Positions 1-64,000 of a stretch of DNA of 64,000 bases are shown here, piece after piece. Made by a program: the position numbers and the translations under genes. The number at the start of each line of letters is the position of its first letter. Positions within the stretch are counted from its first letter, which is position 1. Source of the DNA: Eledone cirrhosa (lineage: Eukaryota). The notes under the pieces are model-generated. The model saw only the letters and a program-made list of their open reading frames with translations. It searched no databases and had not been told where the DNA came from. Where the stretch lies: assembly GCA_964016885.1 (NCBI GenBank), contig OZ024746.1:21762001-21826000 (forward strand), given 5' to 3'.

Positions 1-844
1 ACATGTCCAGATTTCTCTTTCCTGCTTTTTGAAAAAAGGAGAAAAAAATCAATATTACTCACTAATATTCATTGATCTCAAGCATATTTAATCTTCACTT
101 AAATATTTTAATATTCCATGCATTAAAACTCTTTCCCCATTATAACTATGAAAAGGATTAATTATAAATCAGAGTAATTTACTGTATATTTTGTGTATAA
201 TATGATAAGTTTTGAATTAAAATTAAGAGATCATTATACATGAGTATATGTTTGCAAATATTTTTACTGAGCTTAAAAATAAACAATTGTTTACAACTGC
301 TAAACATTTGGTTGTTTTACATTCTTCCACTGGGATTTCTTGGCACTTCTTCACTCAACAATCATCATCCATGTGTAGAAATTGTAAGGCCAGGGAGACT
401 ATTTTAGTCTTGCCAAATACAAAACCACCTTTTTAATAATGGGACTCTCAGTAAGCTTTGTAACTTGGTTGGTGTTAGGAGTGTCTGTCTTGCCATAGAA
501 TCCATGACCAAAATCTAATATGTGACATGCAAGATGTGACCATATTTAAAAGATCAGTAACTCTAAATAAAAATTGACCTGAACTGGGACAACACATTCA
601 ACCTTTAGCAACTTATAAACAGATGTAAAAATTATGATCATGATGCAATCTTAAATGAATTGCGTCGGGGGGCAGGGGCATAAAAAGAAAAAACAAGCTG
701 TTAGTGGTTGGAACAGGACACAATTGACTCATAGAAGGTCAGCTAAACATACATAGGTATAAGCTGTAACAACATGATAGGATTGAATCTCCTTTCATTA
801 AAATACTCAAAAAATCTTTTATGAGATACAACCTCATAGGTGGT

Positions 845-1940
845 GAGCTGAACCTACATGGATGTGAGCTAAACCTACATGGATGTGAGCTGAACCTACA
901 TGGATGTGAGCTGAACCTACATGGATGTGAGCTAAACCTACATGGATGTGAGCTGAACCTACATGGATGTGAGCTAAACCTACATGGATGTGAGCTGAAC
1001 CTACATGGATGTGAGCTAAACCTACATGGATGTGAGCTGAACCTACATGGATGTGAGCTAAACCTACATGGATGTGAGCTAAACCTACATGGATGTGAGC
1101 TGAACCTACATGGATGTGAGCTAAACCTACATGGATGTGAGCTAAACCTACATGGATGTGAGCTGAACCTACATGGATGTGAGCTAAACCTACATGGATG
1201 TGAGCTGAACCTACATGGATGTGAGCTAAACCTACATGGATGTGAGCTAAACCTACATGGATGTGAGCTGAACCTACATGGATGTGAGCTAAACCTACAT
1301 GGATGTGAGCTAAACCTACATGGATGTGAGCTGAACCTACATGGATGTGAGCTAAACCTACATGGATGTGAGCTAAACCTACATGGATGTGAGCTGAACC
1401 TACATGGATGTGAGCTAAACCTACATGGATGTGAGCTGAACCTACATGGATGTGAGCTGAACCTACATGGATGTGAGCTGAACCTACATGGATGTGAGCT
1501 AAACCTACATGGATGTGAGCTGAACCTACATGGATGTGAGCTAAACCTACATGGATGTGAGCTAAACCTACATGGATGTGAGCTGAACCTACATGGATGT
1601 GAGCTAAACCTACATGGATGTGAGCTAAACCTACATGGATGTGAGCTAAACCTACATGGATGTGAGCTGAACCTACATGGATGTGAGCTGAACCTACATG
1701 GATGTGAGCTAAACCTACATGGATGTGAGCTGAACCTACATGGATGTGAGCTAAACCTACATGGATGTGAGCTAAACCTACATGGATGTGAGCTGAACCT
1801 ACATGGATGTGAGCTAAACCTACATGGATGTGAGCTAAACCTACATGGATGTGAGCTAAACCTACATGGATGTGAGCTGAACCTACATGGATGTGAGCTG
1901 AACCTACATGGATGTGAGCTGAACCTACATGGATGTGAGT
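845..1940. repeat. 21-bp minisatellite (GAGCTRAACCTACATGGATGT), ~52 copies
   Basis: Near-perfect tandem array with one A/G variant position; source of ORFs 739..2016, 821..1945 and 834..1973. Confidence 0.97.
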
Positions 1941-1954
1941 TATAACAACGACTT

Positions 1955-2385
1955 GATAGAACTGGGGCCTCAATTATCAAAACACCCAAGAAACCTCCTG
2001 TGAGACACAACCACAAAGGAACTCAACTAAACTTACATAGGTGTGAGATGTAGCAACAAGAACATGATAGAACTGGGCCCTCAATTATCAAAACACCCAA
2101 GAAACCTCCTGTGAGACACAACCACAAAGGAACTCAACTAAACTTACATAGGTGTGAGATGTAGCAACAAGAACATGATAGAACTGGGCCCTCAATTATC
2201 AAAACACCCAAGAAACCTCCTGTGAGACACAACCACAAAGGAACTCAACTAAACTTACATAGGTGTGAGATGTAGCAACAACAACATGTTAGAACTGGGG
2301 CCCCTATCATTAAAACATCCAAGAAACCTCCTACGAGACACAACCACAAAGGTGGTCATCTAAACCTATAGACATGCAAGCTGTA
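1955..2385. repeat. 111-bp tandem repeat, ~3.8 copies
   Basis: GATAGAACTGG recurs at 1955, 2066, 2177 and (as GTTAG) 2288. Confidence 0.93.
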
Positions 2386-2584
2386 AAAGTCATTCTTTCA
2401 GGTCTGGTGGATGAAAGCTGACATGGAGTTAAACAATATAATCATCATCAACGACAACAATATAATCATCAACAACAACAGTGAATGCAATAGACTATTG
2501 TGAAGTGTTTCAATACTGACTTGAACATTTAAATCAATCAATTAGGAGATAATCCCCCTCTTCATCTGATGTGTTCAATAACGC

Positions 2585-3596
2585 CCCACTACCACCACCA
2601 CCACCACCTCCACCACTGCCACCACCATCCACACAACCACCACCACCACCCACACAACCATCGCCACCACCAACAACAATATGTATGTATGTGTATGTAT
2701 GTATATATGTATGTATGTGTGTGTATGTATGGGTGTATGTGTGTATGTATGTGTGTGTATGTATGTATATACATACATATATATATATATATATATATGT
2801 GTGTATGTGTGTGTGCATCTCTTTGCTTTTATATATGTATATGTATGTGATGGTGGTGGTGGTGGTGGTGACGGTGTGTGGCGGCGGCGGCGGCGGTGGT
2901 GGTGGTGGTGGTGATGATGATGGCGGTGGTGGTGGTGGTGGCAGTGCTAATGGTGGTGGTGGTGGTGGTGGTGGTGATGGCAGTGCTGGTGGTTGTGATG
3001 GCAGTGGTGGTGGTGGTGGTGGTGGTGGCAGTGATGGTGGTGGTGGTGGTGATGGCAGTGCTGGTGGTGGTGGTGGTGGTGGCAGTGCTAGTGGTGGTGG
3101 TGGTGATGGCAGTGCTGGTGGTGGTGGTGGTGATGGCAGTGGTGGTGGTGGTGGTGGTGATGGCAGTGCTGGTGGTGGTGGTGGTGATGGCAGTGGTGGT
3201 GGTGGTGGTGGTGATGGCAGTGCTGGTGGTGGTGGTGGTGATGGCAGTGCTGGTGGTGGTGGTGGCGGTGGCAGTGATGGTGGTGGTGGTGGTGGTGATG
3301 GCAGTGGTGGTGGTGGTGGTGATGGCAGTGCTGGTGGTGGTGGTGATGGCAGTGCTGGTGGCGGTGGTGGTTGTGATGGCAGTGCTGGTGGTGGTGGTGG
3401 TGGTGGCAGTGGTGGTGGTGGTGGTGGTGATGGCAGTGCTGGTGGTGGTGGTGGTGATGGCAGTGCTGGTGGTGGTGGTGGCGGTGGCAGTGGTGGTGGT
3501 GGTGGTGGTGGTGATGGCAGTGCTGGTGGTGGTGGTGGTTGTGATGGCAGTGCTGCTGGTGGTGGTGGTGGTGGTGGTGGTGGTGGTGGTGGTGAT
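2585..3596. repeat. Compound microsatellite: (CCA)n, (TATG/TA/TG)n, then (GGT)n with GATGGCAGTGCT interruptions
   Basis: Directly visible; explains the Pro, Gly and Val-rich ORFs here. Confidence 0.95.
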
Positions 3597-3754
3597 GTTA
3601 CAATTAATCTAATAGGATTACAGAACTATATAAAATATTGTTATTTGTCAGCCCTCCAGGTACTACACACCTTTTGATATTTACTTTCCTCTCATCTTTC
3701 TACTTGACATGTTTCTTTTGTAGAAGCTGACCCCATCCTCCAACCAATCGATTA

Positions 3755-4145
3755 AATTCACCCAGTCCACTCTGTAAAATGGTAGTGCTGATATCATAAT
3801 AAAATACACCCAATCCACTCTGTAAAGTGGTAGTGCTGATGCCACAATAAAATACACCCAATCCACTCTGTAAAGTGGTAGTGCTGATGCCACAATAAAA
3901 TACACCCAATCCACTCTGTAAAGTGGTAGTGCTGATGCCACAATAAAATTCACCTAATACACTCTGTAAAGTGGTAGTGCTGAAGTCATGATAAAATACA
4001 CTCAGTTCATTTCGTAAAGTAGTACTGCTGGTGTCATAACAGAATGCATCTAGTTCACTTTACTGAGTGAATTGGGTGCATTTTATTGTGGCATCAGCAC
4101 TAACACTTTATAGAGTGGATTGGGTGCAGTTTATTGTGGTACCAA
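3755..4145. repeat. 48-bp minisatellite with terminal inverted copies
   Basis: AAAATACACCCAATCCACTCTGTAAAGTGGTAGTGCTGATGCCACAAT with period 48; reverse-complement copies at ~4066-4145. Confidence 0.88.
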
Positions 4146-4363
4146 TAGTAGTGAGGCTATCACATGCCAGGCCAGACTGGAGAGTCCTCACTAATCCTAT
4201 TTTATCGACCCTGTAAGGGTGAAAGGCAAAGCTAACTCAAGATGTAAAGGACCATAATTCTATGCTGCCAAGCATGCTGTCTGACACTCTACCGTTACTT
4301 CCAATATGTCACCCTTCTCGTGATGATAGTAATAACACTATAAAATATACAATATTTTTTCAG

Positions 4364-4515
4364 GAACTCGATGCTTTACAACTCTATCCATATGAAATCA
4401 TCTCTAAAAAGCTGTATTTGTGTAAAGAATCTCTGGCAAGTCAAGCTTATGTTATTAAAGATCTGAAGATTACTGCTTTCCTTAACTGTACAGAAGATGT
4501 CCTTCCTGTACCAGA
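4364..4515 (+). CDS. STYXL1: STYXL1/MK-STYX-like pseudophosphatase, internal coding exon (start of DUSP domain); upstream exons lie outside the window
   Basis: ttttcAG acceptor, GTAAGT donor, 152 nt, phase 0 to 2. Encodes ELDALQLYPYEIISKKLYLCKESLASQAYVIKDLKITAFLNCTEDVLPVP(E), resembling human STYXL1 ELDAFQPYPIEI...KDLKI as recalled. Confidence 0.88.
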
Positions 4516-4738
4516 GTAAGTAAACAATCTCTTAAAGGTCCCTACTGTCCTTAACTGTACAGAAGATATCCAGGTCCCTACTGTCCTTAACTGTACAGAA
4601 GATGTCCAGGTCCCTACTGCTCTTAACTATACAGATGATGTCCTCCCTGTACCCCAGTAAGTGAATATCTTAAAGGTCTCTACTGCCCTTAATTGTACAT
4701 AAGCTGTCCTCCCTGTATCCCACTAAGTAAACTATCTC
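4484..4738 (+). repeat. Tandem copies of the STYXL1 exon 3' end and donor site
   Basis: CTTAACTGTACAGAAGATGTCC recurs 5 times; two downstream copies include the donor region. Confidence 0.85.
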
Positions 4739-4749
4739 ATACATGAACA

Positions 4750-5372
4750 GTAACATACTGTATATACCATATCTCATATATACCTCCATATACACCTCTA
4801 TCATCTCATATATATTAGCTTCTAACATACTGTATATACCTCCATATACACCACTATTATCTCATATATATTAGCTTCTAACATATTGTATATACCTCCA
4901 TATACACCACTATCATCTCATATATATTAGCTTCTAACATACTGTATATACCTCCATATACACCACTATTATCTCATATATATTAGCTTCTAACATACTG
5001 TATATACCTCCATATACACCTCTGTCATATCATATATATTAGCTTCTAACATACTGTATATACCTCCATATACACCACTATCATCTCATATATATTAGCT
5101 TCTAACATACTGTATATACCTCCATATACACCACTATTATCTCATATATATTAGCTTCTAACATATTGTATATACCTCCATATACACCACGATCATCTCA
5201 TATATATTAGCTTCTAACATACTGTATATACCTCCATATACACCACTATTATCTCATATATATTAGCTTCTAACATATTGTATATACCTCCACATACACC
5301 TCTGTCATATCATATATATTAGCTTCTAACATACTGTATATACCTCCATATACACCTCTATCATCTCATACA
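4750..5372. repeat. 56-bp minisatellite, ~11 copies (second array ~8050-8393)
   Basis: ATCTCATATATATTAGCTTCTAACATACTGTATATACCTCCATATACACCACTATT with period 56. Confidence 0.93.
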
Positions 5373-5691
5373 GGTTGGCTTCTTTATTTTACTTCTTTTG
5401 TTAATGTTTTTGTTGTTTTTCCTGTCAATACCAGCACATAACCTGTTGTATAATGGACAGAATAAGTAATATTTCCTTTCTTCACCAAATTGTAATGAAA
5501 CTATGTTTAGAGTAACTGATGAATTTTGTGAAGAGAAATGGAATGAGATGATTGGGTCATGTGTTGAGGAAGGATTAAAGTTACTGGGTGAGAGGAATGG
5601 AGTAAGTGATAAATATTGTGAAGAGAAATGAATTAAATGGCTAGGGCATATGTTGCAGGAGGACATACTTTAGCAGGGAAAATTGCCTTAA

Positions 5692-5899
5692 CCATTTAGC
5701 ATTTACATTACTCTATATTTATTATTGTATTTTTTACAGTAAAGGCTTTATCTCACATAATATTTAATATATGAGATTTCGATATTATTTATTTTGAGAA
5801 CAATATCTTAACATAAGTTTGAGTGGCCAGTTACGGCTGGTTTGAACAGAAAGAGGTGAGAGAATCTGACCGGGTACAGCCGGTTTAAATGCTAAAGGG
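5692..5899. mobile_element. 208-bp piggyBac-like MITE (TTAA TSD)
   Basis: TTAA|CCATTTAGCATTT...AAATGCTAAAGGG|TTAA. Empty site in the duplicate at ~8715; other copies at 11358-11674, ~12900-13115 (partial) and 35635-35842. Confidence 0.85.
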
Positions 5900-7304
5900 T
5901 TAAAACATTTGTATTGTTTATTTTATTTTTCTCACAGTGTATACTAGGTTGAACCTTGAATTGCTTGAAGTTGGATATTGATTTTTATTTCTCTGGATCC
6001 AGTTTAAGAAAGTTTTACTGATTTATCCGCTTGTTATGTTACTTCTGAAATAGCTTATGTGAATATCTTTTTATTGATGGCTGGTATAAATCTATAAGTT
6101 TGTTTAATGGGACATTGCATGTTAGAACGTGATTCTATCATTTACAGTTTAACTTTGAGAGCAGTGATGCATAAGAGCTTTCAGAATTTGACCCACAAAA
6201 TTCTCGAGGGAAACTTCATGAACCACCAAATAATAAATTACTTTGAATAGCATTGTAATACACAGTAGAATATGAATATTATAGAATGAAAAATCAATCA
6301 TCATCATCATCATCGTTGTTGTCAGCCATCATCATCATCATCACCACCATCCTCAATTTCCTCCTCCCCTCCTCAACCTCCTCATCATCATCATCATCAT
6401 CATCGTCGTCCTACTCCACCTCTTCAGCTACATCACCATCATCAGCATCATCGTCCTACTCCACCTCTTCCTCTACATCATCATTACCATCATCAACATC
6501 GTCCTCCTCCACCTCTTCCTCATCATCATCATCATCGTCATCATCATCGACATCACTGTTTTACATATATTTTCCATGCTTGCATGGTATTTTATTTCCA
6601 ATACATTATTGATATTTTATTTTATTGACCCTGTAAGGATCAAAGGCAAAACTAACCTCGGCAGAATTTGAACTCAGAACGTAAAGGGTTGTAACTCTAT
6701 GTCCAAGGATTTTAGTGTTCTAAAATTTCATAGTCTGACCAAGATACTCTCATGGAATAACCAATTGAAGTTTACTTTTCATCATAGTCCCTGGTAAAAA
6801 ACACAATACAGTTATTAATAAGAACAGTTGAAATTAATGTATGCAACATTCCACATCATTCTTTTATAGTCAGCCTATAACTTTTTAGCTGACCCTCGTA
6901 TATGCTGTGAGTATTGGGTTTAGAATAGTTACACCATATCCCTGTGTGTTGTACGATGTTACTAAAAGGGTTGGCACCTAGAAGGGGACCATAAAGGGCA
7001 CCAGGAAAGGTCTCTAACTGTAAAAAGATTGTCTTAAAAAGTTCCCTATGGTGAGTATAAAACCTGTTGTGGGGCTCCTGCTTCAACAGAGGAAATCGTC
7101 TTAAAACATTTGTGTATTTTGTATTTAATCTTCTACAATTTCATCCAACCAGCTCCAATATTTGAGGGTATCTCTTATATGCTTTTACTATTTCCAGCTA
7201 ACGAGTCAAGGCCATGCTGGGGCATCATATGTCTTGTATTTATAGACATTTTCTTTACTAACTATTCTTTGCTAATTCCTAAAACAAATAATTTTTTTTT
7301 CCAG

Positions 7305-7390
7305 GTTTACCACTGTATTCCTTGTTGGGGAACCTGACAACTACACTACCGACTTATATCCATATTTTCAACAATGTGTTGATTTCATAG
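7305..7390 (+). CDS. STYXL1: STYXL1-like coding exon
   Basis: T-tract ccAG acceptor, GTTAGT donor, 86 nt, phase 2 to 1, fits both neighbours. Encodes FTTVFLVGEPDNYTTDLYPYFQQCVDFI(D), a DUSP D-loop and helix pattern. Confidence 0.85.
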
Positions 7391-7619
7391 GTTAGTGACA
7401 GCTGCTTCATTCACTCACTTATTTCTTTCTATCTTTCTTTCTTTATTTATTTATTTTCTTTCTTTCTTTTCTTTCTTTCTTTCTTTTTCTTTTCTTTTCT
7501 TTCTTTCTTTCTTTCTTTTCTTTGTCCACATATTACTACTATGATAAAACTACTCTTACTTAGATTTTCTTAGAAGCTCCCATGTCTTGAGACACATGAG
7601 GGAGTCTGGACAATCCAGT

Positions 7620-7870
7620 CTTTCCTATCTCCAACCAGGGCAGGTACATCCTTCTATTCTTTGTTCACCAGTTGTAGATCTTACACAATGAGCTAGTGCC
7701 AATTCATTTTAAGTCTTCCTCACTTTCTTTTGCCTCCCATAACCCAGTGCAAAGTTTGGTTGACTGTTCCTGTTTGTGTCAGTCTGGAAAGGTGTCCAAA
7801 CCAGCTAAGGTGACTTTTACAGATTTTTTTTACAATACTGGCTGCTGACCTGTTCATTTCCTGATTTCTA
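7620..7870 (-). mobile_element. RTE-type LINE 3' ORF fragment, degenerate
   Basis: HLSWFGHLSRL...GKRK resembles the RTE C-terminal L.W.GH..R and G.R..GR motifs. Confidence 0.6.
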
Positions 7871-8039
7871 TATTTTATAGCAATAGATAAATCAAAATAT
7901 CTCAGTATCAATATACAAAATAACTGAAATATAGTACTCTCCTCTTTACTTTATACATTTATTTTGTATCCCATTTGGTGAACAATAATGGAAACACATC
8001 ATGGCTGAAACCAGGATAAATATCAGCCTAATGAGTCTC

Positions 8040-9863
8040 ATACATTAGCAGTAACATATTGTATATATCCATATACACCACTATTATCTCATATATATTG
8101 GCTTCTAACATATTGTATATACCTCCATATCTCATATATATATATCCATATACACCACTATTATCTCATATATATTAGCTTCTAACATATTGTATATACC
8201 TCCATATACACCTCTATCATCTCATATATATTAGCTTCTAACATACTGTATATACCTCCATATACACCTCTGTCATATCATATATATTAGCTTCTAACAT
8301 ACTGTATATACCTCCATATACACCTCTGTCATATCATATATATTAGCTTCTAACATACTGTATATACCTCCATATACACCTCTATCATCTCATACAGGTT
8401 GGCTTCTTTATTTTACTTCTTTTGTTAATGTTTTTCTGTTGTTTTTCCTGTCAATACCAGCACATAACCTGTTGTATAATGGACAGAATAAGTAATATTT
8501 CCTTTCTTCACCAAATTGTAATGAAACTATGTTTAGAGTAACTGATGAATTTTGTGAAGAGAAATGGAATGAGATGATTGGGTCATGTGTTGAGGAAGGA
8601 TTAAAGTTACTGGGTGAGAGGAATGGAGTAAGTGATAAATATTGTGAAGAGAAATGAAATGAAATGGCTAGGGCATATGTTGCAGGAGGACATACTTTAG
8701 CAGGGAAAATTGCTTTAAAACATTTGTATTGTTTATTTTATTTTTCTCACGGTGTATACTAGGCTTAACCTTGAATTGCTTGAAGTTGGATATTGATTTT
8801 TATTTCTCTGGATCCAGTTTAAGAAAGTTTTACTGATTTATCCGCTTGTTATGTTACTTCTGAAATAGCTTATGTGAATATCTTCTTATTGATGGCTGGT
8901 ATAAATCTATAAGTTTGTTTAATGGGACATTGCATGTTAGAACGTGATTCTATCATTTACAGTTTAACTTTGAGAGCAGTGATGCATAAGAGCTTTCAGA
9001 ATTTGACCCACAAAATTCTCGAGGGAAACTTCATGAACCACCAAATAATAAATTACTTTGAATAGCATTGTACTACACAGTAGAATATGAATATTATAAA
9101 ATGATAATCAATCAATCATCATCATCATCATCATCATCATTGTCCTCATCCTCATCCTCCTACTCCTGCTCCTCCTCGCATCATCACCATTGTCATCGTC
9201 ATCATCATCACCACCATCCTGCACCTCATCATCATCATCATCATCATCGTCGTCGTCCTACTCCACCTCTTCCGCTACATCACCATCATCATCATCATCG
9301 TCCTACTCCACCTCTTCCGCTACATCACCATCATCATCATCATCGTCCTACTCCACCTCTTCCGCTACATCACCATCATCATCATCATCGTCCTACTCCA
9401 CCTCTTCCTCTACATCACCATCATCATCATCATCGTCCTCCTCGACCTCTTCCTCATCATCATCATCATCATCGTCATCATCATCGACATCACTGTTTTA
9501 CATATATTTTCCATGCTTGCATGGTATTTTATTTCCAATACATTATTGATATTTTATTTTATTGACCCTGTAAGGATGAAAGGCAAAGCTAACCTCGGCA
9601 GAATTTGAACTCAGAACGTAAAGGGCTGTAACTCTATGCCCAAGGATTTTAGTGTTCTAAAATTTCATAGTCTGACCAAGATACTCTCATGGAATAACCA
9701 ATTGAAGTTTACTTTTCATCATAGTCCCTGGTAAAAAACACAATACAGTTATTAATAAGAACAGTTGAAATTAATGTATGCAACATTCCACATCGTTCTT
9801 TTATAGTCAGCCTATAACTTTTTAGCTGACCCTCGTATATGCTGTGAGTATTGGGTTTAGAAT
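8040..9863 (+). repeat. ~1.8 kb direct duplicate of intronic segment ~4739-6926
   Basis: Long near-identical blocks (e.g. 5373-5687 vs 8394-8714; 5904-6290 vs 8719-9105; 6540-6926 vs 9477-9863), bracketed by CTAATGAGTCTC on both sides. Confidence 0.93.
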
Positions 9864-10128
9864 CTAATGAGTCTCTGGGTTTGAGTCAGAATTTAGACTT
9901 TAATAGGCTACTAATGCTCTTAACCTTCTAGACACTAGAGGTGCATTAAGTCACTGATAGAGTAATCTCCCCTTAACAGATAATGCAATGTCAAGGGAAG
10001 CAACTCATAAACATTTCTAGTGTTCTAAAGGTTAAGAAATAACATATGCATAAATATGTAAATCTATGGTCCTATTCCCAATTAAAAATATCATTCTGTA
10101 TTTTAATAATTTGTTTGTTTTTTGACAG

Positions 10129-10229
10129 ATGCAAATGAGATCATCCTTGCGTTTTCTGTCTTGGGAATCAGTCGCAGCATCACAATTGTGATAGCTTATC
10201 TCATATACAAGAAGCACATTTCACTTGAA
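10129..10229 (+). CDS. STYXL1: STYXL1-like coding exon carrying the degenerate PTP loop
   Basis: tttgacAG and GTAAGA, 101 nt, phase 1 to 0. Encodes ANEIILAFSVLGISRSITIVIAYLIYKKHISLE; FSxxGISRS replaces HCxxGxSRS, as in MK-STYX. Confidence 0.92.
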
Positions 10230-10374
10230 GTAAGAGGAAGATGTTTACTTTCAACATCATAAAGATTTAAAAACACAATCACTGCACATATCAATTAAAA
10301 TATCCTATAACTGACCCTTTCTAGTCTTGTGTAACATGTAATTAAAACTCTCACACTCACGCCTAACACCAGGT

Positions 10375-11107
10375 ATCACTCACACTCTCTACAGATGTCA
10401 GATATCATATTCAGTACAAATGTCAGGCTTCACTCACACTCTCTACAGATGTCTGATATCACATTCACTACAAATGTTAGGCTTCACTCACACTCTCTAC
10501 AGATGTCAGATATCACATTCAGTACAAATGTCAGGCTTCACTCACACTCTCTACAGATGTCAGATATCATATTCAGTACAAATGTCAGGCTTCACTCACA
10601 CTCTCTACAGATGTCAGATATCACATTCACTACAAATGTTAGGCTTCACTCACACTCTCTACAGATGTCAGATATCACATTCAGTACAAATGTCAGGCTT
10701 CACTCACACTCTCTACAGATGTCAGATATCATATTCAGTACAAATGTTAGGCTTCACTCACACTCACAACAGATGTCAGATATCACATTCACTACAAATG
10801 TTAGGCCTCACTCACACTCTCTACAGATGTCAGATATCATATTCAGTACAAATGTCAGGCTTCACTCACACTCTCTACAGATGTCAGATATCACATTCAC
10901 TACAAATGTTAGGCTTCGCTCACACTCTCTACAGATGTCAGATATCACATTCAGTACAAATGTCAGCCTTCACTCACACTCTCTACAGATGTCAGATATC
11001 ATATTCAGTACAAATGTTAGGCTTCACTCACACTCACAACAGATGTCAGATATCATATTCACTACAAATGTCAGGCTTCACTCACACTCTCTACAGATGT
11101 CAGGCCT
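10375..11107. repeat. 54-bp minisatellite, ~13.5 copies
   Basis: ACAGATGTCAGATATCAYATTCASTACAAATGTYAGGCTTCACTCACACTCTCT; source of ORFs 10395 and 10420. Confidence 0.95.
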
Positions 11108-11168
11108 TATTAGTTCATTTTAAAAATATCTATCCACATTTTGTTTTATCCTAGAAATCATTCTTTAA

Positions 11169-11715
11169 CCCTTTTGCTACCAAACTGCCTCTGCTGTTAT
11201 GATATTTTAGAGTATTTATATTTATCTAAAATCCTCCCATCACAATTTTATGTAAGATCCTTTGTTAAGTTATGTTCCCAACACCAATTTGATTGTGAAA
11301 AAGTTAGTTACATAAATAAATCTCTTTAAATTCTTGTTTATTTTCAAAATTTTTTAACCCTTTAGTATTTACATTATTTTATCCCACCGAGGTTAACTTT
11401 GCCTTTCATCCTTACGGGGTCGATAAAATAAAGTACCAGTAATGCTCTGGGTAATTGCTGGCCTTGTGCTAAAAGTAGAAACAATTATTTTATATATATA
11501 TCATATTTTTGTGAAAAAGGCTTTACCTCACATAATTATCTTACATAATATTGAATCTATGAGGTTTTGATATTCTTTATTTTGTGAACAATACCTTAAC
11601 ATCAGTATGAACGGGCGATTACAACTGGTTTGAACAGAAAGAGATAAAAGAATTCTGGTTTAAATGCTAAAGGGTTAAGGAAACGTCTTTCATTGGAAAT
11701 GTTGCAACAAAAGGA
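11169..11715. mobile_element. Nested elements: outer TTAA element containing the 208-bp-family MITE (11358-11674), which contains a 5'-truncated SINE (~11383-11490)
   Basis: Outer TTAA|CCCTTTTGCTAC...GCAACAAAAGGA|TTAA; inner TTAA|CCCTTTAG...CTAAAGGG|TTAA; SINE flanked by ATTATTTTAT. Confidence 0.7.
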
Positions 11716-11750
11716 TTAAACCATTCTTTTTATTTTAAATTTCATTTCAG

Positions 11751-11885
11751 AAAGCCTACAACTTTATGAAGAAATGTTGCTCCTATATACGGCCACCTCG
11801 GAACTTTATTTACCAGCTGTCAAGATGGGAAGGCTATATTTTGGAACAATCCATAAAGACTGATATATCCGATCCAAAATTCTAA
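11751..11885 (+). CDS. STYXL1: STYXL1-like terminal coding exon
   Basis: tttcAG acceptor. Encodes KAYNFMKKCCSYIRPPRNFIYQLSRWEGYILEQSIKTDISDPKF*, a DUSP C-terminal pattern; TAA at 11883-11885. Confidence 0.9.
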   Translation, partial: KAYNFMKKCCSYIRPPRNFIYQLSRWEGYILEQSIKTDISDPKF

Positions 11886-11913
11886 AGACAAACATCTAAC
11901 TTGATTTTTATTC

Positions 11914-11919
11914 AATAAA
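11914..11919 (+). terminator. Candidate polyadenylation signal of the STYXL1-like gene
   Basis: AATAAA 28 nt after the stop codon, followed by T-rich sequence. Confidence 0.5.
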
Positions 11920-14900
11920 CTACACAATTTCTACTACTTGAGGAACTAATTCTTTTTCTCATATAGTCTTTTTTTTTTGGCAGAGGTGGATGGGGTGGGG
12001 GTGGGGGGTAGGCATTAAAGATTGGCCATGCTAGAGCACCACCTTATAGGATTTAGTTATTTTCATTACATATACCCTAGTACTTATGTAGTTATTTCAT
12101 TGAACTCAGAAAAATGAAAAGAGAAATTGACCTGGCCAAAAATATTTTGTTTGATGCTTTACTGAGTTTGCCATCTACAGGTGGTGGTATTAAGTTAGAC
12201 ACAGCTTAAGCCAATACTGACTGAAGATATAAATGTATATAAAGTCGTCACACTGGTGCCATGACAAAAAGCCCTCAGTCCACTCTGTAAGCACGGGTTG
12301 GATAATGTGGTTCTTGGTCTCCTGCACTTAGCAAAAAGATGAGCAAGTCTCATGTTGACCAATGCCTTATGAGTTGAATTTGGTACTTGGAAACTGCAGA
12401 AGCCCATCGTTTTATATGAATGCATGTATGTGTGTGTCTGTGTGTGTGTGTGCCTCTATGTCTGTGTCTGTGTGTGTGTGTGCCTCTATGTCTGCGTTTA
12501 TGTTCAGTAATTTAGTAGTTTGAGAAAAAAATAAGATATATGTACGAAAATTAAAAAATAAGTACTGGAGTTGATATGATCGAATAAATTAAGGAAGTGC
12601 CCCAGCATGGCAGTGCTCTGCTGAATGAAAGCAGTAAAAGAATAAAAGAATGATACCTAAAAGACATCTATGTGTACAATGACAATTTCAACACTGAAGA
12701 CATCATGTTTATGTGATTAAGAATATTTAAAGAAGGGTAGTGGATTGGCAGAATTGGTAGATCATTGGATAAAATGCCACTTTGGATTTGTTCTGGCTTT
12801 TTACATTCTCGGTTCAAATCCTATCAAGCTCAACTGCACCTTTCAATCTACCTGGGTTGATAAAATAAACTACCGATTAAATACTGGGATCAATTTAACC
12901 AGTTAGCATTAAGCCAGCCATATCCGACCAGAATTCTCTCACCTCTTTCTGTTCAAACTGGCCATAACCTGCCACTCATACTGATGTTAAGGTATTGTTC
13001 TCAAAATAAATAACATCAAAATCTCATAGCTTCGATTTTACGTAGGATAATTATGTGAGGTAAAGCCTTTACCATGGAAATACAATAGTAAATACAGAGT
13101 AATGTAAATGCTACAGAAGTTTCAGCTGGTAGATAGTATCAGCAATGGGAACATCGTTTCTTTGGTCCGATTTGGTGAGTACCTCCTTCCGGGCCAAAGT
13201 AAGGGGCCTCATAACTTAACTAGCACAGGTCTTCATTTGTTCTAAATCCAGTACTGCTTATCACTAACATCCCTGACTACAGTAAGGTATAGACCAGCAG
13301 TCTCAAACTCAAGGACTGAAAAGGACCATTAAATCCTGGGAAAGGGGATGGGTGGGCGAAAAGTGAAATGAAAATGAGGGGCGTGATTTCCACCAATTAT
13401 AATGCTAATCTGCAATACAGCTGATAGACTGTTATTTATTTATTTATCATTTATTTATTTTCATCAAAATGAATACACATATGATAGTAAGTGGAATATG
13501 GTGAATTACTACAAAATGTAGGGGACAAATATTTCATTTTAAATGTCCTGCCACAAACCATATAGAAGTAAGACTGTAATGTATGTTTTATTGACATAAA
13601 TTATCTAAAAAATTAAGAATAAAATAATCAGAGAATTAGGAATAAAATAATCAGAGAAAATATGAAAGAAAACAAAAAGCAGAAAATGAAATATGGGAGA
13701 AGACACACACTAAATTACATGCCATAACAAGGAGCACTGAACTTTCCTACAATAATATTTGAGGCAAGTCAACAGGTTTCTGTGGCATTAAACGATTGAC
13801 ACTACTAGATTCTCCAATAGGCAATATGCCAGTCTATTGCAGAGTTAAACCTCCAGCTACTGCTGGTACTCATTTTCAGCTGAGTATACTTGAGCAATGT
13901 CAAATGAAGTGTTTTGCTCAAGAATATAACACACAACCCAGTCTAGGAATCAAACCCATGATATTATGATTGTAAGTCCAACACACTTACCACTGGCTTA
14001 TGAGCCTCCAGACTTGAAGCAGACTTTAGACTTTAAGACAAGTCAACACACTTGCAGCATCGCTATGGGTGATAGCGAGACTGAAACACTAAAATAACCA
14101 AACACTAGCTAATACACCAGTAAAGTGTGCCCTCTAATAAATGACAAGAACCTTTCTGAATATTCTGAATACCACAGCTTGAAAAAAATAGTTTGTTGAT
14201 AAAGATAGATGGATTGAATCTGAGCCATTTGAGAATTAAGTGTCCTATTCATGGTCACTGGATTTGCTAGAAATAGCAGCAAAATCTCCCTCGTATCACT
14301 TTCCTAATCAATTCAAAGGTCTTTTTAAAGAAGCTGCTAAGGATGATTGTCAGGTATGTGGTCAGTACTCCACTATAAGTTACACTTGAACCTAATAGAT
14401 GGTCAGCAATTAATTATAGCTCAAATATTTTCTGACTTTGAAGAGAAACCTTGTCTTTGGGTCGTTGTGTTGTCAATAAATGGAGTCACACACATATAAA
14501 TACATCACCTGAGCATTCTTCTTATATTTACATTCATATTTAATGGCAGTAACACATACAAGAGCCTAATCCAGGAGAAAGATAAATGATTTAATCTTCG
14601 TAATATTTGTAATTTAAAATATAAAGAGTCAACAGGACTTAAATTTATTGGACATTGAAAATGTTAAAGGGCGTTGGTTGTTGTAAAGAATGTTGTTGCA
14701 TAAGGAAGAAAGGTCATTGTCAAGGGAGATAACCTTGGTTTCTTTACTTTTACTAAAGGGAAATAAATTTCAAATATAATATCTGTTTCGCTAGCAGCAT
14801 TTAACAGCTGAAGCAGAAATACAATTATGTATCGGAAAAAAGAAATTATAACTAGAAATTTAATGAACGTTGTAAATTGAATCCTAAAGCAGGGCGATGT

Positions 14901-15182
14901 TAATTAGTGAAAAGTCGGTTGAGTAAAGGTTGTGATAGTAGTTGCGGTGAAGTTGTTTATAGGAAGAAAAAGAAAAAAAAAGAGGAAAATTAAAGGGTGG
15001 TAATTTATCGGATTGCTTCTGTTGCTAGAAAGAATGAACTCGTAACTAAAGTGGGAGGAATCCCAATTAGATCGAGTGATTGAGAAATAGCGAAGTGGTG
15101 TGAGTAAGAAGCTAGTGTAATAGAAAACGATAAAGACAAGAAGAAAGCTGGCACTAGTTGTTAGCAGAGGAGGAGTGTCATC

Positions 15183-15275
15183 ATGGCAGCGCTGGAGCAA
15201 TGGTGTTTATATTCCAAGATGCTGCAACAGTTAGCATACAGTTTAGCAGCCATGAAGCCAACTCCATGGGAAAAG
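15183..15275 (+). CDS. PI4KA: PI4KA (phosphatidylinositol 4-kinase III alpha) coding exon 1
   Basis: gtcATCATGG start, AAG/GTTAGT donor. Encodes MAALEQWCLYSKMLQQLAYSLAAMKPTPWEK, resembling PI4KA LARSLAVQRPASLEK as recalled; phase 0 matches exon 2. Confidence 0.85.
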
Positions 15276-16452
15276 GTTAGTATTTAACAAACAAATCAAG
15301 CTGTTGTTATCTATTTCTACTTGCATCTGTCAATCTAGCTCTTATTTTACTTTGATCCGTTACAGACACCCACTCTTACGCACACACACACACATATACA
15401 AATCTTACAACCGCCGGTCTTTGACCATTCTATCTGCCACCCTCTTCTCTTTTCAAATAATATATATATATATATATATATGTGTGTATATATATTTTCC
15501 TTCTATTATATATTTAGGATGATGATCAGTTTATAACGTATTCGTCAAAATTCTTGTTTGTCTATTATTCAAATCTGTTTTGTCGTTAGACTTCGGACTT
15601 GGGGCAAGTCACACTCATACATCGATCTTGTATACAGTTGTTACAAATTCGATTAGGTGACCATTTCTTTACAGCATCTCGGCTATTCTAGTGTTTGTCT
15701 AAACAGCTGTACTTGTATGGCATTTTTTATTTCCTGTGTCTAATTAGCTATTGATCTTTGTGATATCTTTCTCGAAGACAATGGAGACTCAGAAGCGATA
15801 CACCGTATGTCTTATACTGTTGAATCCATGCTATAACACCTTACTAATTACGCAGATATACGTAAGGTGTATCAAGTGTATTTAAGGTGTGCGCGTGAGG
15901 GTGTGTATGTGTCTACATATACATACACAGTATACACGCAACCATATGCATAGATATACATATACGTACACACAGCTTACATAGATATATATATATATAT
16001 ATATACATTAAACTCAGAAACAGGTAGACCATTTATTTATCGACACTGCCACTTTATATACAAACATTTAAGGTATACGCCTTATCATGAATACATTTAC
16101 ACTGCTACATCTTATACAAACATACAGGCACCCACGCCTTCTTATTCCGCACACACATACACACAATAGACATGCGATTTATAGTTGTTGCACATGCAAC
16201 TCACTACATTGACACAAATGCACAATCTCACACGTTTACTAGCACCCGCATCTACAATATATATACATATATAATATATATATATATATATGTATATCTA
16301 GAGAGAGATTGGGAGTTACCAGTTTAGACTAGTAAGACCATGTTCAGCTAAGTATTCGATACTTGGGGAAACGGTGAGTGCTCGGCCGTCGGGCACTAAC
16401 TTTGCACTATATATATATATATATATAGTCTTTAACTCCGTTTTTTAATTTG

Positions 16453-16489
<37 letters not shown>

Positions 16490-19400
16490 CACCAGAGAGA
16501 GAATTCGAAACGGGCTAATAATTAGCATTTATACGCTTTCTACTAATTAAGTAATTAAGTTCACATTTTCAGCTGCAATTTATGCACAATTTATTTTCTA
16601 AATAGTATTAAAAATGTTCCATATACTATTCTCGTTAGTCCGTAAAGATAGGCCTTTATTGAGTCTCACCTATCAATAGACCGGTGTGTACGTTAATATA
16701 TAACCACACACCGATAGACCAATGTGTACCTACACTACACACATCCATAGACCAATGTGTACCTACACTACACACATCCATAGACCGGTGTGTACTTTAA
16801 TATAATACTGTACACTTATCAATAGGCCAGTGTGTACCCCAGTTCATCACTACACACATCAATAGACCGGTGTGTACTTTTTATATGATACTTTACACTA
16901 TAGACCAGTATGTACCTCAGTGCATAATTACACACTTGTTAATAGACTAGTATGTACCTTGATGTATATCTAACCACACGCTTTATCTAAACGCATTGGC
17001 AAGGTTTTGCTTCTTTTTTACTATATATTGCCTAAACAAAGTTCCTATTGTTGTCTGTGCCAGATGCTATGTGGCTTATTATTGTCATATCTAACACAGT
17101 TTATATTTTCTCTACTGAAGGAAGTGATCAGTCAAGTCCCAATATTTAGTTATACTCCTCTCCATTACGAGTGACAGGGTCCAAGTTAGCATCCAAAGAG
17201 ACAAGCTTATATATATTTCTTGGGCAATAAGCTTTCATTGACTTTTACATCATGTTTATTACACTGACTAGTAGGGAGAGTAATATGTCTGAAGATGCTG
17301 AAATTGTTGTGATCTTCAGTTGCCAGCTGATGACAGGAATGTCCCATAGTGCAAGTTATATATTATATATATATATATAATGTGTTTAGTCCCATTGTGG
17401 TACATTTGGCAATTGTTTTCTACTTGGGTTACTCAATGAGTTACAAGTGGAATTTGGTAGATGGAAACTGTAGAAGCTTGTACACACACATATATATGTA
17501 ATATATGTGTGTGTGTATAAAAGAAAATATCAACAAGTAAAAATAACACAAGAATAATACAATGCAATGATAGTATATTAGTTTAACGCTTGATATATTT
17601 GAAAAAGACTCTTAATATTTCAAATGTTAGTCCTTCATCAGAAGATAGAATGAGAAAAGAAAAAGGAAAGTGGATGAGAGTAAAAAGGTAGACAGGAGAA
17701 ACAGTGTGTGTGTGTGTGTGTGTAGAGAGAGAGAGAGGTGTGTGTCCAGCCCATGGAAAAGCTGACGTAAAAAAAATATATATATATATATATTCTGTAT
17801 CCATGCAAACAAATTGAGCGACTATTACATATGTCTTCACTTTAATATCTTGATTCTTCCCACTTATAGTGTTTCTCACTGCTATAAATAATAAAACTGT
17901 CTCTATTTCTTCCTAATCAGTGTCACTGCCATGAATATTACAAATGTCTCTATACATCTGTTCCTAGTTGATCCATATAAATTCCATCAAAAATCTTTCA
18001 ACGTCAGCCACATTTCTGTTGCCGCCTTCTTAGATTGTCACATTAACTATGTTGCAATCGTCACACCCAAATAATCCTCTAGTTCAACTTTACACCTGAT
18101 CTAATTTCTCCTTTCACCTTTGTTCATATTTCTCCACATTACTTTCTCAAATACAAACTAAACTAAACCACTTTTAGGAAGGTCTGAAAACATGCCCCCC
18201 ACCCCCCACCCACACACACACACTCACACACACACACACACTCACACACACACACACACTCACACACACACACACACACTCACACACACAAACAAATAGA
18301 CAAGCAAAAAAAAGATAGACAGATATAATCCTTCTCTTCAGTCTTTTGTAAAAACGACATAGGTTTACAATGGGGCCTCTATCCAGTCACTCAGTCTGCT
18401 AAAAATAGATGTGAAATCTCTCTCTTATCACTTTTTTCTGGCTTACTGTTAAGAATGATCCATTAGTCAATGTTGTCTCTTATATACAACAACAACAAAC
18501 GAGATGACCACATCTGGAACGTCTTTTATCCAAGGTCTACTCAATTAGATGTAAAACATTTGTAGCAAGACAGGACATATGCGATAATGTACTCCTAGTG
18601 ATATTGTTTTGAATAAAAGACAGGATGGTCATAACTGGAACAACTTTGATCGCAAGTCTGCTGGATCAAAAGGCAGACCTGGTACTAAACAACAATAGTA
18701 ACAGCAACAAAAGAGAAAAATAGTGAATTTCTTTCTGTCATGATAGCGGTATTCATTCTGGCTTTTGGCTCTCTGAGTTCAAATCCCGCAGAGGTCAACT
18801 TTGCCTTTCATCCTTTCGAGTTCAATAAAAAAAACTACCAGTCTAGTACAAGGGTCGATTCTTCCTCTATATCTCTTTCTCATTTTCCTCTCTCTCGCTT
18901 TCTATCCTTCTCCGGAAGAAATCTGCTGTATTCAGACCTGGAGAGGAGATGGGCTCTTCCAAGTTTAAAAATGCCCGAGAAACATTGTATGTCAATACGA
19001 CAACCCTGCAACTCCCTCATGAGTTATGGGACTTTACCATAGCAGCACCCCCTGGTTTTCAGGTATTTCAGTCCACTTCTGGCACTTCAACCTCTCACTG
19101 CAATACATCCTCCAAAAAAAACAAAGACAAAAAAAAAGAATTCCTTTATACTTTGCAGGGCCCCTAAGCTTCAGCCTAGTCACCATTATGAATATTGCAA
19201 CCCTGCATGACACTTTATATCTAAATACAGGGTGTATCAAAATGAATCATCCAATTTTTATATATATGACTCATCCAAATCTTGCTAGCAGGGAAAAGGG
19301 ACATTAAGTAATGATGATGTATTCTTTCTCCCTTCTTAGTTAACACCAATGCAGCCTCTTTCCAGTCTAATCTACCACTACTAGCTCTCCCATCACACTC

Positions 19401-20204
19401 CCCTTCCAGTCACATCTACCAGTACTTGCACTCTTATCACACTTCCCTTCCAGTCAGATCTACCAGTACTTGCTCTCTTATCACAGCCCTTCCAGTCACA
19501 TCTACCAGGAATGGGAAACAAGATCACCTGCTGGAGAACACCTAGGAGTCATGACCTAGGTGGGCTCGGCTTCCTTAACCCTTTAGTTACCAAAACCAGC
19601 TCTGGTTCTATGAAATAAAACCCACCCATTTTAAAGGTTTCCAATTTAAATTAAAATCTTCCTAAATAATTTTATATAAAAACCTTACATTAAGTTATCT
19701 TAGTAAAGAAATAGTTAATAATTTTAGTAAATCCTTCAAAATTCTTCATTAATTAATTAAAATAGAACATACTTCATTAGAAATGCGGTCATGAAAGGGT
19801 TTGTAGTGTTAGGATGAATCAAGGGCTGAAACACTTGATGGGAGTTCTTCCTCTGAAGATCCTCCTGCTATTTGCTCGCCCCATCACTATTTTCCACATA
19901 CATCCTCAAAAACTACTTATAAATCTAGTAGGCTGGTGGCATGACAATTTAGCCAGACATTTTTGAAAAGTACAAAATAGCACTATGATTACATCACGTT
20001 AAGAATTGATGTCTTTATTCTAATACTTCAATTTTTCACAACAGTCTGTCCACTAGTAATAATACTAAAAACATTTGAATTAAACTACACAAAACCACAT
20101 TAGCAAGACATTCTTTGGAATGTGCAGAACAGCACAACTGCATCACATAAAAAAATTGATGTCTTTACTTCACTTTACTGTAAATCTTTACAACAATGTA
20201 TATA

Positions 20205-20543
20205 TCATCATCATCATCATCATTTCATTTTACGTCCACTTTTCCCTGCTTGCAAGGGTGGGACGGGAACTGATTCTGGCTTGATTTCTACAGCTGGATG
20301 CCCTTCCTAACACCAACCTCATTTACAGTGAGTGCTGGGTGCTTTTTTGCCATGGCACCTCCACGAATGATAGGGATCCCAGTCCCTATAATCTCATTTC
20401 TACAGCTGAGTAAACTGGAGCAACGTGAAATAAAGTGTCTTGCTCAAGGAAACAACACATCACCCGGTCTGAGAATTGAACTCACAACCTTTCGATTGCA
20501 AGACCAATACTCTAACCACTAAGCCTCTAACCACTTTGCCTCC
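20205..20543 (-). mobile_element. tRNA-derived CORE-like SINE
   Basis: Minus strand carries pol III A/B boxes, CCTTGAGCAAGACACTTTATTTCAC..CTCCAGTTTACTCAGCTGTAGAAATG (CORE-like) and a (TGA)n tail. Confidence 0.8.
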
Positions 20544-20610
20544 AATCATTAACCCTACTGTATCAATCCCCTTCCAACTCCAAACTGCAACCCTCTGGGA
20601 TCAGGATTGT

Positions 20611-20964
20611 ATTATTTATAGGGCTGACAGGCCGATAAAATAAAGTACCAGTAATGCATTAGGGCCGATTTTAATCTTCTTTCCTCTTCCCTCAAAATTA
20701 TTGGCGTTGTGCCTAAATCAGAAAGCATTATTTATAGGGCAGTGGATTGGCACAGGACACTAGGTATGGCACTGGCAGTATCGGTAGAGGGTCGGACGCC
20801 ATGCTTTCCAGCATAGTTACGCCCCTTTACGATCTGAGTTCAAATCCCGCCGAGGTTAACTTTGCCTTTCATCCTTATGGGGTTGATAAAATAAAGTACC
20901 AGTAATACACTGGGTAATTGCTGGCCTTGTGCCTAAAGTAGAAACAATTATTTATAGGGCTGAC
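20611..20964 (+). mobile_element. Tandem Meta-domain-like SINE insertions sharing one repeated target
   Basis: ATTATTTATAGGGC at 20611, 20727 and 20947 separates the SINE segments. Confidence 0.75.
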
Positions 20965-22179
20965 TAAACTGAAGTCAAGGAATGCCACAGGGAATAGGGA
21001 TCCCATTGGCTTTTGTATCTGTGCTGTCGGAGTCTCGAATCCTTATATATAGCATCCATTAAGGAGTACAAATTAGACAAAATTGGTTTGCCTAGCTTGT
21101 ATCCCACCAATGGATGTTTTGGCTTTAGTTAAACTATGTTTTAAATGCTTCTAATTTTTTTTCATTGAGATGTTTAAGTATATTAGTGACAAATAGCATG
21201 CTGTCTGAAATATAGATATATTATTTGATTTTGTAATCATTAATAAATAATTTTCTACTTTTGGGCACAAGGCCAGCAATTAATCAGTGTATTACTGGTA
21301 CTTTATTTATATAATCATGTATAATAATCAAGTTTCATATAGCTTAGGGTCTCAGCAGATGAAAGTCAGGTCTTGGTTAATAAGGCCTTGTCTGGGACTC
21401 CCCTCTCTAGTCACAGTTGTTGACCTACAGAAGTCGGGCACATCAGACTGGAAGGGTCTACAAAAGCCGTCAGCGTTGTCTTTTCTCTCTACTATCTTAT
21501 TTATTTATTTAATCAATTTAATTTTTCGTGTAAAACTGTTATAACATGACAGACTGACGGATGTATCTAATACTCCTTTCATATAATAAACAGGAGAGCG
21601 AGGCAGAGACAATGAGAGAGGGAGACAGGGAATTAGAGAAAGAGAGAGAGAGAGCATGAGTGAGATATACAGGTTGACGAAGAGAGAGAGAGTGGTTGAG
21701 GGAGAGAGACGTAGAGAACGTGAGAGAGACAAAGAGAGATACAGGTAGAGGGAGAGTCAAGGACGGTGACTGGGAAAAAAATATATAGAGAGAAAGAAGA
21801 AAGTTTTAAAATGGACTAATTAACAACAGAATTAATCCATCAGTTCTCTTTATGTATATTATTTTATGTACTATACATGCACCTTTGATGAGTTGTAGTG
21901 CACTTGAGCACTGTACACAATAATTTCATTATTATTATTATTATTATTATTAGCATAGGCACAAGATCACAGATTTTCTTATCAGCAACAATATTTCATT
22001 AGTACTTATTGAACCCGGAAGGGTGAAAGGTGAAGTTTACATCGACGGGATCAGAACATGAAGGGACATGACAATTTAGGGTTAGTGCTTGGTTTAAGTG
22101 GGTGGTTATGGTTAAATCAAGCAGTATTTTGTAATTAATTGATTCCAGATTGACAGCCCTAACTCTGACCCACAATTGA

Positions 22180-22485
22180 AATCCCGCCGAGGTTAACTTT
22201 GCCTTTCATCCTTACGGGGTCGGTAAAATAAAGTATCAGTTATGACACTGGGATAATTGCTGTCCTTGTGCCAAAAGTAGAAACAATTATTTGTTGATTG
22301 GCAGTATCGGTAGAGGATCTGACGCCATGCTTTGCAGCATAGAGTTACGTCCCTTTACAGTCTGAGTTCAAATCCCGCCGAGGTTAACTTTGCCTTTCAT
22401 ACTTACGGGGTCGATAGAATAAAGCACCAGTAATACACTGGGATAATTGCTGGCCTTGTGCCAAAAGTAGAAACAATTATTTGTT
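22180..22485 (+). mobile_element. Two tandem Meta-domain-like SINE copies
   Basis: GAGGTTAACTTTGCCTTTCAT..GGGGTCG..AAATAAAGTA occurs twice, each copy ending AACAATTATTTGTT. Confidence 0.8.
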
Positions 22486-23126
22486 AATTTTTAGAAATGA
22501 CACACCTCTCGTCTTTGAGGTGAAATTGTTTTTCTTCCATTGGTTTTTGGTGTTTTGAACTCATCTGACCTTCGAAACCGTCGGAAATTATTATTTAGAA
22601 TAAAGTACCAGTAATGCACTGGGTAATTGCTGGCCTTGTGCCTAAAGTAGAAACAATTATTATTATTATTATTTTATTTTATTTTTTTTTTTTTGTTAAC
22701 GGGTGGTGGCTGTTGTGGGCGGGGCACTCGGAGTTCTCAGATTCGGGGATGAAATGTATGTTTCTCCTATTGCTTCTGGTGCGTTTTGAACGAATATCGC
22801 CTCTAAAACCGAAGACCATATTCGGTTAAAAACACCAAAACCTTTTGCCTCCAACGTGAGACGGGTGTAATAATAAAATTTACCAATTTATTTTAATGGA
22901 AGCTCAAAAATAAGTATTTATCATGGAGGAGGAGAGGGTCGATTCTAGGGAAGCACCATTTGTGGTAGCCCCGATGAAATGTTCAGCTAGGTTGCCCAAA
23001 GCCAACTTCACTCGCTCCTGCATCTATCAATCCATATTGAAGATCTGATATGCAATATAAATTCCACCCCTGTCCCTATCGTATGTAATATAAACAAACA
23101 CTTTTTTCATCGATATATACTGCGCA

Positions 23127-23175
<49 letters not shown>

Positions 23176-24004
23176 ATATATATATATATTGTATATATAT
23201 ATATTGTATATATATATATATATATATTGTATACATGTGTTTCTGCATATGCATAAAATCGTTAAATCTTATTTACTGGGTTCTTTCTTTTTTCTTTCTT
23301 TTTATAATTTTTATTATCTTTTCTTTTTGCAGTGGTGGAATATCTGTGTAACTGTTTGTTTATATGTACATGTATGATAATTATTATCAAAACAGAGGCC
23401 TGGTTCTGAATAAATTAATATATTTTCACTTATTTAGTTGCGGTATTTACGTAAACCGGGTCACACTTATCTTAAGTTAGTGTGTGGTTACTGTGAAAGG
23501 ATACGCAAGAAATCTATAAATCTATTTATTATGTGTGCAATTCGATTCCGGTTCTCCTTTTACCCTCACCTTGTTACTCCACCATCTTCCCCCTCTCTCT
23601 ATCTATCTATACACACACACACACACATATATTTATATATATGAAATTTGAAATGTAGTCGTTCCAACGTAAATAACTATAATAGTAGTTAATCACTATA
23701 AATAATAGCTAAAAAAAAATCTAGTGAGCTATTCCAGGAGATGAAAAAAAATGGATAGAGGCGCCTGTTATGAAACTCTGTGTGTGTGTATATATATATA
23801 CAATATATTAATAAATGGAAAGTATATTTATAAAACCATATTTATTTTATTATACATATTTCAAGGGCATATTTACTCCACTAAACTGTTGAGTGCTTTA
23901 TATCAGTTATAAAATTTTTTAAAATTAAATATAACCTCTGCATATATATATATATAAATGAAAGTATAGAAATTATTGTGAGCGTGAAGCCAACAGTATT
24001 TCAT

Positions 24005-24073
<69 letters not shown>

Positions 24074-24310
24074 TCATCATCATCGTCACCGTTTTACGTC
24101 CATTCTTCCATGCTAGCATGGATTAGACGAATTGTCCTGTTGTGAGCAATGCTAGGTCAGGTGACCATGCCTTGCTTATACAGGACTGATATGGACTTAG
24201 TTTCTACAACTGGATGCCCTTCCTAACACCAACTTCATTTACAGTGAGTACTGGGTGCTTTTTGTTGTGACGCCTGCACGGCCACTTTACAGTGTGTGTG
24301 TGTGTGTATA

Positions 24311-24757
24311 TATCATCATCATCACCGTTTTATGTCCGTTCTTCCACGCTAGCATGAGTTAGACGGGTTGTCCTGTTGTGGGCAGTGTCCGGTCGGCTGA
24401 CCTTGTCTTGCTCATACGGGAACTGATTCTGGCTTGATTTATACAGCTGGATGCCCTTCCTAACACCAACCTCATTTACAGTGAGTGCTGGGTGCTTTTT
24501 TTTTTCCCGTGGCGTCTACACGTCCACTTTGCAGTGTGGGCTGGGTGCTTTTTTTGCCGTGGCACCTCCATGACCACTTTACAGTAGAATGATAGGCACC
24601 CCAGTCCTATCATCTCATTTCTACAGCTGAGTAAACTGGAGCAACGTGAAATAAAGTGTCTTGCTCAAGGAAACAACGCATCACGTGGTCCGAGGATTGA
24701 ACTCACAACCTTTCGATTGCAAGCCCAATGCTCTAACCACTAAGCCATGCCCCTTCA
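24311..24757 (-). mobile_element. tRNA-derived CORE-like SINE (longer variant), with a 3' fragment of the same family at ~24070-24295
   Basis: Same head, CORE and tail as 20205, 32003 and 57197, with an extra internal repeat unit. Confidence 0.8.
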
Positions 24758-25066
24758 TATATATATATAAAATTGCAAGTTTGAAGAATTATTAGATAAA
24801 ATATATACAGTCCTTCCTCTCCCTAGTCCACAGAAATCAACCACATAAATAATCATTTAAACGAGGCTATAAGTTTAAAATGTAACTATGAAGAAATAAT
24901 AGACAAATGATATAAACTATTCTGTGAGGAATAGTCAGATAGAATTTATCTAGTCATTCCTTTTAGCCCGTAGAAATTAACTAGACAAGTGATCAACTAA
25001 ACGGAGCTAGGTCTAAAATATAAGTTAGAAGAAAAAATGCATATAAACTTTACCAAAATTCCTCTA

Positions 25067-25155
25067 GTCCCGACTGTCGACAGTTTCGCTCTTTTTTTTT
25101 TGTGTATATATCCGATCCTGGAATTATCCATGAGGCTTGGAGCTTATCAAGAGAC
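25067..25155 (-). ncRNA. Type I hammerhead ribozyme candidate, U3:A8 core variant (copy A)
   Basis: Minus strand: GUCUC-UUGAUAA-GCUC..(loop)..GAGC-GAAAC-UGUCGACA-GUC-GGGAC. Stems I, II and III all pair; stem III is palindromic. Confidence 0.7.
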
Positions 25156-25662
25156 ACTTCGAGTTTGGACTAAAATTTCTACAGTGATCACCGCCAGAAA
25201 TGGATTCAAAAATGGCTAAGAATCATCACGTGGCTAGTGGTCAAGTTAGAAGGTTGTGATTGGTGGCCAGGCGGCATGTAGGCTGGTTGCTAGAAAGCGC
25301 AGCCAGATACTGCCTATTGAGCCACACCGTGAAAGGTAGCCACACTCATATATGTATCTGTGACTATGTCTAAATATATGCCTGAATATATACATATATC
25401 CCTATGAATTATATATATATATATAAATGTGGTTGGTGTTAGGAAGGGCATCCAGCTGTAGAAAACCCGCCAGACAGTCCTATGCGAGCAAGTCAACCAC
25501 TCTTGCCTCAAGTGGGAAAACTCCCGTCCAAACCCATGCAAGCGTGGAACATGGACGTTAAACGATGATGATGATGATGATGATATATATATATGCGTGT
25601 GTGTATAACAATTATAAATGTAAAGTGCAAATAGACAAAATAAACCTAATTTTTTTTTTCAA

Positions 25663-25754
25663 AGTCCCGACTGTACAGTTTCGCCGACCAGTAAGCAGTC
25701 AGAGTATAACTATAGTGCACTGGGGCCATGAGGTTGTCAGCTTATCAAGAGACC
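25663..25754 (-). ncRNA. Type I hammerhead ribozyme candidate, U3:A8 core variant (copy B)
   Basis: Minus strand: GGUCUC-UUGAUAA-GCUGAC..(loop)..GUCGGC-GAAAC-UGUACA-GUC-GGGACU. 6-bp stems I and II, palindromic stem III. Confidence 0.72.
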
Positions 25755-25881
25755 CCTCAATGAAAGGACAAATTCCTGAACTGTGATATATATATCCATT
25801 TGTAGCTGGCATCCAAAAGAAAAGAGTACTCAATACTGAAGAAGAATTTAAATATTCATTTTATTAAGGCTAAATAGTGAG

Positions 25882-25930
25882 TCTTGTTACTCTGGAGTTT
25901 CACCTGCTTCTCATGGGGTCATCAGATACA
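25882..25930 (-). ncRNA. Degenerate hammerhead-like motif (Penelope pseudo-LTR-type)
   Basis: Minus strand: CUGAUGA-CCCC..GGU-GAAAC-UCCAGA-GUA, then AAUAAA. Stems I and II are poor. Confidence 0.45.
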
Positions 25931-27176
25931 TATATATGTGTGTGTGTAATCTTGTTGTATGCATGCGTAAGAAAACATCCTTGGCCTTTGTATATGTTTC
26001 CATTATACAAATCAAAAAAGAACTACAGTACTGTGTTATTTTCACTGTTCTATAATAATTCATTCATATGCATTATCCTGTGTTGAATTTCTGAGCTCAC
26101 TGTGGCTTAGTAGAAGAAATATGTTTTTATTAATGCAATTAAATGATATTAGTGTATTAAAAAAAGCTGTTCTTTTGGTTACTTTCTACAACAGCAAAAA
26201 GCATTTACCATAAAAACAATAAAATAATCAAAGAACAGCAACAAGTTGTTTCCATAGTCTTGTATAATCATGATTTTATTATTTATTCACATTGAAAAGG
26301 GCAGTTGGTTGGAAGTATCGGTAGAGCATTGAACAATATGCTGTAAAGTATGTTGTCACAGCTCTTTATGCTCTGAGTTCAAATGCCACTGAGGTTAGCT
26401 TTGCCTTTCATCCTTATGGGGTAGATAAAATAAAGTACCAGCAATGCTCTGGAGTTGATTTAATCAACTTTCCCCTCCACAAAATTGTTGGCCTTGTGCC
26501 TAAATCAGAAATCATTATTTATTCGCATTCGAGCACAAGACAAAACAGTTCCAATATGGTCTGTCTGCCAAATAACTTACTGACTGCTGCTATAGATGAT
26601 GTAGATTTATATGCATACATGCACAATAAAGGAAGTAAATTGACAGTCATTAGAACATCAGAATACTTTGTGGTGGTCATTCCAGCTCTCTACACTCAAA
26701 TTCCTTTGTGGTCAATTTTGTCTTTCATCCTTTTGAGGTCGATAAATATAGTACCAGTCCACTACTGGGGTCAGTTCTTTCTCCAGCTCTCTTTCTCACC
26801 TTCACTCTTTCTGTTTCTCTGAAATAATTTAACTGAGAGGGATAGGTTGTCACTACAGTGCTCCTACGACTTAGTCAAGAGTTAAGGGCCCATACCACGT
26901 ACAATATCTCAATTATTTTTTTCAATATCAATTTGATATTCTCAGAGAATGTCTTCATTCCAATTGATATTTCTTGGTGACAATATTTTCCAGGGCAACA
27001 TCCACCATTCCCACCGATTTGTTTTAATTCACTTATTTCATCAACAAATACAGAAATATATCACATATTATCACAATAATTATCATGCAGCCCCTGGCTC
27101 CTCTGCTGGACATACCTATAAGCTAAAAAAGCCATAGCTTAATTGCCACACACACACTCGGAGGCCTCAGTGTAGC

Positions 27177-27436
27177 CAGTGCTGGACTTGCCTATAAGCT
27201 ATAGCTTAGGGTCACACACCTTCAAGCTCCTCATTTTTAAAAATATATTTTTATTTTATCACACTAAATCATTAAAAAATTATATATATATATATTTAAT
27301 TTATTCTTTATTATTAACATTAATATAAAAATAATGTCCATGTATAATTATTTTAATTTGTTTTACACAAATCTTTTTCGAGAAGGGTGTCAAATTTCAT
27401 ATAGCTTAGGGGCTCAGCAGGTGAGAGTCCAGCCCT
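27177..27436. mobile_element. hAT-like MITE, degenerate
   Basis: Imperfect TIRs CAGTGCTGGACT and AGTCCAGCCCTG; right-end fragment also at ~21330-21375; no clean 8-bp TSD. Confidence 0.45.
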
Positions 27437-28603
27437 GTGTATATCATGATATAAACTATAATTTGATATTGGTATATCATGATATAAGGCAGTGAATTGG
27501 CAGAGCTGTTAGAATGTTGGATAGAGTGCTTTGTAGTATTGGTTCTGGCTCTATGCTCTCTTAAGTTCAAATCGCATCGAGGTCAGCTTTAAAAATATGT
27601 ACCAGTCTAGTACTGGGGTCAATTCTTCCTCTGTATCCCTTTCTCAGAAATGCTGTATGTCCATATAGCACCCTTATGACTCTATCAGGAGTTACAGGAC
27701 CATACCATAACATGATATAAACTATAATTTGATATTGGTATATCATGATAAAAACTATAATTCAATATTGTTATAATACGATATAAATGTTATTAAGAAA
27801 CAGCTCTCTAGCATTATAGCTTATATACGTCAGCAGTCAATAATGAATAGTCTATATTTCTGTAGTTCTCTTTCACTTTTTTATAATTATAGTAATGCAG
27901 AGTTCAAGGACATTTCTTTGCACAGTTATTCAATACTATGTATATATAATATATGTATACACATAGAAAAAGCTGGCCTCTTTTTATCCATCTCTGGAGG
28001 TATTTTACCAGATTTTGCAAGCTATTTATAGCAATTATCTGTTACAGTTATTTTCTGTATTCAGGATTTCCATATTATATACATAGTAATAATAAATGTG
28101 AAGACTAAAATCCGAAGAGGGGTCGATAAGGATAATATATATGTATATATATAAAATATCATCATCATCATCGTTTAACGTCTATCTTCCATGCTAGCAT
28201 GGGTTTGGACGGGAATTTTCCCACTTGTGGCAAGATTGGTTGTCTTACTCGTATAGGACTGTCTGGCGGGTTTTCTACGGCTGGATGCCCTTCCTAACAC
28301 CAACCACGCTTACAGTGTGGACTAGGAGGTTTTTACCGTGTTACCTACACGGCCACATTACAGCGTGGACTGTGTTTTTTTTTTTTGTTGTGACACCTAC
28401 ACGACCTCATTTATTTAGGACTGGATGTTGTGGTACCAACATAACTTTACATATAAACCCACAGAGCAAATAATTATTTAATCTGTACTTATAATATATA
28501 TATATATATATATAATGGAAAAATTTGAACAGGAACAAAACAGAGGGGCAGTACAACGAATGTTTATTAATTTCACGCTCTGGAGAGTGGGGTGGTGGTG
28601 GGG

Positions 28604-28638
28604 AACGACGTTTCGGGCATAAGCCCTTCCTCAGGTGA
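28604..28638 (-). ncRNA. Minimal hammerhead-like motif (Penelope-type)
   Basis: Minus strand: CUGAGGA-A-GGGC-UUAU-GCCC-GAAACGUC, AAUAAA ~35 nt downstream. Stem I is only 2 bp. Confidence 0.5.
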
Positions 28639-29247
28639 GAAGTGTGTGGGAACAGAGTTCAAAAGGTGTGTAGGGAAGTGGTGGCGAGACATATAGCGAA
28701 AGGAAACGGTGCGAATGAAATTAAAAATAAAAATAAAGCATGATCAAAATACAAGGAATGAAATAAAATTAAATATAAAAGCATGATCAAAATAAACTGA
28801 AATAAAAAGGGGGGTAAAACAGGTGGTGGAAGGGTGTGGGTGGTGGCGGGTGGAGTGGGGAGAGGGAGACCGGGTGTCCGAGCGGGGAGGGCTGAAGGTG
28901 GTGTGTGTGTGTGTAGGTGTACGTGTGTGTGTGTGTGTGTGTGTGTGTGGATGTGAAAGTAAGGGTTGGGGGAAGAACGGGGTTGCATGTTCAGGAAGAG
29001 GTGTGTGTGGGGGGGGGTTGTAGGTCGGAGTGTCTGTGCGTGTGTGGATAGAGGGGTGGGGGGAGAGGAATCAGGAGGCTAAGGGTGTAAATATGTGGTG
29101 GAAAGCACGTGTGTGTGGGGTTTAAGCGTGGTGTAGGTGGCGTGTGGATAAAAAAAATTTTTTTGGGTGTGTGTGGGTGAGTTATATAGGTGGTTCCGTA
29201 AGAGGATATATATATATATATTAGGAAAATCTGCTTCGTAGAATCGA

Positions 29248-29343
29248 GACGTATCTGAGGACCTTGCGATTTTCAGAGTCAGGTTCAATCATCGCATCGA
29301 TTGTGCCTCGAGCTGGTCGCCAGAGAAACGATTGTAATATGTC
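29248..29343 (+). ncRNA. Type I hammerhead ribozyme candidate with long stem II, sense to PI4KA
   Basis: GACGUAU-CUGAGGA-(63-nt imperfect hairpin)-GAAAC-GAUU-GUA-AUAUGUC. 7-bp stem I; AATAAA at 29345-29350. Confidence 0.6.
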
Positions 29344-30494
29344 CAATAAATTCCATTCTCTTTTTTTCTGTGATATATATATATATCATATATATATATC
29401 ATCATCATCATCATCATCGTTTAACGTCCATGTTCCACGCTTGCATGGGTTTGGACAGGAGTTTTCCCACTTGAGGCAAGAGTGGTTGTCTTGCTCGCAT
29501 AGGACTGTCTGGATATATATATATATATATTATAAGACTCTCTTCCTGTTATTTCAAACGTTAAACTAATATATTTCTTCCATGTACTGTGCCATTTGTT
29601 TTGTTATTTTTGTTATTCCTGTTTACTTTTCACATATATATTTATATGCATACGCAGACACACACACACACACACATATATAATCTGGTTAACTTTAGAA
29701 GCTTTGGGAAAATTTGAAATGTGTGCATTCCAACGTAAATGACCATAATAGTCGACAACTATAAATGATAGTTGAAGAAATCGATTTTCTCAACTGTTAT
29801 TGTATGTATATATATGTGTGTGTGTGTGTGTGTGCATATATATATGTGTGTGTATATATGTTTATATATACATATGTATGTATATAAATGTGTGTGTGCA
29901 TGTATGTATGTTTATATATGTATGTATATAAATATGTGTGTATGCATGTATGTATATATATATATTTTGATATGGTGTCATCACTTAGGCTATACATAAT
30001 CTTGTGTATATATGTATAAATACATACACTCAGACATGCATACCCATATAAAACTAAATAGAATATTTTTATGTAGGTTTTATGTGAATATTTTATCCGC
30101 CATGTGTGAATGTGCAAGATACCCTGAATGTCATGTTTTATTGGTTAAAAAATGTCTGTTATCTAAAAATGTCTGTTATCTCAACTTCTGCCCACCAATG
30201 TACTCTAGTCTTATATCCGATAAATCAACAAGAGAACATTTCTACTTCGTTGTTTGACCTGCTAAATATAACAGCCAAATAACACCCTCCAATCCATCTT
30301 AAAATTAAAAAAGAATGTATGACAGGTGTGGAAGACCACACTGGACTCAACTGATATCCAGTGAGGCCATTGTTAGAAAAAGATATAGTTTCACTAAACC
30401 TCATTTAATTTATGAAGTATAATTATTTATAAACATTAACATAATAAAAAAAATATAATAATAATCAACAAATTTTTTAATGACATTTTGAAAG

Positions 30495-30930
30495 AATACA
30501 ATCGCAAATACAGGCTGAAATAGGATTCCTCTGAAGGGTTTTTTGGAGTAACATTACTCGATAGAGTGCATAGCTCGGAGATCAAAAAGTCACTCCTGGT
30601 AGAGCCACTACTTCTCTGAATTGAGAGATCACAGCTCCAATACTACAGGCATGTGATTACAATGTTGCAGTAAAGAATTGATGGACAGATTATATGGGCA
30701 AAACTAACTGGCAGGAGACCCAGTGGTAGATCCCAAGCTTGATGGTTGGATAACTTCCATAAGCTCGGCTGGTCTCGCTTGGGTATCCAGCCAGATCAAT
30801 TGGAGATGGTTGCTTCTGACAGGATCTGCCGGAAGTAGTGTTTGATGACTCTGCCCCCACGACCCTGGAGACAGTTGCTTCTGACAGGATCTGCCGGAAA
30901 GTTTGATGACTCTGCTCCCACGACCCTCTT
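30495..30930 (+). mobile_element. RTE (Rex3/Expander-like) LINE 3' ORF fragment with tandemly duplicated end
   Basis: Translates with stops and shifts as GVTLLDRVHSSEIKKSLLVEPLLL*IERSQLQ...GRRPSGR...LGWSRLGI...LPPRP. Confidence 0.75.
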
Positions 30931-31129
30931 TGCAATAAGTCGGCAGAGAAGAAGCAATATATTTCAATGTTTGGTGCCAATATAGGTTTGTCTTCGAGCA
31001 TTGTAACTTCTTTCAGAAGTTCCCCACCCCCTTGTCTATAGCATAAAATGTCAGACACACTATCTTAAGAAAAAAAATATGCTTTTGCTCAGAAGTCAGT
31101 TCAATCAGGGCTGTCCTCAGGCAAAGCAA

Positions 31130-31436
31130 CAACAAAACAGCACAGCTCCCATGACTTTCAGAAACATTTTTTCATGCTCAGAGTTGCTGAAGCATGGAAC
31201 AAACTACCTGCATCAGCTGTTAGCTGCCGAGACACTGCATCCTTTAAAACCTCCATGCTTCCTGAAATTCTCTAACACTACACCTGAAATCCCCCTGCCT
31301 CCATACACACACACATGTATATCATGACTCATACACTGTTCACTTTACTGACATTTGTACATTATTCTATGTACTATACATCCACCTTTGACAAGTTGTA
31401 GTGCACCTGAGCACTGTACACAATAATTTCATTATT
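31130..31436 (+). mobile_element. CR1/L2-group LINE 3' end
   Basis: KHFFMLRVAEAWNKLPASAVSCRDTASFK fits the CR1 C-terminal FF..RV...WN.LP..FK motif; 3' tail also at ~21860-21950. Confidence 0.7.
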
Positions 31437-31910
31437 TTAATTTTAAACCTGACACCTCTAGCATCATAGTTACTACTAGAACTGCGCTGTCAATAATGAT
31501 GGCAATAGTGTTGAAAGTATTTCATTTTTGTTGTCCAGGATTGTGATGCCATACATATCTGGATTACTAAATATATGAACTGTCATACAAACTGGAAAAT
31601 TTGAGTTTTGATACATTAATGGTTTATATAAGAGAAACCCTATAGTTTATGTTTATAACTGATGTGTGGAAGTGATAAATAATTTATTTCTAGGATCTAA
31701 TTACATAAATATCAATATAATCAACAAACCACTTACAAGTTGAGATGAGAACCCAGAACCTTATGATTGGAAAGTGAACTTCTTATTCTAGCAACATCAC
31801 TGAGATAGGAAATGCATTGTGTATGTGTAAATTTTGGACAGTTACAGGCAGGTATACATACATAGATATGTACGTACATACTATATACATAGACACATAC
31901 ACACATACTC

Positions 31911-31950
<40 letters not shown>

Positions 31951-31955
31951 ATATT

Positions 31956-32002
<47 letters not shown>

Positions 32003-32003
<1 letters not shown>

Positions 32004-32345
32004 TTCATTTCATTCATTTCATTTTACGTCTGCTTTTCCCTGCTTGCAAGGGTGGGACGGGAACTGATTCTGGCTTGATTTCTACAGCTGGATGCCCTTC
32101 CTAACAGCAACCTCATTTACAGTGAGTGCTGGGTGCTTTTTTGCCGTGTCACCTCCACGACCACTTTGCAGTGGAATGATAGGGACCCCAGTCCCTATCA
32201 TCTCATTTCTACAACTGAGTAAACTGGAGCAATGTGAAATAAAGTGTCTTGCTCAAGGAAACAACACATCACCCGGTCTGAGAATTGAATTCACAACCTT
32301 TCGATTGCAAGGCCAATGCTCTAACCACTAAGCCATGTGCCTCCA
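32003..32345 (-). mobile_element. tRNA-derived CORE-like SINE, full length
   Basis: Near-identical to 57197-57539; inserted in (TA)n. Confidence 0.85.
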
Positions 32346-32562
32346 TATATATATACTTTTCTCAACCTGATTAGTTCTATCGTTACTTTGGTATGTATTG
32401 TGTGTTAGTTTAGCCTACCACAATGTTCGATTTGTCAAGCCATTTAAACGTATGTTATTACTCTAAGGCCCTACCTTATCGAGTGCTTTGCTAACTCATC
32501 ACCTCATATAAGTAGGCCGAATTTACTTGCAAACCACCAGAGATTCGATTTTACTGATTTCC

Positions 32563-32613
<51 letters not shown>

Positions 32614-33113
32614 CAGAATCATTAGAATTTCGGATAGAATGCTTTGGTATTCATGTCAGCTCTCTACTCATACATACACACATGACACAACGCAAAAACA
32701 CACATACACAACACACACAAACATGCAGCATAAAACATACAGATGCGCATAGCATCACACACACACACATAAATACATACACATGCGCAACACAATGCAC
32801 ACAAACATGTACACACACACATGTGCAGCACAATTCACATGCATGCACACACATACATACGATGCAATGCAGACATACACATGCAACAGCACACACACAC
32901 ACACACAGACAAAATATATTATTACACTGACACTCCACTCCTTATGTAAATGAAAGTAGTTTTTTATGTAATATTCTCATTAAATCGGAATCCATTTTAC
33001 AATTCTTCTAGGCATTTATTTAGCTTATTGTTTCCATTCAAATAGTAATTTGACATTAATCATAAGTTAATATTTCAATTCTTCAGCTTTATTACTGTAT
33101 CTATTTGTTTATC

Positions 33114-33146
<33 letters not shown>

Positions 33147-33439
33147 AAGAGAGAGTGTGTGTGCTTGTGTTTGTGTGTGTAACCATTTAGTAAAGGCTGA
33201 ATCAGCTTACATAGAGATGAATATCATTTATTATCCATGAGAAAAGATAGAGAAAATTGGTGACTAATCAACTACATGTTGGCAGTGGGCCAACACTGTT
33301 TGGTTTGTGTTCTCAGCTGGTTCTTGTTTGTAGCACTGATTTCTATGTTTAAGTTCAGAGCAATATTGTTTTTAGAGCAGACAGTCTTGGTTGGGGACTG
33401 TTGTATTTTGTCAGTCAGGAAACCTGGTGAATAGAATTG

Positions 33440-34225
33440 TGAAAGTGTTCTTTGCAAGATTTGAACTTGCAAGGCTATATCCATTGAATTTATTACAATG
33501 GCAACAGCAACTACAATGCCAAGAAGTTTGAATGGTTGGTTGAAGGTGCTGGATATTGAGGCTGAATTTCCTGACTCCACAGAAGGCTTGTTAGTTTGGC
33601 ACAGCAAGAAATATTTGAAAAGTGCTAGATATACCTAAGGCTGTAGGAAACAACTTGATATCTAACAATCGAAATATTGACATAGGAACAGTGAAATGCT
33701 GAGTTGAAAGGATAATAATAATTGTTTCTACTTTAGGCACAAGGCCAGCAATCACCCAGTGCATTACTGGTACTTTATTTTATCGACCCCGTAAGGATGA
33801 AAGGCAAAGTCAACCTCGGCGGGATTTGAACTCGGATCGGATAATAATAATAATAATAATCAGGAAACTATGAAGAATCAGACATTTAGAAGTGACACTT
33901 ATTGTGGTTGGCACCAGGGAGCAGTTAGTAAAAAAAATTAGGAAACTATGGAGAATCAGACACTTAGAAGTGGTAACGATTGTGGTTGGTTCACTGAGAC
34001 CAGTTAGTAAAAGATTGGATGCATGGCTTAAGAAGCTAGGAATTACCATCAGGATGGGATTGTTGCAGAAAACAGCAAGGATTCTAAGGAGGGTATTAGA
34101 AAGTTGAAGAAGGAATGACCCAAAGGACCTTTGGCCATTGGGTATGGCTCGCTCTTTTGGTATAGCATTGGTATAACATCTTCCAGAGCAAAAGCATTAC
34201 AAATGATAATAATAATAATAATATT
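33440..34225 (+). mobile_element. Two R4/Dong-like LINE 3' fragments with (TAA)n tails, separated by an antisense SINE (33720-33836)
   Basis: IRKLWRIRHLEVVTIVVGSLRPVSKRLDAWLKKLGI...LQKTARILRRVL resembles the restriction-like endonuclease C-terminus of R4/Dong elements. Confidence 0.65.
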
Positions 34226-35189
34226 GTTTTCTAATTTCGGCTCAAGTCCAGTAATTTTGGGTGTGGAGAAATTTGATCATATCAACTTCAAACTTGACTG
34301 GTACTTTATTTTATCACGCTACAAAAGGATGAAAGTTAAAGTTAATCACAATAGGATTGGAAACTAGTATATAAATAGAACAAATATTGCCCTATATTTT
34401 ATCTGGTGCGCTAAATAATAATAATTGTTTCTGATTCAGGCACAAGGCCAACAATTTTGAGGGATGAGGAGTTGATTAAATTGACCCCAGTGTGTTACTA
34501 GTACTTTATTTTATCTATCCCTTAAAGATGAAAGGCAAAGCTAAGCTTAGCAGGATTTGAACTCAGAACGTCAAGGGACATAACTATATGCCATAAAACA
34601 TGTCCGATGTTCTACCATTACTCTTAATCCATCACCCATGCTATAATAATGTTAATAACTTCTCTAGTTATTTTCAATAAGAAAAAAAATCAGTACACTC
34701 TATAAAGGGATAGTGCTGGGCCCAAGATAAAATTCATTTGATTCAATTTGTAAAATGTTTGGCATTAAGAAGGGCATCCAGCCATAGAAACCATGCCGAA
34801 TATGAAAGGTCTGAGCAAGATAAGGTCTCTCTGACCTGTCTTGGACAATGACAGCCTGTCCAAACCATGCCAGTGTGGAAGGCAGACATAAAACAACGAT
34901 AATGACATACATAGCTTTATAAAATAATGATAATGATATACACATATACACATAGCTTTTATACAAAACTGATATATATATAGAAAGTAAAATATGATAG
35001 AGGTTCTGCAAAACCAACTAATGATGGGTATATCTATTACAAGCATATGGTCATTTGAAACTCTAGAGATTCATACAGAACAGAATTATCTCCCAAGAAT
35101 GATCTACTTCAATTAGAAATGATATTTATAAAGGAAACAAAGGACAGCTGTAAAGTGTCTATAATAGATCTACTCCCCCCCCCCCTCAG

Positions 35190-35568
35190 ACACACACTAC
35201 TATATAATAGAACACACTGCCCCACACTACTGTAGAACAGAACACACTGCCCCACACTACTATAGAACAGAACACACTGCCCCACACTACCATATAATAG
35301 AATATAATGCCTCACACTACTACAGAATAGAACATATTGCCCACCTCCCACTACTATAGAATAGAACAGAGTTCCATGCTACTATAAAACTCACTGTGCC
35401 ACACTATTATAGAATAGAACAAAGTCCAGTCCAACACTGGTGTAAAATAGAACACAGTGCTCCACACTACTATATAATAGAACACACTTCCCTCCATTGT
35501 TATAGAATAGAACACTCTGCCCCACACTATCGTATAATAGAACACATTGCCCCACACTGGTATAGAAT
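35190..35568. repeat. 30-bp diverged minisatellite, ~12 copies
   Basis: ATAGAACACACTGCCCCACACTACTATAGA-type unit. Confidence 0.88.
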
Positions 35569-35634
35569 TAGAGAGATAGAAAATTCTAAGATTCCAGCAC
35601 ATTAACAACTGGGTATGAAACAATTCTGATTTAA

Positions 35635-35842
35635 CCCTTTAGCATTCAAACTGGTCATATCCGGCCAGAATTCTCTCACCTCTTTCTATTCAAACTGGCT
35701 GTAACTAGCCACTCATACTGACATTAAGGTATTGTTCTCAAAATAAATGATATCAAAATCTCCTAGATTCAATATTATGTGAGATGTGGCCTTTACCACA
35801 AAAATACAATATTATATATAGAGTAATGTAAACGCTAAAGGG
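35635..35842. mobile_element. 208-bp piggyBac-like MITE, opposite orientation to the 5692 copy
   Basis: TTAA|CCCTTTAGCATT...AACGCTAAAGGG|TTAA; same length as 5692-5899. Confidence 0.85.
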
Positions 35843-38814
35843 TTAAATACAGCTTCATTTAACTGTTTCATTACCATATTGCTAATGAAGTATACTATGT
35901 ATTCATTTTTGAATAATCTTTTCAATAATCAAGAATTTGAAGAGACCTTGTAATATAATATATGTTCTCATTATTTATCTAGTGTTTGGAACATAACAAA
36001 CATTCTTACATAAACTTATGGAGGAAGGTTATTAGATAAATGTGCTGAAACGGACCTGCCTAACTCATGCAGGCATGGAAAAACAGATGTAAAAACGATG
36101 AAGATGAGGATGATAATAAACACTGTAAAACAAACAGTTTTTTATCATAGATCTAGAGGTAGTTTAAGATGGTTTGGTATGAAAAGAGTTAAATGCATTT
36201 ATCTTTAACCCATTTGTTACCATGTTTATAATGTAAACATTGCCTATTTATTTTGGAATAATTTAGAATTTGGAGTAGTATAAACTTTGTCATTATTCAT
36301 CTGATGTTTGGAGCATAATTTAACAAAGGTTTTTATATAGTATTACGATGTAAGGGCGATGGATTGGCAGAATCAGTGGAGTGTCAAACATGCTGAGTTA
36401 CATTCTGAGTTCAAATCCTGCTGAGGTTAGCTTTGCTTTTCATCCTTATGGGCTCAATAAAATAAAGTACCAGTAGCACACTGGGGTCGATTCGATCAAC
36501 TTTCCCCTCCCCAAAAATTGTTGGCCTTGTGCCAAAATCAGAAACCATTATTAAGTTAGCTGATAGAGTGGGAGATTGACAGTCGGGAGAGTGTCAGAGG
36601 CAGTATTTGTCCCGCCTCTTTACACTCTGTTAAAGAGTTTTCAACAATCAGCTTGCAACTCTTTCTTTTTTTTTTTTTCAATAGCAGCCAAATCTCCTTC
36701 AAATTACACCCTATTGTCTTAAACATGGTATCATGTGGTCCTGGATACATTATCTTTGAATAAACAATGAAGATGTTCATGCATAGATTGTATTGATATG
36801 AGAACATTAAGAGATAGCTGTATTAGTAACTAAATATTAGACAATATCTACTGCTTCTGCCAACAACAACTTTATGAAATAATCTATAATATTATATCTG
36901 CTTGTCCTAACAGGTTCAAGTATTCAGCTTAACTATGAAGGGATATTGAAGACAATCAAAATCTTAAACATAATGAAAGAATGTTATAAAGGTCTATACA
37001 TTTATGTATTAACATAGAAATAAAAGCAATTCTATCATGTGTAATTTCCATGAGTCCCTCAAATAATGGTTTCTGATTTAAGTACAAGGCCAACAATTTT
37101 TCGGGAGGGGAAAGTTGATTAAATTGACCCCACTACATTCTCTTGTGTTGGTGCCATGATAAAATGTACTGGGTACACTCTGTAAAATGATAGTGCTGGT
37201 GCCACACTACGATGGACCAACTAAAGTGGGTGGCATTAGGAAGGGCATCCAGCTGTAAACTTTGCCAAAATATGGAGCATATGAGCAAACCATAATTATC
37301 CAATTCATGACAACTTGTTAGCATGAAAAATGATTGTAAAATGTTGATGACGATGGCTATAAAATCAATCAAATAATGAGAAAGAAATATGAAACCTAAC
37401 TAACATATTGAAGAACTTGTTCACAGGCTGTCTCTAATGAAAATGGTTGTACAGATCAATAAGAAGATATCTGACCTGTTGGCATTCTTGTGCTGGTCAT
37501 TACAATCTAACTCTTTACATGAAGCTGCATTAGCAAGACATTCTTCAATAGATTAATAATAGTTTCTGATTTAGGCACTATAAAAACTTTTGAACAAAAT
37601 TATTGTGAACTCACAAGTGTATTCAACTCTTTCAATACCAACCTGCCTCAGACTACCAATGATTCTTTGATAAAAACTCTTTCATTTTACATTTCATCAT
37701 TTAACATACATTCTCCTGGTTAACCAGTTTTTGATGGGTTGCTACACACCAGGTCAGTATATAATCAGAGCCACTGATATCTCAGATGAGCCATGGGTCA
37801 CATCTCACGTACGTATGTGTCCACACTCTACATAGTGCCCTGTGTAATTTTATTGAGGCACCAGCACTAGGGAAGTCATTATATCTTAATTTTATGTTAG
37901 AACCTTTGTTGAATTATGTTCCAAACACTAATTTAATAAGGAGAAAGTTAGGTGTATTATTCAATCCCTCTAAATTCTTGTTTATTTTCAAAATCATTTG
38001 AAATACATGAGTAGTGTCTTTCATTAGAAATATGGTTATGAAATGGTTAACTGTAATGCCTGACAGAAAACTTGACTTCCCTCTCGTCTTCTGTTTTGAA
38101 TCAATTGAATTCAATTGGACTACTAGCAAGATAGAATCTATTAGTATAGATTGTTTTCAGTATTTCTTTGTTCTGAATGGTTAAATGCTGTATTGAATAT
38201 TGATTAGGGAAAGGGTATTTCCAAGCAAGTCACAACTTCTCTCTTCCTTGCATGGGAGAATATTGCTTATTTTGTTATATTGAACACTCTGTTGGACATT
38301 TCTATTCTGTTTATTGTTAGATGGTAATTTGATCAGAATACTTATATAAATATACATAGATTAAATCTTAACTCTTAACATCTTGTAATGATTTAGTAGA
38401 AAATACCTAAATACTTGGTTTGTTAATTCAAATATTTATAGTACCTTTACTAATGGACAGATTGTTGTGAACATTCACCAATAATGATTTAGTAGAGAAT
38501 ATTTTAAAACGTGGTTTGTTGATTCAAATGTTTAAAATATATTTATTAGTTGACAGATTACTGTGAAAATGTAGGATTTGATTTTAATTTTAGTATCTAA
38601 TTTTTAATGTGATTCAGCCATATTGTTGGTTTGTACTTTTTAGAATGTCTTACTAATACACTACCATATTTCTTTGTCTATAATCCAACTTGAGTATATG
38701 ACCCCTGTTTGGGAAACTTAAAAAATCGGAATAAATTACATTCTTGTGTATTATACCACTCCAGAATACAACCATGTCTATGTAAATTTTTGGTGGGAAA
38801 TTTGACCCTATGTT

Positions 38815-39025
38815 CATCATCATCGTTTTACGTCCATTGTTCCATGCTTGCATGGGTTGGACAAGTCCTTCTCAGTACAGCATCTCTCCACTTGTTGTGT
38901 TCCTTTGTTATCTCCTCCATGAGCTTTAGTGATCAGCGATCAGCATTCACCACTTTCTACCCACATCTTCCTTGGTATACATCTACTGCAGCTTCCTTCC
39001 ACTGGGATTATTTGGCACTTCTTGA
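38815..39025 (-). mobile_element. RTE LINE extreme 3' end
   Basis: Minus strand: KCQIIPVEGSCSR..PRKMW..VV..D...KWRDAVLRRTCPTHASMEQWT* followed by a (GAT)n tail. Confidence 0.65.
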
Positions 39026-39323
39026 CTCAGCAAAATCGCGATCTAACACATATTTCACTACAATATTCATGGAATGAATGAGCAAGATATGGTTCTTCAA
39101 CCAATCTATTCTGGGACTGACTACTCATCCAGTCCTAGTCAATGTGGTTAATAGATGTAATGATGATGATGTAATATTTGGCTGTGAATTATATTTGAAA
39201 TGTGAAATTCTTACATATATTTAACTGATAATTGTTTCTATATTTAACTGATAAATGACATGTAGTATGATATTGAAATGTTTACTTAATGCCATGTAAA
39301 ATAAACTCTACAGGCATATAAGC

Positions 39324-39550
39324 ATGAGTCAGACCTGTCAGTGGTTGCAAAATTCAAGATTAAAGGCTGAAATAGAAGGCTTTATTTTTGCTACCCAGGA
39401 CCAGAGCCTCTTAACTAGCAATTATCAGGCAAATATTCTCATAAACGGAGCAGACCCAAAATGTAGATGTATTATGTATAGCTTGAAACTATTGGCCATA
39501 TAATATCAGGATGCCTCACACTAACACCAACTGAATATAAGATTAGTCAT
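39324..39550 (+). mobile_element. R4/Dong-like LINE fragment with CCHC zinc knuckle (frameshifted)
   Basis: WLQNSRLKAEIEGFIFATQDQSLLTSNYQANILINGADPKCR / ETIGHIISGCLTLTPTEYKISH. Confidence 0.75.
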
Positions 39551-39976
39551 ACTCATAATAGGGTGAGGCAATAAAATTTAGATACAACCTTCTAGGTTCC
39601 GAGTTAAAATCTTACTGAGGCCAACTTTGGTTTTCATCTTTCCAGGGTTAATAAAATGAAGTACCAGTTAAATACTGGGTCGACATAATCGATTTTCCTC
39701 TCCCCTCAAATTGATGGCCTTGTGTCAATGTTATAAGGGATTATTTGTGTCTGTCTTGTACAGAATTGTTACCTGTTGTCAGCTTCTAGGTATGGTTTAG
39801 TGTATATTGCAAAATTGAATATTTGTACTATTATTGTACAGATTATACAACAGATCTAAACAAACATGCAAATAGGTTACTTCTTTTGAATAAAGAAACA
39901 TATGACTAGCTGGGCTGAGGTGTTCAAATATATAGGAGAGAGAGAGAATAATCAAACAGACTCATGCCAACATCAG

Positions 39977-40024
<48 letters not shown>

Positions 40025-40064
40025 GCACACGCACACGCACACGCACACGCACACGCACACGCAG

Positions 40065-40100
<36 letters not shown>

Positions 40101-41902
40101 GAATAAAACAGAATAAACATAAAATAAAGTATTAATAAAAATAAAGAGGTGAAAATAAAGCAGATCAAAATATAGCAGTGTTAAAAAGCAGGCTGATTTA
40201 CCCTCTTATTATATTGACTAATATTGATGGAATATATTTTAAGCCGCCATCACTCCTATAGAAATAACCATAATAGATCTGCTTGATGCCAAAATTACTT
40301 TGGTGTTGTTGTTCACTATTGGCAATCATAATTTCCTGTATTTATTTTATTTAACTTTGTGAGTTTCTGATTCTTCTGTTGGGTTTGTTCTTCACAAATC
40401 CTATGTTTTGCTATCGTTTGCTCTGTTTTGCTATCTTTTTCTATGTTTTGCTGTCGTGTTCTGTTTAATTTTTGTCTGAATTAAACAGTGATCATGATGG
40501 GAATAATCACACAAAGCATCTTGTTGTAAAGCATTGCCTCCATAAGGACCCTGTGATCAATATGAAAAGTGTCATTGAGGCCTACAAGGCTAACCTCTGC
40601 TTTAGCAGGCAAAGATTACCTTACATGATGGGCATGATGATACAGGGCATCCAGTGGTAAAATATTGCCTCCATAAGAACCCTGTGATCATTATGGAATG
40701 TGCCATGCCTCATGAGGCCTTCAAAGTTAACCCTTGCTTTAGCAGGGAAAAATAACCTTAAAACACTTGTTGGTATCATTGCAATGAATGGGTGAAAATG
40801 TTAAACATGGCATGGACCGCAGGATTGGTGGAGTGCTCAGCAAAATACCTTGTCATATTTGATGATACACTGACTTTACATTTCAAATTCTACCCAGAGA
40901 CAGTTAACTTTTAACCCTTTTTTTTTTACCATATTTCTAATAAAAGCCTGTCTATGATTTTCAAGTAAATTTTCGAAAATAATCAAGAATTTGGATGGAT
41001 TTAAGAATCTAAGTAACTTTCTCATTAATAAGTAGGTGTTTAGAACAAAACTTAACAAAGGCTCTTGCAGAACATTATGATGAAAGGTTTTTAGCTAAAT
41101 CTAAACATTGGTGAATTATCAGAGTTATTAGAATGCTGGATAGAATACTTTGCAGTATTTGTTCCAGGTCTCTATTCTCTGGGTTAAATCCTGCCGAGGT
41201 CACCATGTCTAGTACTGGGGTTGATTCTTCCTCTATATCTTGTTCTCACTTCCTTTCTCTCATTCACTCTATCCTTCTTTGGAAGAATTTGGTGTGTTCA
41301 AACCTGGAGAGGGGATGGGCTCTGCCTGGCTTAAAAATGCCCTAGAAATGGTGTATGTCAATATGGCACCCCCTACAACTTCATCAAGAGTTACAGGTCC
41401 AAAAGGAAAGGAAACACTTTAAAGCAAGCAGTTTTGTATTATAGAACTAGGGTCAGTTTAAGGAAGTCTGTTATCAAGAGTTAAAACCCAACATAATTTT
41501 CTTTATATATCATCATCATCATCATCATCATCTTCGTTTAACATCCATTTTCCACACTAGCATGGGTATACCTTTTGTTAGGTTATGTTCAAACATCAAT
41601 AAGTGAAAAAAAAAGTTAGTTATTTCATTAAATTCTTCCAATGTGTTCATTATTTTCAAATCATCTATAAAGTAGATAGTGGGTGAATGTAAACTATTTT
41701 CATGGCACCAGCATGACCACTTTACAAGGGGAACTGGGTACCTTTTGTCATGTCACCATATTGACCATCTTATAGGGTAGACTGGGCACTTATTGTTGTT
41801 GCCAGTATGACCACCTAACAGGATAGACTAGGTGCTTTTTGACATGTTACCAGCGTGACCACCTTACAGGGTGAGGTGGGTACTTTTTGTTGTGTCATCA
41901 GC

Positions 41903-41933
<31 letters not shown>

Positions 41934-42018
41934 TGGTGTTGATGATTGTGATGATGATCATTTTCTGAAGACTTCTCTATTTCATTTCTCTCTAATTCAA
42001 TGTCTCTATTTTTTATAG

Positions 42019-42138
42019 GTGAACAAAATATTGAAACTATGTCCATCTGAAAGTAGCCATGGAACCCTTAAATTGGACAGCCGGTCCCAGGATGTTATTC
42101 TAGCTTTGGGTATATATTTACTGGAGTCTGGACTTCAG
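42019..42138 (+). CDS. PI4KA: PI4KA coding exon 2
   Basis: tttatAG and GTAAGA, 120 nt. Encodes VNKILKLCPSESSHGTLKLDSRSQDVILALGIYLLESGLQ. Confidence 0.92.
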
Positions 42139-42854
42139 GTAAGAACATCTTGATAATCTTCATTCAGATACCAATATACAAGCTGTGTGGTTCACTTTAC
42201 ATCTATGTGGTTTTGGCCTACAGCGGGATTGAACCTGGGACTTAATGATTGTAAAGTGAACTTCTTAACCATTTGTCCATGCTACTTCCTCTCTATTATG
42301 GTATTTCCAAAGAGTTTGTTCCACTCTGTCAAAACTAATTTTTTCTCAACTTCTGAAAAAAGAATTTTTTAAGCAGTCTTCTCATTAGGACACAAATTTA
42401 ACTTTTTAAATGTGTTTTTACATACAAAATAAGATAAATGATATATATAAAGAGTTCATTGATTGAAAACTTATGTGTTCAGTTGTATATATTTACAAAC
42501 AAGAAGATACGAAAAAGAAAAAATGTGTGGTAGGAGAGAAAGAGAGAAAATAAATTAAAAAAGAAGAGAAGAGAAATGGAAAGGGCAGACTCTATGCTCC
42601 TGGCAAGGTGGTATATCTCAGCTGCTCCTCATGGACAAGATGGATAACAGCCAGTGATACCCAATACATCAGCCATTCTACCTCATGGGCTTACTATATC
42701 AGGCAAGATGACTACTTCCCAATTTTGTGGAGAAAAGCAGCTGTCTAAGGACTGAGGACACTGGCAATCTCTGTGACATCTGCTACAAAAAGGAAACAGT
42801 CAGTCAAAGCCCAGTATTTCAGATTAATTAAGGGTTACTCTAATCACTATTGTT

Positions 42855-43165
42855 AGGTAGGGCTTCTGCCTGCTACTGGTATCATATAATCCAGTACAAC
42901 CTGCTTTATGGTCAAGTGTTTAATAACTAAACTGGCTCCCAGGGTCTGGTGATGAGGGTAAGTGGAACCCCACTAAAAATTAGCTGTTAAAAGGGCAGTT
43001 GAACACCTCAATCAACAGTCATCCACCCCAACTATGGGTTAAATAGCCTCACCAATCCACAATTGACCAGCTACACCCGTAAAGACATGACCAAAACCAA
43101 ACAGAAAGTGGTGGATGCAAGGGTTGCTCCAACAGGAGTGAAAAGGGACTGGAATGGATTGGGCT
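42855..43165 (+). mobile_element. Dispersed ~310-340 bp non-coding repeat (second copy 61375-61722), probably a non-autonomous retroelement
   Basis: Collinear copies ending CCAACAGGAGTGAAAAG..CTGGA(A/T)TGGATTGG. Confidence 0.6.
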
Positions 43166-43274
43166 ATAATAATAAAAGCAGTGCCCATGTCAATATAATG
43201 AAAATTCCTTTAAAGTTCCACATACCATATATGTATTTCATGGAGCTATTTTTGTCTTTCTTTCTTACTGACAG

Positions 43275-43368
43275 TATAAAGAAAAAATCTTACCCTACTT
43301 GCTGAATATTTTAAGAGACCTCCCCAAAGTTCAATGGATTGATGGACCCAAGGGGACCCAGAAACACA
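43275..43368 (+). CDS. PI4KA: PI4KA coding exon 3
   Basis: gacAG and GTAAGT, 94 nt, phase 0 to 1. Encodes YKEKILPYLLNILRDLPKVQWIDGPKGTQKH(K). Confidence 0.92.
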
Positions 43369-44074
43369 GTAAGTCACTTAAATATTGTATTGAAAATGAT
43401 GGAATTTATCTCTGAAAAGCAGTACTTTATAACAGGTGTGAACTTTAGTCTCTTTAAAACCTTATAACCTGTGTAAATTGTATCATATTTAAAATCTTGT
43501 AACTGGTGAGATTTTTTTTTTCCTTGTCTATTTTTCTCTGGCTAAATCAAAATTATTTTCTATCAATAAATTTTGTATTAATTTCATCTTCAACACATAC
43601 CTATACACATGCATGTATACATGCATGTTCTCGAACACACTTCTTAATGTATATATAATTTCTCCATGTTTAAGTTATCACTAAATGTTATCATCATCAT
43701 TATTTCCATAATTTATCATTAATTTTGATGTTTCTGTTTAGTTGAAACTTTTTACTATTCCTATTTATTTATTCATTGACAGCTTAATTCTCTCATAACC
43801 ATATTTCTAGCGAAAAGACATTGCCTACGATTTTCAAATATTTTCGAAAATAATCAAAATATTTTGGAGGGCTTTTCATTATTAAACTGGTATTTGGAAC
43901 ATATCTGAATGCAGGTTCTTACAGTAGTAGAGAGACCAACAGAAACATTAGTTTCCTTGGTTCAATCTATCAATCAGCCCATTAGCTTTGTCTAATTTCT
44001 ATATATCTGTATTTATTGTCATATAATTGGATTAATATAATTATGTTTATAGTCAATAAATGAAGGTTAATTCT

Positions 44075-44290
44075 CTTACAAGAAGATAGCCTAAGCTCTA
44101 GTGCTATTACAGAAAGATAACCTGAGCTGTGATGTTATTACATAAAGATAGCCTAAGCTATGATGTTATGACATAAAGATAACTTGAGCTGTGGTGTTAT
44201 TACATAAAAATAATCTGAGCCATGGTGTTATTACATAAAGATAGCCTGAACTATGATGTCTCTACATGATGACCTAAGCTATGATGTCCC
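44075..44290. repeat. ~31-bp diverged minisatellite
   Basis: AAAGATARCCTRAGCTRTGRTGTTATTACAT recurs ~7 times. Confidence 0.8.
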
Positions 44291-46544
44291 TAGGGATCTC
44301 AAGGTATACAAAGAAAACTATATAGGTTAATATTTTAATTTTCATGGATTATTGTGGTGCAGCTTGTGATTTTTGCTTGCATCATCCAACTTTTATTTCT
44401 AGAACTGAACATCACATCATGGTATTTTATTATTGTATAAGGGATTGTTTTCAAATTGACTTCTATAATCTTCTTTTACTTCTACAACCTTGTAATGTTT
44501 TCATATTAAACATAGGATATATTGGTGAATTGGCAGAATCATTAGAATGTTAGACAAAATGTTCTGAGGCATTTATTTACAGTTTTTTACAGTTCTTTAT
44601 ATTTTGAGTTCAAATCTAACAGAGGTAAACTTTGCCTTTATTCCTTCTGGGGGATTGATAAAGTACAAAATAACTACTGGGATCAATCTAATTGACTTTC
44701 TCCTGCCCACCCAATGCCAAATTACTGGCTTTGTGCCTAAATTAGAAACCATATTAGCCTTTGGATTTCACAGAGTTCAACATGATATTATGGTGACTGA
44801 ATTTATTGAGTTTTTGACTTTAATAAATAAAAACTGAGTTTTATCTCTGTGTTGCTGTTACTGTTTTAATTAGTATTAATTTGTAGTAATTAAGCATGAT
44901 GTTATCAGGATTATTATAGTATTATTAGAATCATAAAAATTAATGTTCCTGTCAATATAAACCAAATCCCTTTAGTATACAATATATTTATTTTCTGTTG
45001 TACTATTCTAAGTATTAATACTCTACAATATCATTTCCTTATGAAGAGTGTATTTGTTTAACTGTAATATTCACACAAGAATAACTATATATGTTACTCC
45101 AATGATCCCATGTACATTCAAATCTAAAATTTGAATGTGTGTCGGCTTAAAGTAAGTTGCTTTAACGTAAGTTTTTTTACTATGAAAAATAGTCGACCAA
45201 GCCCCTAGAGATGAAATGAAGTGGACAAAATAGCCTTCATGTCTTCCACTTTTTTTCCACATCTAGGCTTATATGCCCAACTTGTTTCATAGTCAAAATT
45301 CCTGTTTTGAAGCAGCTTACCTTAAGCTAACATACATTCAAAGTTCTTAATTTGTTCAACAGTTCATAAATACGATTTATTTCAATTTTTTTTTTCTGTA
45401 AAACTTTTCAGGACAGATAAAATTTGAAAGTGGTGTTAAAAAAACAGGTGGGTTAATCTCCTTGCTGCTGGCTGTTCTGTCTGAGTCCCCTCTTAACTGC
45501 AACCCTTCTGTTTGAGTCCCCTCTTTACTACAACCCCATCTAATTGTCACTGATTTCCCTCTTATAGTTCATTGACATGGTAGCAGTAAGATGACCTCAC
45601 TATTAGTTTGCTGTGTATCTTAATGTTCAAAGTTATTATTAGTGATAACATTATTAGTTAGTTGTGTAGATATATAAAAAAAAACTTGTAACTTACTCTT
45701 TACTAACTATCCTCTCTTTCTTTTTAGAAAAAAAATGTCACCTCTTTAGCAACTATTACTGAGTCTATAATTAAGTGATATTAAATTAGTGGTTTCTATG
45801 GCCTTAGTATTGCTATTTTGTGTTATCTGCTATGTACTCTTTCTTTAAATCCCTCTATTTAGTTTGCTTGATTTGATTTCTATGTTGTATAATTTGTGTT
45901 GTAATTACTCAAATTTCCAGATTAATCTCTATTAGCAATCAATAATATGTTTTCAGTTGACATCTTTCAAATCAATTTGCATGTTTGATTTACACATAGA
46001 TAAAAAATTAATTACACTATTCAGTTAAAATTTACACATTGTTTATGAGATTAGTTCTATAAATTATTTCCTGAATGCTTAACACCCTGTAATGATTTAG
46101 CAGAAAATATCTAAAGATGCGTTTGTTAATTCAAATGTTTATAGTAACTTTACTAGTGTACAGATTGTTGTGAATATTTGTAGTATTAGTTTTTAACATT
46201 CTGTAATGATGTAGCAGAACATATCTAAAAATGGGTTTGTTAATTCAAATAGTTATAATATAGATGACAGATCAATGTGAAAATTTGCAGGTTTAGAGTA
46301 AAGACTGATTTTTAATGTGAAACAATCAGTGTTGTTTTTATAATTGTCAAGGATATCTTGTTAATGTGATTTCATGTGGTACAGGGCATTAAGACTCAAA
46401 TAACATTGGCTGTGTTTCTTATTAGACAGCAATTTTTGTTGGTAAAAATTTCTAGTGAAAGTCTAGCTTTAGAGCCAAGTATTTTCTTATACAATAAGAG
46501 CAAGGTTTCCAAAAGAAAAAGAAAGGATTGTATTAGTTATTGTT

Positions 46545-46910
46545 CCATCTCAAGTCAGTCCTGATCCAGCAAATATGATCAAAAGCATTTCAATAGCCAA
46601 TATGTCTTTTTTCTATATCTAGGAATACATTAGATAATAATTCTGTGAATTATTGTTTAATCACAAGTCAGCCATGATCTAACAAACCTATGATCAAAAG
46701 CATTCCAGCCATGACCATACCGTCTTTTTTCTATACCTAGGATTATATTAGCTAATGATTCTATGAATTATTGTTTAATCTTAAGTTAGCCCTGATCCAG
46801 CTAATATATGATCAAAAGCATTCCAGCTATGACCATCCTGTCCTTTTTCTATATCTAGGACTACATTAGCCAATGATTTTATCTCAGCAGATCTGCGATC
46901 AAACGCATTC
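46545..46910. repeat. ~118-bp tandem repeat, ~3 copies
   Basis: TATGATCAAAAGCATT...TCTATATCTAGG recurs three times. Confidence 0.8.
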
Positions 46911-48939
46911 GTGTCTTCTGTTTCTTTTTTAAAGATGGTAGGGTAGAATTGAGTGAAATTTGGTTGCTAGTTCTAACCTAGATGGTTTGTTGCTAACCAA
47001 ATTGTGTTGAATAATAAATAATGTCCAGCTTTTAAATCACTGTGTGTGCGTGGTAGGCTGCATGTTGTGTCTGTCAACAATGCACTTAACTCTACATTTT
47101 TCAGGCTTCAGCCTATTATGTTCAATTATTGATAGGTGTCTTCATACATCAGTAAATTATTGAGAGGCGTCTTCATACATCAGTAAATCATATGTAGATG
47201 ATCACTAATTCTGTTTAAAGTTTCATTTACATTACTAATATCTTTCAGAAAGGCATGAATGTTACAGCTTCTCATTTCCCCTCCCCAAAGAGTCTCAAAT
47301 TTTCTATCTGTGTTAAAAAAAACCCCACTAATTATTATTATTATTGTTGTTGTTATTATTATTTACATCCCTTTACGTTCTGAGTCCAAATCCCACTGAG
47401 GTTAGCTTTGCCTTCCATCCTTACGGGGTTGATAAAATAAAGTACCAGCAGCACACTGGGGTTGATTTAATCAATTTTCCACTTCCCTTCAAAATTGCAA
47501 AATTGTTGGCTTTGTGTCTAAATCAGAAACCATTATTAAGCTGGTATGTGGATCATAATTTAATAAAGGTTCTTACATAAGAGTATGATGGAAGGTTTGT
47601 AGATAAATATAAACATTTTAAAACAAACATTTTGTATCAAAGTAAATTCCCACAAAATTTGTGGCCATGTACCTATCTTTAAAAACATTATCTTCTTTAA
47701 GTGTATAAGTTTTGAGTTAGTCACCTCTTTATAACATATTAGGATATAAATTTTACCTGGATAAACACAGGTCTATAGTTGTCTTTCACTTAATTGATTT
47801 AATAAGAAATTACTATTTTTTAATATTATTTTTTGGAATTTAAAAAGGGAATAAATACAGTTATAAAATAATTGTTAAATATTTTATGAGAATTTCTAAA
47901 TTCCTTGATTATATCTAAACCTTGTTGATGGGGAGAAAGCAATGTTTAAGAATTTAAGTTGATTTTCAACAAAAATGGTGTTCTCTCTCTTTAAGTTTCC
48001 CTGCAAGCTTGAAAAATGTATTTCAGAATGATGATATTTGCTTTATTTGAATAAAATAGTAAAAGTAATTTTGTTATAAACCAGTTTCAATATTTGCTGA
48101 TCAAGTTTGAAAATCCTGTGAGAGTTTGAAAATCCTTTCAAACCACATTTTGCATGGTATTTGACAATGTTTACCTGTTGAAATTTATTAATTAATGAGC
48201 ATTGATTTAGATATAAATTATAAATATTATTTATCATTATTTGAAACCATCATCATCATCATCAGTGTCATCATCATTATCACCACTACCACCACCACCG
48301 TTATCATCATCATCATTGTTATTATTTTAAAGAATAAAGAAAACATTTTTGTTTCTGTTGTTATATTTACTTCTATGACTTTCCAGGCCTTAATAAAACT
48401 GAGAACCAAGTGAAATTAACAGGTCAGTTGGTGTGTGTGTGTGCGTGTGTGTGTGCATTTGTGTGTATGTGTGCGTGTGTGTCTATGGATTGTTCTCCAA
48501 CACAATTCCTGGCTTCCACATGCCCTTCTGCTCACAGTCTCTTCTAATCAGCTTATGTCTGCTGCCTTGTTCCTTGTCATGATTCCTTAATGCCAAGTAT
48601 CCAAGTATATCTTATCCAAATCCTAAACTGATTTCCCCAAACACCACAACTGCCAGAATCCTTATAACAGTCTTATTAATTAGTTTGTCTTAACCTTGCC
48701 TTCTCTTGTATTATTATTGATATTACCATGTCAGTAGTTGTTGCTATTGTTGTTTCCCATGTGTATGTATCTAAGACAGACATTTTATTACAACAATATA
48801 ATGTTGAGAGAAATTCTTTTTCATATATTCTCAGAAATGAAGCCGTGATTTTCATTTTGTTCCTCCTAATAGAAATAAACAAACAGAATACAGCTTTATT
48901 TGTTGAAGCTGTATTTATTGTACTTCTAGTATCTTTTAA

Positions 48940-49125
48940 TATATTGACAGAATTGTATTTAGGTGTCATTTAATGTATTGACAGAATTGTATTTAGGTGT
49001 CATTTAATGTATTGACAGAATTGTATTTAGGTGTCTTTTATGATATTGACAGAATTATATTTTAAATGTCATTTAATCTTTTGACAGAATTGTATTTAGG
49101 TGTAATTTAATATATTGACTGAATT
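48940..49125. repeat. 34-bp minisatellite, ~5.5 copies
   Basis: ATTGACAGAATTGTATTTAGGTGTCATTTAATGT. Confidence 0.9.
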
Positions 49126-50702
49126 GACTAGGATCAATCTAATCGATTTTTCCCCTCTCCCAAAATTGTTGGCTTTGTGCCTGAATCAGAAACCATTATG
49201 AATATCATCAAGGGCAGTAGATTGGTACAATCATTAAAGCATCAGATGAAATTCTTTGAAGTATTTAGTTATGAACCTTTACAGTTTGAATTCAAATCCT
49301 GACAAGGTCAACTTTGCTTTTCAACCTTTCAGGACTGATAAAATAAAATACCAGTCAAGTACTGTGGTTAGTTTAATCGAATTTCTCTTCCTCCTAAAAT
49401 ACTGGCCTTGTGCCTCTGTTATAAACAATTATATTATCGTTAGTAAAGCATAGCAAGTAGTGAGAACAGAATTGTTAGGTAAATGTATCAGGTAACACAT
49501 CAGTTAGCATAGGAAGATAACATTGTTTGGTGAATAAATAATCAAGAAATATATGTTTGGTTGTTTGAAAGGTGAGGAGTAAGCATATTTTGTTCTGGAA
49601 CCAAAGATGGTAAAGGTTTCTTTGGAGATGGGGAAAAATGAAGAAATATTTGATAGTTTGAAATAGTTTCAGAGATGAGTCTTCCATTTGTTTGATAAAT
49701 GGAACAGCCTGCTCATGGTAAATTAACATGCAAGTGACTGAGCATTCCACTGACATGTGTACCCTTGGTGTAATTCTTTGGTAGATTCAGCATTACACAA
49801 TGTGTGACATGGTTGGCTCTATAAATTACAGGTATTGTTCAACGAATCAGGCTTCCAAACAGTTTCTGTCCACCCAATTGGGCTCACAAGGTTTCAGTTG
49901 AATCATGGCTATGGTAAAGAACACTTACCCAAGATGCCACATGGTGGGTTTGAACCTAGGACCTTCTGATTTTGAAGTGGACCTCTTAACCATTCAGCCT
50001 TACTGTATGCACATTATTAGTTTAAATGATTTATGCTTATGGTCTCTTATATCTCTAGATAGTGTTGTCTCTTGATGAAATAATAGTTTTTAATCTCCAT
50101 CCTCTTCACTACTCTGATCATCTCCATTGTCACACCCATGCCTACTCCCACCCTCTTGAGACACCTACAACTATTCTTCTAGTTGTTTTGTTATCTATAT
50201 CTCAAGTTATTTCTCTTGATGAAATAGTTTTTAATTTCCATTCTCTCCACCACTCTGATCATCTCCACTGCCCTACCCTAACCTTCTTGAGACAACCTAC
50301 TTTTCTAGCTGTTTTTTTATCTATATTTCATGTTAGTTATTGCTAGAGCTACTTAATTCTCCATCATTCAGTAATAACACCCTTTATAATAACTTCCCTA
50401 CTGCACTTACAAACTATCTTACATTCCTGCAACGTTTACAAATTCCAAATGAATAACATATGTGACTACCAAATGTGTATGGGTTCCTATCTGCATGAAA
50501 AACATATTAACCACAGCTTCTGTTTTATATTTTGAAATTTTTAACATAAAATAACAAAACCCCAAATCATTCTATTAATGAAATAACCTTTTGATGAATA
50601 TATTTCAAGTAGTGTATTTAGTAGAGCTGTTGTTGATATTGTTAGTCCTAATTGGACTAACAATAGTAATTAAATTAAATGCATTCCAGCCATGACCATC
50701 TC

Positions 50703-50745
<43 letters not shown>

Positions 50746-51489
50746 TCCAGTGTATCAAGGATACACTTATCCAATGTGTTCTTCCTTTCATTTTCTTGGG
50801 GGTGGGGGTTTAATATTTGGGTATTGTTTGAGAGAGGTTGGGCTGTCATGTTTAGATGATCATGTGACCATGTAGTCTCCCTTGTTCGTGATGTGACCAT
50901 ATAGTTTCCCTTCGTTGTTATGTCTAGCAGATCATATGACCACGTAGTCTCCCTGGGTTGTCAGGTGACCACAGTCCGCTTTGGTTGCCATGTCTAGTAG
51001 ATCATGTAACCACATAGTCTCTCTTGGTTGTCATTTCTAGCAGATCATGTGACCACATTGTCTCACTATGTTATGTGACCACATAGTCTCCTATAAGCTA
51101 GAGTAGTACCATTGTGGTGTTTAAGTGCCAACAGTGTTTCTCTGTATTGGTTTTATGTTGTCTAAATCTTTTGTTTTAAGATGGAAGTGTGTGATGTATC
51201 ATCACCATCGGTTAATGTCTGTTTTCCTGCTAGCATGGATTGGATGGGTCATCACAGACCAAGTCAGTACTTAACCAGTGCATCGGCACCAGCACTAGAG
51301 AGGTTGTCATATCTTTGGCATAACTGAAAAGTCCTCTTGACTCTTTTTGGTGGGGAAGTTATCTTTTTTTTACTGCGGGAGACCCTTCATAATGTCATCC
51401 ACCTTACAGAGTGTATTGGCTGCATTTTTTTATAGCACCAGCACTAAAGAGTATAAATGCGTCAGTTTGTGTTCATATTTTATACTAGT

Positions 51490-51690
51490 ATGTGAGTCTT
51501 CTCCAGTACAGTATGTTGCCAATCCTCACTGTTATGAGGTTCTGTTTTCTCAAGTCTGACTTCACTACCTCATCCCATGCCTTCCTAGGCCTGCCACTTC
51601 CATAAGGAACCCCATCCTCTGAGATTTTTCTGCTCATCTTTATACAGCTGTCATTTTCTATACACATCACATGTCCATACGAACACTTCT
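51490..51690 (-). mobile_element. RTE LINE 3' ORF fragment
   Basis: YGHVMCIENDSCIKMSRKISEDGVPYGSGRPRKAWDEVVKSDLR (ORF 51485..51703). Confidence 0.75.
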
Positions 51691-52574
51691 CTCTTTCTCT
51701 CACTCTCTCTCATGTGTATAAATATATAAATGTATATATACACACATCATCATATCCTTTACTTTAGTTTTATAAATGCTGAAGAGCTGTAAAGGTATCT
51801 TGACTCATTTGTTTTATGCCATGGATACTTTAATATTTAAGTTAACTTTTCAATTCTGAATTTGGTTGATGTACTTTTTTTTTATTTGTTAAAAAAAAAT
51901 CTCTCAAATTTTGAATACTCTTGCATCCATTTCATGCACACACTCTCATCATAAATTGCTTCTAGTGCTGTTCTTGTCCAAAACCTCGTCAATATCATTA
52001 ATTGCTTTGACATTGCATTACTTGTTTGTGTAGTCTCTCTCTCACATTTTCATAAAACTGGAAAAAAAACCAAAAAACAAAAAAAAATCTATTTCCATGT
52101 ATTGCATAAAATTCTCATGTTTCATAATTCTGTAAAAACTCTTGTTGTGTTCATCATACATTAGATACCATACTCAGTGTATTCTCCTTCGTCTCAACTT
52201 TTGCTATATTTGAGCTGTTTGATGTATTAACTCTGGGCAATCTGAATTGTTTGATTGCTGCTTATATTCTTCTTGTGATTCATCAAATCATGCTTTATTG
52301 AATGCCATTGTTTTACTTATTATTATACTACCATGATCAAGTGTGGCCCAATTGTTCGACTTTGACCACATAGGACAACATTGCTATAATGTCTGTACCC
52401 TATTACTCAACCTATTGTTTGTTTTTCTTTTTCTTTTGATAAGCAATTGTTAATTATTCTCTTTCTGATGATTGTTCTTGCTCTGTCTGACCATCATTGA
52501 TGTTTTAACATTTATATTGAAATGTCTGATTGAATATTTCTTTTATTGTAGCTGCATTTTTTTTCATCAGTAAT

Positions 52575-52920
52575 TGCATGCTCTGTGATTATTGCCTGCT
52601 CTAACAGTGTTTCTGGCAATATTACCTGCTCTGTTGGTATTGCTCCATTAATGTTTCTGGCAATATTGCTTGCTCCGTTAATGTTTCTGGCAATATTGCT
52701 TGCTCCGTTAATGTTTCTGGCAATATTGCCTGCTCTGTTAATGTTTCTGGCAATATTGCCTGCTCTGTTAATGTTTCTGGCAATATTGCCTGCTCTGTTA
52801 ATGTTTCTGGCAATATTGCCTGCTCTGTTAATGTTTCTGGCAATATTGCCTGCTCTGTTAATGTTTCTGGCAATATTGCTTGCTCCGTTAATGTTTCTGG
52901 CAATATTGCCTGCTCTGTTG
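52575..52920. repeat. 30-bp minisatellite, ~11 copies
   Basis: ATGTTTCTGGCAATATTGCYTGCTCYGTTA; source of ORFs 52512, 52585 and 52622. Confidence 0.95.
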
Positions 52921-53149
52921 TGATTAATAACATTGTCTCCTCTATTCATGGGGTTGGCAAGATTGCTTGCTTCGTTGATATTTGATTACTGTTTTAGTGA
53001 CAGATAGAAGATTGTCTACCATCTTTAACTGTTTGACCAAATGATGCCTGGTTTGACAATGTCATGTGTCCTGATGGTGTGTTAAAATAATATTTGATGT
53101 ATTGTTATTTCTGTCCAAATAGTTTTTGTATCACTGCTGACCAAACAGT

Positions 53150-54030
53150 GTCTGTTGTGTTGCTGTGTCTGACCGATGTCTATTGCATTACTGTGTCTGA
53201 CCAACTAATGTCTGTTGTATCACTGCGTCTGACCAACTGTCTGTTGCATCACTGCGTCTGACCAACTAATATCTGTTGTATCACTGCGTCTGACCAACTA
53301 ATGTCTGTTGTATCACTGCGTCTGACCAACCAATAGCTGTTGTATCACTGCGTCTGACCAACTAATGTCTGTTGTATCACTGCGTCTGACCAACCAATAT
53401 CTGTTGTATCACTGCGTCTGACCAACTAATGTCTGTTGTATCACTGCGTCTGACCAACTAATGTCTGTTGTATCACTGCGTCTGACCAACTAATGTCTGT
53501 TGTATCACCGCGTCTGACCAACTGTCTGTTGTATCACTGCGTCTGACCAATTGTCTGTTGCATCACTGCGTCTGACCAACTGTCTGTTGCATCACTGCGT
53601 CTGACCAACCAATATCTGTTGTATCACTGCGTCTGACCAACTAATGTCTGTTGTATCACTGCATCTGACCAACCAATAGCTGTTGTATCACTGCGTCTGA
53701 CCAACCAATATCTGTTGTATCACTGCGTCTGACCAACCAATATCTGTTGTATCACTGCATCTGACCAACTGTCTGTTGCATCACTGCGTCTGACCAACTA
53801 ATGTCTGTTGTATCACTGCGTCTGACCAACTAATGTCTGTTGTATCACTGCGTCTGACCAACCAATATCTGTTGTATCACTGCGTCTGACCAACCAATAT
53901 CTGTTGTATCACTGCATCTGACCAACTGTCTGTTGCATCACTGCGTCTGACCAACCAATATCTGTTGTATCACTGTCTGACCAACCAATATCTGTTGTAT
54001 CACTGCGTCTGACCAACCAATATCTGTTGT
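53150..54030. repeat. 32/29-bp minisatellite, ~28 copies
   Basis: CTGTTGTATCACTGCGTCTGACCAACTAATGT with 3-bp-deleted variants. Confidence 0.95.
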
Positions 54031-54189
54031 GTTGGTTAGTCCAGTTAGTTGTCATCTGTGTCCCCTCATTGAATGACTATTTGATGTATCTCACAAGTTA
54101 TCAGTTGTTCTGTCATAAAATATACATTTGAGGAAAAACCAAACCACACCAAATCAAACCTTTCTCCCAACATTATTACTTCCCTCTCC

Positions 54190-54376
54190 AATGGCGGTGG
54201 ATTGGCAGTATCGGTAGAGGGTCGGACGTCGTGCTTTGACGCTTAGTTACAGCCCTTGCCATTCTGAGTTCAAATCCCGCCGAGGTTAACTTTGCCTTTC
54301 ATCCTTACGGGGTCGATAAAATAAAGTACCAGTAATGCACTGGGTAATTGCTGGCCTTGTGCCAAAAGTAGAAACA
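54190..54376 (+). mobile_element. Full-length tRNA-derived SINE with Meta-like domain and 18-bp TSD; many more copies or fragments (e.g. 26300-26520, 34415-34640 minus, 36354-36552, 44520-44755, 47365-47537, 49211-49435)
   Basis: A-box-like TGGCAGTATCGG, B box GAGTTCAAATCC, then GCCTTTCATCCTTACGGGGTCGATAAAATAAAGTACCAG; ATTATTACTTCCCTCTCC at 54172-54189 and 54377-54394. Confidence 0.88.
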
Positions 54377-54882
54377 ATTATTACTTCCCTCTCCTTACTG
54401 ACACTCCAAAACATTATCAAGACATATTAAATCACTTATGCTACTGCATAATGTCTTAAATCATTTCTCACCTGAAAAATATACATACACACATACAAAC
54501 ATATAGATGTTCTGCACTAAGTTTGTTTCATTATACTATTTTCATTCTATATAAACTACATGCAAATGTGTGTGTGTGTGTCAATCTCTCTCTCTCTCTC
54601 TTTATATGTGTGTCTAATCAATGCAGGATTAGCACATAAAACTTGTTATAAAATACCTACGTACTATAATACCACCATAATAACGTTCCATTCATCAATA
54701 TAATTTTTTCATTATTTTCAATTCATATTTTCCTAATATATATATAGATACTTATTATATATTTTATTTGCATTCTCATATACATCTCTTTAAATTATAT
54801 CGTATGAATTATGAATTGTGTACATTATGTATATATATGTTATGTTTCATTTTATTATATCTTTTGTTTTTTTTTATATATA

Positions 54883-55059
54883 CAGTGAAATTCCATTATA
54901 ATGAAATTTACGGGGTATAAAAACAAATTTGTTGTAACGAAAAATTCTGTATAATGAGATTGACCGAAACACATCAAGCGTGTGGTCAGGGATTGAAAAA
55001 AATTCTGTTATACTGAAAAATTTGTTATAATGGTATTCGTTATAATGGAATTTTACCTG
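54883..55059. mobile_element. Tigger/pogo-like MITE (TA TSD)
   Basis: TA|CAGTGAAATTCCATTATAATGAA ... TTCGTTATAATGGAATTTTACCTG|TA. Confidence 0.75.
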
Positions 55060-55207
55060 TATTTCTTTTATATATTTTGTTCATTTATTTGCACATTGTA
55101 ATTTTTTTTTAATTTAATTGTTCATTATATGTATGAGCATGAATATATATGTATGATGCATTTACAAATAAGCACGTATGTATATGTGTGTATATGTGTT
55201 AGTATAT

Positions 55208-55325
55208 ATATATTCTTTATTATGGCTAAGTGGTGAATCTTGTTACTCTAGAGATTTATCTGTACACTCACTGTGTGAAACTCCAGAGTAACAAGACTCA
55301 CTACTTAGCCATAATATAGAATATT
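55208..55325. repeat. ~50-bp-arm inverted repeat of the pseudo-LTR-like family also seen at 25825-25930
   Basis: ATTATGGCTAAGTGGTGAATCTTGTTACTCTAGAG versus CTCCAGAGTAACAAGACTCACTACTTAGCCATAAT. Confidence 0.8.
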
Positions 55326-56164
55326 TAAACTCTACTTCTGTATTGAATACTCATTCTCATGCCCATCAATATTTCGTATTATATAAGAAGCAAAGAAAAT
55401 TTCAGTGATACGAAAGATTTCCTGGTGGAAGTTCAGGTATACTCTGGGTTGGTATCCAGTTTCGGGGTGAAAATCCAATTTGTAAATCCAATGAATTAGA
55501 GAGGTCCATCATCATCTTAAACATCACATGTTCCTTCTTCCATGTTGGTATGGGATGGGTGGGTATTTGGAGGTTGTTTTTTCCATCTGTAAATCAAAAG
55601 TAATTCTAACAAGCTTCAACACTTTCTAAAAAAATACCTGTAAACATACAAAATCTTCAAGCACATCCAAATAGCTGCAGTTCGTGATAAGGGAGTGCCT
55701 GTCTCTGCTTACAGTGATCTGGTCAAAGTGAGGCATAGACAGCACAAGAAGAAACTGAATAGTCAGAGAATGCCTGTCTCTGTTTATAGTGGCCTGGTCT
55801 CCTGGCCAAATTGAGGCTTAGACAGCACAGGGAGATGCTGTGTGGTATGAGAGGACCTCACTGTTTACAGTGACCTGGTCATAGCAAAACAGACTGCATA
55901 AGCAGATACTGAGTGGTATGAGAAGACCTGGCTCTGTTTACAGTGATCTAGTCATAGCAAAACTTAGACAGTTCAGGAAGATGCTGAGTAGTATGAGAGG
56001 AGTTGGCTTGTTTTTTATTTACTTAAATTTATTTTTATTTCATACACATTTAATGTAGAATTGAAATAAAGGTTTCTCAGCTCCCATCATTTAGAAAAAT
56101 GGTAACATTTGCTGTTTAAATTTCTCACACTTGGGCAAACTTTCATTTGTATATCAAATGAAAT

Positions 56165-56208
<44 letters not shown>

Positions 56209-57196
56209 CCTCTCTCTCGTTTATTTTTGATTTATTGTATTTTATTTGTTTTGCCTTCTTTTAGGTATTAATATAAACTATTGATTTATTTCAGGCTACT
56301 GGACTTTTATTTAAGACTGAAATTTATTGTTTGTTAACCAAAGATTGATTAAAAAAATATTGTATGCAACATTACATATTCAGTGAAGTTTTAGGGCTGG
56401 ACAAACTAAATTGTAGCCCACAGGCCACAATTGGCCAACCTCTGATTTGGAGGATACACAAAATTGTAAATTCACTCAGTTTGACTAAAAGAACTTTTAC
56501 CATTCGATCACAAAACCATTGCTTCTAAAAGTTTTATCATTTCATAGTTCATTCTTTGATATTAATGATATAATGAAGGCCTGAAAGTCATTGTTTTCCC
56601 ACAATTCCTTTTGATTTAAGCACAATGGTGATGAGCTTTTCAGTTTGGCAGTATGCAGTTATGACAGGTTTATGATTGAGAAGAATTGTATGCAGTTATG
56701 ACACAGTGATCTAGAAGGACTATATGACACAAGTATATGATCTAGAAGAATTATATGTGGTTATGACACAGGTATATGATCCAGAAGGACTATAACATCC
56801 AGCCATAAAAACCATGTCAAAGAAGGAATGTATGAGCAAGATGAAGTCTCTCTAACCTAACTAATCTTGGACTTTGATAACTCATCCAACCCATACCAGC
56901 ATGGAAGGTGGGCATGTAATGATGATGATGTCAGAGCTACCATTGTGTTGCAACATTTATAAACAAATATCTTAATACTTCCTTCCTGTTGACAGAAAAA
57001 AAAACTGGTTCAACTTCACTGGCTTCAAGTGTTGTTTGATTATCATCATTTGATCTTCCCCTAGAGAGAAATAGAGCTCCCCACCTTCTATAAAAAATGT
57101 GGATTTTTCATGTATCTTGTGTAAAAATTGATCTTTGTTCTACATAGACAACAGATGAACATTTGTAGCTATTATCCCAACTATAAATGTTATGAC

Positions 57197-57539
57197 ATCA
57201 TCATCATTTCATTTCATTTTACGTCCGCTTTTCCCTGCTTGCAAGGGTGGGACGGGAACTGATTCTGGCATGATTTCTACAGCTGGATGCCCTTCCTAAC
57301 ACCAACCTCATTTACAGTGAGTGCTGGGTGCTTTTTGCCGTGGCACCTCCACGACCACTTTGCAGTGGAATGATAGGGACCCCAGTCCCTATCATCTCAT
57401 TTCTACAGCTGAGTAAACTGGAGCAATGTGAAATAAAGTCTCTTGCTCAAGGAAACAACACATCACCCGGTCTGAGAATTGAACTCACAACCTTTCGATT
57501 GCAAGGCCAATGCTCTAACTACTAAGCCATGTGCCTCCA
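57197..57539 (-). mobile_element. tRNA-derived CORE-like SINE, full length
   Basis: Minus-strand head TGGAGGCACATGGCTTAGTAGTTAGAGC..GAGTTCAATTC; near-identical to the 32003 copy. Confidence 0.85.
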
Positions 57540-57786
57540 TGGAAATATATTTCACTAGGCTGTGTACTCCAGTGGAAATAGTTATAAGAGCTATGTTGCC
57601 TCATTTATCTGTTTTAATAGTATGAAGGATTGGTACAAATAAGGGCAACTGGGCATGGAACATAGCCTAAGAAATATGAAGGATAACCCCTGCTATAACA
57701 GGGAAAATGGCCTCCAAATACTTGTGTATGTATATTTATATGTGTGCCCACACATTTACATATACTTATATCTTATATGCACACAG

Positions 57787-57842
<56 letters not shown>

Positions 57843-58032
57843 GCATCCATCTCACTATTTCTTTCATACATATTTGAATATATATATTCCTTCATTCCTG
57901 TTTTCTTTCTTTGTTTTTGCTGTTTTGGTAAAAACATTCTCATAGATAAAAATAAAGTACTCTATACTTCATGGTATACAGTCTATATATTTTGCTATAT
58001 AATAATCTATATAATTTGCTATCCATTTCTAG

Positions 58033-58118
58033 AACTTCCAATGGGGGAATGTTTCAGTTTTTGTCTCAATACAATTCTCAGTGATGTGGCCTATCGTGAT
58101 GCTGAGCTCAGGGAGCAG
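58033..58118 (+). CDS. PI4KA: PI4KA coding exon 4
   Basis: ttctAG and GTAAGT, 86 nt, phase 1 to 0. Encodes LPMGECFSFCLNTILSDVAYRDAELREQ (conserved FSFCL..LSDVAYRD). Confidence 0.93.
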
Positions 58119-59254
58119 GTAAGTTCATTCTGCTTTGAGAAACGTTATGTTCAACTGTTGCCCAACCTTCAGCATTTTAAACTTAAGATTACCTTTACTT
58201 GTATATATCTTTAACTTCCAATATAGGTGGTCTAAAAACAAATACAGTCATAGCTTCACTGTCTCAAAGCAATTAATTACCATATATACTCAAATATAAG
58301 GTGAGGAATATGTGACCAAAAATCAATGGTAAAATGAGGGTGGGGTCAGTTTATATATGCAATCTAAACAATGTGTTGATTAGCTGTCACCCAGTTTAAC
58401 GCCACTCAGTTTAACACCATCACATAGCCCTTGGGTGGTAGACTTAATCCATCATCCAGTTTAACACCATCACCTGGCCCTTGGGTTGTAGATTAAATCT
58501 GTCTCCCAGTTTAACACCACCATCTGGCCATTAGTTACTTTTAAATCAGAATCTACTCCGTTGCAAGTATGTCAAGCTGGTTTCTTCCTTCAAACTTGAT
58601 GTGAGGACCCTGAAAAAACTCATTTGCACTTCCTTTCCTTTTAACCAAGCAATAGAAGAAAAAAAACACTTAAGGAAGCATCAATTATACAATGATCCCT
58701 CTACTCTATGTATTTTGTTGTTACAGCTAACACAGGTTTAACTGGCCTTCTAGCGGGTTCAATTTCGTAGGAGGTTTCTTGGATGTTTTAATGATAGAGG
58801 TCCCAGTTCTATCATACTCTGTGCCTATATTTTTTTTTTTTTACAGCTTGGATGTGGTTGAAAATGAATTATCTTTTTCATTGTTGGATAAACATTCTCT
58901 GAATTTATCTGTTGGTTTTAAGTTGTTGAAAGATGTTGAGAAGAAGGTTGGGGAATCAGTGAATTAATTCCTTCATAACCAGCCTGGCCAAAACTGGCTT
59001 TCATTCTTTGAAGTAAAATCACCCATTTTAAAAGGTTCTTATTCAAATTAAAATCTTCCAACATAATCTTATATAAGAACCATGTCTTAAGTTACCATCT
59101 TAGTAATGAAATAATGATTTTAGTAAATTCCTCAAAATTCTTCATTAATTAATTGAAATAGTATATATTTCATTAGGAAAATATTTAAACAAGGATGAAG
59201 ATGTTGAGAATTTTTTTTATAGATGTTTGTCATGATTGTGTTATGTCTTTGTAG

Positions 59255-59327
59255 ATTTTGTCAGCACAGTTGGACACAATGGTTGTTCTCACTACACTTT
59301 GCCAAGGGACACATGACATACCTAAAG
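59255..59327 (+). CDS. PI4KA: PI4KA coding exon 5
   Basis: ttgtAG and GTAATT, 73 nt, phase 0 to 1. Encodes ILSAQLDTMVVLTTLCQGTHDIPK(E). Confidence 0.85.
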
Positions 59328-59686
59328 GTAATTAACTGTATGTGTGTGTATATATATATAATGTGCTAGCATGGAAAATAGATGTTAAACAATGATGATG
59401 ATATATATATATATATATATATTTGATATCAAATTTATATACATATATATTATATATCTTACCCACATGAATTCGTTTATCTTATTGATTAATGTATGTG
59501 TGCACTGAGTAATAGGTTTGTATTTCTAATACAAACCTAATTAAACTATCAAGTGAGTAAAGAAATGGCTGATAGTTTTGCAAACCTAGAGTTCTGTGTC
59601 CTCCGTTTCTATTTTTATTTCTTTAATAAACAATTTTTTAAGGTTCTCCTCAAAGAATGGTTTTCTGTTTTGCCTTGTTTTTGAGA

Positions 59687-59890
59687 TGCTGAGCTGCTAA
59701 AAGCATCAGAAGTAGGAGTTGAACTAGTTACCTGTATAGTAAATCAGGTAATACAGGACGGAGCCATACCCAATGACTGGTGCAGCAATACAATCATAAA
59801 TTGCTACAAGGGCAAAGGTGATGCTCTATAAAGGAACAACTACAGAGGCATAAAACTAATGGATCAAGTTATGAACATGACAGAAAAAGT
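59687..59890 (+). mobile_element. RTE LINE reverse-transcriptase fragment (pseudogenised)
   Basis: AELLKASEVGVELVTCIVNQVIQDGAIPNDWCSNTIINCYKGKGDAL*RNNYRGIKLMDQVM. Confidence 0.85.
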
Positions 59891-60145
59891 TAATAAGATA
59901 TTTTAAACATTTGAATGAACAAACCACATTAACAAGATATTCTTGAAAAGTACAAAACAGTACTATGACTACGTCAGATTAAAGTCTTTAGCTTACTGCA
60001 AATGTTCTCAACAATTTGTTCACTAGAAAAGATACTATAAACATTTTAATTAACAAACCTTTTTTAGATACTTTTAATAAATCATTAGAGGATGTTAATA
60101 GTTAACATACTTATATAATCATGGTTTTCTTTTTCCTCTTTTCAG

Positions 60146-60618
60146 AAACCTTGTGTATATCTATTGTACCTGCTCTCATTGGAATGGCTCGTGCCATTGG
60201 TCGTTCATCTGACGATGACGTACCACTCATACAGCTGCTGTTCCCTTTACCAAGTTCCTGTGTTGTGGAAGAGGTTTCATCTCATCATAAATCCCCTCCC
60301 AAGAAACCGTTCACTAAATTCCGATCAATATTCCCACGAACATTATCTTCCCACGTCATCACACCAGAAAGTCCCACTAGTCCAACACCTGGCATCAATG
60401 ATGGTCCCATTGATTTCAGACGAGAGCGATCTCCCTCCCCGATGGCACCAACACAACATAAAGGAGTTCCCAACGAGGATGTAATTGATCCTACAATTCG
60501 TTATTTTAATAAAGTCGGCTCAAGTTTCACACGAACCAAGCCATGGGGTTTTGAAATTATTCCAGAAGAAGATCACTTGAAGTTTTCTAGTTCTCAACTT
60601 CAGACACTTGTTAGTGTG
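60146..60618 (+). CDS. PI4KA: PI4KA coding exon 6
   Basis: ttttcAG and GTAAGT, 473 nt, phase 1 to 0, inside ORF 60121..60723. Encodes TLCISIVPALIGMARAIGRS...FRSIFPR...LQTLVSV. Confidence 0.93.
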
Positions 60619-61251
60619 GTAAGTAAATTTAGAATAGTTTTTAGAATTTTTAAATGTTTGTTTGTTTTTTGGGGGGTGGGGGCAGAAACCATCAGTATGC
60701 AGATAATTATAAATAATAGTTAAATAAGTCAGGTAAAGTAACTATAGAGATAGGAAGATAGGAACATAACTACCTGTTCATTGCAGTAGTTAATTCTTGG
60801 CTGCTACTGCTGCAATTGATACTAGTTCTTTTTTCCCAGCCAAGTGGACTGAAGCAACATGAGATGATGTTTCTTATTGAAGGATGCAATGTGCTGCCCA
60901 GTCAAGGAATCAAACCCACACCCTTATGAGCCTTCACTTTTGTCAACTACCCAGTCCAGGAATCAAACCCACATAATCAAACCTTTCATCAATTGCCATG
61001 TTTAAGAAGAATCACAGATCTTTCTCTATGGTCCTTGCTCTTTCCCTCCTTTTATTCTCATTTATAGCATTTATAGTCCTTTACTTTCCTATACAGCCAG
61101 ATCTGCCCTTCTTTACCCATTCTCCCTTAGTTTTGTTACTTAATTTTGTTCCATCAATGTGTAACTTTTGTTTGTAAAATCTAGTTGACATACAATTATT
61201 GAATTTAATAAATCTTATTCCAATCAATTTGTTCTGTTTTATTTGTTACAG

Positions 61252-61317
61252 GCAAAACGCTTACTGAGTAAAGATATTCTGAAAAATTTAGATAACATGG
61301 CTTCTGAAGTATATACA
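61252..61317 (+). CDS. PI4KA: PI4KA coding exon 7
   Basis: ttacAG and GTAAGT, 66 nt, phase 0 to 0. Encodes AKRLLSKDILKNLDNMASEVYT. Confidence 0.88.
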
Positions 61318-62570
61318 GTAAGTTGATGTTTTTTGGGGTTTTTTTTTTGTGATATAAGTTAATTCTTTTATGTCAGGTCAGGTTTCTGCCTGCGACTGGT
61401 ACCATATAACCCAGTACAATCTGTTTCATGGTCGAGTGGTCAGCAACTAACCTGGCTCCCCCACCAGATTCTGGTCTGATGAGGAGAGTAAGTGGAATCC
61501 CAGCAGCACAAAATAAAAAATTGTTAAAAGGGTATATGAACTCCTCAGAATCAACAGCCATCCACCCCAACTATCAGTTAAATAGCCTCACCAACCAGCA
61601 ATTGGCCAGGTATGGTGAGTACAGCTATACCCTTGGCATGACCAAAACCAAACAGAAAATGGTGGAGGTCAGCCAGGGAGGGATTCCTCCAACAGGAGTG
61701 AAAAGACCCTGGATTGGATTGGTTAATTCTTTAAGTATTTTTGGACCATATTTTTAATGAAATATACTGAGTGTATATCTCAATTAACTTTGAAATTAAT
61801 CAAATTGAGGGGATTTAGTAAAATTATTAACTTTGACATTATTAAGCTGGAAGGTTTTAATTTAAATGTGAACAATTTATACTGTAAGATGTATTCTGGA
61901 ACTAAGAGGCATTCTCATGTGGGATAGTAAAAAAAAGGGTTAAAGTATTTTAGGCTTTTTGTTTTACTACAGTGTATCTGTTTTATTATATCATGCATTA
62001 AAAAAAACATTTAAATTTTATTGCTGGTGACACAAAATATGCACCCAGTAAACTCTGTTAAGTGGTTGGTGATAGGAAAAGCATCCAATTGTAGTAACCA
62101 TATCCCCAAAAGGGTGATAGATTCTTCAGCTGTGTCAAGGGTACAACAACCTCTCTAGTGTTGGTGCCATTATAAAATGCACACAGTACACACTGTAAGG
62201 TGTTTAGTGATAGGAAGAGCATCCAGTTGTAGAAAACTTGTCATACAAAAGGTAGAGTAGACTCTTCAGTTGTATCAAAGGTGTGACAACCTCTCTAGTG
62301 TTGGTGTCATAATAAAATACACCCAGCTGAGTATGCTGCTGTCAGTAGCGTATACAGCTTGATAGAGGAGTATACAGCTTGATAGTGGAGTATATATCTT
62401 GCCAGCGGAGTATATATCTTGCCAGTGGAGTATATACATTGTCAATAGAGTATATAGCTTGTCAGTGGAGTAACTTCTTCTAATCCAAGAATAGAACCTT
62501 ACAAACCTTATGTGATTTGTTACATATTTAAGCTCTTGTGTTTATAATGTCTGTTTAATTCTGTTTTCAG

Positions 62571-62667
62571 TATGGTCATCTGCAGCGATTTCCATACAAG
62601 TCTTTCAGTGAGACAGTCACCTTGGTAGTAGTTACTTTGCTCAGAGATGTCTTGGAACAAGAAAAAG
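62571..62667 (+). CDS. PI4KA: PI4KA coding exon 8
   Basis: ttttcAG and GTCTGT, 97 nt, phase 0 to 1. Encodes YGHLQRFPYKSFSETVTLVVVTLLRDVLEQEK(D). Confidence 0.9.
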
Positions 62668-62859
62668 GTCTGTTTTTCTTTTGTTTTTTTAAAGAATTTT
62701 CTGTTGGTTCTACAAAATATAATACAAACTTAACTATTGTTTTTCATGCCAATGGCATCTTTGAGGAATAGATTCTCATAACATATTCTAATTTTATATG
62801 TAAAATTAATCTACTATGTTATCCATTTATATAGTGTTTCTCTCGTTAATACTTCCATT

Positions 62860-63090
62860 AATCTGTCCACTAGTAGAAATACTATAAACATTTGAATTAA
62901 CAAATCACATGAAACCACATTAGCAAGACATTCTTGAGAAGTACAAATCAGAACTATGACTGAATCACACAAAAGATTAAAGTCTTTACTCTAATACGAC
63001 AAAATATCACAACAATATGTCCACTAGTAAAGATATTAACATTTGAATTAACAAACCATTTTTAGATATTTTCTTCCTAATTATATATTA
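62860..63090. repeat. Dispersed AT-rich repeat family, locally tandem (also ~19960-20200, 59900-60090; opposite strand 38380-38570, 46085-46285)
   Basis: Shared CCACTAGTA..ATACTATAAACATTTGAATTAACAAACC..ATTAGCAAGACATTCTTG blocks. Confidence 0.7.
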
Positions 63091-63154
63091 CAGAATCTTA
63101 AGAGTTAAGTAATGACATAAATTTGTTGAAAATGTTTTGTTTTCCTCTCTGCAG

Positions 63155-63352
63155 ATCTGCCGGCATCATTTATGAAAGAAGTGCAAGATTTTGTAAAATC
63201 TTTGTATTTATCTGGACAAACTGAGCTACTAACGAAAAATCAACGAACTGCTGCAGACTTACGTCAGTTGCACTTTGATCCTTATGAACTGATGGTCTGT
63301 AGCAATGCAGCCTGTGTAGATTTACTGTTCTGGGCAGTCAGAGATGATTCTG
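63155..63352 (+). CDS. PI4KA: PI4KA coding exon 9; gene continues past the window
   Basis: ctgcAG and GTAAGT, 198 nt, phase 1 to 1. Encodes LPASFMKEVQDFVKSLY...SNAACVDLLFWAVRDDS(G), matching the PI4KA DLP.SF.KE..DFV and NAACVDL..WAV.D motifs. Confidence 0.94.
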
Positions 63353-63522
63353 GTAAGTACCTAGTACAATTAAAGCAGATGTATATTTTGCATAAAACGT
63401 CTGTCATGCTGGAAAGGGGATGGTAAGAGTGAGTGTGTATGAGAGAGAGAGATTGAATGGCAGTGGTAGTAGTGGGGTAACAGCTATGTCCTCCAATTTA
63501 TTTTTTAATCCCACACTGTAAT

Positions 63523-63561
<39 letters not shown>

Positions 63562-64000
63562 AGAAAGAGTGGTAGTGGTAGTGGTGGTGGTAGCAGCAAT
63601 GCTTGACTCTAGACAATTATATTATTTGTGTGTATATATATATACACACTTTTATATATATGTATATATATATGAATGTATATATAGTGTATTTTGCAAT
63701 ACACTGTATGCTTAATTAAAAGCATTTCGAAGACCTTACGCTATTGTTTTAGAGTAGTGACAGTTTCACTTACTTGAAATTTTCAGCAAACAGGGGAGAT
63801 AAAGCTGACAGAGCTCTGTTTCATACTGATTGGTACTTTTCAAAGCTAAATACTTCACCTGTTTGCTGAAAATCATGAATGTTTGATTCTTATAGAATTC
63901 TAGTAATAATCAGGAACTGATTATACAGAGCGGTTGCCGGTCAAGCAGAAATTGAAAATTAGAATTGGTGCTCTGAAATAGCGATATATATATATGAATG

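Follow-up and report, generated by a model that had tools for sequence, protein, structure and literature searches.

A Coding Intron of PI4KA Holds Two Hammerhead Motifs

The DNA under study, hereafter the window, is a stretch of 64 kb from the genome of Eledone cirrhosa (contig OZ024746.1, positions 21,762,001 to 21,826,000). It comprises the first two coding exons of PI4KA on the plus strand (Table 1), for which the best-matching proteins among those listed are molluscan. An earlier sequence-only reading had placed two hammerhead ribozymes antisense in intron 1 of this gene, and both motifs indeed lie on the minus strand between these two exons, "intron 1" being the first coding intron, as defined by coding exons and irrespective of any upstream non-coding exon. 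With two decayed insertions in antisense orientation within an intron of 27 kb, the locus as such is ordinary. Upstream of PI4KA exon 1 the same translated frames occur twice, at window positions 5470-6250 and 8496-9065, which represents a local duplication.

Table 1. Coordinates of the features discussed (window positions unless a contig is named).
Feature	Position	Strand or extent	Remarks
PI4KA first coding exon	15189..15281	+	tblastn with mollusc PI4KA proteins, E 1.6e-5
Family A element, unit positions 166-719 of 719	24762..25316	-	94.8% to family column majority
Hammerhead copy A (family A, subfamily A2-like flank)	25067..25161	-	descriptor match and stem reading
Predicted pseudoknot 5' strand, copy A (CGAAG)	25157..25161	-	partner CCUCA 25135-25131; 2/5 pairs broken
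Inverted 5' piece of family A insertion, unit positions 38-141	25316..25419	+	96%
Dispersed repeat between elements A and B	25424..25580	.	8 further window matches, up to 98% alike
Family B element, 5'-truncated 180-nt fragment	25604..25783	-	89% to family column majority
Hammerhead copy B (family B)	25663..25759	-	descriptor match and stem reading
Predicted pseudoknot 5' strand, copy B (UGAGG)	25755..25759	-	partner CCUCA 25733-25729; 5/5 pairs intact
PI4KA second coding exon	42019..42140	+	tblastn with mollusc PI4KA proteins, E 1e-10
Head-to-tail array, 657-nt units, C3:G8 sister family	C1:92986696-93015535 (L256, L257)	at least 29 kb	hammerhead in each unit
Neptune-like PLE, pLTR-ORF-pLTR (L123:780-6940)	C1:145870000-145877000	-	938-aa open RT+GIY-YIG frame

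A type I descriptor (stem I of at least 5 bp, stem II of at least 4 bp, UUGANAA core) run over the 64-kb window returned exactly two matches, both on the minus strand with cores starting at 25748 and 25150; 60 dinucleotide shuffles of the window gave a mean of 0.033 matches and a maximum of 1. With a CUGANGA core the same descriptor found no match in the window, in keeping with the expectation that standard searches would overlook these motifs. An Rfam scan of positions 23000-28000 yielded 17 weak matches at E≤5 with no hammerhead among them, for which the long helix II together with the variant core is the likely reason. In copy A, the core UUGAUAA occupies 25150-25144, stem I is formed by 25155-25151 with 25071-25067, stem II reads GCUC/GAGC, and the predicted cut lies at 25072/25071. 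The corresponding elements of copy B are a UUGAUAA core at 25748-25742, a stem I of 25754-25749 with 25668-25663, a stem II of GCUGAC/GUCGGC, and a predicted cut at 25669/25668. The segments from A15.1 to U16.1, which make up stem III, are perfect palindromes of 12 nt (A) and 10 nt (B), and the predicted cuts are spaced 597 nt apart: sequences, strand, stems, and cuts all agree with the initial description. Both motifs comprise the parts of a type I hammerhead (Y3UGAN7R8A, GAAA and UH, three helices, open stem I), and core, stems I-III, and cut triplet are intact in both, despite the 11% divergence of copy B. Folding of the monomers with a program that is confined to nested pairs and cannot model a pseudoknot gave a probability of 0.00 for the active stems of copy B and of 0.13 for stem I of copy A. 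Both hammerhead motifs are real.

The Two Motifs Stem from Separate Insertions

The element that carries copy A stops at the main 3' end of its family within a (TA)n run, and the adjoining inverted piece stops at position 141, the second end point of family A. The truncated element of copy B reaches the 3' end of family B and is followed by CA/TA/CAT repeats. The family A unit measures 719 nt, is ORF-less, and closes on itself in a circularly permuted manner, with a natural head-to-tail spacing at C1:347881760/347882479; tandem B copies, both with deletions, lie about 430-435 nt apart. The column majorities of the two families are ~63% alike, and the window copies differ in their divergence from their own majorities, copy A being 95% alike over 557 nt and copy B 89% over 180 nt. 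A search of the 3.0-Gb genome with copy B gave 344 first-look candidates, among which 40 were scored and the other copies were 77-88% alike, and the search with copy A gave 3303, the best other copies among 40 scored reaching 88-93%; these totals count candidates rather than copies, the exact motifs setting floors of 63 and 71 for family A. The sampled repeats are present as many variants (three sequencing contig runs). Elements A and B are separated by microsatellites and by a dispersed repeat (25424..25580) that is unrelated to either element and that we take to be SINE-like. Immediately beyond the (TA)n run that closes element A, window positions 24690-24747 resemble the tRNA-like head of a SINE-like repeat (26 bits, below threshold).

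Because of the common strand, the spacing of 597 nt, and the intactness of both copies in core, stems, and cut triplet even at the divergence of copy B, one might suppose that the host has co-opted the pair, a 597-nt RNA being released from an antisense transcript of PI4KA intron 1 by two cuts, much as the sequence-only reading had proposed for a product of ~600 nt. We consider this highly improbable, and the claim of a functional pair did not hold: The copies belong to two families of different age with the SINE-like repeat in between, and their juxtaposition is unique, as no B hammerhead was found beside A at 44 other A places and no A hammerhead beside B at 29 other B loci. Moreover, the mixed A/B stem III dimer is predicted at -8.3 kcal/mol versus -19.3 (A) and -13.4 kcal/mol (B) for the homoduplexes, and is thus weaker because the stem III palindromes differ; copy A has also lost two of five pairs of the pseudoknot described below as well as the fifth pair of stem II, and both copies were noticed precisely for being intact. 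From the two families, their divergence, the intervening repeat, and the unique juxtaposition it follows that the 597-nt spacing is incidental. A single A+B unit in the form of a 597-nt retrozyme was likewise rejected, given the two families, the intervening SINE-like repeat, and the lack of any other paired locus in the sample. Any double-cleavage product of this length would be a chance chimera. Most likely, each window copy is a decayed monomer, and the two came together in this large intron because both target (TA)n. Judging from the sequence comparisons, the motifs very probably reside in two separate insertions of related repeats, with units of 719 nt and about 430-490 nt, which are ORF-less, circularly permuted, and likely to be mobilised in trans by Penelope-type enzymes.

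The Units Are Inserted in a Penelope-Like Manner

To describe the architecture, we counted 29 distinct A places; a wider total of 45 adds loci that were selected for tandems. The unit end is reached in 25 of the 29 places and is then followed by (TA)n in 13 and by run-on into the next unit in 8; 13/29 contain an inverted 5' piece and 10/29 a partial tandem. Over the 45 places, 14 of 18 start pieces end at unit position 140-142. Relatives of unit A with canonical cores and 60-69% identity were found at loci around GIY-YIG matches, and these families C (662 nt) and D (690 nt) are sister families with the same layout as A. Tandem units with hammerheads occur in family C (L167), in the 657-nt array (Table 1), and in family B (L024, both copies damaged); neither the 45 places nor the 71 exact cores included two complete A hammerheads in direct tandem.

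The published hallmarks of Penelope-like elements (PLEs) include partial tandems, an inverted copy alongside, a tail in some copies, and a bias for (TA)n (PMC8557442); the tail is traced to two internal sites at which reverse transcription can start (PMC11167929). The units share with non-autonomous PLEs the partial tandems, the inverted 5' copy, the optional tail, and the microsatellite target, and with non-LTR retrozymes the absence of an ORF and the presence of one type I hammerhead per unit; the tail-like extension of family A measures ~141 nt, in contrast to the 30-40 bp reported for PLE tails. This Penelope-like insertion architecture suggests that they are likely non-autonomous PLEs (non-LTR retrozymes).

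An RT/GIY-YIG ORF was found in none of the units, which sets them apart from autonomous PLEs. The flanks, which the earlier reading had wished to see examined for Penelope RT/GIY-YIG, contain PLE ORFs of other families. PLE matches lie near 40 of 170 element loci, 24 in the same and 16 in the opposite orientation, with duplicates and low-complexity matches included in these counts, which are uninformative as to an orientation bias. Three apparent partners, namely a GIY-YIG fragment abutting a B copy (L022), a Neptune-like ORF upstream of a C copy (L100), and an RT+GIY-YIG ORF downstream of a D copy (L132), were rejected, since each has its own 3' region and hammerhead; the 3' region of L100 stops before the C unit in 40/40 other matches listed. 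All three are other families that share (TA)n sites. At L132 (L132:1204-1330 and 4270-4340) the D unit abuts the PLE at a (TA)n run, apparently inside the start of the PLE reading frame. Similarity between the units and the pLTR of an autonomous family was sought at 51 PLE loci, a small share of the PLE families of the genome (50 of 10596 GIY-YIG candidates examined), and yielded sister-unit insertions (L100, L132) or low-complexity matches. One autonomous-looking family is a candidate mobiliser, a sequence link to the ORF-less units being absent: L123, called Neptune-like from its CxxxxCxxC linker (as set out in PMC8557442), carries two minimal U3:A8 hammerheads 4979 nt apart and ends in TAATATATA followed by (TA)n, and near-identical copies are present at L124, L127, L130, L131, and L133.

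With a sample of this size, the units might instead be solo pseudo-LTRs or deletion fragments of an unsampled autonomous PLE and not self-spreading elements, all the more as the hammerhead-bearing PLE fragments reported in PMC4209133 are mostly single and truncated. However, ORF-less units are joined end to start in numerous independent copies and in a long array, each time with a fixed period (719, 662, 690, or 657 nt), and the same ORF-less layout recurs across many subfamilies, which renders such a fragment origin improbable.

The 3-8 Pair Is Kept Across a Superfamily

A genome-wide search that allowed U3:A8 returned 71 exact family-A cores, of which 63 are U3:A8, five U3:G8, two A3:A8, one C3:A8, and none C3:G8; among family-B copies, 25/27 are U3:A8. 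UUGAUAA is hence a genuine U3:A8 variant and not a product of decay, as had been surmised from the two motifs. The 8/71 cores that deviate fit decaying copies, as expected, and prove no constraint. All five U3:G8 cores have an A2-type stem II (e.g. L064, L219, L224); the U3:G8 cores of subfamily A2 are possibly a mobile wobble intermediate.

Beyond families A and B, a shared 17-mer that lies upstream of and outside the ribozyme has 2157 exact matches in the genome (control 0), the 657-nt array among them, and is absent from family B. At the first 30 of these loci, whose cores were read by eye, the core region is visible in 28, and all 28 have a Watson-Crick 3-8 pair (27 C-G, 1 U-A), with three damaged at other core positions. 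Most sampled members of the superfamily are thus canonical C3:G8, and copies A and B are U3:A8. Families A-D, the 657-nt array, and the 17-mer matches substantiate the proposal of a dispersed, mobile-type family that bears ribozymes. In an alignment of 23 copies, which were picked with core anchors, the mean identity is 64% and 12 of 13 invariant columns are located at or beside the core.

The history of the switch was addressed with an unrooted tree of 36 upstream sequences, from which the family C rows and one F row were left out and in which several truncated rows are long-branched: A tree constrained to a single switch surpassed the freely searched one by 13.55 log units (p-AU 0.92); in the latter, the C3:G8 rows were split owing to the long branches of truncated copies. 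A single change between C3:G8 and U3:A8 is accordingly not rejected by these sequences, and as the tree is compatible with one switch, the 3-8 covariation here amounts to one event. The homologues, which the earlier reading had named as a means of refutation, have covarying stems and a kept core, with the 3-8 switch counted only once.

An Internal Loop of Helix II Is Predicted to Form a Pseudoknot

The large loop II had been described as diverged except for CCUCA. The shared CCUCA stands, the simple loop does not: in the family, helix II is extended here through an internal loop into a further stem. Within this internal loop, CCUCA complements UGAGG located just 5' of stem I, and the duplex is predicted at -0.9 kcal/mol in copy A, -8.1 in copy B, -7.9 in A1, and -9.2 in A2. 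The pairing partners change with the subfamily: UGAGG/CCUCA is found in A1 and B, CGAGG or CGGGG/CCUCG in A2, GAGCU/AGCUC in C, CUGAGU/ACUCAG in D, and CGAGU/ACUCG in F. Among 11 subfamily representatives, the variable columns pair in 19/22 cells versus 13.0 with shuffled partners (fraction at or above the observed value 0.0007), a test that ignores relatedness and uses hand-picked copies with three central pairs anchored, A3 misregistered, and F left out; pairing was scored by an anchored script, as MAFFT gave the strands no common register. About four changes are two-sided, and one variable column shows G-C, U-A, and C-G. The contact of the internal loop with the segment 5' of stem I thus covaries across subfamilies, in line with a predicted pseudoknot that is damaged in copy A.

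Stem III is a perfect palindrome in 10/14 representatives with six different sequences, which extends the palindromic character already noted for the window copies; the loop centre of the 63 exact A matches is TCGA in 42, CCGG in 6, and TCGG in 5. The base of helix II is weak in families C (A.C in most) and D (U-A plus mismatches in most).

Whether the U3:A8 hammerheads are near-dead passengers, their fold being kept as a protein-binding or dimerisation signal and not for cleavage, has to be weighed against this covariation. Metazoan PLE hammerheads are reported to cleave poorly in vitro (PMC4209133), cleavage in an anole PLE depended on protein while insertion in vitro did not require it to occur (PMC11167929), and the U3:G8 cores with their A2-type stem II would suit such a loss. 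In contrast, the double change preserved the 3-8 pair, N7 varies between fixed neighbours, stems and pseudoknot covary, and U3-A8 has been reported to be active in vitro (PMC3088659). On balance, we regard a passenger role as unlikely, and the subfamily radiation, as read from its sequences, argues for selection on the hammerhead fold.

Proposed Mechanism and Relation to Known Systems

We propose that the superfamily works like a non-LTR retrozyme, its activity, expression, circles, and mobilisation being inferred: A tandem source copy would be transcribed, and two identical hammerheads would pair via the palindromic stem III, helices I and II being docked by a pseudoknot of 4-7 bp that the internal loop of helix II forms with the segment 5' of stem I. 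Unit-length RNA, possibly circularised, would then result from cleavage after GUC or GUA. In the next step, an RT/GIY-YIG protein of the Penelope type would introduce a nick into (TA)n DNA, and reverse transcription would start at one of two internal sites, either the unit end or ~141 nt beyond. These two start sites would give rise to more-than-unit, 5'-truncated, or 5'-inverted copies.

Several components of this scheme are known already, namely U3:A8 Penelope hammerheads, pseudoknotted hammerheads, and non-LTR retrozymes, and the pair in the window is accidental. Animal non-LTR retrozymes are ORF-less, AT-rich, equipped with a type I hammerhead, and known from a mussel (PMC7229834; see also PMC6765202), and retrozymes with units of 51-972 bp have been proposed as non-autonomous PLE derivatives (bioRxiv 10.64898/2026.07.22.740005). 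Like these, the units described here are ORF-less and AT-rich and occur with their type I hammerhead as monomers, dimers, and arrays; unlike them as reported, they are mostly dispersed, have 5' inversions and two fixed ends, and are predicted to contain a helix II of 48-59 nt with an internal-loop pseudoknot. The circRNAs reported for invertebrate retrozymes measure 170-400 nt, whereas our DNA units measure 430-720 nt. With the hammerheads of PLE pseudo-LTRs (PMC4209133, PMC8557442), exemplified by the U3-A8 hammerheads of the Schistosoma PLE Cercyon with about 1,300 matches (PMC4209133), they have in common the U3-A8 core, a palindromic stem III for dimers, partial tandem and inverted insertions, and the (TA)n bias. 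The pseudo-LTR hammerheads described there are, however, minimal and tied to an RT/GIY-YIG ORF, whereas large motifs in ORF-less units are found here, and C3:G8 and U3:A8 coexist within one homologous superfamily. Natural U3-A8 hammerheads and hammerheads stabilised by a pseudoknot have also been published (PMC3088659); in comparison with that main text, our motifs differ in that the partner resides in a long helix II, within its internal loop, and that the pseudoknot occurs together with a stem III of the dimer type, in a repetitive metazoan element. The giant squid genome paper counts 235 Rfam hammerheads, with no families described as far as its main text is concerned (PMC6962438). A literature search of main texts found no prior description of this ORF-less hammerhead family, which may have been catalogued earlier.

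Taken as a whole, the units could tentatively be regarded as an undescribed mollusc superfamily of Penelope-dependent mini-elements with a dimer-dependent and pseudoknot-docked hammerhead, circular RNAs of 430-720 nt, a C3:G8/U3:A8 switch in either direction within one radiation, and the A2 U3:G8 form as a surviving, still-mobile wobble intermediate, a combination that we hold to be possible and rather doubtful in its entirety. The role of hammerhead cleavage in Penelope-type mobility is an open question in the field (PMC8557442; PMC11167929). At least ten subfamilies in one genome with a kept 3-8 pair, six stem III palindromes, and a covarying pseudoknot constitute a natural mutagenesis series, from which C3:G8 and U3:A8 constructs can be drawn as matched pairs. 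The number of such ribozymes is underestimated by Rfam and by CUGANGA descriptors.

Two features flank the hammerhead. In most subfamilies, a conserved GGTAWGT/GGTAAA located 10-18 nt 3' of the cut (copy A: 25055-25048) resembles a 5' splice site, and PLE pLTRs can hold introns. Upstream of the hammerhead, units A, C, and D as well as the L123 pLTR contain CCAAT-like and TGGCGCG-like boxes, which we presume may be an internal promoter.
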